From Okamejei kenojei (taxonomy: Eukaryota): 64,000 nucleotides of DNA. Within the stretch, counting starts at the first letter, position 1. Every line of letters begins with the position of its first letter. A model generated the notes under the pieces. It searched no databases. It was not told where the DNA came from and saw nothing but the letters and a program-made list of their open reading frames with translations. The DNA is taken from positions 43,276,001-43,340,000 of the forward strand of contig CM069142.1 of NCBI GenBank assembly GCA_035221665.1. The letters run 5' to 3'. The translations under genes were made by a program, and so were the position numbers. This document shows, piece after piece, positions 1 through 64,000 of the stretch.

Positions 1-476
1 TTGCCAGAAAATGGTTCTCATTTTAACTCTGTTTTCAGCTCCGTTTGCCAATTTCTCCTTGGTGAGGAGGTATTTCTTGGCCCTCTTGGACCAAGTCCTG
101 TGCAACTGGGCATCTGAAGGGCGATCAGTGTAGGTTACCCACTTGCAGGGTGTCATTTGGAACCCTCCTCTAACTGGATTGTACCTTGAATAGCACACGG
201 GTTCTTCAAACTAAGCACACAGCTTTCTGCAAGGGCCTCAATTGTCAAGCCCCTGCCTGTCAGCGGTGAAGGCACATGCAGAATGAGCAAATTATGCTCG
301 AAGATTGTTTTTGAAATGTTATCCATGTGCTTGTAAGGCATGTCAAAATATGCCAATACTCACTTGGCTCCCGCTGAGATCTAAACTTCACGTTGACAAC
401 ACAAAGAGTAATTATTTCATTCATGGAACCCCAAGTAGTTTCCTTGCCGGTAGTGGAGAATCTCAACTGCAGAATA

Positions 477-620
477 TTTTTAGTTTAGAGATGCAGCATG
501 GAAACAGGCCCTTTGGCCCATCGAGTCCATGCCTACCATCGATCACCCATATGCATTAGTTCTATGTTATCCCACTTTTTTGTCCATTCCATACACACTT
601 GGGGTAATTTAAAGAGGCAC
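477..620 (-). mobile_element. HE1-type SINE / CR1-like 3' tail fragment
   Basis: Reads ttttagtttagagatgcagcatggaaacaggccctttggccc..., the reverse complement of the 3' end shared by the fuller SINE copies at 24284 and 15790. Confidence 0.7.
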
Positions 621-671
621 TGGTTGGTCAAATAATTGGCTAGATTGTCCGTAGTGTGTAGATAAGCAGTG

Positions 672-1871
672 CATCACACAGGAGGGCTGGTCCCCTAACA
701 CAATATTCAACCTCTCCACCAATTCCAATATTGGTGGCCAGTGGGGGGGGGGGGGGGGGGGGGCACTAGTATGGGTGTTGTGCGCTGAAAGGGACTGGTT
801 TCCAGAGGGCTAGTATGGACATTGTGGGCCGAATGGATTCTTGGGCTGGCGGCTCAGTCACTCAAGCCTGTTGTGCTGGCAGCTCACTCACAGTGCTGGT
901 GGGCACACAGTCGACTCATGGCTATTCCTTGAAATTCCATTTCAAGCAGGGTGCAAGGGCACCAAATTCAAGTGCAGTTTCATACCATTTCAAGCAGGGT
1001 GCAAGGCTAATAAAGACAGCGAGTCGTGACCTCTCTCTCCCCTATCTTACAGAGACTGAGCCACGCCCACACTTCTGGGTTGTATAGTCCATCCCCCCTC
1101 CCACCAGAAGGGGCGTGGCCTTCATGGCATGATTGACATTTTTCTCAACATTTTTTAAACACTAATAAGTCTTTTATTTTTCATCGATGGGATAAGTCCT
1201 CAGCACCTGATGAGCGGAGGGGGCGCTGAGTAAGATGGCCAAAAACCACAGCCATACATGGTAGCATTTTTTATAAAATCAATATTAAGCGCAAACAGGA
1301 AGTGGTCAAATTAGACTTTTAACTATATATAAGGCAAGGCAGCTCTAATTAGGCAAGGCAGCTCCAATTAGGCAAGATAGCTCTAATTGGGCAAGGCAGC
1401 TCGCTTTAGCACTTTCAAAACCAAAGACAAGGCAGCTCACTTTAGCACTTTCAAAGCCAAAACACACTTTTGCATTTTCAAACTACATTTTAAAACCACA
1501 TTAAGGGCACTGACAGGTCAGTAAAACCACTCACAGTTTAGTAGTCATGTGTTCAGTGTTATTCACAGCTCAGACTGAGAATTGCAACCTCTCGCTCCCC
1601 CATCTTGCAGAGAATTGAGGCACATCCACACTTCTGGGTTTTATAGTCCCTCCGGAAGGGGCGTAGCCTTCAGGAGAGAGAATCACAAAATTAAAGAAAA
1701 ACTATAACTCTTTTATTTTTCATCGATGGGAAAAATCCTTTTGTCCTGCGCAGCGGAGGGGGACTCTGAGTAAGATGGCCAAAAATCACAGCCGTAAGTG
1801 GCAGCGTTTTTTCTAAAATCAATATACAGAACAACAGGAAGTGGTCAAGATCAGACTTTTAATAATATAGA
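672..1871 (-). mobile_element. Non-autonomous Helitron, 3' terminus missing
   Basis: Minus strand starts A|TCTATATTATTAAAAGTCTGATCTTGACCACTTCC, homologous to the 5' end at 8564. Region 672-910 is homologous to the 3' part of the 8564-9382 copy, but the terminal hairpin and CTAG are absent. Confidence 0.75.
1332..1445. repeat. Degenerate ~19-bp minisatellite (aggcaaggcagctctaatt) inside Helitron
   Basis: About 4-5 recognisable units read directly from the sequence. Confidence 0.8.
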
Positions 1872-2209
1872 TGTGAGCTGACATAAACGTGATGGTCTGC
1901 ATGGCCTTTTGATGGTTCTTTCTTGGATCTGTATGAGCAGAGCTCCGCATGGCTGCATTTGACTGGGCACAGATTTCCCCACTCTAAACCTGTTCCCACA
2001 ATGAAAAGAAAGGACGTGCCGCAACCGGATAACCTGACCTGTCACAACAGCCCATGATTTTTACAATGTGTCACATCCAAGACAACTTCAGCTAGGGAAG
2101 GAATAACTACAAAATATCTCTTTTACTTTCTGGAATATTCAAGAGAACGTTACTGTTGAACACTGGATACTCATCAGTGTTTGTAAGTGGGAACTGCATG
2201 TTCTGTGCA

Positions 2210-2570
2210 ATTATAGAGTCATGAAGTCAAACAGCGTGGAAACAGGCCCTTCGGTCCAACTTGCCCACACTGGCCAATATGTCCCATCTACACTAGCACC
2301 ACCTGCCTGCGTTTGTCCCATATCCTTCTAAATCGTTCCTATCCATGTAACTGTCTTAAACGTTGTGATAGTACATGTCTCAATTATCTCCTCCGGCAGC
2401 TCGTTCCATACACCCACCACCCTTTATGTGAAAAGGTTACCCCTCAGGTTCCTATTATATCTTTCCCCCCCCACACTTTAAACCTATATCCACTGGTTCT
2501 CAATTCCTCTACTCTGGGCAAGAGACTATGTGCAACTACCTGATCTATTCTTCTCATGATTTTGCACACA
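2210..2570 (-). mobile_element. CR1-type LINE 3' fragment
   Basis: Resembles the 3' end of the 4170-8558 CR1 (cagcgtggaaacaggccct..., ttccatacacccaccaccctt = antisense of the QRVVGVWN-like terminal coding motif). Confidence 0.7.
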
Positions 2571-3081
2571 GTTGTCCAGGTTTCCTTGGGATTGAGGTTT
2601 GATTGGCTGGCAGCTTTGCTTAGTGGTGAACTTGGTAGAAAAAACGTGAAGACTAAAACATGTGTTGAATATATACCATGCTTTTATGACCTCATACTGA
2701 CACCTTAAATTCGAACGACATCAAATTACCATCTTTTGTCCTCCACCCTCTCTGTTTTCTTTCTTTCTCAGTTCAGATGAAGTTTCTCCAACCTTCTCTT
2801 CCACAGATGCTACATGACTTGCTTTTTCCAGCATTATCTGTTTGGCACCAGGTTATTATTTTGGACTACAACGTGTGAAGTTTATGTTCTGCTACCACTG
2901 TATAGTTCTTGTTTTAGCAGACTTCAGTTCCTGTTGCCATGGTGATGAGATATTTTGCAATACATCCAGCCCGTCAATTAAATATGTTTTGATGTCTATG
3001 CATAAAGATAATACAGGAAACATGGTTGCTAAATTGTATTTGACCCTGACAAAGTCCAACTGAGAAGCAATGTTACAATGA

Positions 3082-3306
3082 CGATGGGCACAAAAGCTGG
3101 AGTAACTCAGCGGGACAGGCAGCATCTCTGGAGAGAAGGAATGGGTGACGCTTCAGGTCGAGACCCTTCTTCAGACTTCTTCAGAACGGTCTCGATCTGA
3201 AATGTCATCCATTCCTTCTCTCCAGAGATGCTGCCTGTTCTGCTGAGGTATTCCAGTTATTTGTGTCTATCTTCGGTTTAAACCACCGTCTGCAGTTCCT
3301 TCCAAT
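3082..3306. mobile_element. Palindromic Penelope-like terminal-repeat insertion with 15-bp TSD
   Basis: Two ~85-bp inverted arms. GCAATGTTACAATGA is duplicated at 3067-3081 and 3307-3321. Arms carry a degenerate CTGAAGA-GGGTCTCGACC-GAAACGTC hammerhead-like core. Confidence 0.75.
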
Positions 3307-4258
3307 GCAATGTTACAATGATCAGATTATCGATTCAAGTGAAATTGGTTGGCCAGAACATCAGGGAGATCATCCCTACCTTTCAATTTATTATTGCATG
3401 ATCTCTTACATCTACCCATCTGTGCTGCACAGAAATCTCAGCGTGCACTCTGTGCAGGTCTCTGCAGTGAGTACTGAACAGGTAACTTTTGGGCTGTCAA
3501 AGAGCCAAGGTGTTCAGTTAAAAACTGTTGTTTTGTTTTGTTGGTGCTTTGCAGGACTTGTGGCCATGAACTCAGTGTCAATGCGTCCTGCACCAGCTAG
3601 CAGTGTTGGTAAGGTACTCTCTCATAAGTCTCCATTCCCAATAACTTTGGTGTCAGTAAGACACAAAAAGACAGAAACATTGAAATAGGCCATTTAGCCC
3701 AAAAGATAGTGTTATTGTTTTGTTCAGAGGTGTCCCTTCCACCCACCAGTGGTCACTCTGTAACCAGACTGTTGCACCTCTCTCCTTTGTCTTTATCTAG
3801 GTTCCCATTTGATACATCCAAACAATTCACCTTGTGTACCATGTCTTTCAATTTAACAGATCCCTGAGGAAAGGTAGTGTTCTGATGTTTGTACTGAACT
3901 TATTAAAGTAAAATTTCAATTATTTGGTATAAACTGATAGTTCAGCATCTCGCTCACTCATTATTGAGTAGTGTGCAGGCACAGGGAGGGTCCAGATTGT
4001 TGCTGGAGCTGGGGTCAGCGGTTAGGATGGATAGGTGTAACCGGAGCCAGGATCCAGAGCACTTGCATATTTTCTGCCTCCCTTTAAAACTACCGGGTGC
4101 CCTAGCAAACTTGTTATAGCACTATGTAACATGAGAAATAGGTTAAATAATGGTGCAATGCTGTATTATAACCATATAACCATATAACAATATAACAATT
4201 ACAGCACGGAAACAGGCCCTCTCGGCCCTTCCAGTCCGTGCCGACCATTTGTTTTCCC

Positions 4259-7060
4259 CTAGTCCCATCTACCTGCACTCAGACCATACCCCTCCATTCC
4301 CTTCACGTCCATATACCTATCCACTTTACTCTTAAATGTTAAAATCGATCCTGCCTCCACCACTTCTGCTGGAAGCTCATTCCACACAGCCACCACCCTC
4401 TGAGTAAAGAAGTTCCCCCTCACGTTACCCCGAAACTTCTGTCCCTTAATTCTCATGTCATGCCCTCTTGTTTGAATCTTCCCTACCCTCAATGGGAAAA
4501 AACGTATCCACGTTAACTCTGTCTATCCCTTTCATCATTTTAAAGACCTCAATCAAGTCCCCCCTTAACCTTCTGCGCTCCAAAGAATAAAGACCTAACT
4601 TGTTCAACCTTTCTCTGTAACATAGTTGCTGGAACCCTGGCAACATTCTAGTAAATCTCCTCTGTACTCTCTCTATTTTGTTGACATCCTTCCTATAACT
4701 AGGCGACCAAAATTGTACACCATACTCCAGAATTAGTCTTACCAATGCCTTGTACAATTTTAACGTTACTTCCCTACTCCTATATTCAATGCTCTGATTT
4801 ATAAAGGCCAGCACACCAAAGGCTTTCTTTACCACCCTATCTACATGTGATTCCACCTTCAGGGAACTATGCACAGTTATTCCTAGATCCCTCTGTTCCA
4901 CAGCATTCCTCAATTCCCTACCATTTACCATGTACGTCCTATTTTGATTTGTCCTGCCAAGATGGAGCACTTCACACTTAACAGCATTAAACTCCATCTG
5001 CCATCTTTCAACCCACTTTTCCAAATGGCCCAATATCTCTGTAGACTTTGAAAATCTACTTCATTATCCACAACACCACCTATCTTAGTATCATCTGCAT
5101 ACTTACTTATCCAATTTTCCACCCCATCATCCAGATCATTGATGTACATGACAAACAACAGTGGACCCAACACAGATCCCTGAGGCACCCCACTGGTCAC
5201 CGGCTTCCAACCTGACAAACAGCCATCCACCATTACTCTCCCTTTCAGCCACTGTTGAATCCATCTTCCTACTCCGCCATTAACACCCAAAGATTGAACC
5301 TTCTTAACCAACCTTCCATGGGGAACCTTGTCAAAGGCCTTACTGAAATCCATATAGACAACATCCACTGCTTTACCCTCATCAATTTCCCTAGTTACCG
5401 CTTCAAAAAATTCAAGAAGGTTTGTCAAACATGACCTTCCAGGCACAAATCCATGTTGACTGTTCCTGATCAGACCCTGTTTATCCAGATGCTTGTATAT
5501 ATTATCTCTAAGTATCCTTTCCATTAATTTGCCCACCACTGACGTCAAACTAATAGGTCTATAATTGCTAGGTTTATTCTTTGAACCCTTTTTAAACAAT
5601 GGAACAACATGCGCAGTACGCCAATCCTCCGGCACTATTCCCGTTTCTAATGACATTTGAAATATTTCTGTCATAGCTCCTGCTATTTCTACACTAACTT
5701 CCCTCAATGTCCTAGGGAATATCCTGTCAGGACCTGGAGACTTATCCACTTTTATATTTTTCAAAAGTGTCAGTACTTCCTCCTCTTTGAATCTCATAGT
5801 TTCCATAGCTACTCTACTTTTTCCCCTTAACTCACAGAGTTCATTATCCTTCTCCTTGGTGAATACCGAAGAAAAGAAATTGTTCAATATCTCCCCCATC
5901 TCTTTTGGCTCTGCAGATAGCTGTCCATTCTGGTTCTCTAATGGTCCGATTTTATCCCTCGTTATCCTTTTGCTATTAATATAGCTGTAGAAACCCTTTG
6001 GGTTTACTTTCACCTTTCTTGCCAAAGCAACCTCATATCTTCTTTTAGCCTTCCTAATTTATTTCTTAAGATTCTTTTTACATTCTTTATACTCCTCTAG
6101 CACCTCATTTACTCCATGCCTCCTGTAATTATTGTAGATATCTTTCTTTTTTCGAAACAAGTGTCCAATTTCCCTTGAAAACCATGGCTCTTTCCAATTT
6201 TTACTATTTCCTTTCAACCTAACAGGGACATAAAGATTCTGTACTCTTACAATTTCCCCTTTAAATGTCCTCCATTTCTCTTCTACATCCTTCCCATGAA
6301 ACAAAGTGTCCTAATTCACTCCTTTAAAATCCTTACGCATTCCCTCAAAGTTAGCCTTTCTCCAATCAAAAATCTCCACCCTAGGTCCAGTTCTGACTCT
6401 CTCCATAATTATATTGAAACTAATGGTATTGTGATCACTGGTCCCGAAGTGCTCACCAAAGCATACCTCCGTCACCTGACCTGCCTCATTTCCTAACAGG
6501 AGGTCCAGCACTGCCCCTTCTCTGGTCGATACCTCTATGTACTGCTGCAAAAAACTATCCTGCACACATTTTACAAACTCCAAACCATCCAGCCCATTTA
6601 CAGAATGTCTTTCCCAGTCTATTTTTGGAAAATTGAAATCTCCCACAATCACTACCTTGTGCTTACTACTAATATCTGCTATCTCCTTACATATTTGCTC
6701 TTCCAATTCTCGCTCTCCATTTGGCGGTCTATAATACACCCCTAAAAGTGTTGCTACACCGTTCCCACTTCTCAGTTCCACCCAAATAGCCTCCCTAGAC
6801 GAGCCCTCTAATCTATCCTGCCAAAGCACTGCTGTAATATCTTCTCTGACAAGCAATGCAACACCTCCCCCTCTGGTCCCTCCAATTCTATCACACCTGA
6901 AGCAACGAAATCCTGGAATATTTAGTTTCCAATCACAGCCCTCCTGCAACCATGTTTCACTGATTGCCACAACATCATATTTCCAGGTGTCAATCCAGGC
7001 TCTAAGTTCATCCACCTTACTTACAATGCTCCTAGCATTAAAATATACACATTTTAGAAA
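4259..7060 (-). pseudogene. CR1 ORF2 (AP endonuclease + reverse transcriptase), disrupted
   Basis: APE motifs ISETW, YRPP, GDFN, LDL, SDH (6311-7015). RT motifs PGPD, YRPISLTS, QHGF, DFSKAFD, GVPQGSVLGP, YADD (4925-6025), and CR1 C-terminus LERRRLRGDLIE/FFTQRVV. In-frame stops at 6311-6313 and 6059-6061; frameshifts near 5035 and 4495. Confidence 0.95.
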
Positions 7061-7212
7061 CCCACCATCCCTTATTCTCTGTCTATTATCTTTTTCATCT
7101 TTCTCGCCTACATTTTGGATCCGAGTGCTTCCCTTCTCTGCCTCTTACCCCACACCCTGACCCCTAGCCCCCTCTACCCGAGTCCCTCCCCCCAGCCTTT
7201 CTAGTTTAAAGT

Positions 7213-8133
7213 CTACCCAGTAGCCTTTGCAAATCTCCCTGCCAGGATATCGGTCCCCCTCGGGTTCAAGTGCAACCCGTCCTTTGTGTACAGATCATGC
7301 CTTCCCCAAAAGAGGTCCCAGTGATCAAGGAACTTGAATCCCTGCCCACTGCACCAGTCCCTCAGCCACGCATTTATCCTCCACCTCATTTCATTCCTAC
7401 TCTCACTGTCTCGTGGCACAGGCAGTAATCCTGAAATCGTTACCCTTTTGGTCCTTCTCCTTAACTTTCCCCCCAACTCCCTAAATTCTCCCTTCAGGAC
7501 CTCGTCACTTTTTCTGCCTATGTCATTGGTACCTATGTGTACCACAACATCAGGCTCCTCTCCCTCCCTTATCAGAATCTTTTGTACACGTTCTGACACA
7601 TGCGAGACCCTGGCACCAGGGAGGCAAACTACCATCCGGGTCCCCCGACTGCGTCCACAGAATCGCCTATCCAACCCCCTAACTATAAAGTCCCCTATTA
7701 CAATTGCCCTCCTCTTTTTGCTACCCTTCTGAGCATCAGGGCCGGTCTCTGTGCCGGAAGTCCGGCCGCTGTTGCTGCCCCCAGCTAGGCTGTCCCCTCC
7801 AATCGTACTCAAACCCGAGTACCCATTTTCCAGGTGCACGGTCACAGGGGTACTCTCTAGCCCCTGCCTCTGCCCCTTGCCCTTCCTAACCGTGACCCAC
7901 TTGTCTGCCTCCTGTGGTCTGGGAGTTACTACCTCCCTGTAGCTCCTCTCTATTACCTCCTCACTCTCCCTGACCAGACGGAGGTCATCGAGCTGCTGCT
8001 CTAGGTTCCTAACGCAGTCCTTTAGGAGCCCCATCTCGACACACCTGGCGCAGATGTGGATGTCTGGAGGGCTATCAGATTCCCTGACCTCCCACATCTG
8101 ACAATCAAAACAGTACACTGCTCTTGCCTTCAT
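7213..8133 (-). CDS. CR1 ORF1p (CxxC...CxxC zinc finger, coiled coil, SGNH/GDSL esterase-like domain)
   Basis: Open 306-aa ORF with CFDC..CARC, LEQQLDDLRL, IVIGDFIVR (GDS block with S>F), HIGTND, DGLHLN. Confidence 0.9.
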   Translation of the reverse strand: MKARAVYCFDCQMWEVRESDSPPDIHICARCVEMGLLKDCVRNLEQQLDDLRLVRESEEVIERSYREVVTPRPQEADKWVTVRKGKGQRQGLESTPVTVHLENGYSGLSTIGGDSLAGGSNSGRTSGTETGPDAQKGSKKRRAIVIGDFIVRGLDRRFCGRSRGTRMVVCLPGARVSHVSERVQKILIREGEEPDVVVHIGTNDIGRKSDEVLKGEFRELGGKLRRRTKRVTISGLLPVPRDSESRNEMRWRINAWLRDWCSGQGFKFLDHWDLFWGRHDLYTKDGLHLNPRGTDILAGRFAKATG

Positions 8134-8295
8134 ACTGCCCCCTTACACAGGATACAATATCAACACAATACAAAGTACACAACAAACTGCTGGGATCTGA
8201 CTGCCAATCAGCTGCTTTCCCTAGTCCACTTCCCACCAATCAGCGGCTTCCTCAAAAAAACCCACTTCTCCAAATGGAATGTTATGGATTTCGGT

Positions 8296-8558
8296 AAAAA
8301 CAAGCCCCGCGCTTGATTTTAAACCTTACCAGTCGGGTGTCGCACCTCCCCCTCCTCCTCTTCTTCCAACGGCTCCTGTGGGCCTCTGAAAAAACAAGCC
8401 CCGCGCTTGATTTTAAACCTTACCGGTCGGGTGTCGCTCCTCCCCCTCCTTCTCTTCCAACGGCTCCTGTGGGCCTCTGAAAAAACAAGCCCCGCGCTTG
8501 ATGTTAAACCTTACCGGTCGGGTGTCGCTCCTCCCCCTCCTTCTCTTCCAACGGCTCC
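8296..8558 (-). repeat. ~3 tandem 91-94-bp monomers at the CR1 5' end
   Basis: caagccccgcgcttgat recurs at 8301, 8395 and 8486. Confidence 0.9.
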
Positions 8559-8563
8559 AATTA

Positions 8564-9382
8564 TCTATACTATTACTAAAAAACTCACCTTGACCACCTC
8601 CGGTCTACGTGGTAAATAAATGTGCGCAAAAATGCAACCCTATATCGCTATGATTTTTTCGCCATCTTACTCACCATTCTCCTCTGCTCCAAGCACCCCA
8701 AGTTTTGTTCCGAAAGGTGAAATAATAAAAAAAAGTTATGAAGGTTTAAAAATCGTGAGATCAGCAGATTGGTCTTCTCGCCTGTCATCCACCATGAGGG
8801 TAAAGCCCCTTCCTGGGGCCATGAGAATAGAGCCCCGGATGCCAGGGTGTGAGTCAGTCAGCCCAGACGACCGTGAGTGAAAGTTGAATCCAGAACTGTG
8901 AGTCTACGCCGTGCTGACCGAACTGTGAGTCTACAAGCCGTGAGTGAGCGTTGAGTCCGGAACTGTGAGTGCTCCAGCTGTAACTGAGTGAATGTGAATC
9001 TACAAGCCGTGGCTCACTCCGGAAGTTGCACGCCCTCCAGAAGTCGCGTTCACTCCGGAAGTCGCCCTCTCTCTGGAAGTCACGCTCACCCCAGATGGAG
9101 AGTGTGTGTGTGTGAGCCCACCAGCTGTGAGTGAGTGAACTGCCAGCCCACCAGCCGTGACTGACTGAACAGTGAGTCCAAAAATTCATTCGGCCCACAA
9201 TTCATTCGGCCCTCTGGAAACCAGTCCATTCGTCCCACAACACCCATACTAGCACTCAAGACGGCCCCCCCCCTCCCCCACACTGGCCACCAATATTGGA
9301 ATTGGTGGAGAGGTAGAATATTGCATTGGGGGACCAGCACTCCCGTGTGACAATGGGACCCAACAGGTCCCACTTAGTCTAG
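8564..9382 (+). mobile_element. Complete non-autonomous Helitron
   Basis: 5' TC (8564) after A, GC hairpin GGGACC-caaca-GGTCCC (9355-9371), 3' CTAG (9379-9382) followed by T, no TSD, internal short degenerate repeats. Confidence 0.85.
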
Positions 9383-11234
9383 TTAGAAGTAGCATCCAAT
9401 TGCACAAAAAACCTACTATTGTGGCACCACAATTGTCCCTATTATCAGGGTTTGCTTCAATTACTATAATATAATTAGGATTCACAAATACATATATTCC
9501 CCAAAATGTGTGGAAAATACTTCTCTTGGTCCAGAGGGAAAAGAGCTAAGCCTGATCAATTTTTAGTACTGCCTTACATTTTTTTTCTTTTACAGGTTCT
9601 TATATTCATTGTATGCTCCTTCTTCCAGACATCTTTCCTCTCCACAGTGGCAGGCACCTCGTGTTTTGCTGCCTTGGTGGAACGTGCCTTTAAGGACTAA
9701 CAGCAGAATTGTCTCTCTTGCAAGCTGCTGGCCTTGTTTCAAGGCTTTATTCTGGGCGTAAATCACCCTAATGCAAACTACTTTCACAAATGTTTGAAAG
9801 GGTCTTGAATTGGTGCTTGGGCACCAAAAAATTCCCAGCTGAAATCCAATTGCCAATGTTTTACATTTTTGTTTTAATGGACTATTAACCTGTGTTGCCC
9901 TTCAGTAATTTGTGGTTTTGCGGCTCACTCTGTGTCTCTAGACCAAGGAGCATGTGGTCTCCCTGTCATTCCTACCAAATTATCACCATCTCATGCATAA
10001 CTGCATTGCAAATAATTTTTCCACGACACACCCACTCTGTTAGTTTATTACTTCTGCCTCGTGTTTTATCCTCCCCCTGTATTAATGGCTTGATTTGGGG
10101 TTGATCATAAATTCTAGAAATTCTACTTCCAAACAAAAGCTTTTTATTTAGTGTGCATAACATTGGGAAAGGGCACCTGACAGAGGTGTAATCATGGAAA
10201 TGGCTGCCAGGCTATAATGGAGGTGGGTTTTAACTGGGGTCTCAAAGGAAATGAGAGCTCCAGTATCCTGCTCAAATGTTTCCTGTAGCACTTGTGTCAC
10301 TTTCGTGTTTTTCTTCTACTTTTACTTGGCTTACTGCTGTCAGAATGAAACACTCAAATTGAAAGGCCTTTATATAATTTGACACAACAAGCTTCTGGGA
10401 TTTGTGTCAAAGACTTGCTGAAAAGGCTGGTCAGAGCTTCTGTACTTCCACAAGTGAAAATATTCATCTTTTATTAAAGTGTTTCGTCATTCGGAAACAC
10501 AATATTCACAAATGTTTGAAAAGGGATTTTTTGTTGTTGCAATAGTAAAGGGAAAGCCTGGGAAAGTGACCAGCTATAGGTTATCAGATGATTCTCATGC
10601 GGTAAACAGGAGATCTGAGGGTAATGGAGGTGGAGAGCAATGCAACAGGATCAGTGCAGCAATGATCTGGCAAAGACACTGCAGTTATAAAGCCTCCCTT
10701 GGTGTAGGGGGCCTTCACTAAAGTGTGAACGATGGACAGACTGGTGACTTTATGGTGACGGGATTGTTGCTGTGATAAATGAAAAGAAGCAACTGATTAA
10801 GAAGCATGAAACAGCACAATTTAGAAAGCGGCCCATTTGGTCCAATGTGTCGTTGTCAGCTGCTTGGACGAGCTTGCCAATTAACGCTGCTCCCACACTG
10901 TCACTTCATGGCTTTGTAATATTTTCCAATTCGAGTCATTTGCTTTTGAAATTCATGACTGACTCTGCTTCCAACACCCTTTCTTGAACTTGCTCCATAA
11001 AAACATTGGCTCGTCTCTCCTCTCTCACCTCTCAGCAACTGAAAGTCAGCTTGAAGTTAAGGGTCGGTAGGTGCCACCACCGACTGTAAATGTGCTGGAT
11101 TTAGACATGCTTTCCATAATCTATATGTGAGGAATTCACCAGTGTTGCTAATTATCGCAGGGTTTCGTTGGTTTCCAACGAGCCACACCAGCTTATTTTA
11201 GCTTGCACAGGTTGGTGCACATCCCAGCTCAATG

Positions 11235-11722
11235 TTTAGTTTAATTTATTGTCACATGCTCCGACGTAGAGTGAAAAGGTTTTGTTGCGTGATAACCGGT
11301 TAACAGAAAGATTATACATGATTACAATCGAGTCATCCCCAGTGTACAGATACACGATATAAGGGAATAACATTTAGTGCACGATAAAGTCCAGTTAAAG
11401 ATAGTCTGAGGGTCTCCAATGAGATAGATAGTAGTTCAGACCTACTCTCTAGTTGCTGATAGGATGGTTCAGTTGTCTGATAACAGCTGGGAATAAATTC
11501 TCCCTGAATCTGGAGGTGTGCATTTTCACACTTCTGTACCTCTTGCTTGAAGGGGGACGGGAGAAGAGAGAGTGACCGGGGTCAGACTCGTCCTTGATTA
11601 TGCTGGTGGCCTTGTTGAGGCAGCATGAAGTATAAATGGAGTCAATGGAAGAGAGGTTGGTTTGGATGATGGCCGGGGCTCGGTCCACAATTCTCTGCAA
11701 TTTCTTGCGGTCTTGGATGGAG
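11235..11722 (-). mobile_element. Rex1/Babar-like LINE 3' fragment
   Basis: ORF 11449-11700 encodes the C-terminal motif SIIKD..PGHSLF..PSSKRYRS...RF.. FPAVIRQLN. The tail has gtgacaataaa plus a short repeat. Confidence 0.8.
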
Positions 11723-12139
11723 CAATGTCACTGATCAACAGAGATGAATGCAAGAAGGATGATTCCGAACATAAAAACAGGCCCTTCGGCCCTCCAAATC
11801 TATGTGGACCATCAACACAAATGCCATATTAGTCTCACTTTTTATTCTCCCCACATTCTGATCAACCTGCTCCAGATTCTACCGTTCACATAACCAGTAG
11901 GAATTTACCCATGCAGGAAGGAACTGCAGATGCTAGTTTACACCAAAGATAGACACAAAATGCTGGAGTAACCTAGCGGGCCAGGCAGCATCTCTGGAGA
12001 AATGTCACTATAAATACCTTAGTCTCACGCAGGTTGAAGCACAAGCATCTTTATTGTCTAGTTCATCATTACTCATGCAGTACATCCCATGTTCAGTCTA
12101 CTGCAGCCACTGCCAGGCAGCAGGCTAGTTCTTACACTA

Positions 12140-12328
12140 TAAATCATATAATTAGGCAGAGTTATGTACTAAGCATTCAGATTGGCTAACATGCAATAGC
12201 CAAAAAAAGCCAGGACTTAAGCAAAAAAGGGTTCTTGGGGATAAAAGGGGTACCTTAAATTTAGTTGCGTCTGTTTGGGTAACTTTGGTAGGGTGAAGAC
12301 TATTCCATGCTTTAATTGTGCGGGGAAA
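12140..12328 (-). mobile_element. CR1/L2-group LINE 3' coding remnant
   Basis: Minus strand translates FPRTIKAWNSLHP..KFK, like the FFPRTIxxWNxLP terminal motif. Confidence 0.5.
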
Positions 12329-12399
12329 CAGCCAGCAACTCTGGATAGAAGAAATTGGGTGACATTTCGGGTAGAGACCCTGCTTTAGACTCCCTCTGG

Positions 12400-13360
12400 T
12401 TTTAGTGTTTTTAGTTTAATTTAAAGATACAGCGTGGAAACAGGCCCTTCAGCCCACCGAGTCCACGCCGACCAACGATCACCCGTACACTAGTTCTATC
12501 CCACACATTAGCGACGTAAGTCAAGAGTCAAGAGTGTTTTATTCTCTCACGTCCCAGTTAGACCAATGAAATCCTTACTTGCTGCAGCACAACAGAATAT
12601 GTCAACATAGTACTCTGTAAACAATGTTATACACGAGAAAACAAAACGGTGTATATTTATATATGAATATATAACTATGTGCGTGTGTGTGTGTGTGTAT
12701 AATATATATACACACACACACAATTTCCCTCCCGGGATTAATAAAGTTCTAACGTATAGTATTGTGTGTGTAGGAAGGAACTGCAGATGCTGGTTTAAAC
12801 TGAAGATAGACACAAAAAGCTGGAGTAACTCAACAGGTCAGACAGAATCTCTGGACAAAAGGAAAATATTATGTTTTGGGTTGGGTCTGAAATAGGTTCC
12901 TGCACACCTTTGGAATGTGGAAGGAAACAAGAGCACCCGGAGAAAACCCATGCGATCAAAGGGGAAAGGTGCAAACTCCATACAGACAGCACCCATATTC
13001 AGGATCAATTCCAGGTCTCTGGCACTTTTAGGCAGCAACCTTATGGCCAATGTACTGCCCCTTAGCCTTGAACTTAATCAACACATACAGTAGCTGTAAA
13101 GAGGGACATAGTGTCACTTGGAGATTTAAAACTGAAAATGGATATTTTCATTTTTTTAGTAATCAAAGTTATCAACGTATAATTTTTTGTATGTTGGAAA
13201 ACAAAATATAGTGGCACAGCTGGTAAACTTGCTGCCTCACACGCCAGAGATCTGTGTTCGATCCTGTCCTCGGGCACTGTCTGTGTTGAATTTGCACATT
13301 CTCCCTGCAAGCGTGTGGGTTTCCTCCCACATCCCAAAGACACATTGGCTTTGTAGGTTA
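12400..13360. mobile_element. Cluster of SINE, Rex-tail and Penelope-terminal fragments
   Basis: HE1 3' part 12400-12515 (-), Rex-type tail 12518-12610 (-), (GT)n/(CA)n, Penelope-type terminus 12770-12860, HE1 5' parts 12897-13062 (-) and 13208-13360 (+). Confidence 0.65.
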
Positions 13361-13860
13361 AGCGACAAGTGTAGCATTTCCTGTGGTTGCAAGGGAAAAT
13401 GCCAGCAGAGGGGGTGATTTGGGTGGGAAGGGACAAATTGACCAGGGAGTTACAGAGGGAGCGGTCTCTGCGGAAAGCCAACAGGGGAGGAGATGGGAAG
13501 ATGTGGCCAGTGGTGGGATCCCATTGGTAGACAAAAAAGCTGGAGAAAATCAGCGAGTAAGGCAGCATCTATGGAACGAAGGAATAGACGATGTTTCGGA
13601 TCGAGACCCTTGTTCAGATTGATGTCGGGGGGGGGGGAAAGAAACTACCTAAGCAATATGAGGTGCTGCTCCTCCAATATGCGGTGGGCCTCACTCTGGC
13701 CATGGAGGAGGCCCAGCACAGAAAGGTCGGATTCGGAATGGGAAGGGGAGTTGAAGTGTTGAGCCACCGGGAGATCAGGTTGGTTATTGCGAACTGAGTG
13801 GAGGTGTTGTGCGAAGCGATCGCCAAGCCTGCGCTTGGTCTCACCGAGGTTGATCATACG
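13360..13860 (-). mobile_element. Penelope-like element fragment (GIY-YIG C-terminus, terminal repeat, Zn-linker)
   Basis: GETKRRLGDRFAQHL..PVAQHFNSPSH..EEQHLI (13645-13860), AFRRDRSL...FPCNHRKCYTC (13360-13525), and a hammerhead-like terminus at 13530-13625. Confidence 0.85.
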
Positions 13861-13869
13861 CTGAATAAT

Positions 13870-14210
13870 CCAACCACGTTTTTGTTTGGAAGTGGGAAGT
13901 AATAATAGAAATTGCATTCATTGCAACGTGTAAAAATAGTTGAGATACTGTATTATAATTTTGCTGCATGTCATTGTGGTATATATCATGTCTTGATTGG
14001 TGAATATGTTTAGTTTGTGACTTTATTTGAAGCAGAAATAATATGTGAATGCTTCGTTTGAGCATAATTCCAACTGGTAACTACGCACTTCGTCCGAGCA
14101 CCTTATCGCAAGCCGTCTTAAATGACCACCTAAACTGTCATTTGGCAACCTAAAAAGCTGCCACGGTTGCCCGGCTGACAACAGGGACAAAAAATTAAGT
14201 GAGAGCCCTG
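13870..14210 (-). mobile_element. Probable hAT-like DNA transposon end
   Basis: Minus strand begins CAGGGCTCTCACTTAA, with repeated GGCAAC/GTTGCC subterminal motifs. The second TIR was not found. Confidence 0.4.
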
Positions 14211-14362
14211 CAAGGTGTATAATTTTTTTGACACTGTCATAGGCCTTTCTTACATATGCTGTCACAACGCACTGCAGTCTCTAAACAACCTTCAGTAATT
14301 TTCCTTGCCCTCCATTTCAGAATAATAATGTTTTAAGCCAATAACTCGACACTAGCACTGGC

Positions 14363-14394
14363 AATAAATAAATAAATAAATAAATAAATAAATA
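14363..14394. repeat. (AAAT)n microsatellite
   Basis: About 8 units. Confidence 0.95.
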
Positions 14395-14438
14395 GGCACA
14401 GCTTTCCAGCCCCTTATCTCATTGGCCATGCTCGGCTG

Positions 14439-14808
14439 CAAATTGGTGTCAGACCCCGTTTGCGTGGATTTGTTAGGTGAGTCACAGCCTCCGGTTGCAT
14501 CCAACTTCTCTCCCTACAGAACTAGCTTTAGTCGTAGTCACACGCATTATGCATTACTTGGTGTCAATCTGGTGGACCATCTTCCTCTAGTCGTGGGGGT
14601 GGGGGTGGGGGAGTGGGAGGGGCCTCACAAGTGGAGCAGCTTAGGGCCTCTCTTCATCTAAATCCGGTCCTGCTGCCCACAGTGGTTCCAAATTGAATTC
14701 AGACCACGTTTGCGTGGATTTGTTAGGTGAGTCACAGCCGCCGGTTGCATCCAACTTCTCTCCATACAGAACTAGCTTTAGTCGCAGCCACATGCATTAT
14801 GCATTACT
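14439..14808. repeat. Pair of ~120-bp direct repeats, period 250 bp
   Basis: 14439-14558 and 14689-14808 align with few substitutions (tttgcgtggatttgttaggtgagtcacagcc...gcattatgcattact). Confidence 0.9.
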
Positions 14809-15789
14809 GCTCTGTATTTGCTTCACATGAATGTATTATGTATATCTGATGCTGATCTCTGTACATGTGACCAGTCTTAACAGTGCAAGAAAACTCAATA
14901 GCACATATCAGTATGCATTATGTATTTGCTGTAAATCATTATTAATGCATCCATCCCAGTTGGGTGTATTTCCTGGTCTTGAAGCAACACATGACATCCA
15001 ACTGATTAAGATAAACCACACACTTAATAGATTATAACAGTTACACTGTGTTACCTCAAAGCATCTGTGTTAAATAACCCAGTTCATAAAAGAGTAAAAT
15101 ATTACTGTATGCTTTCAATATCTATCCAAAATCATTTTAAGAATACATCTTCTTAACTTTAATTGTCTTTATTGAAAAATGGGAAGTAAAATAATACAAT
15201 TATGATTGCTGGTGTACCTAGTGGGATTCTTTTGAAATGCTTTCAAACAAAATTGAAGACAGATTTTGGAATGTACAAGGCAAGTATTAAAGGAACACTG
15301 GGTCCGGTTTGTGTCTGACATCATTGCACATTACTGGAATAGATATGGTTTTATGGAATTCCTATTTCTATTGACTTCAAAAGGGTAAGATATAAAATGG
15401 GCTGCCATGATCTGTTTTACTCTCTCATGTGAAGTCAATGTTCCCCTTTCTATATCACAGCTGGCAGTGTGGTTACGCTTTCTGTCTTGGACTTACAATT
15501 GCTCAACAGGCTTTTACTGGAGGACAATGTTTTGAATTGATCCTTGCTTATTTGAAAGTAAGGAGAAAGAGTAAATTAAGTGAGTGGGAGCTCTGCTTCA
15601 GTCTCTGTGCTCGTGAAAATAACTTGCCGTCTACAGGGAGCAGTTTCATACTTGGCCTGAGGTAATTATCGTGACCTGCACATATTATCAGTGAGACTGT
15701 GACGGTTACCCACCTCTTCACAGAGTGTGGTTTTGTGAAGAGGATCTGAACAATGATGCAACATTCTACAGTTTTCCACAGTTGAGACT

Positions 15790-16089
15790 TTTTACTTTAC
15801 TTTAGACTTCAGAGATACAGCGTGGAAACAGGCCCTTCGACCCACCGAGTCTGTGCTGACTAGCAATCACTATCCTACACACCAGGGACGATTTACAATT
15901 TACAGAAGCCATTTAACCTACAGACCTGTGCATCTTTGTAGTGTGGGAGGAAACCAAAGCATCTGGAGAAATCCCACATGGTCACAGGGAGAATGTACAA
16001 ACTACGAACATACAGCACCCATAGTCAGGATCAAACCCAGGTTTCTGGCGCTGTAAGGCAGCAACCCTACCGCTGCGCCACTGTGTCGC
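15790..16089 (-). mobile_element. HE1-type tRNA-derived V-SINE
   Basis: Minus strand has A-box TGGCGCAGCGG, B-box GGTTTGATCC, V-domain-like GGTTTCCTCCCACA, and a CR1-like 3' tail. Confidence 0.85.
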
Positions 16090-16094
16090 TTTAA

Positions 16095-16580
16095 CAGGCG
16101 AATAGCCTGTTCATCCTGACCAGCTCAGTAACAGAGGACTGATTCACTGCCTGTTCCCAGGTACACATTCGGAGACAGGCATCAAGTGCTGCTAGATGAT
16201 CATCAGCTCGGTGAAGATGCTCGTTGGTCTCCCAGCACAGCGAGATGAGTGTCTGGGAAAGTTGCCAACTGGCTCATTCCAGACCGAAGTGTATGTGATG
16301 AGGGACTCACTGAAGCTTGGTGCAACAAAGGAAAGGCTCGGTTGGGAAGGATCACGGTCTATGCTCCTTCCGCTGCTGGACATTGAGGATTCGAGTACAG
16401 TGGGTCACCCCTCAAACCAAGGAAAGGCATATTAAGTCAAGGGGGTTTGTTTAAAGATAGGTGCGAACACTAATGAGTGTGACACGATTAAATGTATAGA
16501 CACTGAGATTTTGATCAAGTTTTATTTTTGCATATATTTTTTCTTCTGAATAAGTTTATTTTTGGAAATTAAAAAAAAAA
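16095..16580 (+). mobile_element. L1/Tx1-clade LINE 3' fragment with poly(A)
   Basis: Degenerate LFPGTHSE..IISSVK...YVMRDSLKLGA..W C-terminal coding, a T-rich 3' UTR and an A10 tail at 16571-16580. Confidence 0.6.
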
Positions 16581-16929
16581 TAACAAATGAGACTGTGGCA
16601 GCTACAATAAAAACACTTTCTCCCGAAATTTGAACTGACATACAGGCTGATGGTAAATCATTAAAGAAGAATATATGCAGTAACACCCACTGCTACAGTC
16701 TGGTCTCTGTTGTAACATCAGTAATTAACAGATTGATAATTTACAATTGATAAATGAGTATGATGTGAGAAAATGTGTTGATGTTAGGAAGTATCGTGAA
16801 TAGGTTATTACTTGAATGGAAACAGACTGCAGAAACCTGGATTTTGATTCTTAATAAATCGAACAATCACCTACAGATGTAGCAGGTAATCAGTAGACTA
16901 ATGGAATACTGTTTTTTGCTTCAAGGAGG

Positions 16930-18435
16930 TGGAGTATAAAAGTAGGGGGACCTGGTGGACCCATAGCTAGTAGAACTGTGCACAGTTTTGATCCTTTTAT
17001 TTAAGGAAGGATGTATCCTCATTGGAGGCAGTTCAGAGAAGATACTCAAGGATAATCCCAGGTATTGAGGGATGTCTTTGAGGAAAGATCTATTAGGTTG
17101 GGTCAGTATTTGAAGAGTATAGAAGAGAGACTGAAGATCTAAATGGGACAAATAGGATTATCAGGGGAATTGACAGAGTACATCCTGGGACATAAGTCTC
17201 CATTTGCAAGGGTCCAGGAATGAAGAATGTAGTTTCAGAATAAGGTGGTACTCATTTAGAACTGACCTGAGCAACCGTTTCTTCTCTCAAAGGATTATAG
17301 GTCTTGGTCATTCTGGAATTTTCTGAGGCAAGGAATTCCAAAGACCAGTAATCCTTTGAGAGAAGAAATTGTTCCACAGTTCAGTTTTATATGAGCACCA
17401 CATAATTCTTGGACTGTTCTCTCACCCTAGAAGATGTTCAAAGCCAAGGTAAGTAGGTCTGTAATCAATTAGATTTAGGTTTATTATTGTCATAGGTGCG
17501 TGAAAAACTTTGCTTTGCATATTATCCAAACAGATCATATATACCATGCATTGATACAATCAGTTTAAACTCAAGTGCAATAGATAGAACAAAATGGAAA
17601 TACAGAGTGCAGAATATAGTTCTCAGCATAGTAGCATGTCAGTTCTACAGACAAAGTCCAATGCCCTTAATAGGGTAGAGATGAATTGGACAGTACCCTA
17701 GCTTATGAAACAACCATTCAGATGCCTGATAACAGAGGAGAGAAGCTGATCCGAAGGCTGGTATTGCGTGCTTTCAAGCTTCTGTACTTTCTGCCAGATG
17801 GGAGCAGGCAGAAAAAGGAATGACAAGGGTGGGACAATTCTTTGATTATGTTGGCTGCTTTTCTGTTGCAGCGTGAAGTGCAGGGATATATACGCTTTCC
17901 ACATGAGCGATTAGTGTGCAAAATTAAAGCATATTGGATTGGGAATAATGTACTGGCATGTGTAGAGAACTGGTTGCCAGACTGGAAATATAACGGGAAT
18001 AAAGGGGTCTTTTTCCAAGTGAGGAACTACAGGGTTCATTTCTCGATCTCCTACTGTTCATAATATAAATAACCTCCATAAGGTCATAAGGTCATAAGTG
18101 ATAGGAGTAGAAATAGGCCATTCGGCCCACCAAGTCTACTCCATCGTTCAATCATGGCTGATCTATCTCTCCCTCCTAACCCCATTCTCCTGCCTGCTCC
18201 CCAGGGATGAAGATAAGCAAGCAGGAGCAGCAGATGGTTAAGGAGGAAAATGGCACATTGGCCTCTCACATTGTGAGAGGAACTGAGTACAGGAGCAGGG
18301 AAGTATCACTGCATTGTACAGATCCTTGGTGAGAACACACCTTGAATACTGGAGTTTTGGTCTCCATTTCTGAAGAAGGATGTTCTTGCTGTGGAGGGAT
18401 TGCTGTGAGGGTCTGCCAGGCTAGTTACTGGATGA
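16930..18435. mobile_element. Old CR1 fragments (+) interrupted by a Rex-like 3' fragment (17475-17890, -) and a CR1 tail (18080-18205, -)
   Basis: Degenerate LEAVQRR/HERLVCKIKAYWIG motifs; ORF 17718-17921 NIIKELSHPCHSFF.LLPSGRKYRS. Confidence 0.65.
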
Positions 18436-18746
18436 TTTTAGTTTAGTGTTGAGATATAGTGTGGATACAGGCCCATCTGCCCACTGAGTCCACACTGACC
18501 AGCAATCCCCATATATTAACACCATCCTACACATACTCGGGACAATTTACACTTGTACCAAGTCAATTAACCTACAAACCTGTATGTCTTTGGAATCTGG
18601 GCGGAAACCGAAGATCTCAGAGAAAACCCACTTGGTCACGGGGAGAACGTACAAACTCTGTACAGACAACACCCGTAGTCAGGATCGAACCTGGGTCTAC
18701 TGGCGCTGTAGGCAGCAACTCTCCCGCTGTGCCACTGTGCCGCCCT
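18435..18746 (-). mobile_element. HE1-type V-SINE
   Basis: Minus strand GGGCGGCACAGTGGCACAGCGG...GGTTCGATCCTGACTACGGG; same body as the 24284 copy. Confidence 0.85.
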
Positions 18747-19482
18747 GGTAACCTGGCACAAGAAGACACATTGGGATGATTGAGGTTATATTCACTGGAA
18801 GTTAAAAGGATAAGTATGAATTAAATTTATAAAATCCTGACTGGCCTTCAATTTGAAGCCAATTGCCAAAGCAATTGTGTATTTTCCATATTTACTCCCT
18901 GGACCTGTGATCTGCTTTTTAGTGACCATTTTTAATGAGCTGTGGAATTTGCAACAAAACCAGTAACAGATAGAGGGCACTGAATTACGCTGAAGGAGTT
19001 ATTGCAAAGATGGGCTTAGACTGGAGGTGACGTCGTTGTCATCTGGGATTGCACGGATCAAACAGTGACACAAACGCCGGGCAGTATCCCTTTTCCGAGG
19101 ATCTGTTTTGTATTTCTGCTCAATTTCAACCGGATTTAGTGGGGAACATCTGTTGGATCTGGGCCGCAGGCATTCCTGAACAAAGCCATATTTGAAAATG
19201 AGTGTTGTCAGCTAATTTTGGAGGCGATTAACATAGTATGTTTGCATTTTGTGTAATAAGAAGGATATGAAGCGATGATGGACGACAGTTAGGGGTCCTG
19301 GCTGCACTGAAAGCCTAGTGTAGAGTTCGAGAGCTCACGTGTCGAGGTTGTTTTGTGCGACACATGTCTGTAGTGGAGCAGAATCAGTTCATTCGACCGG
19401 CCTCAATGAGCAAATTTGCATTCTGGTCCAGACCCTGCATCCAACCTAAACCCAGCAGGAATCTATTGTACTCGGAGGTGGT

Positions 19483-19720
19483 CATAAGTTCATACGTTAT
19501 AGGAGTAGAATGAAGCCATTCAGCCCATCAAGTCTACTTTGCCATTCAATCATGGCTGATCTATCTTTCCCTCTCAACCCCATTCTCCTGCATTCTCCCC
19601 ATAACCCCTGACACCCATACTAATCAAGAATCTGTCAATCTCCGCCTTGCAACTATGCATTGACTTGGCCTCCACATACTTCTGTGGCCAAGAATTCCGC
19701 AGATTCACCATCCTCGGGAC
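19483..19720 (-). mobile_element. CR1 3' tail fragment
   Basis: Antisense of gatcagccatgattgaatggc...gggctgaatggc with a short tandem tail. Confidence 0.7.
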
Positions 19721-21016
19721 TATCTGGCATAGGCTTGATTGCAGGACTTAGTGCTGCTGGATGCCATCATGGGAGTGCTGGGGAGAGGTGGTTGGTGTTT
19801 GTAGTCCAACATGATGAGGTGTGTGAAGCATAAGGGAAGGGAATTCCATTTCCTTGGAAAGAGAAAGAGTTAACTTCTCGGGTTGATGATCAGAACGGTA
19901 AAAATATAGAAATAAAACCTATTTTATGTTGCAGAGAAATGATAGCAGAGAGAATGCCTGGGACAGGGTGACATGCAGAGTAATTCCAGCGTTGTTTTTA
20001 TTTCAGGTTTCCAGCAACTGTGTGTTTTGGCTTTTCCATCTTGAGGAGATTTTGCCCTGTTCTCCAGCTGAGATGGGATGCGTTGATTATAACATTTGGT
20101 TTGTTCTTCCTTCCAGACTTCTCTTGAGTTTAACCAGACTTACCTCCAGCATGTAGGAGTCATTAAGTCAGAGTGAGGTACAGCACATAAACTGGCCTTC
20201 GCACCCTCTAGGTGTCAAGGATCAAACACGTTATTTTTCCACTAATGCTTCACTAACTCATTTCGCTATCCCCCACATTTTCATCAACTATCCCCTCAAT
20301 TCTACAATTCATCTACGCAATACCCACTTAGCCTGCCAACCTGCACGTCTATTGGGATGTGGGAGCACACTGGAGCACACGGAGGAAACTCACAAGGCTA
20401 TAGGAAAAATGTACAAATGTAAATGCAGACAGCTCCTGAGGGAACTGGAGCCGTGAGATAACAGCCATAATAATAATAGAACTATTATTGTGATAAGTTG
20501 TGATTGGTTTCCCTCTTTCCGAGACATCTACCAGTTTCCTTGTCTGCTAATGTGTGCATGAACTCACATGTCATGTGGATGATCTGACCAACCATCACCT
20601 CCTGGTGATTGACTGCTATATTTCAACAATGACTGTCCTCCAGGATTGACTTAATTGAATGTTACTCTAATAGATCCACGAGTGATGAAAGGAGCTGTAA
20701 AAATGGCGACTTTGTCAGAGAATGGAGCCAACTGAAAGAAGGTTTCTTCAAAGTTCCCTATGTTAATGAGAGCCTGGTGTAGTGCTTCGATGCTCTAAGC
20801 ACGTTATGGCAAGTGCCCCTAATTGGGCTTAAGTTTATAGAGCTGTGGATACAGTTTGTGCACTGATTTGGTGCCCATTATTGGGTAGAATTGTGGTGTT
20901 TACTGTGCCACAGAAGTCTAAAGGCTTTGCACACCATAGTACAGCGATATTGTGAACATCAAGGCTCAGCGTTAATTGGTTCTGTGAGTGTACACTTTTA
21001 GGATCACCATTGTCCT

Positions 21017-21070
21017 GGGGTGGGAGATTGCAACCTTCACGTGGTCCGCCCTATTTCGATGAATGCAATC
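21017..21070 (+). ncRNA. Minimal HDV-like ribozyme fold (probably inactive copy)
   Basis: P1 GGGGTGG/CCGCCCT, P2 GATTGCA/TGCAATC, P3 ACC/GGT, L3 TTCACGT. The catalytic-C position reads T (21060) and the P1.1 G reads A (21053). Confidence 0.7.
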
Positions 21071-21158
21071 AACCTGGTGAGCACAATCAAATAAAATCAA
21101 ATAGAACAAGTTGTCGTACAACTTTAGGCTGTGCAAGCCATACGCAAGAAGAAGAAGG
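21017..21158 (+). mobile_element. Short ribozyme-headed SINE-like retroelement, copy 1
   Basis: 10-bp TSD CCATTGTCCT (21007-21016 and 21159-21168), (GAA)n tail, and a paralog at 57457 with the identical 5' start. Confidence 0.85.
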
Positions 21159-23429
21159 CCATTGTCCTTATCAATAACCCAAGAACCACGTTTCTAACCA
21201 ATAGTTTAGACTCTTAACCATTGCAAACCATATTCTGTTTATTTTTTTTAATGTTTGGAATCTCTTCCTGCTTTAAGCTGAGTAGGTGAAACTGGAGAAA
21301 TGCAGAGTTGTTGGCTGAGCGGCAGCATATGGTGGAGATGTGCGGAAGACCAGATGGAAGCAGGACGAGTAGAAGCCACACTGCTTCAGTGCAGTAAATC
21401 ATCATGTTTGCCTCTGATGTGTGTTGGGTGGAGGCAGATTTGGATGGCAGGGAAAACTTGAAGCTGGAACTCTCTTGTTCATGTTAGTTTTACTGTGCTA
21501 AGTGCTACACCATAATATGTTCCAGAAATGTAACTCTATGAAGCTACTTATTCCCTTGAAAGTTTAGGAGCGTATTTTTCTTATTTTTCTCATTGCAAGT
21601 GTTGTCCAAAAACACTGCTCTTTAATGGACAATGATATGATGATGAAGATGTCTCATCCTCATTTGATCTCCTCCTTGCTGGAGATTCTAGAGAGACAGA
21701 GAATTTGGATCAGCACCATTTCTATCAATAACTGTACCTACATTTTCACAAGGAAAGCAAAACTTACATTTATGGTAGGCATTTCACAACTTCAGGATGC
21801 TTCACACGCATGACCTCCAGTGCAGGCACAGTAGTAGTGAAGGAACAGTCTAGCCAACTTGTATTCAGAATGACCCACAAACTGCATTTGATGCTTCAAG
21901 CTGATGTAATTCATAAAAGTGAAGGTTAAAGTGACGGTGGGTTAACTATGAGCCAGGATATATCTTCACCTCGCTATTTGTCCTCATCCATCTGAGAGGA
22001 TGGTGGGGGCTTTTCTTCAAGGGGTTTCAAAAAATGACAATGGTGCAATAGTGCATTGAAGTGTCAGCGTAGATTTTGGCTCAGTTGCCCGGAGTAGATT
22101 TTTGAACAGATACACTTTTGACTCCACACCAATGCACCTACCACTAACTCACAGATGATGCTTAAGAAATATGATCAATAAGAGTGGAACCGGTCAGAAA
22201 GTGGGGATGGAAATTCCGTGGCAGACTAAGGCAAGTACTGAATGATGCTGTGAGCATGAACATGCCAATGCCCTGCCTACTTTGTGCATTGATTTGTGCT
22301 TTAAAGTACCAAGCTTTCCCACCCCCCTTTGCCCACAGTCATGACTAGTGAATTCAGGAGTCCTGTGCCACAGCTGAAACTGACTTGTCCATTATCTCCC
22401 AACGGATATAAGGTCAGTGATCCTGACAAATGATGCAGATCATCGTGCGATGTTGAGATAACCCTGGTGTTTGATTGCAGGCCTGATCACTCCGCTTAAG
22501 ATGCACATCCCATGCTGGTCCAAGGAACAGATGCCCAGACAGTATCTCAGGCAAGATGCCCTTGCCTCTTCTTCACCGGGCAAATGCTGCGCCTGCTTCA
22601 GGTGTACTGACTCTCACTAACGACACATGGCACGGAAGAGCCTGTGTGCATGTCCGGTTGTATATTTGAGAAGCTTAGTTTTACATTTTCTGCCTCAAAC
22701 AAATGCAGGTAGATTGGAGAAAAGGGCGAAGAAGTAGAACAATAAGGTGGGAATGTGCTACCTTTAATGAACCAGAAGTAAGAAATATCAGAAAAGCGAT
22801 GGGAGCTGAAAAACAAATACACTTGATGTACTGGGAAAGGAAAGGAAGAATCTAAAGAGCTCTCAGTCAGCAGAAATGTTTAAATCTGAAAAGTATTGTC
22901 TTTCACTGTTGGACTTTGTGGAAAGAGCACAGCAATAGAGTCCCATTACTCCTGGCCCTGACCTACTTATAATATTGGGAAGAGAAAGAATAATTAGCTT
23001 GTTACCAGTGTGGGGAGTAAATTGGCTGTTTTTATGAAACTGACCTCAACTGTGAGGTTAATCTGCCCATTTGGTGACCCCAATAAATATTTGTTTGTTC
23101 CTGATCCCCCCTAGAGCCCATGACTAATTTATGCCATGTGGCAGTTAATTGAAAGCATGTGCTTTAAGATGAATTGGGTATATTTCTTTCCACGCCCTCA
23201 GTAATCCCTCACTGGCAACAGCTTAATTCTCATGACTGTCTCTAACTTTGTAGATATGACTGTTCACATTGTCACTGTATTCACAGATATCTCCCAACTT
23301 TGCATTTTCAGCCAGAGGTCACACATCATGGACCAACGAGGTCAGCTCTCCCATTTTGCTCCTGGATGTTCAGGCACTAGAAATGAATCAGGTTATAACT
23401 GCTTTCTGGATGCAAAACCTGGCATAACA

Positions 23430-23770
23430 GAAGTTACTCTTAGATGTGAAAGAAGCCCCAGCTGAATGGTAGGTGCACGAATAATGTTTCCCCCAATGGA
23501 ATGTCCAGAACCAGGGGTCACGGTCACAATATAAGGGGTCAGCCATTCAAGGCTGAAATGAAAATAAATTTCTTCTCCTAATGAGTGGGTGATAAATTGT
23601 TGAAATTCTCATCCTAAGATTTTATAAGGAGTCAATCGTGTATATTTACAATGATTAAGAGATCAGTGCAAGAACATTGTGTGGAGGTAATAGGTCAGCC
23701 ATGACTATATTGAATGGCAAAGCAGGCATGAGGGCCCGAATGGCCTCCTCGTGTTTCTCGTGTTCTTGTG
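23430..23770 (+). mobile_element. Old CR1 3' fragment
   Basis: accaggggtcac..ataagggg...aatttcttctc and tail ggtcagccatga..gaatggc...gaatggcctcct. Confidence 0.6.
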
Positions 23771-24283
23771 ATCTGGGGTCATCTGTTTGTTGCTTTGTAT
23801 ACGTTACTACACACTAGTAGCAAAAGGAGCACTCATTCGAGCACTGCACAAAACTTGCCATGAAAGAGCTCTGCCCTATCCCATTTCGGTGACTTTACAC
23901 AAAATAACCAAAGCTTCACAAAGCATTCCTCATTTCCGATAAGGAACATTCTGAAACATTGTACACTTTCAAGGCTCGTTACTTGTGGCTTCACTTGAGC
24001 TACAATTTTTTAGTTGGAATTGCATCAAACACACGAGTAAAATAAATGACTCGGAAAGTTGCAAGTGGAGCTGCAAGCGGAGGAAATGGTTTTCTAAGTA
24101 AAGGATTAAACTAGGTTGAGTTGCATATGGTTTTAGATTTACTCTGTGCCATCTGTCTGAATATCATAATGTCATTGATGCACTCCCTTTGGTTGTCAGT
24201 AAGATGGTACCTACTGGGTGCCTACAGGTTTTGGTCATTTTACATTTGGAATCATACCATGTTCCAGGCTCACCGAGTCAAGG

Positions 24284-24609
24284 GGGGGCACGGTGGCGCA
24301 GCGGCAGAGTTGCTACTGTACAGCACCAGAGACCCTGGTTTGATCCTGACTACGGATGTTGTCTGTACAGAGTTTGTACGTTCCCTCCGTGACCGCGTGG
24401 GTTTTCTCCAGGTGCTCGGGGTTCCTCCCACACTACAAAGAAGTAAGTTAATTGGCTTTGGTAAAAATTGTAACTTGTCCCTAATGTGTTGGATAGTGTT
24501 GGTATATGGGGATCACTGGTCGGCGTAGCCTCAATGGGCCAAAGGGCCTGTATCCACGCTGTATCCACGCTGTATCCACGCTGTATCCACGCTGTATCCA
24601 CGCTGTATC
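24284..24609 (+). mobile_element. Full-length HE1-type V-SINE with expanded tail
   Basis: GGGGCACGGTGGCGCAGCGG (A box), GGTTTGATCC (B box), central domain, and CR1-like tail ending in (CTGTATCCACG)x5. Confidence 0.9.
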
Positions 24610-24699
24610 AATGAATGCAATGTGACAATGGGCCGGGTGTCCCATTTTTCATTCACACCAATAGTATGGAATGGCAGGTGACTTTGCAAAATATAAGCA

Positions 24700-24975
24700 T
24701 TCCTTTACTACTTTACACTAAAACTATACTAATTTATTTTTACTCTCCCACGTTCCTATCAACCCAAATTCTTTCATCCACATAGACAAGGGAACAATTA
24801 CATTGGCCAAATAACCTTCCAAACCACACATCTTTGGAACGTGCAAGATAACTGGAGCACCAGGAAGAAACCCACGTGATCATAGTGTGTAAACTCCACA
24901 CAGACGGCTTCCGAGGTCAGGATTGAACCTATGTTGCTAGTGCACTGAGGCAGCAGCTCTACGACCTCTACCACT
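24700..24975 (-). mobile_element. Diverged V-SINE
   Basis: Antisense of GGTAGAG..GCTGCTGCCTCA..GGTTCAATCCTGACCTCGG..TGTGTGGAGTTT. Confidence 0.65.
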
Positions 24976-26035
24976 CTGGCTTTCTTTGCTTTGACTGTTA
25001 ATGTCACTGATGTAAAGATGAAACTGAGTCACTAATTAAATCCAGCACGGCTACATGAATCATATTGCTCTAAAGACAACAGAATCTCACACAATAAAAG
25101 CACACTTCATATTTCTCCACATGCTGAGGCAATTTGTGGGTATTAATGAATAAAGATGGTGGCCATTTACTGCTTTCCAAGTGTTATTTTATTTGATCTT
25201 ATTTGCTTTGAGCGTTCTGCAAAGGATGACAAAGTGATGAATGTATCTCCTTCACTTTTTGATTTGCTCATCTTGAACTATCAGAAGATCACTTAAGAAT
25301 GATTTGCATCCGTGCTTCTTAACAAAACAATACTATGTTTCCAGGAACTTTTCACAATCAAAAGCAAACCCCGTAAATATAAATACAGACAAATCAGTAA
25401 CAAATATGGTTTCATGGCAAGGACGTGATGATAATGATGAGATAATGACTCAATCACTTACTGGGTAATTGTCTGATGCTTTTTGGATCTTTTCTTGCAT
25501 GATTCATTATTAAGTGATGATTCATTGATATTGGAAGCCTTGTTTGCTGTCACATTCTAATGTGTATTTTATCCTGTGAAAACAAGGAATAAAAATGGCA
25601 AAAATACTTTGGAACAGTTGTGGTTTTTTAAAGCGTAAAATAAAGTTGGTACATTAATTGGAATTTCTGAAGACATTGCATTCATTGTAGTTTACATATC
25701 TAGTAATTTTGGACAATTAAACAAGTTAGCAGTAAACAGAGGTATGTTGCTGAACTGCAGGTGAATAGTTGTGTTTTTGACTACAATGTGTTTCTCAACC
25801 TCAGTGACACTATCACAACAAGATGCAAATGGTGTTTATGTCCTCTTGCCTAAGGAGGTGGTGGTGGGGGGGGTGAATTAATGTTATATTACCCTTCTGA
25901 GTTTGAAACAAAGTATAATGGTACCTCAGATGACATAAAGCAAATACAGTACGTGTCCTCATCAATTTGCATTATCTCTCACAGTGCTGACACGATTAGA
26001 AATCAACGTTCTGATTTAGGATTTAGTTATCAATG

Positions 26036-29000
26036 AGTAAATTGCTCGTTTCTAAGCTTTTTACAGTTACAGTTCAATTACAGTTACAGTTCAATTACAG
26101 TTACAGTTCAATTACAGTTCAACTACTGAACCTATCCCACCGCGGGTTCGATCCTCATATCTGCCTGATCAAGCGCTCTAGGCCTCGCTCAAACAGACAC
26201 TCCAGAAAGTCACGCACTCCTAAGCACTCTCCCAGAAGATCGACGCTGGACCTCATGGCAGTGGACTTTTATATATCCCAGGACCTTGAGGGGCCGAACC
26301 ACATGGGGGTGGTCTCTTAATAATCCAATTACAGATATCGATTAATCCAATACATAACAGACATTTCCCCAACCCAATAATATAGCAGCACAATACTTGT
26401 ATTCAACCCGGACTTCTCAAGGAAGCCAACTTAGAAACATTTAGCCTGATCTACAAGAATCCCAGACAAGGCTCTCAATACCCCCATCCAATCAACACTC
26501 GGCAAAGCCGAACTCTGCAACATTATTTTCAATGATTTACAAGGTGTATGTCTGGTTTGCAGCCAAACAATCCACTCTATGCATTTTGCACCTAATTGAG
26601 AAGGTCTGCAGATGTTCTTATTCTTTTCTTACAAATTGTATCTAGGCTCAGACACACTGGCACTACTCCGCAGTTTGTCCCAGCCCTGCAGAGAGCAATT
26701 CCAAATTGACCAAATCTCCCAGTAGCCCTGAAGCTTTTACCCCATTTTGAAGTCCTAGCCTCTCCAATTTAGCCAGGATTAACATTCCTTCCTTTTTATA
26801 ATATATGATAACCCATCATTTATGATAACTAAGTAGTTCAGCTAACCAGATATACATAAGTGTGTCCTTTACATTTTCAATCAAGATGATGATGTTTCTT
26901 CCCAGAATCTTGTCAAGCATCCCGAGTTTTCATGGGCATAACTGCACAAGTTCCATCAGATGAGTCTTCACTTCCCGAGTTTTCGTGGGCGTGAATTTCC
27001 TCCATCCATGTTGCTGCCCATTCTTCCATCACCTTCCACAGTCGAACCTAAAACCTAAATTCCTGAAAAACGTGGGACAAAGCAAGTTACCATCATGCAC
27101 TCATGCTTTCCCATACATTTTCTATAGTTCTGCAATACTATCCCTATTCAAACCTATTATATTACCCTATTACTAGATCCCTATTCCTATTCTGTTCCCT
27201 AATTTACTCTTTATTATTCTAGGATCAACACTAATTAGCCTTCTTCATATTCACACGATGTTATAATATGTATATCTGATGACAGATAATCATATAATTT
27301 TCAGCTGGGTTCAGTCCAGATTTCCCTACACTGACTCCTCCCGTGTGCCCTGCTAGCAAGCTGCGCATGGTTTCTCCGATTTGGGGACATGAGAGTTCTG
27401 TGAGGAATACTGTGGCTCTAGCACCATTCCGAAGAATTCTGCACACCCGGACATATGATAAATATCTCTCCCTTCAAGATATGCAGGCACTGTTTCACTC
27501 TTACCGAATTTAACAGATTTAGGTTTCGTCGGCACCTCCCCTTTAAGAGCCGTCTCAGTAGTCTCCCTTTCAAAACATGATACTCTCTCCTGCTCCTGCT
27601 CCTGCTGTTGGCTTACTAGTTCTCCCTGTCCCTGCTCTGGAATGTTCCGAGAAGGATCAGTTCTATTGTGTTCTCCTATTCCCAATTTACAAGCCACCAT
27701 ACTTAGGGTGGACAGCAAAACAATTTATTTATTTATTTTCCTTATAGTGAAGAACATTCTCCACATCCCAATTAACTAATTTCCTTCTTCACCATTCCCA
27801 TATTTTTTAACAATCATTTCTATATTGTTTATTCCTATTACAGCTTTTAGTCCACCCAACAGCCAAAGTTCATCTTACTAAATTGCATTTAATTCCCCAG
27901 ATAATCCTCTTAGTCTATCCACTTCATGCAGAAGCTCCTCGCAAATTATCCCTATTGTGCTTTCTAATCTGTTTAATCGGTCCTTCTCAGAGACATTCCC
28001 CATTCTCAGAACAATGGTCACAACACAAATTGCAAAATAATGGTTCCAGACACTAACCTCTTCCATTCACTCCTTCCTACAAGGTCAATGGAATCTCTCC
28101 CACACAATAGTCAACGGTCTTTCCGATTCACACTTACTCTAGCAATCCTTTCAACTGTTTCCCAGTCACTCCTATTCAATCACTCCTATTCAATTACTCA
28201 AACCACTCGCTCCTATTCAGTCTCTCTCCCAACTCACATCAGTTAAATCACAATCACTGCATTCAATTCCAAACTTTCAAACAAAGGATCGCAATCCAAG
28301 TCTAACTCTCAATCGCAGTCTCTCACGCAGGAATCTCTCTCTCACTCAATTCACTTTAAGTTGCACAGACAAATCCGAACCAAGCTAACAAAACTATAAT
28401 TAAGAACGAAAATATTCCGCCGATTATCAATAACCCAAGACACACCCCAATATAAACTATAAGCCTCCAGTAAACCCCACTCTAATTAATCTTCCTCATG
28501 GCGCAATCAATCAGCAGGATGACTCCTCCCCCAACACAGTGATCGAAGGAGTACATGCCCTGATCGAACCACCCCGATTCAGATTCTTACAACACCACGC
28601 TCTAAAATAATTACAAATATTTAAAGCAAACACACTCTTACTTCAAGTTTCTAAATCCGTAAACACTCGCAAACACTCGCAGCAACACAAATGACGGTCC
28701 GCGGATTTAACACGATCTAAATCTTAACCTTTAATTCTTAATATAGGTTATTTACATACATAGAATATTTACAAAATCCGGATCCTATGACAATACGAAA
28801 AGCTAGATTTTTACAATTTACAAAATGATTTAAAGCACTAGCGCACAGTTCACAACCAATGTTTTGGGCCTCTAACCCAGGAAAGCGCCTCTAACCCATC
28901 CTGGTTTTATGGGCCTTTAACCGAAAGGCGTGCTAGCCATTCCCCATGCTTGCTAGACTCTGTTCTAATGATCTTGATTAGACCCTTTCCCAAGCCCGTG

Positions 29001-29903
29001 AATGATCGATCCGCTCCGACTAATGAAGTGCCGAAAATCAATGCAAAAACTACACCGTGAGCCCGATTTCTGCACGCGATTGAAACAGCTCAACACCCTT
29101 GATCGCAGACTTGTGTTTGGGGGTCTTTTGAGATCCCGGATGAGCCCCCAATGTAAATTGCTCGTTTCTAAGCTTCACCCCTGTCTAGTTTCAGTAAAAA
29201 CACTGAATCAAGCACTTGAAACAACAAATTTTAATTTTAATAAAAGCGCAATTACAGTTCAACTACTGTACCTATCCCACCGTGGGTTCGATCCTCGTAT
29301 CTGCCTGATCAAGCCCTCTAGGCCTCACTCAAACAGAGACACTCCAGAAAGTTCCAAGCGCTCTCCCAGAAGATCGGCGCTGGACCTCGTGGCTGTGGAC
29401 TTTTATATGTCCCGGGACATTGAGGGGCCGAATCACATTGGGGTGGTCTCTTAACAATCCGATTACAGATATTGATTAACCCCATACATAACAGACATTT
29501 TCCTAATCCAATAATACAGCAGCTTAATACATTGTATTCAACCCGGACTTCTCAAGGAAGCCAACTTAGAAACATTTACCCTGATCTACAAAAAACCCAG
29601 AAAAGACTCAAAACCCCATCCAATCAACACTCGGCAAAGCCGAACTCTGCAACATTATTTACAAGGTATGTCTGGTTTGCAGCCATCCAATCCATTCTAT
29701 GCATTTTGCACCTAATTGACAGGGTCTGAAGATGTTCTTATACTTTACTTGCAAATTGTATCTAGGCTCTAGATACACTGGCACCACTCCATAGCTCTGC
29801 ATCTCTGCAGAGAGCAATTCTCAATTGACCAAATCGCCCAGCAGCCCTGAAGCTTTTACCCCATTTTGAAGTCCTAGCCCCTCCAATTTAGCCAGGATTA
29901 ACA
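26036..29903 (-). mobile_element. Non-autonomous endogenous retrovirus (class I, gamma/epsilon-like), 2 LTRs
   Basis: LTRs 29152-29903 (5', TG...CA on minus) and 26036-26784 (3'). PBS TGGGGGCTCATCCGGGAT (29133-29150, tRNA-Pro type), PPT AAAAAAGGAAGGAA (26785-26798), 4-bp TSD AATG (26032-26035 and 29904-29907), TATAAAA at 29401-29407 on minus. Confidence 0.9.
27353..28003 (-). pseudogene. Degenerate gag-like (matrix-like N-terminus) region of the ERV
   Basis: Starts MGNVSEKD (myristoylation-type MG) about 1.1 kb after the PBS and continues past two stops into DELWLLGG (WPxxG-like). No pol or env motifs seen. Confidence 0.45.
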
Positions 29904-29954
29904 AATGGACCAAAAGCACTGCAGGCCATCAAATAGAAATAAGAAATGCTAACA

Positions 29955-30112
29955 GAGTTGAGTTCAATGTTCATACCGCTGGGTTGTAAGCAACCCAAAT
30001 GAAATATGAGGTGCTGATCCTACAATTTGCAATGGAGGAGGCCCAGGACAGAAAGGTCAGTATGGGAAAGGGAAGAGGAGTTGAAATGGTTGGTAACTGT
30101 GAGATCCCTTGG
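29955..30112 (-). mobile_element. Penelope-like GIY-YIG terminal fragment
   Basis: Homologous to 13655-13780; antisense of QHLIF.LG.LQPSGMNIE. Confidence 0.7.
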
Positions 30113-30117
30113 GCATC

Positions 30118-30478
30118 TTACATAGATACATAGACAATGGGTGCAGGAGTAGGTCATTCGGCCCTTCGAACCAGTACGTCCATTCAATGTGATCGTGGTT
30201 GATCATCCACAATCGGTACCCCGTACCTGCCTTCTCCCTATACCCCTTGCTAGCCCTAAGAGCTCTATCTAACTCTCTTGTTGGATGCATCCAGTGAATC
30301 AGCCTCCACTGCCTTCTAAGGCAGAGAATTCCACAAATTCACAACTCTTGTGTGAAAAAGTTTTACCTGTTCTAAATGGCCTACCCCTTATTCTTAAACT
30401 GTGGCCTCTGGTTCTGGACTTCCCCAACATCGGGAACATGTTTCCTGCATCTAGCATGTCCAATCCCTTAATAAATCC
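30118..30478 (-). mobile_element. CR1 3' end
   Basis: Antisense of KGLDMLDAGNMFPMLGKSRTRGHSLRIRG plus 3' tail ending (ctatgtat)n. Confidence 0.8.
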
Positions 30479-33400
30479 CTACAATCTTTGAGCACATTTT
30501 TATTTGTTGGAGCAGTTTTGATTTAGAAGTAGCAGACAGACTCTTGTACCAAGTAGTGTTACAATACCGCAAAATACTCATTATCTCGGCAGTAAAAAAT
30601 AATAAAAGGATTTGTTTACTTGCTCGGAATGATCTTAGTCGGCAGAGAAACCAGATTCTTTGTTTTGTCATATTGCAAATCTTATCAATGTGGTTATTCC
30701 ATGATAATTGATAGTCTATAGTTACCCCCCAAGTATTTAAATGAAGACACCTGCTTGATTTTTTTCGTTATTGGTAACAAGTGAAACTTTATGAGAGTCA
30801 GATGGTGAACCAAATACAATCTCTTCTGTTTTCTTTATGTCAATCTTAAGGGCATTATTTTCAGTCCACTCGACCAATTTGTTCACACCGAGTTGGTGCA
30901 GCCCGGGGTTGTCTGAGTTACTTAAAAGAGATAATAAAACTGTATCATCTGAGTACTTTAGAATATATTGATTTGGTGTATCTGTACGACAATCATCCGT
31001 ATACAAGGTAAACAGCATAGCTGAACTCACACAACCCTGGGGTGCCCCGACATCGGTTGTGATGGCAGATGAAAGGGTTTTATTCACCTTTACTATCTGT
31101 ACTCTGTTAGTGAGAATGGAAGCATGCCAGTGAATCAGATAGGGATTTAATTCCTGCTGGACCATTTTTGACACAAAAATGTCTGATTGAATCGTGTTGA
31201 AAGCTGATGAAAAATCTAGAAAGAGGGCTCTTGCATTAGTGTTGGGTTTGTCTAAGTGTTTGGAGATGATATGAACTAGGGAGGCAACCGCATCTTCCGT
31301 GCCACAGCCCTGCTGATAGGCAAATTGATAAGGGTCGAGTTTATTTTTTGTGGTACTGATGAAATGTCAGAGCAAAATTATTTCGAGAGATTTCATAATC
31401 ACCGATGTAAGGGCTATGGGTCTGAAATCCTTATATTCTTTGGGATATGTATTCTTGGGCCAAGGTTTTATATGCAAAGTTTTCCATAACAGAGGGACAG
31501 TGTGTGTGTCTACAGAGGCCTGAAAGATTTGTTGCCACACTGGAGCCAGCTGTGTTGCAAAGTTCCTCAAGAGGAAAGCGCTGCATCCATCCGGCCCAGC
31601 AGCTATCCTTGTATTTGTACGCTGAAATGTTTTCCTGACATCTTCAACGGTGATGACAATTCTGTCGGAGGCAGCAGGTATAATAGATTTAAGGATGTCG
31701 GTGCACTTGGTAGAATTATCTAGGGATTCAAATCTGGCCAAAAAAGTGCTGAGTTCTTTGGAGAGAAATGGCTCGTTATCTGTCACAATAGATTTAGATG
31801 GGGTTGACATTCCTGTCATAGATTTCATTGTATCCCACACCTTTTTGGAATTATTGGCTCTGAAAGCATCTTCCAGATGCGGTCTGTGTGCCAATTTTAC
31901 TTCCCTCAATCTTATTTTCAGTTCTTTTTCTGTCTGTTTAAGTGCTCCAGAATCTTTGTTTTTGAAAGCCACTTTCCTCGTATTTATTACTTTTTTTACG
32001 TTCTTAGTTACAAATGATTTGTTGTTGGGATAGATTTTAATCTCCTTAATGGGTACAACCAACTGTACACAAAAATCAATATAATCGTTTGTAACTATGG
32101 TTATTTCATCTAGTGAACCTTCCTGAAAGGTTTCCCGCTCCATCAATTCAAAACAGGCTTTCAGTTGTTCCCTACATTCATTTGTCGAAGTCCTTGGCAC
32201 TTTTTTTTCTGGCTTACTTCTCTTAAAGTTGGTCTTATCCACGGGAACTATGTGCACAACATTATGATCAGAATTCAATATGTGTGGCTTACACTTGGAT
32301 GCATAAGCCCCTTTAACATTTACAAAATATTTGTCCAAGATATTATCGTTTCTGGTTTTATCTCTGATGTACTGTTCGAATCCAGGTAACACAGTCTCCA
32401 AACGACACTGAATCAGATCCCCGAGCACTATTGCTGGTGCATCGGGGTAGTTGAGTTGTAGTTCATGAACGCAGTCCGTTATTGTCCCGGCCGCCAATGA
32501 CGCTTTGCCGCTGGGAGGCACGTATACAACAAACAGCAAAATACACCCATATTCTCGAGGCAAATAGAAAGGTCTTAACAACATGCCGAGGATTTCTACA
32601 TTGGGGTCGCAGATCTTATATTTTTACTGAGCACGCACGGCACCAAAGATCGTTAATGTATACACAAATGCCGCCTGCCTTAGTTTTTCCAAGACAGCTG
32701 CGTCCCTGTCAGCGCGCGCTAAGGTGAATCCGGGTACTTCAAAGAGGGAATCTGGCATTGTCGATTGCAACCAGCTTTCCGTGAAGCACAATAAAGATGC
32801 TTATGGAATTCATTACAGTACCTTGTGTATGTCCGTATCGCGTCCACTTTGTTGTTTGAAGTGTGCAGGTTTGTAAGGATGATGGATGGAAGGGGCGGCC
32901 GATTGAATCTCCGTCGTAGGTGGTTCCGAATACCCCCTCTTCTTCCTCATTTCCTTTTCCTTTTCCTTTTAATTTAAATCAGTTCCTGAGGGATGTTATC
33001 CAACATCGAACGGTAGAAGTGGCTTGATGTCCCCTGAGTCTGCTTGTGTTGTAGCTCCAGCAAAGCCTCTTGGTTGTACAAACGTACTGGCCGTGGCTCC
33101 ACGCGACACCTGTCTGTGATGCCACTCAGGTGTGTATTAGTTTGCACCGACAAAGGCCAATAATCCACGGAATCATCCACAGAAACAAAAGCCTAGGTTT
33201 CAGGGCACACATATCATACTATGTACATAGGCAGACTCCATCCTGTATGCCAACAATTAGTCGGCATACAGGATGGAGGTGGAGCTGCTTACAGAGTGGT
33301 ACAGATCTCACAATCTCACCCTCAACGTGGAAAAGACAAAGGAGATAGTAATCGATTTCAGGAGGGCTGGAAAACATCATCATAAAACCACTGCACATTG

Positions 33401-34276
33401 ATGGTGCTGCTGTGGAGAGGATCAGCAGTGTGAAGTTCTTGGGACTTCACCTGGCGGACAACCTGATCTCTACGACCAACACCACAGCAGCTCCACCCTC
33501 TCCGGAGAATAGGGAAAGCAGGTCTCCCTACTGTTCACCTAACGACCTTCTTCAGGGGCACCATCAAGAGTATATTGACCTACGACATCACTTCCTGGTT
33601 TGGGAGCTGCAAGGCCTATGAAGAAAAACAACCTAACAGGATAGTGAAGACAGTCAGTAGGATCATCGGTGCTCCACTTCCTTTCCAGTTGGAGATCTAT
33701 CAGAAGCGTAGCATCCGTAAAGCCATCTCCATTATTAAGGACCCACATCACCCATCACATAACATCTTCTCCATTCTGCCATCTGGGAAGAGGTACAGGT
33801 ACATCAGCTGCAAAACCAGCAGGATGCTACACAACTTCTTCACACAGGCAATAAGACTGGTCAATGGACTGTGTCCCCTCCCTATACATCACACACCAAA
33901 TCATCTAATCTCGCCCATTCTTTGACAGCTAGGCACCTGTCAGAGCATGTTACTGTTCGGTCTGAATGTTTGTTTTAATTCATATTTTAGGTCTACTTTT
34001 AGATATGTTAATAATAATTTTTTTAAGTAGTATGTATTTATTCTGTTTTTATTAACTGCACTGATGGGAACTGATTGAGAAACAATTTTTCGTTTCTTCT
34101 GTGTATGTAAGTACTCAGTTAAAATGACATTAAAGTAAATACTAAATACTGAATACTGACTTACAGATGGGATGGGTTAGACGACGTTTTAAATGTTTTT
34201 AAACAACTTTAAACAAGACACAAACGGAACAGACTGGAATGCAGTGCGCAACCGAGCAGCGCACCCTCCCCCGCTG
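30479..34276 (-). mobile_element. Rex1/Babar-like LINE, 5'-complete and 3'-truncated, disrupted
   Basis: APE (PSIILTN, CFTESWL, YVPP, GDL, SDH), AGPDG, FRPIALTS, DFSSAFNTI, GAPQGCV, YTDD/YSDD in ORFs 31367-32584, 30737-31174 and 30468-30671. Putative 5' end near 34276. Confidence 0.85.
33270..34160 (+). mobile_element. Rex1-like 3' fragment lying inside the 5' region of the 30479-34276 element
   Basis: LNVEKTKEIVIDFRR, VKFLGLHL, IIKDPHHPSH.FS.LPSGKRYR; tail (taaatac/tgaatac)n. Confidence 0.8.
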
Positions 34277-34279
34277 TTA

Positions 34280-35350
34280 CTTTTAATTCCTTCATCTAAA
34301 TGTATATTGTAAATAGCTGCCGTCCCAGCACCAAGCCTTGCGGCACCCCTCTCGTCACTGCCTGCCATTCTGAAAGGGACCCGTTAAGAAGGGTTTCGGC
34401 CCGAAACGTTGCCTATCTCCTTCGCTCCTTAGATGCTGCTGCACCCGCTGAGTTTCTCCAGCTTTTTGCGTACCCTCGATTTTCCAGCATCTGCAGTTCC
34501 TTCTCTAATACGTTAATCCCTACTCTTTGTTTCCTGTCTGCCAACCAATGTTCTATCCATGTCCATACCCTATCCCCAATACCATGTGCTCTAATTTTGC
34601 CCACTAATCTCTTGTGTGGGACCTTATCAAAGGCTTTCTGAAAGTCCAGGTACACTACATCCACAGGTAATTCCTTGTCCATTTTACTTGTTACATCCTC
34701 AAAAAGTTTCAAAAGATTTCTCAAGCATGATTTCCCCTTCGTAAATCCATGTTACTTGGACCGATCCTGTTACTGTTATCCAAATGCGCTGCTATTACAT
34801 CTTTGTTAATTGACTAGCACCTTCCCCACCAATTATGTCAGGCTAACTGGTCTATAATTCCATGCTTTCTCTCTCTTGAAAAGTGGGATAACATTAGCTA
34901 CCCTCCAATCCACAGGAACTGATTCAGAATCTATAGAGCATTGGAAAATGATCCACGATTTCTACAGCCACCTCCTTGAGTACCCTGGGATGCAGACCAT
35001 CAGGCCCTGGGGATTTATTAGCCTTCAGTCCCATCAGTCTACCCAACACCATTTCCTGACTAATGTGAATTTCCTTCAGTTCCTCTATTACCCTAGGTCC
35101 TCTGTCCCCTAGTACATCTGGGAGATTGTTTGTCTTCCTTAGTGAAGACAGAACCAAAGTACCTGTTCAATTCTGCCATTTCCTTGTTCCCCATAATAAA
35201 TTCACCTGTTTCTGCCTTCAAGGGACCCACATTTGTCTTAACTATTTGTTTTCTCTTCACATACCTAAATAAGCTTTTACTATCCTCATTTATATTCTTG
35301 GCTAGCTTACCTTCGTTCTTCATCTTTTCTCCCCGTATTGCCTTTCGTAT
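34280..35350 (-). mobile_element. CR1 RT fragment
   Basis: KSPGPDGLHPRVLKEVA, VDVVYLDFQKAFDKVPH, GVPQG (ORFs 35093-35383, 34924-35157, 34413-34724). Confidence 0.85.
34388..34510 (+). mobile_element. Short Penelope-terminal-repeat insertion in CR1
   Basis: gaagggtttcggcccgaaacgtt...agatgctgc...gcatctgcagttcc, flanked by duplicated CGTTAA. Removing it restores the CR1 sequence. Confidence 0.7.
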
Positions 35351-36679
35351 GGCCTCGGTGAGCTGAGCGCAAGTGTTCATCAAAACAAATGTGCCATCAG
35401 TAAAGGCTTCAGTGACACTGAGTCATGGAAGAAGTATATGGGCAGGTGACTAAGACCTTCTTAGTTGAAGGGATGGATTTAAGAAGGAGAGAGAGGGGTA
35501 AAGAGATTTGGGGACGAAATTCCCAAATTTTGGGTTAAGGCAGCTGAAGGTAACAATCACAGCTGCAGATGTGCAAGAGGCCAGAACTGGAGAAGCCCAG
35601 AGTTTCCAAGGTTTGACTCCTTCCTTCAAATGCATTCAGAACAGAAAGGCCAAGAAAATGGGTGCATGTTACAATCCCTGCGATCTCTGGTAGTAATTTA
35701 ACATATGGGCTACTGCAAGCTCCATATAAGGGAAATGAATTTGAACCATATTTGTTTCTACAGATGTTTACAATTGCATTATTTAACTGGAGTTTGATTT
35801 ACAAATTGCTAAGTGATCTCAATCAACTCTATCTTTGCACTGGACCAGCTGACCTTGCAACGTATATTACTCCAATGTACTGCCAAAAGTCTGCTTTTTT
35901 CCAGAGAGCTAATGCATGCTGGATGTTTCTACTTTGTAGTGTTGTGTGTGATATTTGGTATATGGAAATGCTACATTTTGAAGCCACTAGTCTGCTTTGG
36001 CTCCAGAGAATGACAGAATCATAGCCTGGTAGGACGACATTTGGCCTGTCTAGTCTGTACCAGCTCTATGCGAGCACCAACCAATCAAAATAACAGCAGA
36101 AAAGGCTGGAAACGTTCACTAGGCCAGGCTGCATCTGTGGGAAGAGAAAGAGTCCATGTTTCAGGTCAAAGATCCTTTAGAGAACTTGAAGAGAGACAGC
36201 AAGTTAGAGCAACTCAGCTTGTCCACTCTACTAATCCCACCCCATATCCCTCCAAAATCTATACTTTCAGATACATCCAGCTCCCTTTTGAATTCTACAA
36301 GTGAATTTGCTTCTACTACCAGTCCTATAAGTGTATTCCAGTCCTAGCCACTTACTTTGTGCCAGTATGTCTTTTAGGGTCAATTTGGTTCTTTGCCAAT
36401 CACCTTTGTTAATGAGAACAGTTTCTCTCTATCTATTCTACTTGTATCCTTCATGATATTAAATACCTCATCATGCCTGCTTGTAATCTCCTCTGTACTA
36501 AGGAAACAAACACTGCATCTCCCGAAATATTCTTCCGCATCCTCTCCAAAGACTTCACATCTTTACAAAAGTGTGGTGCCAGAGCTTTTTACAACACTCC
36601 TTCCGTGGTCCAACTACTGTTTTATAAAGAATCATCTTGACCTCTTGTACATTGCCGTCTTTCGTATGCCGTCTTTGCA

Positions 36680-37690
36680 GTCTGTTCGTATTGGTGGAAA
36701 TGTGTCAGACTCGATAACAATCAGCACGGGAGCACCTCAAGGCTGCGTGCTCACCCCCCTGCTGTACTCACTCTATATTCATAGTGATCATAGTGCGAGC
36801 TCCATCATCACGTTCGCTAACGACACCACTGTTGTGGGACGTATCACTGATGGGGATGAATCAGAGTATAGAAGAGAGATCGAGAGACTGTCCATATGGT
36901 GCCAGCACAATAACCTGGCCCTCAACACCAGCAAAACCAAGGAACTGATTGTGGACTTTGGAAGGAGTAGGATGGGGACCCACAGTCCTGTTCATATCAA
37001 CGGGTCGATGGTTGAAAGGGTCAAGAGCTTCAAATTCCTGGGCGTGCACATCTGTGAAGATCTTTCCTGGTCCGAGAACACAGATGCAAGTATTAAGAAA
37101 GCTCATCAGCGCCTCTACTTCCCGAGAAGATTACGGAGAGTCGGTCTGTCAAGGAGGACTCTCTCTAACATCTACATGTGCACAGTAGAGAGCTTGCTGA
37201 CCGGTTGCATCGTGACTTGGTTCGGCAACTTGAGCGCCCTGGAGAGGAAAAGACTACAAAAAGTAGTAAACACTGCCCAGTCCATCATCGGCTCTGACCT
37301 TCCTTCCATCGAGGGGATCTACCACAGGCGCTGCCTCAAAAAGGCTGGCAGCATCATCAAGGATCCACACCACCCTGGCCACACACACATCTCCCTGCTA
37401 CCTTCGGGTAGAAGGTACAGGAGCCTGAGAACTGCAACGACCCGGTTCAGGAATAGCTACTTCCCCACAGCCATCAGGCTATTAAACTTGGCTCGGACAA
37501 AACTCTGAACATTAATACCCCTCCATCTGTCATTTGCACTTTATCAATTTATTCATTCACGTTTGTATTTACGTATATAATTGTAGTCAATGCATACTAT
37601 GTTCTGTTGTGCTATGCAAAGAAAGAATTTCATTGTCCTGTCAGGGACACATGACAATAAACTCTTTTGACTTTGACTTTGACTCTTTAC
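36680..37690 (+). mobile_element. Rex1-like LINE, 5'-truncated
   Basis: GAPQGCVLTPLLYSLY, FANDT (FADD>FAND), LNTSKTKELIVDF, LPSGRRYRS, YFPTAIRLLN; tail gacaataaa(ctttga)n. Confidence 0.9.
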
Positions 37691-37904
37691 AAAGATCGGG
37701 ATCATGATTGCGTTTTTAACCACGTTCTCAACCTGCCCTGCCATTTCCAGTGAACTCTGTACCCCAGGTTTCTGCTTTTGTACCTATTTTGGAACTGTGC
37801 CTTTATTTATCACTCCGGCTGAAGGTACCACATGCGTAAACCAGCGATTATGAACCCGCACTCTGAAGTATGAACCCACACACTGGTTGCTCCTTATTCA
37901 CAGA

Positions 37905-38646
37905 CCACCAGGGGAGCCGGGGCGATTGCTGCCCTGCCGGCAGTCTGTTCCTTTTTTCATTCTTTTTGTTATTTTTTAGTGTGTTAAAAGTTTGTTTTAA
38001 TGCTCTTCGGTTTGTATGTGGGGAGAGGGGGGAGAGGATCGGGGAAAACATTTTTTCAAGTTCTTATCTCGCCAGAGATGTGATTCATTTTCGGATCACA
38101 TTCTCCGGGCGCTCTGCAGCTTTCCATCGATGGAGCTGGAAGCCTCCTCGGACTGACTTTGAGCCCTATCGCTGGGTGCGGATTTAACATCGGAGCTGAT
38201 CCCTTGCCTGGGATTGCTCCCACCGCGGACTTTACCATCAAGCTCGGAATCGGGAGAGGCTAGTCGGGAAGCTCCAACGTCGCGGAAGGTTCGACTAGCC
38301 CTGACGCAAGGTTCGATCGCCCGGCGTGGGAGAGCTGACATCCCCCCCGATGCGGGAGCTGATTGCCTCGATGCAGAGGGCACAAATGCCGCCTGCTACG
38401 GGAGTCAAGATTGTCCCATCAATGGGGGCTTGAGGCCCACGACCAAGGAAGAACTAAGGGAAGGACTTGAACTTTATTTCTCCTTCCATCACAGTGAGGA
38501 ATGTGTAGGAGTCGCTGTGGTGGATGTTCATGTTAAAACGTGTTTTTGAGTGATCTGTTGCTTTTAATTGTATGACTGACCTGGCCAATTAAATTCCTCG
38601 TATGTTGCAAAACATACTTGGCGAATAAAGTGTGATTCTGCTTCTG
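37905..38646 (+). mobile_element. Non-coding Rex/L2-type non-autonomous retroelement, copy A
   Basis: 5' ccaccagggga..gctgccctgcc..T-rich block, GC-rich degenerate repeats, 3' aaattcctcgtatgttgcaaaacatacttggcgaataaa(gattct). Homologous to 38920-39285 and 48154-49003. Confidence 0.7.
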
Positions 38647-38919
38647 AAACCTATTGTTTATTCAATTACAAACTCCCACTGAGGCCCAACATGGTTCTGA
38701 GATACTACATGGTCATATAACTCAGAAAGATCCCTGGTCCACCATTATGCCTGGAAAGAGCTGTTCAATGTTCCCACTTTCCTGCACATTTCCCATGGCC
38801 CTGGAGTTGTCCTTTACCATGCATTTATCTGATTCTCCTTTGAACATACTTAGCTTAGCTTCCCAGACCACAACTGCTTTTAATCATCATTATCATACTT
38901 CAATAGCCAAGTATCAACC

Positions 38920-39285
38920 CTAGACTGTGAGCTCCTTGATGTTAAAGTCCACAGGCCGCAGTTGGAGCGTCGATCCCAGGCAAGGGATCAGCTCTGATGG
39001 TAAGTCCACGTCCCCGCGGTGGGGCTCAAAGTCAGTCCCGAGGAAGGCCCCCAGCTCCACGATGTTAGGCTGCAGAGCGACCCGAGATACAATCCGGAAA
39101 ACAATCGCATCTCCGGCAAGGTAAGAGATTTTTTTTAAGTTTCCTCCGACCCCCTCCCCCACACCCCACATAAAACAAACCAGAGAACATTAACACAAAC
39201 TTTTAAAACACAATAAAAATTAAAAAAAGACAAAAAGACAGACAGACTGTAGGCGAGGCTGCCATCGAAGCGCCACCCGGTGGTT
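38920..39285 (-). mobile_element. Same family, copy B (5' part)
   Basis: Minus strand CCACCGGGTGGCGCTTCGATGGCAGCCTCGCC... aligns with copies A and C. Confidence 0.7.
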
Positions 39286-41631
39286 TTCTCTTCAAAATTA
39301 TTCTCTTTCTTCCCTCCTCCCCCCCAATCACATGTTAATATTCTTCAATATGTATTCTCATTACCGCCTTCAGAATCAGTTTATCCTTGTATGATCTATT
39401 GGAACCTTAATGTTGCTCAGAGCTATGAGAGGATTTTGTGTATTTAGAGTGGGTGCAGAATATTGCCTTATAATGACTCATCGCAAGGATTGGCCTTGAC
39501 CGTGGAAGATTAGTGGGTGATCTAATTGTGGTGCTTAAGATGAGTAAAAGGGTAGGTAGTGTAAAACCACAGAAAGCTGTCAACAAGACGATATGATCTT
39601 CAAATTAGAACCGGGCTGTACAGAGGTGATGGTGATGGTAGGAAGCTTATCTTCACACAGAGTGTTGGGGAAACATGTTTATCTCCTGCCTCCAATGTAC
39701 TATTGAGACTGAGGAGCTGCTGAAAAATGTAGAACTAAAAATCTGTTACATTTTCATTGTAAAGGATGCAAAGGGAAACAGAATGTAGGAGATTAGATGG
39801 GATTGCAATGCGGTTCAACCATTGTGTAATCAAGTGAAAGAATAGGATTGGGCTCCTAAATTTTAATTCAAATACTGGATTAACTTTTACAGGAACACAG
39901 TATGATTGACACTATTGATATTTAAGTTTGGGAAAGGATTGTGGATCTTGGCAAGGTTGTTATGTAATTGTTTTCTGAAGACATTATAATGTGAATTGCA
40001 TTGACTTGGATTTTACTGTGTTTAGGTGCTTGCATTTAAACATGTAAATGTTAGCAAGTTCAGAACAGTAGTGTATGTGCATCAGAAAGAGTCCTAGTTT
40101 TGGTGATAATTTCCCACTGGTGAATCATGCACTCAGCTACATCGCATGATTCAAATTTCCTGAACTTCCCAGCAGTTGAACTTAGGATTCTACTTGCGGA
40201 TTTCACAACAGGTCAGACTGGCACAAGTCCGGACGAATTCACAAATGTAAGGAAGATCTGGTGCAGTAGGATGTGACTTTAGTAATTATATATTTGCTGC
40301 AATGTTTCCATTCCAGTACTGTGGCACTATAGCAAAGATTATTTTGGAATTCCGAAAGCACACTATTCACTGTTCCTTTACTTTGGAAAATCTCAGGACA
40401 GATTTTTGAATACAGTGGGTGGGTCATGGTCTACACAATGCATTACGTGTGACCACTCATCACCACTCATGGCCAAAGTCATCCACTTGACCAACTGGTG
40501 CCATTGCAACTCCACAAAGTGGGAACTTAATTTATAAAAATATCCATTCAATAAAAAAAATTGCTTACTTTCACTTAACTTTCTCACTTAGATGGTGGGT
40601 CCATTCACATGAATGGAGTCACATACCTGGCATAAAGCGAAAGCACCAATTATAACATTCAGTCTCTCTGCTCGATACTGAGTTGGAAAAACTGAGTCCA
40701 GTGGTGAAGTGGTAAGTCGGCTATTCACTACCACTGGTGTCTGACCTCCACTCGCATGCCATATATAAATCCCAGGTACTCACATGCAATTCTTATCAGA
40801 ACCAGAGACTGAGGAGTAGAACAATCTGAGCCAGTTTCCCCTCCTCTGCCCAAACCACCTCGCCTATTGCCATGATCTATGTAATCAGTCCTATCATTTA
40901 CCTTGATAATGACAGGCTTAGCAACCTGTCATATTCTGATCCTTCTCTATTGCCTTTCCTGAATAGTTACACTTGCTTATCTGCTGATCACCGTGCCCAT
41001 TCTGAAATCCAGTGAATGCTGGAAGATCAGAATCAATGAGCTCCCTTTCATGCAGGGTGCCAGGGGTTTAGGACGATGATGTCAGCCATCAGGTCGAGGG
41101 AAGTTCTCAGCTCTTAGTCCAGTTAATGACTGCAGTTCCATTTCTTTACCAACACTAATTCCTTTATGTCCTTTTTCCTCACAAGACCCTAGGATCCCTC
41201 TTATTCACGGAACCGTGAAATCAGGTACAAAGAATTCATTTGATGGTTTTGCCATTATCTTAATCCCATTATAATTTCTCCTTTTTCTGCCTGCATGTTT
41301 ACATTTGCTAATCCTTCATACGTACATCCCAAAGGGGCTTTTGCATTCTGTTTGAATGCCCTGCCCTAGTTAATGGCAGGGATTTGTACTTCTCGAGAAG
41401 CAATGTCGGTGCATGCATAGGCCTTGATGTTTCCACAGCCGGTCCACTCGAGGGGAAGGGCTGGAATAAGTTTGTGAATTGAGTTTCATGAAATTCTGCT
41501 CCACCAAAACTTGTCTATAATTTCCAGTCAGATTGCAGAAGGGCCCTTTTGAGATCAACTGAAGGTTTAAGCTTTATTAGGGAAGCATAATCAATTCCCG
41601 GGGGTTTCAAGGCATCCTGGGCTTGGAATGG

Positions 41632-43861
41632 TGTAGATGATATGCGTATACACCTTTAATTGATAGTGACGATGTCCATGCTAACCACCCCCCCACCAGT
41701 TAGTATAATTGTAACCCACACGCCCCTAGCTCTCTCTCTGGTGATCGTGACAGACCACGTACAGCTAGGGCTATATGATGTATGATTAATAAAGTAGTGA
41801 AGACCTTAAGGTGTCTGTGTACCTTCTCTACATGGTGTCAGAAGTGGGATAGGCGGCAACGATCCAACAATCCTTTAGCACTGCCCACTGCGCGCTCGGC
41901 CAATCCGTTGCTCTGTGGGTATTCCGGGCTGCTGGTGTAATGACGAAAGTTCCATCGTTCGGCAAAAGCGCGGAACTCGGCACTGGTGAACTGGCTTCAG
42001 GATGCCCGTGGCCACCATCTCGCGAAGAGCAGACTCGACCTTGCCCCTCATGGCGAAGGACACACGGTGTGGGGGACGGATGACCGGCCTGATGTCGGGA
42101 TTGAGGGCAATCTTGTAGCTGCAGGGCAACTTCCCCAGCTTCAAGTCAAACCGGTCTGGGAATTCGGCCAGCGGATTCAGGGGTGCCTCTACCAGGTGGA
42201 CATCGCTGTGGAAGCTCACCAATCCGAGGTCCTGGCAGGCCTCCACGCCGAGCAGGGGGTCACATTTACCGTCTAGCAGGAAGAAAGAGAGGGGCCAAGA
42301 GGTCTTCAGCACCTTGCAGTGGAGAGTGGCCCTCCCCACAGGAACAAGTACGCCACCCCCATAGGCACGCAAAACAGCAATGTCTGTGGAAACGAGCTCA
42401 TTATTTCTTATCTTCCTGAACAGGCTTGTTGACATAACATTAGCAGCAGCCCCCGTATCCACCTTAGCAGAGAAGGCCATGCCATTCACCGTGACTCGGA
42501 CGGTTGGGTCCGTTATCAGAGCAGCTGCACCTCGCAAGAAAAACACACTCAGATCGCTCTGAGAAGAGTCAGAGTCAGACGGGGGGAGTTCATCATGCTG
42601 GAGATGGGAACCAGACCCTGTATCATCATGTGTCAGGTAGCGAGACGGTTTCTGCTGTGGCTATGCAGGGTTCCCACGGGAACGGCATGCTGCCAAGAAG
42701 TGGTTGGGCTTGTTGCAGAAATTACAGGTTTTCCCCAACGCCGGGCACACATTAGAATGGTGTGAAACAAAGTTATAATTTGGACATCGTTGAGGCGGTC
42801 TGAAGCCCTGCAGTGGGCTTGCCCTCTGTCGCCAGGGAGCCTTGTACTGGTGACCAGCGAGACTGGCTGAGTGGACCACAGGGTCAGGTACAGCGGAGGA
42901 GAAAGCCTCAGCTAAACGAGAGGCATGCAACGCCTCATTGAATGTCAGATCAGGCTTACGCAGCAGCTCAGAGCGCAGCTTATCATCCCGTAGACCAAAG
43001 ACCAAGATGTCAAGGGTCAAAGTATCAGGGGTCAGGACATGCAGGTCACATCGGCGAGCCAGTTGGCGCAGCGTGGCCACGAAATTGTGAATAGATTCCC
43101 CAGGGTTTTGGCGTCGGGAGAACAGTTTGAAACACTCTAAGATGTGGTTAGTGAAGGTCACTACATCACCGTAAATTTAGCAAGCAGACATACCGGGTCC
43201 TGGATACTCTCACCCTGTCCATAGATGAATGACTCCGATCACTCAAGCGCTTCGGGACCAGCGTGATTAAGCAGCAGGGAAGCCTTGACAGCGGGGGCCA
43301 CAGCAGGGTGAGCGATTGTAACATAATGCTCAAAGTCACATCGGAACACACTCCAGCGATGTGTGATGTCTGCATCAAAGACTAGGATGTCAAGTTTACG
43401 ACAGGTAGAAGCAATCACGGCACAGGGAGGGGGTACTGGGACTAAGAAAATAAAACGCGATTGACTGGAGATGCAGGAAGAAGAACTTCTGATGCCATGT
43501 AGAGAAAGGATGTAGATGATATGTGTATACACCTTTAATTGATAGTGACGATGTCCATGCTAACCACCCCCACACCCCCTTGCCCTTCTCTTCGCCGTCC
43601 CCCCCGATGCCTTCGTCGCCCAGAGGTTCTCCTGTCCGCAGCCCCCACCATGCCCCGGCGACGTCCCCGCTTGTTCCCGTCGGGGAAGGAGGTGATGGCG
43701 AGGTGCGGACCCGGTCTGGTCGCCTGGTCAGGCCGCCGGTCCGTTACGGCGATTACGTGTCTCTCTCTGGTGATCGTGACAGACCACGTGCAGCTAGGGC
43801 TATATGATGTATGATTAATAAAGTAGTGAAGACCTTAAGGTGTCTGTGCACCTTCTCTACA
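41632..43861 (+). mobile_element. Gypsy LTR retrotransposon (rearranged, non-autonomous)
   Basis: LTRs 41632-41832 and 43511-43861 (TGTAG...CTACA, AATAAA near the 3' end), PBS TGGTGTCAGAAGTGGGAT (41833-41850, tRNA-Leu type), purine tract AGAGAAAGGA before the right LTR, 5-bp TSD AATGG/GATGG. Confidence 0.9.
41851..43420 (-). pseudogene. Gypsy gag - protease - RT N-terminus / integrase core, deleted and frameshifted
   Basis: Gag RRQNPGESIHNFVATLRQLARRC and CPALGKTCNFCNKPNHFLAAC; protease VDTGAAANV; RT start RPPHRVSFA; then [32 protein letters not shown] (integrase). Confidence 0.9.
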
Positions 43862-44684
43862 GATGGGGTAATGGAATCTCCATCCTGTGGTTAAATATTT
43901 GTCTGGGATATCATGGGGGCTTAGGACAATGAAACCTGTGGTCAATTGAACCAAGATTATGGATTGAGGTAACGCAACTATTTTGATGTAACCAGGGGAT
44001 ATATGCATTTAGCTATCATAGCAGAGTGGGTTATATAAAAATAATAGTCCAGTAAAAAACAGGTCAATGTTCATCCAGTATTCAGCTGGTGGCCCCACAC
44101 TTGGGGCTATAAAATTATTCACACAACTATCTCTTCTTAGTGATAGAGAGATGTAGCAAGGAAACAGGCCCTTCGGCCCATCGAGTCAAGTGTATAATTG
44201 TCATATGCGTTAGGACAGGAATGATGAAATTCCTGCATGCTACAGCTTCACAGGTATTTTAACACAAACAAACAACAAGTGAATGTGCAATAGACAATAA
44301 GACAGTATTAATAGTTATATGGTAACAAGGCCACTATACTACAAGCCGAAGTATGTCATGCTACTTTATGCAAAGTACATAGCAGTTGTTTGCTGAGGTA
44401 GGTTGTGATTATAGTAGTGCAGGGTGATTCAAATGCCTGATAGTTGATGGGAAGATTCAGTTCCTGAACCTAGAGGAAACATTCTCAGGATGGTAGGAGC
44501 AAGATGAGAGCGTAAACATGTGGTGTGATTATTTCATGATATTAGCTGCTTTCCTGAGGCAGGAAGGCAGGTTCTTCTGACCTGAACATCTCTTCGAAGG
44601 TGGGAAGGTTGTGACAGATCATGCAATGACCCCCCAGTTTATGCAACTTTATTCTCGGGCGTTTGAGTTACCGAATCACACTGA

Positions 44685-44965
44685 CCATCAAGCACCATTT
44701 TTATATGAACGCTACACTAACCCATTTTATCCCCCCACATTCCCATCAAATCCACCCCAGATTCTACCACTTTCCTAGACATTAAGGGCAATTTACAGTG
44801 GCCAATTAATCTAGCAATGCGCACATTGTTGAGATGTGGGAGGAAACTGGAGCAAGTGGATCAACTCACAGTCACTGGGAGAATATGGAAACTCCACACA
44901 GACAGCATGAGAGGTCAGGATCAAACCCGGGTCTCTGGTGTTGTGAGGCAGCACCTCTACTGCCT
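44685..44965 (-). mobile_element. Diverged V-SINE
   Basis: Antisense of GGTAGAGGTGCTGCCTCACAACACCAGAGACCCGGGTTTGATCCTGACC. Confidence 0.7.
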
Positions 44966-45927
44966 GTACCTAGGCAAGAGCATGACATGCTTCCATTCAT
45001 AATTCTATGAGTTCTGAAGTGGCTGATTTTGCAGGATCCACAGACACTTCCATGGATAGAGCAGGAGATGTCTGATCCAGACCGCAGCTGCACGTCAGTT
45101 TTTCTCCATGCTATAATCTGCTCATTATGTTGGAAAATGGAAAAACATTGTACTTCCTAGAATTAAAGCTGTTCAGGTTGGTGAACACACAAACAAAGGC
45201 TGAACTAGAGAACTCTGAGTCAGAAGACTGTGCTTCACTCCCACTTCAAGATATGAACACACAATTCAAATGAGTTATACTATTAATAAAAAACAGAAGA
45301 CATTGGAAACATACAGTGGCATCTGTGGAAAGAGTTGCACTGTTGAAGGGCTGCCATTTTTAAATGAATTTGTATAAATCCATTTATATGACTTTCCCTA
45401 ACTAGAATGTTGGATGCAAAATCCATGGCGAAAATCTTGAAAAAGAACAAGTGCTTTCTTGTTGACCATTCCAATATATAGCAGAAAAACAATGATAGCA
45501 TCAGGTATGAAGGGATGGAAAATGGAGAAGTGCCAGGCAATGATGATAGCCAACAAGAGAAACTCCCTGATAGTCAGCGACTTTATAATCACTGATTGCC
45601 CCCCAATCAATGTCCTGAGGTTCACTGTTGACCAGAAACTGAACAGGAGTAGCCACAAACATGATGTTTTGTGTATTAACCAGATTTTTTTTTAAATCAT
45701 TTAAAGTATGAGGGCTGCATGGTTTGTGTCAGCATTTAATTGCCCATTCCTAACCTCACCTCCTAATATCCCAAAGCCTGTCCACCATCTACAAAGGTGA
45801 GATGCAATACTACCCACTTGCCTGAATCAGTACAGCTTCACTAAAGAAGCTGGACACCATATGGAACAAAGCAGTCCACTTGAAAGGAACCCCATCTACA
45901 ACCATTCACTCCCTCCACCACCGACAC

Positions 45928-45928
<1 letters not shown>

Positions 45929-45958
<30 letters not shown>
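45929..45958. repeat. (CAG)n microsatellite
   Basis: About 10 units, within decayed LINE sequence. Confidence 0.95.
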
Positions 45959-45959
<1 letters not shown>

Positions 45960-45989
45960 TAGTACCATGTCCTGGAAGCACTGCAGCAA

Positions 45990-46212
45990 TACAGTGGCGC
46001 AGCGGTAGAGTTGCTGCCTTATAGCGCTTGCAGGGCCAGAAACCCAGGTTCAATCCCGACTACGGGCGCTGTCTAAATGGAGTTTTTACGTGACCTGCTT
46101 GTGTTTTCTATGAGATCTTCGGTTTCTTCCCACACTCCAAAGACATACAAATTTGTAGGTTAATTGGCTAGGTACAAGTGTAAATTGTCGCTAGTGTACG
46201 TAGGATAGTGTT
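45990..46212 (+). mobile_element. HE1-type V-SINE, 3'-truncated
   Basis: CAGTGGCGCAGCGGTAGAGTTGCTGCC...GGTTCAATCCCGACTACGGG. Confidence 0.85.
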
Positions 46213-46213
46213 A

Positions 46214-46292
46214 AGGGCCTGTCCCACTTGGCGATTTTTTTCGGCGACTGCCAGCGTCATATCAGTGTCGCCAAAAGATTTTGATACATTTC
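46214..46292 (+). mobile_element. Possible PIF/Harbinger-type MITE end
   Basis: TAA followed by GGGCCTGTCCCACTTGGCGA; no partner TIR seen. Confidence 0.4.
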
Positions 46293-46951
46293 AGGCAGTG
46301 GGTCAGGCAGTATCTGTGGAAAGAGAGGCAGATCTTCTACTTGAAACTTTAACTGCTTCTCCTTCCATAGATGCTGCTGTACATTTCCAATGTCTTCTGC
46401 TTTTTATTAATGATCTGTATGGCACTGGGAGACAGCAAGAAGAAAGGTCCATCGCTGCTACTTGTTATCCAGCAATCTCTACTGGAAGAAACTTGTCCAG
46501 GATATAGGATGCAGTCAGGCTTGGGATAAAACATAAAGTGCTGTGCGGTTGAATAGTCTGTGAAGTTCTGGACAGCACAGTGGATGGAGAAAAACGGCAG
46601 TGGACCTGAATCCCAGCCTTCAGGAGAAATGGGGAAAGAAAATTAACTACATTAATTATGGAAACCAAACTGTTCCTAGTGAGGTAAAACTTGCATAAAT
46701 GTTATTTTCAATTTACTAAAGGTTTTTTTCCATTTTGACAAGTAAAACCACAATGAAGGTGGCTCGTGCACAGATTAATTTCAGAATAACTGGGCCATGG
46801 CAGTGAGCATTATTTGTCACCTTAAGTTGAAAAGCTAATATTGTACAGAGCCAAGATTTTGTCAGCTTTTTCTCTCTTACTACATCCAGGAGTGAAAAGG
46901 ATTAAGTTTAATGAGCCTGGGAGCAGGTGGCTTTGCTGATTTGCTTTTAAT

Positions 46952-47142
46952 GTGCCAGCAGAAGTGGTGGAGGCAGGATCGATTTTAACATTTAAGACTA
47001 AAGTGGATAGGTATATGGACGTGAAGGGAATGGAGGGGTATGGTCTGAGTGCAGGTAGATGGGACTAGGGGAAAACAAATGGTCGGCACGGACTGGAAGG
47101 GCCGAGAGGGCATGTTTCCGTGCTGTAATTGTTATATGGTTA
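46952..47142 (+). mobile_element. 3' end of the same young CR1 subfamily as 4170-8558
   Basis: Nearly identical to the reverse complement of 4185-4375. Confidence 0.9.
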
Positions 47143-48153
47143 AATGCACCTCATGGCCAAAAGCAGACTCCTACAGATAATGGAAACTGGAAATCAAAGA
47201 AAACGACTGGAAAAAACTGTACAAGGCAGGGAGCATCTGCGGAAAGACTAGCTGAGTTAACATTTCAAGTTAATTATATTTGTCAAGATGGAAAAAGTAG
47301 GTGCAATAATACAATAAATAAACATACAATATCAGTTATTTTAGGTGGACCAGACCGTGATAATGAATGATGAAGTAAGTACTGAAGTGCAAAGTCCATA
47401 GTAGTTCAGTGCTGAGAGATGGTTATGGTTCTGGCTAGTTCAATGGCACTTAATTATCACACGAACCAAGGTACAGTGACTTTTTTTGCATACAGATCAG
47501 TAAGATTATTGCATTAGATTATTACATAAGTACAATCCTTGATTCGGTATAAAATGCATAGAAACAACCCACTGAGCCCATATGCAAGTCAGCAAGCTTT
47601 GGCACAATTTTTAAAATCCCAGCTGCAGTTGGCTATGAAGACAAGTTGCAGCCGTCGCCATGATCCCGATCATCCTGCAAACCGTCATCCCTCGCCTTGC
47701 TAGGCCACCTTCAGCCTTTATGCCTGAGAAGAGGGGAGGATGAGGCTACAGCTGACCTCGAGAACTGGAAAGAAATAACCCCCCCGTATTTTTCATACCG
47801 TCCCTTTTTCTAATGTCCATTTCCACCGCCAACTACCTCCACCCTCTTTTCCAGTTCCCGGTCCTCAGTGACGAGCAGGGGACGAGTCTCGGACAAGGCT
47901 CCCACTCCAGGAAGGGTTCCTGGTTCTGCAGCAGGCGAGCCAGGTCTGCTGCCAGGGTACGGGAGTGGCCCACAGTGCATTGGGAGCGTGACCCATCGGG
48001 AGCTAATGAGAATTTCATTATTCGGTTTGTCAAGAGCCTGATGGTTGATTTGAAGTAGCTGTTCTTGAACCTCGAGATAATTGTTCACGGGCTTCTTCCC
48101 GATGGTAGTAAGAAGGGACTGTAGCTACGGTAGTACGGGTCTTTGTTGATATT

Positions 48154-49003
48154 CAATGGTTCAATGGTCCTTTATTGTCACGTGTACTGAGGTACAGTTA
48201 AATTTGATTTACCATACAGTCATACCAAAAAAGCAACAAGATACAAAACTACAAAAAATTTAAAACATAAACAGCCACCATAGCGGCGTGTGTGAATCGC
48301 TAGGGCACACAACATAAGCGGAGACCCACAGCCATCAATTCAATGTCCAGGTCGCACACGCTCCTTCACCGTGATGTGACCAGAGTTGAACCGACTGCTG
48401 TCACTCTTTCTGCAGTCCCTGTCCACCCGAACAGTCAGGAAGCCGTCCACAGTCGCACCAGACTCCAGGATGTTCTCAAGGCATGATGCCCCCGTAAACA
48501 GCGAGATCACTGCACTCACGGCAATCCCTCCGAGTCCCCACCAGCGCAGGCAGCACGTCCATATTGTTTATCGGCGGCCTCACATTCCCCACTGTAATGG
48601 AAGGTGAATAAGTTTTACATTCTTCCTACTTTTCTCCCGCGGTCGGTGCGATCGAAACATCCGCAGTCGGGGCGATCGAAGCTCCCGTAGTGGGAGATTG
48701 AAGCCGCCGCAACAGGGCGATCGGGGTGGTTGAAGCTCCTGCGATTGGAGCTCCCGAAGTCGATCCCAAACAAAGGGGCCGCCAGCTCCACGATGTTAGG
48801 CCGCAGTGTGGATGGAGATACAATACGGAAAAAGTTGCATGTTCGTCGAGGGAAGAGATAAGAAAAGTTCCCCCTCACCCTCCACATAATACAAAACTAA
48901 AGATACACTAAAACATACAAATAAAACTGACTAAAAGCAATAAAAGAAGAAAGGGACAAGACAGGCTGTCGGCGAGGCTGCCTCTTATGGCTCCACCCGG
49001 TGG
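48154..49003 (-). mobile_element. Non-autonomous Rex/L2-type retroelement, copy C, with 7-bp TSD
   Basis: TGATATT duplicated at 48147-48153 and 49004-49010; 5' CCACCGGGTGGAGCC; 3' gtgacaataaa(ccattga)n. Inserted in an older Rex 3' fragment (48030-49055). Confidence 0.75.
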
Positions 49004-51129
49004 TGATATTAGCTACCTTCATGGGGCAGCGCTTCCTGTAGATGCCTTCAATTATGTGCAGGTCAATACATGTGATGGACTGGACTTTGAATTTTGAATA
49101 ATAGTGCCAAAAATGGCAGGGACTGCATGAGTAATATATGCAAAGAGGATTTCACTGTGCAGTTGCATACATGGCAAATAAAACATAATTGATCCATCGA
49201 CTGACCATTTATAGCTACTGAGCATTTGTAAGAATGCAAAACTGACAAGAAGGGCTGTTGAAGACCAGTTAGCCCACTGTTGGTTGTCATGGTATCTGCT
49301 GTATCTACCTTACATCGTGCTTGCATCAGGACACAGAAACCCCTGGTTAGGAATACATATTTTATAATAGAATTGACGTCGGCTGCCAGTAAATCTTGGA
49401 TTAATGTAATGTGCATAATGTATTTTACTTCGGAGTCACGTGAGTGACTACGTGAAGAAGCCCCGCCTGGCGCTTGATCGGCATTACGTCGACGCTGATG
49501 GCAGAGCATGAGCTGCAGAGGCAGCTCCTCGACAGCGGTAGGTACGGGCCCGCAGGTAAGTGCAGTTGAAATACTTACAGGGCATATCTAAACTCTGTGG
49601 CTGGTGTATAGAGCCCCCAGGAGTTAAAAGGAATTTGAAAGCAAAAAATAAAGTAAACGTTAAAATGAAAAGAAAATACTCTGGGTGGAAAAAACGGAGT
49701 TTAAAAAAGCGTCCCAGGGGAATACTCAGCGATCGGGACGGGAGATTAAGTGCGGAGCGGTTCCGATACTAGTGGCCGTTAAAATTACCGTTAGGGAGAC
49801 TTTAGTCGCTCCACAAACTTATGGCTATGAGAAAAAAACGGAGTTTAAAAGTTAAAAAGAAAAAGAAAAACTCCAGATGGAAAAACGCCAGTAGGGAGGA
49901 ATTTAAAATAAAAGTCAGAGAGGCCATGATTTAAAAAGTTTTAATAAAAAGGCCTCCAGACAAAAAAAGCTTTATGGCTTAAAATTAATGGAGAAAGACT
50001 CCAAAAATAAAAAAAATCAACCAAAGGGTTTAAAAGGCCCAGAATATTCCCCAAAACAGATCCTGAGGGGTTAATATATATGGTGGAATTTATCAATGTG
50101 GGAATATCTACCTCGGATTGTTTTGGAGGTAGTCTCCTTGAGGAAAAACTCAGGAGTAACCAGGGCAGTAAAAGAATATGAAAAAAACTGACCCTAAAGG
50201 TGCATTGATAGGGGTGGCTGGTCATAAAGTACCCACCACAGCACAAATATATATATATATACAGGTGTACTAGGTACAATACCTGAATGAAGGAGTGAGG
50301 CCATGGAAAGTAACCATGGAAACCAAAATTATTTGGTCTCTCACGAAAGCTGTTATGGTTAAAACAGCAGAATTATTGATAAAACTTTTATGTTTTATTA
50401 AGGTATCAACGGTGAATCCGTTTATGGTACCCATGTCTCAATTATATGGAGACATAAGGAAATATGTTTTCAAATTATTTCAAGCTGGTGCGTGGCATCA
50501 CTATTTATGTAACACAAATGAAACATTGTCCAATAACCAAAACATTTTAAATAAAAAGACAAATTGCCATCAGTTTGTGGAGCTCAATGGGATTAAAATA
50601 TATTATATTTTAATATAATATATAATATTTAATATATAATATATGTGTGTGTGTGTGTGTGTGTGCATATATATATGTATATGTCTAATTGTTATTGGGA
50701 CCAATTTTGCACTTTAGATTTTCAGGTCAAAACAGATCAATTTATGTTAAACTCCTGATTATTATGGAGTAACCCTGCCTCAGGATAAATCAAAGACATT
50801 CATTACAAAAGAAAGACTATTGGTCATTAAACTTTGGCAAGATTATGATCCAATGTAAAGATTTGATAATGGATCAAAACAAAGGCAGGAGTACAATAAA
50901 TAAATATTTATTCAACACAGCCTTATGTGAACCCATATGATTGGGAAGGGAAGGCTTCATGTACATTTGAAGAGGTGCAAAAACTTGTTACAGAAGAAGT
51001 TGATGATATCTCCAATTGTGGGAGATTACAGGTGTGTTATGATCAATGATATGGCATAACAAAGGACTACAAAAAATTTGTAGAAGGAATTGGTTCACCT
51101 GTATAGGAAACCTAAAAATTGATTTTAGG

Positions 51130-52745
51130 TTTGCACCCAAAATATCTCCAATAAAGAAAAGGTACGTAAATTTGTATCATTAATTTCCCCAGGGAAAAAG
51201 AAGATGTGGTGGTAAAGCCATACAAAACATCATTTTAAATACACTTTTACAGTGTAAAAACATTTTATTAAAATGGACATCTTCAACATTGAAAAACAGT
51301 TGTTATTAACCAATTGTTAATCATTACTATAAGACTCGAAGGATTTGTATTTAGTACCAATTTATTAATATATTACAGGTGCTTGAAATTAATTCGAATG
51401 GGTCAGCTGCGCAAGTTAAGATATTATCTAAAGGATTAAACTCAGTTCTAGGCTGTTCAATAATTACTGGAACAACAATTGTACTGATAAGAAGATCAGC
51501 ACTTGTACTATGAGGACATGGTCATGGTTTATCTTGATCACATTTTAAATTGGAAGGTTGATCAGGAGTCCGCTGCAAATAAGTGCAGCAATTACAAGCC
51601 TATTGAGAGGCAAGGGTTCTGACCAATCCAATAAAAGCTATGTTTTAAGCATTCATAAACATTCCTCAAATTACTATTCTGGGTTTAGGTAATTCAGCAC
51701 CATATGAGGGGGAAAAATGTTTTCCGAGATACAAATGTCTCATTGCTTTGTTGACAAACTTTGTCCCTCCATCAAAGAAGGAGCTTAAAGAGTAAAAAAG
51801 CTCCAAAAAGGGAAAACACAAGCATTATAAGAGTATGCAGGCCTTTTGACAGGCCTATGCAAATACCAAAGGATACGTTATCAGAATTAAAGTAGTGGAT
51901 CGAAAAGGTTCCACAAGCTGCTTTAAATATATAAGCTTAGCAGCTGTTACAAGCTGAAACAAGTATTATCGGACGATGGATAGCTTCTGTGATTATTTGG
52001 GTTAAGATAAGTATAATATCTATTCTTAATCAAAATAATATTGGATACGTCCCTTGTTTAGGGGACTACGGACAAATAACACCAGGGAATTGCAAATGCA
52101 TTTTCCAAAGAAATTTTTTCTCCAAACATTTGTATTAATTAATGGAGTATCAGGAGCTTTTTAAGGATTAAATGCCTATTATTCTATTATGAAAGTGTGC
52201 ATGTCATATCAGGTGAACAATACCACGGCTGTGGCTTATATCAATCACATGAGTCAAGTAAGATCATTATCAAGTGATTATCTGGGTAACCAGATGTGGC
52301 GTATTCTAAAAATGTTTTAGTTCAGCTGTTTATCTCTAAGGAAGAGACAATGTTGTCGCAGACAACAAATCAGGGGAAAAACATTGTCAGTAATATGGAT
52401 TCCTTACCATTAATCTGGTTGTATCCAGATTAAATCACCGATCTCTTAAATGTTCTCGTGGGAAAACCGAGAGCAGGAGTGGTGGATGCATTTCGCTAAA
52501 TTACATGAGGAAAGATGTTCTTTTATGTTCCTCATTTTTGTCTGATAGGGCAGTGTCTGATGAAAATGTAGCAGGACGCTGCCAGGGGCACTTTGGTGGC
52601 CCAAACCGGACCTTCATGGTTCTCATTAATGTTGAGAAGAGATGTTTGAACCAGTTATGATGACTCATTGTTGCAGTAATTTATAGTTGTACAAATTCAT
52701 CCAGGGCGTGAAGATATGAATTTGTTTATCTGCAGGTTTGACTAG
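51130..52745 (+). pseudogene. Highly decayed DIRS RT-RNaseH-MT region
   Basis: Collinear remnants VMVYLDHIL (51521), QVNNTTAVAYINHM (52210), SRLNH (52422), VDAF (52482), FCLIGQCL.K (52536), LFICRF (52721); many stops and indels. Confidence 0.75.
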
Positions 52746-53193
52746 ACCATTATAACAGTTTGATGGTCAAAGAGATCTATGAATGTTTTAACTAATATAA
52801 CAATATAACAATTATGTACAAAAGGAATGTTATACCTGCAATTTGGAGAAATAGTTTAAAAAACAATATTTTGTTTAAAACAAATTGGAAGTCTTTTGCA
52901 GACAGTAAAAGTTATTTTATCATATTAGATATATGGGAGCTCCTTGTGGATTGCATTTTTTCTCAGCATCTAAGTGATAGAGCCAATAATAGAGCTCATA
53001 GTGTTTATCATCCAATTTAGGACAAATTGCTGACCAAGAATTTATCGGGCTCATTCGTAATATCCCGATATGAAAAAGGGATATGTATATGTGTATATAT
53101 ATGTGGTTTTTTGTGACTAATACACAAAGCCAACTCTGTTCCTCTCAGAGGTTTAGTAATCTCAATGTAACGAGATAAATGTGAGACTACACA

Positions 53194-53800
53194 CTAGCGA
53201 TCATCTGCGGGGTATGCTGAAAACACAATCTTACATCCTGTCATGCCTCTTCTATTATGTTTAAGCAAATCATAGACATAAAATATAATGGCATCTGCCA
53301 ACACATGCATTCTATCTAGCCGTAGCTTTTGCAACGTTTGTACACGTTGAGCTGAAACCAACGCCATAAGCATGACCACCTTCATAGATAATTTGGCTAT
53401 AGATAGGCTTGTACTGGCGAAGAACCATAAGAACCTCACTCACATTCCAAATACCGGCATACCTGGGTTTAGGAGGATTAGAATTGAAAAACTCCCTTCA
53501 TGAATCGTGAAACTAACGGATGTGTCCCTACTGTATGCAATTTTGCATTCATAGGTAAATAAGAAGACAGAGCACTTCTGGCTGAATTAATCGCACTGTA
53601 ACTTAATTTTTGGTCGAAATAAAGAGTTGACAAAACTCCAATACGTCCGTGATCCCTGCAGTGTGATATACAATATTCTGCTGTAGGCAGAATTGCTCCC
53701 ACTTCCTTATATAGGTGATATATTGCTGCTGTGTACTATCCCTGCAGGCCAACGTGAGAATATCCACAGTCCGATGAGACAGTCCCTCTTCCCAGGTATG
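53194..53800 (-). pseudogene. DIRS tyrosine recombinase, N-terminal part only
   Basis: KLSYSAINSARSALS, HPLVSRFMKGVF, LMALVSAQRVQTL (first catalytic R). Truncated before the HxxR/Y motifs. Confidence 0.85.
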
Positions 53801-53806
53801 GCCTCC

Positions 53807-54664
53807 TTAAAATCTGCAAATTAACAGATCAATACAATCATATAAAGGATGTTGATCCCCAGTGACTGGATTTACCAGTAGAATTTTATTCTTGGGCATA
53901 AGCATGTAAGGCTCCCTAGCCATTTGTAATACAACGGGAAACCATGCTTGTGTAGGCCAATCTGGCACTACCAATACCCCTGAAGCGGAGTCCTCCTTGA
54001 TCTTTTGCAAACATCTGCTGATGAGACAGAATGGAGGAAATACATACACAAACATCCCTCCCCAATGCAGCGAAAACGCATCCACTGCTACTGCCCCAGC
54101 ATCTGGTTCCCATGAAACATATCTAGGTAACTGATGATTTAATCGAGATGCAAACAAGTCAATATCTGGCAATCCATACTGAACAATCATTTGGTTAAAT
54201 ACATCCTGATTTAACATCCATTCAATGTTGTCATTAAACTGACGTGACCTAGTGTCAGCTACCGTGTTGAACCTTCCTGGCAAATAAAGTGCTGAAAGCC
54301 AGATATTTTGGTCAATACACCAGCTCCAAATCTGGTTAGCCAGTCTATCACAAGACTGTGACTTAACTCCACCCATGTGGTTTACATATGCCACTGCTGT
54401 GGTGTTGTCAATCTGAACCTGCACATGCAGATCCCTCCTTGTAGAACAATAAGCTTTGAGCCCATACCAGGTGCACAACAACTCTAAATAATTAATCCCT
54501 CTTAATTGAAGTAGCGATGTCTCATCCACATTCCATCTGCCTCCACAATTAGAAAACATATCTGTTGCACCCCAACCCAGTGCACTTACATCAGTCTGTA
54601 ATATCAGTGATGGTGGTTCCACCAAAGCCTTCCTAAACTTTTTGAAACATGTACTATTCACCAT
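53807..54664 (-). CDS. DIRS RNase H + DNA N6-adenine methyltransferase-like domain
   Basis: QTDVSALGWG, INYLEL, DNTTAVAYVNHMGG, N.VAD.RSR; DIDLFASRLN, VDAF..W, YVFPPF, PDWPTQAWF. Frameshifted from the RT ORF. Confidence 0.85.
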   Translation of the reverse strand: MVNSTCFKKFRKALVEPPSLILQTDVSALGWGATDMFSNCGGRWNVDETSLLQLRGINYLELLCTWYGLKAYCSTRRDLHVQVQIDNTTAVAYVNHMGGVKSQSCDRLANQIWSWCIDQNIWLSALYLPGRFNTVADTRSRQFNDNIEWMLNQDVFNQMIVQYGLPDIDLFASRLNHQLPRYVSWEPDAGAVAVDAFSLHWGGMFVYVFPPFCLISRCLQKIKEDSASGVLVVPDWPTQAWFPVVLQMAREPYMLMPKNKILLVNPVTGDQHPLYDCIDLLICRF

Positions 54665-55596
54665 TGTATGTCAGCAATCGCCCCAGCTGACAACTGCATA
54701 GGCCTATCAAAATGGCCCCTTTGTATTCTCAGTGCCTGTTCCTTTGATTGTTGTAATTGTTGATAATGCAGAGGACCATACTGCACAGCTGGAAATGCTG
54801 CAACAAACTTCCCAATTAAACTGGCTACTTGTCTAATCGAAGGCCGTTGTTCTCCAATGAGATTAACACAGTCCTCAATTAACTGATTCAATTTATCCCT
54901 GGGCAAAGTTACCAACATGTTATTGGAATTAATGGTAAATCCCAGATAATCAATAATTTGGACTGGTGATAATTTAGATTTATCTGGGTGAATAACAAAT
55001 CCCATTTGTTCAAAAGTGATTTTAACAACTGAAACTGATGATTGAGTTTCAGCATGAGTCTTTCCAACAATCAGAATATCATCTAAATAGGCCACTACCA
55101 CATGCCCCTGAGCTCTAAGTAATGATAACACAGGTTTTACCAATTTAGTAAATAATCTAGGAGCTGAAGTTAATCCATTCGGCAATGCCCTGAATTGCCA
55201 CAGCTCAGTCATCCAAATAAATTTCAAATATCTTCTATCATCACCATGAATAGACACTGAGTAATACGCATTCTTTAAATCAATGGTTGCCATATAATAC
55301 CCTTTGGACACTAGATGTTTGCCCGTGGTAAAGGTCTCCATTTTGAAATGCCTATAACAAACACATTTGTTCAAACTCGATAAATCCAGAATAATTCTAC
55401 ATCCCCCAGTCTTTTTAGATCTGGGAAATATACTTGACAGAAATTGTTGACTTTGATAGACAGAAGGCTCAATTACCCCCTTTCTTATGTAACGACTGAA
55501 TCTCTGCTTGAATAAGCACATTTTCCTCATCTGAAAAAATAAGTTTACGACTAGGAAAATGTTGATTAGGTAGACTGTCCTTAGAGTAAAATTCAA
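54658..55596 (-). CDS. DIRS reverse transcriptase
   Basis: CRIILDLSSLN, HFKME, IDLKNAYY, LPNGLTSAPRLFTK, AYLDDIL, YLGFTI. Confidence 0.9.
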   Translation of the reverse strand: MNFTLRTVYLINIFLVVNLFFQMRKMCLFKQRFSRYIRKGVIEPSVYQSQQFLSSIFPRSKKTGGCRIILDLSSLNKCVCYRHFKMETFTTGKHLVSKGYYMATIDLKNAYYSVSIHGDDRRYLKFIWMTELWQFRALPNGLTSAPRLFTKLVKPVLSLLRAQGHVVVAYLDDILIVGKTHAETQSSVSVVKITFEQMGFVIHPDKSKLSPVQIIDYLGFTINSNNMLVTLPRDKLNQLIEDCVNLIGEQRPSIRQVASLIGKFVAAFPAVQYGPLHYQQLQQSKEQALRIQRGHFDRPMQLSAGAIADIQW

Positions 55597-55670
55597 TTTT
55601 TCACCCCTTCAATACTACTAAGTATGAACAAATCTGATGTCAACTGCTGCCATTGTTTGAGAAACAATTT

Positions 55671-56809
55671 TTAACCTTCCCCAATTTGAACAGGAACATC
55701 AGTTAATTCATCGTCTGTCAATGTTATATTCCTTACCTGCATCTTTCCTTGCGGACCTTGTTGTCCTCGACTTCTTGTAGAGAACCCCTTTTTGCCTTGT
55801 TTGCCAGCTGGCTTAATGAGGGCCATGGTTTTAACAACCTCATGACAGTCTTTGACCCTTTTTGCAAGGTTACCACCAAACAACAGATTTCGTGGTGGTA
55901 CACTGGTCGGTTTGCACAAACTCGCCAAATTCGGATTAGCACTGGCCTAATAGCGGCCCTCCCGATATTATTAATTTCAAAATGCATTACAAAGGAATCC
56001 CAGTTCGTCCTGGTGTGCTTCAACCATATTGCTTGTATCAATAACTTTCACCACAGCTGTAATACCTGCTGACAACAGGTTAAGCACTTTTTTAAAACTT
56101 CATCTCCTGGGCCCTAGCAGGCATACCCATCTATGACCAAATTTGGTGATTAACCACCGGTACCTTCAGGAGATCACAGTTAACAGGAGCTTTATAGTTT
56201 TTTGCTACTTCATCCATAGCTAGCTCCTGTAACTGGTGGGAGAGCATATTCTGAATTGCTTCGGCCAATTCTACATCAATCGCGTTTCCTGCCTCTCTAC
56301 GCTCAGCAAACTTCCCAGCAATGTTTGGAATTACCTCCAACCAAACTCCTTTACTGCTCTCCCCCAGCATAGAATCAGTGTCAGCAAACTGCACTGATAG
56401 AACATCCTCCTCACAGGCAGGATAGTTCTGCAGCCCTGAAACAGGTGCTGCTAGCACAAGCTCTCCATCAGCCTGGCTTGGGCACCACTCCTCCTCACGG
56501 AGCTGGTCCCTGTCGAGCATTCTTTTGTAATAGAATCTCGACGTGGGAGAGCCGTGAGCAAACGGACTCTCCTATGGAGGGTATAACCTCCAGGCCCGAT
56601 TCATCTACGGGCCACAGAGACTTGCCAGTGGCCTTCCACCCTACTGGCAAGCCTCCACTGCCCCCCGGCAGTGGGTCCGCAACCACTGGCTGTGTAGCCA
56701 GCACCGGACCAGGTGTACCAGACGGGCCTCCATCCACAACACTCTCCTGGCCACTTTCCTTTCTACCCCCGGAGCGCCTCGCCGACACCTTCTTCACTTT
56801 CTGCAACAT
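55671..56809 (-). pseudogene. DIRS gag-like ORF1, fragmented
   Basis: Fragments 56495-56809, 56131-56520 (PVNC..LKVPVVNHQIW), 55733-56041 and 55671-55928 (LLFGGNL) lie upstream of RT. Confidence 0.7.
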
Positions 56810-57456
56810 ATCTACCAGAACTCCAAACCGTTGCAGAAAATGACCTGTGGTAAAAAAATTTTTAAAACCTTACCTCCGTTTAAACTTACCGCTCGGAGGA
56901 GCGCTGCTGCTCCAACCGGCCGACTGCACCAACGTCTGACGTCAAGGACGCACCAACGGCTGTACGGGCTTCTATTCACGTAGTCACTCACCTGACTCCG
57001 AAGTAAAATATCACATCAGCCATGATCTTATTAAATGGTGGAGTAGGTCATACAGTTTAACCTATTTCTCTGTATGTTTGCATGTAAATGGACATTTTTT
57101 TCTCAGAAGAAATGTGTGGAGACTGGTGAAGTTTATGCGACACAGTACATGGGCTGCAGTGGTCCTTTGCTCTCAGGTCCTGAGTGGTGCTGCAAAATCT
57201 GCATTTCTTGCTGTTCCTATTACCCTTATGTGTAGGTGGTACATTTTACTTATGTGCTTTACAGACGATTCATGAGGATTAGAGGTCAGCGTTGCTTCAG
57301 GTGAAAATCATCAAGTTAGGCATTAGAACACCAATGAATTAAAGTTTTCATGCTGGTGTTGAAGCTTTCACAGTTTATCACAAATGACCAGATTTGTTAA
57401 ATTAAATTTTCAACACCAGGAATAGGTGTTTTTTCTGTCAAAAGGGACATTACATT

Positions 57457-57510
57457 GGGGTGGGAGATTGCAACCTTCACGTGGTCCGCCCTGTTTTGAC
57501 GAAGGCAATC
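57457..57510 (+). ncRNA. Minimal HDV-like (CPEB3-type) self-cleaving ribozyme candidate
   Basis: P1 57457-63/57486-92, P2 57466-72/57504-10, P3 57473-75/57483-85, L3 TTCACGT, P1.1 G57493, J4/2 CGAA with catalytic-C equivalent at 57500. Confidence 0.75.
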
Positions 57511-57595
57511 TACCTGGTGTGCACAATCAAATAAGATCAAATAGAACAAGTTGTCCTACAACTTTAGGCTGTGCATGAATATACTCAAGAAGAAG
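57457..57595 (+). mobile_element. Short ribozyme-headed SINE-like retroelement, copy 2
   Basis: Same 5' start and body as 21017-21158; tail CAAGAAGAAG; imperfect flanking duplication gacattacatt/gacatggacatt. Confidence 0.85.
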
Positions 57596-59294
57596 ACATG
57601 GACATTTATCAACAATAGAGGTGCTTTGGATCCATTTCCTTTGAATGTTCATTTATGAAAATATTGGAGATGGTGTACATGGCCGTTTGGCTGATGGTCA
57701 TCTGTCTGAAGTAGGGTTCCTACCCAAAATGTCACCCATCCTTTTTCTCCAGAGATGCTGCTTGACCCATTGAATTACTCCAGCACTTTTTGTCTATCTT
57801 CTGACTGATAATCAAGTTATCCAATGGAACCTCAAATAATCTGTTTTCAAATTGACACAGGAAATCAAGGCATTTCAAGATAAATCTGTGAACCATTCAC
57901 TGCAGGGGCAGGTAGAGGGTCTTGAGATGATGTTTTCTAGACTAGATCAAACATACCAACCATTTCCTAGTCTTTAACAGATTGTATCCATCGCCTTACA
58001 CAGCAGGGCTCGAGAAAGAAGGGGCAACGTTTTTTGATATGATGCTTCCTCCCAGAACCACAGACTCCTGTGGATTTCAGCATATGTACAATGCTAGAAA
58101 CAGGTAACTACAGAACCATTGCAGATACACACTTACTATGTAGGAGCCCAAAAATTGGGCTTGTAGTCAGAGAGAAATGTGAGCTTCATGATTAGCAGAA
58201 GTATTATCACATGTTTGACTTTCAATTTAGAATCCCACTAACAGGTTTTCAAATTGATTTGTACCTCTTAGAATTTACTACACCAGCGGTGTTTAAAGGC
58301 AGATCTAGGTAGTCAAAAATAGCATGTAAAAAGTATAGGATGACTCCCTCTAACAATAAAATGTTAAGCGGCAAATGGAATATCTTATTCAACCTATAAT
58401 TATGGGATAAATATATCGTATGTTGAAGTTAACACAACAGATGTGCAGCTTTGGTTTGTGTTTTATGTGGTTTTGAAAAGCCATATTGGAACTGAATTTC
58501 AAAAATAAAATGGCTTCTGCCAGCTGTGATTGTGGTGGGCTCCTTTGTTCTGTTACTGAATTGCAAATGCACTTCATCTGATTCAGAGAGAATTGACTTT
58601 GATCTTGCAGAACCTGTCACTTGCCTCCTTCTTTGGACACTGGTGCCAGACGCCACGTCTAATCCCTCTTTGATCAGGTATGGAGAAGTATTACTTCTGG
58701 TAAACTGTGAGAGCTCATGCCCAGAGACATCAGTGGATTGTTGGCTGGGATCCAGAATGGTTTCGGAAACCTCTTCGCGGGGTTTGCTGGTATATTAGGG
58801 CGGATATTTGAATAATAAGAGCTAGTTCCATGAAAACCAAAAAACTGCAGATGCTGGAAACCTGAAATAGAAATAGAAGATGGTGGAAACATTCAGCAGG
58901 TGAACCAGCATTAAGGGAATGATCTTTGACCTGAAATGTTAGCTCTGTTTTGTTGTCTCCAAAGAAACTCTCCAAAGAGTACTGGTAAATGAAGGGTGCT
59001 GGGAGTGATGTGTGCTGGAATCCCACTATCACACTAGTGATGCTTGCTGGAGAGGGATGGGTGCAGGAGAGAGATCCAATGGCATTTACTCACCAATAAC
59101 TTGTTCGCCGACGCCTAGCTTGGATTTCACTAGGTATGCTTGGCTCCAACCCTTTCCAAACATGAACGAAACAGCTGAATAAAGTGAGGTGAGAGTGTCT
59201 GCATCTGACATCAAGGTGGCATTTATCGGAATGTAATATCATAAGGAATCCAAGTCAAATTAACGTTACTGAACATTAAGGGGAAACCATTGCA

Positions 59295-60250
59295 ATAGAA
59301 ACATAGAAACATTGAAAATAGTTGCAGGAGTAGGCCATTCAGCCCTTAGAGTCAGCACCACCATTCAATATGATCATGGCTGATCATCCAAAATCAGTAC
59401 TCCATTCCGGCTTTATCCCCATATCCCTTGATTCCCTTAACCCCAAGAGCTAATTGAAAATTGGATAGGATGACACAGAGGAGGAGGGCTGTGCTCGTTG
59501 TTGGACAATTACCCTAGTCCCAAGAAATACACAAACATGGCATGTCACAAACAAAGCATAAGTTGGCCATTCCGGCCTTCTGACCAGCTCTACCATTTAA
59601 TAGGATCATGGATGAGCCAACTGTAACCATGGCCCTGCATTGCTATCTCCTCATCATCACCTTCCCCCCCCCCCCCCCCCCCCCCCCCTTGCTGTTCAAG
59701 AGTCTGGCTACCTCTATCTTACAAACATTAAAGGACTCTGTTTCCACCACCCATCCAGGGAGTTCTGGACTCGTCATTTTCTCAAATGACATCTGTCTGT
59801 CTTACACAGACGGCCCTCTCTCTTAAATAGTAACACCTAGTTTTAGATTCTCTCACTGCGGGAAAGTTCATCTCCATACATCCCCCATCAAGGCCCCCTC
59901 GGGATCTGTTCAAGGAAGTCACGTTGTATTCTTCTAAACTCCAGCAGCTACAAGCTGGACTGTCCAAACTTTCCTCGTAAGACCACCTGCCTCTTCCAGG
60001 AATTAGTCCAATAAACCTTCTCTGAACTGCTTCCAATACATTAACATCCTTCCTTAAATTAGGAGACTAGTACAGTACACAGTGCTCCAGATGTTGTCTC
60101 ACCAGTGCCTTATATAACTGAAGCATAATCTTGCTACTCTTGTATTCCTCTAGAAATAAACAATAACATTCTGTCGGTTTTCCTAATTATCCAGTATTTG
60201 CTGCACCTTCATGCTCGCCTTTTGCCAATTATGCATTAGGACACATAGGT
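59295..60250 (-). mobile_element. CR1 3' fragments
   Basis: Tail (tttcta/ctatg)n at 59295-59450; LEAVQRRFIGLIPG..WSYEE (59782-60036). Confidence 0.7.
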
Positions 60251-60494
60251 AACTGCAACTCAACAATAAAACTCTCTTGACTCTTGACCCTGGGAGTGAA
60301 GTCAAGGGGAAGAAAGTAGCAGGAGGCGGAGAGGGGGGGGGGAGGGAGAATGGGTGAAATACATGGGCCCTGTTGGCTGGAGGAGATTGCCCCATGTTGC
60401 TTGGTTTCTGTGTTTCCAATTAAACAATGTAAATAAGGAGGGTCACAGTTGCCTGCCCCCCCACCCCCACCCCACCCACTAGGGTATGGCAGTT

Positions 60495-60740
60495 CAAGGT
60501 GAGGGAAAACAAATTTGAAGGGAATCTGAGGGATTACATTTTACTCTCAGAGGGTGGTGAGTACATGGAATGAGTTGCCAGAGGAAGTGATAGAAGTGGC
60601 TACAATTACAATATTTAAAAGACACTTGGACAGGTACATGGATATGGGCCAAGTGCAAACAAACAGGAGGTGCGTTGCTAGGCATCTTGGTAGGCATGGA
60701 TGAAATGGGGCTATTTCTGGACAGGATAGTGCTATATGCG
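60495..60740 (+). mobile_element. CR1 3' fragment
   Basis: FTLRGW/QRVVSTWNELPEEV..TIFKRHLDRYMD. Confidence 0.75.
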
Positions 60741-61243
60741 GTTTGCATTTTATGCACTTTTCCTGTTCTGGAAAATGACATTGTCCATAACTGCCTGCCT
60801 TAATAAAATAATTCACTCATTGTTGCAATTAAACAAGCAAATAACGCAACAGGTTGTCCTGTTCAAGCTGTACAGTGATTTTGTTTGGTAAATAATTTCG
60901 CTGAATGTTGAATTATGCAGATGAAGAGTAAGCAGCTTGCTCCATCTAGTGGAAATTTTGGGGATTACTCTGAACCGTTGTCAAAAGACAGAATTGATGT
61001 CAAGAGATTGTGGTACCTGTAAAAGTGGCAATTCACCCATTATGACTAAGCCAGGACAATGTGAGGACCCCTTAGCCATAATATTCTACTGGGCAACAAA
61101 CAGGAACTCAGTGGTTTGAGCAGCATCTGTGGGGAGAAATATTTTTTTTTACGTTTCAGGTGGAAACCCTTCATCAGGATGTGATGCAAGACTTTGACTT
61201 GAATCATCAGCATTGCCGTTTCTCCCAAAGATGCTGCCCAACC

Positions 61244-61480
61244 CAGGGGCCGCGGAGCGTTTTTGAAAGTGGGGTGGGGGGGGGGGGGGGGGGAGCTGAG
61301 CGATCACTGATCACCTTTCTCGGGGGTACCCGGCGAGCGTGCAAAGCGACCAAGTGGTGGGAGGGGGGCAACCCCCTCCCACAATAGGGACTTTTAGAAA
61401 TTTGATGTATTAAAATCATGTTTTAGTCCATTGTAGAAGTATGATTTCAATGTTTTTGTTTGAAGTACTTTTAAGATAAT
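61244..61480 (+). mobile_element. Possible hAT-like MITE end
   Basis: CAGGGGCCGCGGAGCGTTTTTGAAAGTGGGG(G)n start; only one end visible. Confidence 0.4.
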
Positions 61481-62819
61481 GTAGGTCCTACATGCTAGAT
61501 AGGAGCAGGTGATTATTATTTTTGACCCGAAACGATACGTCACCCATTTATTTTCTCCAGAGATGCTGCCTTACTGAGTTACTCCAGCATTTTGTGTCTA
61601 TATCCCCATTGCCTTGCCCTTCCTCCCAGATTTTTACAAGGTTTCCCCTTCAGTGCTAGGCCCAGCCATCTTTGTGAAGGGTCTCCTGAAACATTGTCTC
61701 TCCACTCTCTGCCGAGTTTGTCATCTGCGATTGCTTCTGGCGTGATCATCCAAAGTCCATGTTGTACGTCTCTTGGAACAACTTCTCCTTGTTTGTTCCA
61801 CCACAGGATTGTGACCGTGCTCTCAGTCTCCTACTCCCCTGAGTAGCTAAATAGCCCAAGAGTCTACACATGACTGAGACCTTCCATTGTTCACCCATTC
61901 TGGCTTCCTTACGAACTCTTGACATCCTTCCAGGTGTGAGACCAGAGCTGACTCTGGAATCTATCCGGGGTTAGCCAGTGTTTGGCATGGCAGCACTCTG
62001 TGTTTTTTGTTCATGATTCCTCTATAAATAGGAGCAGGAAGGTTGGGTTGTTCAGCAGCGTTCTCCTTTAGTCCAACCCCTTGACCTCGTGCCCTCAGAC
62101 CCCTCCTCCCATCACTCATTTCCACACGGCTCGGTGTGTGAGGGTGGGAAGCAAAGATCATAGAGCGGATGATCTTTGGTGGGAAGCCTCCACGCTCCCT
62201 CCCTCCCTCCACCCCACCACCCCCCTTCACGTTCACCGGCCAGCTAGCCGGCCCCTACCACGGTGAGTTGGTGACCCCCCTGCCGGTGTGTTACGGGTGA
62301 GCTTGGTGCAGACACTGAACCATTCGTGTCGGTCACTAAAGTACATCTGCTGGACTGGCCGCTAACTCCCGAGGGGAAACATTGCTAAATGTTTAGCAAT
62401 TTAGCTGCAGCCCCCTCGATTCCAAAGCCCATGCAACCTCTTAATAATGTGTCGAAATAATTATTACTTCACATCTGCGGCCAGGATGTGACATTGGCTA
62501 TGAGGATATTTTGGATAATTCGGATTTTGAATCTGTGGCTTCGAACTGGTAAAAGAGTTTTCTTTTAAAATGGCGGTCGCTGGAGCTGATTTCTTACCGT
62601 CAGAGTGAAGTGGAATGCTTGACTCAGCTGCCTGAGCTCCATCCACCGCATGGCCGACACTGGCATGAGGAGGGTCACATGGTGCTTGGCAGTTGACTCC
62701 TGCTCTGATCTCGATCTGGCGGTGAACGTCCCTTCTACCTTCCGAGGGAATTCACCTCCATCATCCTGACCGCGGCCCTGACACGGAGAGCATTCAACAA
62801 ACCCCAAACGTTTTGGCTT

Positions 62820-64000
62820 TTACCATCATTGCTGGGGACTTTCAATAAGGCAAACCTAAAGAAATCGCATGTCTCCTTTCGACCACTGCTACACCACCAT
62901 CAAGAATGCCCACCGCTCTATCCCTCGCCCTCACTTCGGTAAAACACTGCTGCTTCTTCCTGCCTACAGGCAACAATTAAAGAGCGCACCGGACATGAAG
63001 CTGGTCGGGGGGGGGGGGGGGGGGGGGGAAGAGGAACAACTACAGGACTCTTTGGTAGTTGTAGACTGGGCAATGTTCGAGGACTCGGCAACGGACTTGA
63101 ATGAATACGCCACAGTCGTTACAGACTTTATAAAGAAATGTGTGGAGGACTGCATCCCTACAAAAACCTTCCGAGTGTTTCCCAATCAGAAACCTTGGAT
63201 GAACTCTGAGATCCGCACTCTTCTGAAGACCAGACACCGGGCATTCATGTCTGATGATACAGTGGTCTACACGAAGTCCAGATACGACCTTGGTAAGGCC
63301 ATCAAAAAGGCCAAAAGGAGTTCTGCTCCAAACTGGAGGATGAGACAGATGTTCGGCAGCTGTGGCAGGGACTGAATGCAATCACCTCCTACAAGGCGAA
63401 ATCAGGAGGCAGCTCGGATGTCGGCAATACATCACTACCTGATGAGATCAATGCATTTTACGCACGCTTTGATAGGGAGAACACCGATGTGCCTTCCCGA
63501 GCCCCCACTCGCTGTGATGGTATTTCAGTCTCAGTCACAGAGGCCGACGTAATGAAATCCTTCAGAGGGGTGAACCCTCGAAAAGTGTCTGGACCTGATG
63601 GCATACCTGGTCGTGTTCTAAAAACCTGTGTGGACCAACTGGCTGGAGTTTTTACGGACATTTTCAACCTGTCACTTCAGAGGTCTGAGGCTCCCACCTG
63701 CCTCAAAAGGGCATCAATAATACCGGTGCCCAAGAAGAGCAAGGTGACGTGCCTCAATGACTATCGACCAGTGGCACTAACGCCTGTGGTGATGAAGTGC
63801 TTCGAGAGGTTGATCATGGCGCAAATCAACTCATACCTTGACAAAAACCTGGACCCACTGCAGTTCGCTTACCGCCACAACAGATCAACGGTGGATGCGA
63901 TCTCGCTGGCCCTCCACTCCGCTCTGGACCACTTGGACAACAAAAACTCATATGTCAGGCTGTTATTCATTGACTACAGCTCAGCATTTAACACAATCAT
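62820..64000 (+). mobile_element. Rex1-like LINE (APE end, linker, RT start), runs off window
   Basis: IIAGDFN, DHCYTTIK, FPNQKPWMN, GPDGIPGRVLK, DYRPVALTPVVMKCFE, DPLQFAYR, RLLFIDYSSAFNTI; frameshifted. Confidence 0.9.

What the first reader, a model, noticed from the sequence alone, without database searches (positions are those of the whole stretch)
41632..43861. Gypsy element with its coding region inverted between co-oriented LTRs, and two opposing PBSs
Seen: both LTRs are + oriented (AATAAA and PBS after the left LTR), yet gag-PR-RT-IN reads on the minus strand. The inverted segment has its own LTR-end stub and PBS (minus strand TTCTCTACA-TGGCATCAGAAGT at about 43485-43506). The antisense of that stub supplies the purine tract AGAGAAAGGA in front of the right LTR. 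The left PBS is exactly 18 nt and joins directly to antisense integrase sequence. A 5-bp TSD (AATGG/GATGG) suggests the rearranged molecule integrated as one unit. Established: plus-strand strong-stop DNA copies 18 nt of the primer tRNA. Inference: a fossil of aberrant strand transfer or autointegration that still has LTR-PBS-PPT-LTR cis signals. It could be a mobilisable derivative that transcribes antisense gag-pol RNA (a potential piRNA/siRNA source).
Basis: partly seen in the sequence, partly recalled or inferred. Interest (0 to 1): 0.7.

Follow-up and report, generated by a model that had tools for sequence, protein, structure and literature searches.

The report
Scrambled retrotransposon from mis-jumped reverse transcription
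A dead copy of a common jumping gene carries its middle back to front between correctly oriented end repeats, most likely because the copying enzyme jumped to the wrong template several times before the copy was inserted normally; it is a clear fossil of a known kind of accident rather than a new mobile element.

Summary
The structure is real, and more scrambled than reported. A 2,230-bp Ty3/Gypsy copy has both LTRs in family sense and a 5-bp target duplication; two runs of a related species show the empty site. Five junctions differ from the family. The 18-nt tRNA-Leu(CAA) primer site joins an antisense integrase piece. That piece joins antisense gag-protease and a reverse-transcriptase stub, with about 600 codons missing. 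An inverted U5+PBS copy joins the polypurine tract. A sense piece of the pol end replaces the middle of the right LTR (two junctions). Family copies have only a 14-nt PBS. The PBS's last five bases match both the tRNA and the integrase, so a tRNA-copied plus-strand strong-stop end probably jumped by microhomology onto a sense template. Best reading (0.7): one aberrant reverse-transcription product, integrated as a unit. Autointegration does not fit. Mobilisation is unlikely, since the transcript would bury its PBS in a 22-bp stem; antisense RNA is untested. Three other contigs show long primer sites joined to abnormal places, a hint that the error recurs. The internal junctions were not seen in independent reads.

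The parts
41627..41631 (+). Left copy of the 5-bp target-site duplication (4/5 identical to the right copy)
   Evidence: chance of >=4/5 is 1.7%; empty site in X6 and X7 joins 41626 to 43862
41632..41832 (+). Left LTR, 201 bp, family-normal length, TG...CA; TATA-like boxes at 41704 and 41772, AATAAA at 41788
   Evidence: X1 joint 43568/41689 and high family depth over its middle
41833..41850 (+). 18-nt PBS, perfect complement of the tRNA-Leu(CAA) 3' end; family copies carry only the first 14 nt
   Evidence: loose end at 41846 in 7 contigs of X1
41846..41850 (.). Junction 1: 5-nt overlap shared by tRNA nt 14-18 and antisense integrase
   Evidence: Family integrase contigs align from 41846 (5 contigs, X1) and to 41847 (X7 record 26); random-join chance of >=5 nt is 0.5-0.7%
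41851..41993 (-). Integrase core piece, 47 residues, inverted
   Evidence: 87% to P0003, 79% to P0004; weak rve hit, E 0.013
41990..41996 (-). Junction 2: RT stub fused out of frame to integrase; about 600 codons absent; overlap 4-7 nt
   Evidence: Family RT continues past 41990 (9 contigs X1, 8 contigs X2); residues 505-1104 of P0014 unrepresented
41990..43421 (-). Inverted gag, protease and N-terminal stub of RT; decayed (frameshift near 43164-43152, in-frame stops at 43239-43241 and 42661-42663)
43422..43484 (-). Inverted 5' leader
   Evidence: Matches the family sequence that follows the PBS (loose end at 41846)
43485..43497 (-). Inverted second PBS, 11 of 13 matching the tRNA end
   Evidence: pairing -13.5 against -33.2 kcal/mol for the left PBS
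43498..43506 (-). Inverted 9-nt U5 end
43501..43510 (+). 10-nt polypurine tract; junction 3, with a 6-nt overlap (43501-43506) with the U5 stub
   Evidence: X2 contig joins the pol end (43760) to 43501; one contig, depth 66.9, letters between not known
43511..43576 (+). Right LTR, first 61-66 nt; junction 4 lies in a C-run at 43572-43576
43577..43760 (+). Sense piece of the pol C-terminus, up to its stop codon, placed inside the right LTR
   Evidence: 62% to residues 635-697 of 697 in P0004; family continues otherwise past 43760 (18 contigs X6, 7 contigs X7)
43760..43861 (+). Right LTR from LTR position 100 to the end; junction 5 (1-nt overlap)
   Evidence: 98% to 41731-41832
43862..43866 (+). 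Right copy of the target-site duplication

Best explanation
A single faulty reverse-transcription product of a tRNA-Leu(CAA)-primed Ty3/Gypsy family, integrated by integrase as one unit, then decayed. Shown: the anatomy, five non-family junctions, the TSD and empty site, the 14-nt family PBS, and the overlaps at junctions 1-3. Inferred sequence of events: plus-strand strong-stop DNA copied 18 nt of the primer tRNA, 4 more than the genomic PBS can pair with. Its free 3' end paired with five bases of the integrase gene on a sense template (the second RNA copy or plus DNA). Synthesis then ran backwards through integrase, skipped about 1.8 kb at a 4-7-nt overlap, and copied RT start, protease, gag, PBS and 9 nt of U5. 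The new end, which resembles the PPT, paired with the PPT complement and went on into the LTR, with a detour through the pol end. The mirror-image order (all jumps made by the other strand) gives the same product and cannot be told apart. The copy is most likely a dead end.
For: Empty site and 5-bp TSD; flank-to-LTR single-copy contigs at both ends in X1 and X2. Junction 1 lies where plus-strand strong-stop DNA ends (18 nt into the tRNA; PMC8599865 passage). The family PBS ends at the 41846 equivalent, yet the next 4 letters match the tRNA; those 4 letters occur at 6 of 1,631 positions of the internal DNA. Overlaps of 5, 4-7 and 6 nt at junctions 1-3 have random-join chances of about 0.5%, 1.6-0.04% and 0.13%. 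The two PBS+U5 copies differ at 3 of 23 places, against 1.8-2.4% between the LTRs (P about 0.017), and all 3 favour the tRNA in the left copy. The pol-end piece in the right LTR comes from a region the copy no longer holds elsewhere. Three of the 15 joints shown leave the PBS at nt 16-19 for abnormal places; one carries 16 further letters that match the tRNA probe.
Against: The five bases at junction 1 are also integrase letters, so their tRNA origin rests on probability, not direct reading. None of the 32 pieces listed (48,070 not shown) bridges an internal junction, so the inner structure is seen only in the window. The left LTR is normal and the right one altered, which needs two minus-strand templates or a second-pass detour; five jumps in one cycle is a lot, given that non-homologous switching is at least 1000-fold rarer than homologous (PMC3187697 passage). 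Junction 5 has only a 1-nt overlap. Microhomology is also the mark of host end joining (PMC13427564 passage). Two of the three PBS differences could be CpG decay. The PPT assignment rests on one contig.
Confidence: 0.7

Rival explanations
1. An intact element integrated first and was later rearranged in the chromosome by host repair (microhomology-mediated break-induced replication or end joining with templated insertions), giving the inversion, the 23-nt inverted duplication, two deletions and the insert in the right LTR.
For: Microhomologies of 4-10 nt are a known mark of host end joining in defective HTLV-1 proviruses. An inverted duplication at an inversion end fits staggered breaks (recalled). 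In an intact element the pol end lies close to the 3' LTR and could serve as a local template. Unequal LTRs are easy to explain this way.
Against: An intact family copy has a 14-nt PBS, so the match of the next 4 letters to the tRNA would be a 1-in-270 coincidence. The two PBS copies differ more than expected for a post-insertion duplication. All breakpoints stay inside the element and three fall on reverse-transcription signals (PBS end, PPT, possibly the R start); the flanks are unrearranged.
Confidence: 0.15
2. Pieces of stalled cDNA (a strong-stop piece, an internal piece, a 3' piece) were joined by host end joining before integration; integrase then used the two intact ends.
For: Keeps the tRNA-copied end and the TSD; explains unequal LTRs and the 1-nt overlap at junction 5. 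Host end joining makes two-LTR circles from such cDNA (PMC7197481 passage).
Against: Needs several pieces to be joined in one order without untemplated letters; none of the five junctions shows inserted letters.
Confidence: 0.07
3. Assembly artefact: the inner structure was stitched from several family copies.
For: The family is highly repeated, and no independent contig that bridges an internal junction was shown.
Against: Both outer junctions stand in two runs from two studies, and the empty site in two more. Assemblers do not join at 1-7-nt overlaps (general knowledge), and the tRNA-matching overlap at junction 1 would be a coincidence.
Confidence: 0.04
4. The copy belongs to, or founded, a mobilised non-autonomous subfamily with an inverted interior.
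For: It keeps LTR-PBS-PPT-LTR. The family does amplify deleted forms: joint 42033/42932 at depth 415-444 in X1 and X2, against 21-36 for single-copy contigs.
Against: The transcript's PBS is paired in a 22-bp stem (-34.8 kcal/mol against -33.2 for an 18-nt tRNA end; also in the whole-transcript fold). The LTRs are unequal, which a further round of copying would have made equal. An 18-nt PBS joint and a unique empty site fit a first-generation product.
Confidence: 0.03
5. Autointegration: an inversion circle made by integrase, later integrated.
For: Inversion circles with an inverted portion between the LTRs are described (PMC7197481 passages).
Against: Autointegration joins LTR terminal CA ends to inner sites and uses them up (general knowledge). 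Here both terminal CA ends join host DNA with a TSD, the inner joints lie at the PBS end and within U5, and PBS+U5 is present twice.
Confidence: 0.01

Closest known systems
Ty3/Gypsy (Metaviridae) retrotransposons of cartilaginous and bony fishes, annotated 'K02A2.6-like'
   Same: Gag with zinc knuckle, protease, RT, integrase order in relatives; TG...CA LTRs; tRNA PBS next to the LTR; 5-bp TSD. Nearest named proteins are from Leucoraja erinacea (61% and 56%; 77% for the integrase piece).
   Different: Interior inverted, RT catalytic domain and RNase H absent, second inverted PBS+U5, pol end inside the right LTR.
Defective retroviral proviruses with deletions, insertions and inversions from template switching
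   Same: Short-overlap junctions, intact ends. 1.9% of HTLV-1c proviruses sequenced had an inversion and 58 of 185 deletion joints had 4-10-nt microhomology (PMC13427564 passages). Deletions with insertions by RT switching (PMC3187697 passages). Deletions next to the PBS from strand-transfer errors (Pulsinelli and Temin: recalled, not seen).
   Different: Here the copy is in the germ line, shared by several haplotypes, has the whole interior inverted, five junctions, and a family PBS shorter than the tRNA copy.
Over-extended or unpaired plus-strand strong-stop DNA
   Same: Copying stops 18 nt into the tRNA; tRNA letters that the genome cannot pair block normal transfer (PMC8599865 passages). 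One X1 contig shows such read-through between an LTR end and an LTR start.
   Different: In HIV-1 such products are said not to integrate; here the end found another template and the product was integrated with a TSD.
Autointegration inversion circles (Ty1, Arabidopsis SISYPHUS)
   Same: An inverted portion between two LTRs.
   Different: Those are circles joined at LTR ends; this copy's joints are at the PBS end, in U5/PPT and inside genes.
Non-autonomous LTR derivatives (TRIM, LARD; features recalled)
   Same: Keeps LTR, PBS and PPT without coding capacity.
   Different: No sign of several copies; unequal LTRs; PBS predicted to be occluded.

Membership tests
Ty3/Gypsy LTR retrotransposon (origin) | Direct LTRs with TG...CA ends | tested here: met
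Ty3/Gypsy LTR retrotransposon (origin) | tRNA-complementary PBS after the 5' LTR and PPT before the 3' LTR | tested here: met
   PBS. PPT: 10 purines, family origin from one contig
Ty3/Gypsy LTR retrotransposon (origin) | Domain order protease-RT-RNase H-integrase | tested here: met
   In relatives P0014 and P0002; in the window the remaining pieces keep the order gag-PR-RT stub-integrase on the minus strand
Ty3/Gypsy LTR retrotransposon (origin) | Integrase-type insertion with 4-6-bp TSD | tested here: met
   Empty site in X6 and X7
Autonomous Gypsy element | Intact sense gag-pol with RT, RNase H and integrase | tested here: not met
   582 of 1,351 residues of P0014 represented, mostly antisense, with stops and a frameshift
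Aberrant reverse-transcription product (strong-stop mis-transfer) | Junction at the 18th tRNA-copied base, beyond the genomic PBS | tested here: met
   Family PBS ends at nt 14; nt 14-18 overlap integrase; origin of the shared letters inferred
Aberrant reverse-transcription product (strong-stop mis-transfer) | Rearrangement present from the moment of insertion (same in all carriers) | tested here: inconclusive
   Outer junctions seen in X1 and X2; inner junctions not among the rows shown
Autointegration product | Internal junctions at LTR terminal CA ends | tested here: not met
Mobilised non-autonomous derivative (TRIM/LARD-like) | Several copies with the same interior at different sites | tested here: inconclusive
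   No genome held; no listed contig bridges an inner junction, but 48,070 pieces were not shown
Mobilised non-autonomous derivative (TRIM/LARD-like) | Equal LTRs and an accessible PBS | tested here: not met
   201 against 351 bp; PBS paired in predicted fold
Antisense piRNA/siRNA source locus | Strand-biased small RNAs from the junction-specific sequence | not testable with these tools
   No RNA run among the 20 holders of a DNA-kind search

The most novel reading that the evidence does not exclude
In this family the genomic PBS (14 nt) is shorter than the tRNA stretch copied into plus-strand strong-stop DNA (18 nt or more). The unpaired tail recurrently misdirects the second strand transfer onto sense templates, so the family keeps writing integrated copies whose own LTR drives RNA antisense to its gag-pol: a built-in route from reverse-transcription error to silencing loci. 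Recurrence alone has perhaps even odds (three further long-PBS joints, one of them weak); a silencing role is untested.
Probability: 0.12. Interest if true: 0.72.

Novelty: new variant of a known kind. Interest (0 to 1): 0.38.

Why it matters
Reverse-transcription errors are mostly known from cultured retroviruses and yeast. This copy preserves one in a vertebrate germ line with base-level evidence of which end jumped and why: a tRNA-copied tail that the element's own PBS cannot pair. If a genome-wide count shows that long-PBS copies are regularly mis-joined, genome assemblies become a record of where RT stops on the primer tRNA in vivo and of what a short PBS costs an element. If such inverted copies are transcribed, they would be a way for a retrotransposon family to seed its own antisense silencing RNA. 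As one dead copy it is a curiosity.

Tried and rejected
Own-genome search: no genome held, so copies could not be counted. A 15-letter PBS pattern in viral contigs gave 49 loci, 0 of 49 with a tRNA gene; the tRNA was identified from a published probe instead. An LTR pattern in metagenome contigs gave 1 locus, L050, whose only likeness is 26 letters: a chance hit. No second family copy in the window. ARAGORN found 0 tRNA genes in the window. Pfam gave no informative hit for the RT stub, the pol C-terminal piece or the gag N-terminus. The bacterial promoter scan does not apply. Local folds around the two PBSs were unremarkable (z -0.02 and -0.38), so a fold-back at either site is not supported. 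Rejected: 'LTRs are sense to the minus strand'; 'the purine tract is only an accident of the stub' (one contig says family PPT); 'mirror PBS as a family-wide second primer site' (family contigs put the pol end, not an inverted leader, before the PPT). Depth sums were not used as copy numbers. Several table-3 rows show no X1 or X2 contig with the window's letter inside the element; contigs drop rare variants, so this was not counted either way. The idea that junction 5 marks the transcription start (27 nt after the TATA-like box at LTR position 73) is unproven: a second TATA-like box lies at 141. Ten paper searches listed no paper on this architecture, judged from titles and abstract starts; the library lacks most older subscription papers, so this is not evidence of novelty. 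No supplements were read.

Full report
Observation. The element spans 41632-43861 (2,230 bp). The left LTR is 201 bp and the right 351 bp; they share a 61-66-nt 5' block and a 102-nt 3' block with 3 of 163 or 4 of 168 differences. Gag and protease read on the minus strand and match two Leucoraja erinacea proteins at 61% and 56%, which suggests a cartilaginous-fish host (inference). An inverted copy of the last 9 LTR bases and the PBS lies at 43485-43506. The left PBS equals the first 18 letters of a tRNA-Leu(CAA) probe in PMC7997516 (passage).

Independent DNA. No genome is held. A run search listed 21 runs, 20 holding part of the stretch; I laid 4 of them: X1 and X2 (organism A, two studies) and X6 and X7 (organism B, two studies). 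In X6 and X7 one contig joins 41626 directly to 43862, so the site is empty and the insertion is the element plus a 5-bp duplication. In X1 and X2 single-copy contigs run from the left flank into the left LTR and from the right LTR into the right flank. Flanks differ from the window at 14 of 842 places in organism B, 5 of 924 in X1 and 4 of 909 in X2, so the insertion is shared by several haplotypes and roughly as old as the split from B or younger. The tables were cut (17 joints, 744 loose ends and 48,070 pieces not shown), and none of the 32 pieces shown bridges an internal junction. The inner structure is therefore confirmed only in the window itself.

Orientation. Family contigs go from the LTR end through a PBS into the leader that precedes gag (7 contigs at 41846 in X1; an opposite-strand joint 43505/43853 in X2). 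The + strand is thus the family's sense strand and the interior is inverted. Single relatives (P0004, P0005) match an integrase piece on the minus strand and the pol C-terminus on the plus strand of the same element, which shows the inversion independently.

Five junctions. I read the loose-end places as first or last aligned bases, after checking this at 41990 and 43760. J1: the family PBS ends at the 41846 equivalent (14 nt), and family integrase aligns from 41846 onward (5 contigs in X1; X7 record 26 to 41847). Bases 41846-41850 are therefore shared by tRNA nt 14-18 and antisense integrase. J2: family RT goes on past 41990 (9 and 8 contigs), whereas the window switches to 47 residues of integrase core; residues 505-1104 of the full-length relative P0014 are unrepresented and the RT domain proper is absent. 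The overlap is 4-7 nt. J3: one X2 contig joins the pol end to 43501, so the 10-purine tract is probably the family PPT and overlaps the U5 stub by 6 nt. J4 and J5: 184 nt of sense pol C-terminus replace about 33 nt of the right LTR; the family continues otherwise after 43760 (18 and 7 contigs); J5 has a 1-nt overlap at LTR position 100. For a random join, overlaps of at least 4, 5, 6 and 7 nt have chances of 1.6, 0.5, 0.13 and 0.04%.

Mechanism. Plus-strand synthesis stops 18 nt into the primer tRNA, and tRNA letters the genome cannot pair block normal transfer (PMC8599865, passages). With a 14-nt genomic PBS the strong-stop DNA ends in four unpaired bases. J1 falls exactly there, at a site where integrase offers five pairing bases; the four non-family letters occur at only 6 of 1,631 inner positions. 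The simplest account is that this end jumped onto a sense template, copied it backwards with one deletion jump, ran through PBS into U5, and then paired with the PPT complement to finish the LTR, with a detour through the pol end. The mirror order on the other strand is equivalent. Both ends stayed intact and integrase inserted the product. The left PBS+U5 differs from its inverted copy at 3 of 23 places, each favouring the tRNA on the left, as expected if one was copied from tRNA and one from genomic RNA; CpG decay could explain two. All steps of this paragraph after the first sentence are inferred. I put this at 0.7. Rearrangement after insertion (0.15) remains open because microhomology also marks host repair (PMC13427564, passages) and because five jumps in one cycle is demanding (PMC3187697, passages). 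Autointegration circles have inverted parts (PMC7197481, passages) but join at LTR ends, which is not the case here.

Recurrence. Three of the 15 joints shown leave the PBS at nt 16-19 for abnormal places, at depths of 30-47 against 21-36 for single-copy contigs: to sense gag, to antisense gag (weak, 22 letters), and to an LTR start after 20 letters of which the first 16 continue the tRNA probe. This hints that long tRNA copies are mis-joined repeatedly in this family. The reference selects for such joints and the table is cut, so no rate can be given. Earlier unchecked notes of this scan describe similar accidents in other genomes; I did not test them and do not count them as support.

Function. 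A transcript from the left LTR would pair U5+PBS with its inverted copy over 22 bases (-34.8 kcal/mol, against -33.2 for an 18-nt tRNA end), and the whole-transcript fold does so. The leader and gag are antisense, the LTRs are unequal, and one of two TATA-like boxes is missing on the right. Mobilisation is unlikely. About 1.65 kb of RNA antisense to a highly repeated family is possible but no RNA was examined.

Literature. Passages only were read of PMC7997516, PMC8599865, PMC13427564, PMC6894440, PMC7197481, PMC7472051 and PMC3187697; PMC6894440 and PMC7472051 gave background and no matching case. Pathak and Temin 1990, Parthasarathi 1995 and Lauermann and Boeke 1997 were seen as reference titles only; Pulsinelli and Temin is recalled. 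Ten searches listed nothing with this architecture, in a library that lacks most older papers.

Verdict. Observation confirmed with corrections; interpretation partly supported. A new variant of a known kind: a germ-line fossil of strong-stop mis-transfer with unusually readable junctions, probably a dead end. Interest 0.38; 0.72 if the error proves recurrent and yields silencing RNA (probability about 0.12).

Noticed in passing
One search, run X1, joint 41851/43518: One contig (depth 47) reads LTR end, PBS, 20 further letters of which the first 16 match the tRNA-Leu(CAA) probe, then an LTR from its 8th base: tRNA read-through well past nt 18, placed between two LTR parts.
   Followed up: partly
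One search, joints 41848/43316 (X1) and 41850/42855 (X2): Two more long-PBS joints at about single-copy depth: 16-nt PBS to sense gag (shorter side 47 letters), and 18-nt PBS to antisense gag (shorter side only 22, letters between not known; could be another allele of this locus or chance).
   Followed up: partly
joints 42033/42932 and 42515/41993: Family derivatives at depth 415-444 and 214-290 in X1 and X2; the first is shown with depth 0 in X6 and X7. Probably amplified deleted subfamilies.
   Followed up: no
window 41689 and 43568: Both LTRs share a letter that part of the organism-A depth has (38% X1, 10% X2) and none of the organism-B depth: the copy may come from a subfamily younger than the species split (table 3).
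   Followed up: partly
window 44147-44187: Very highly repeated short sequence (summed depth up to about 10^6), also at 487-527; probably part of a SINE.
   Followed up: no
window 4461-8142, 30740-32623, 53810-55608: Long minus-strand frames that look like two LINEs and a DIRS-like RT/RNase H (labels recalled, not searched). No host gene was looked for beyond this list.
   Followed up: no
window 37923-38242 with 38935-39267; 26109-26784 with 29249-29903: An inverted pair (75%) and a direct pair (88%) of older repeats.
   Followed up: no
P0005: A Leucoraja protein in which the gag N-terminus is followed by integrase: an internally deleted relative of the family.
   Followed up: no
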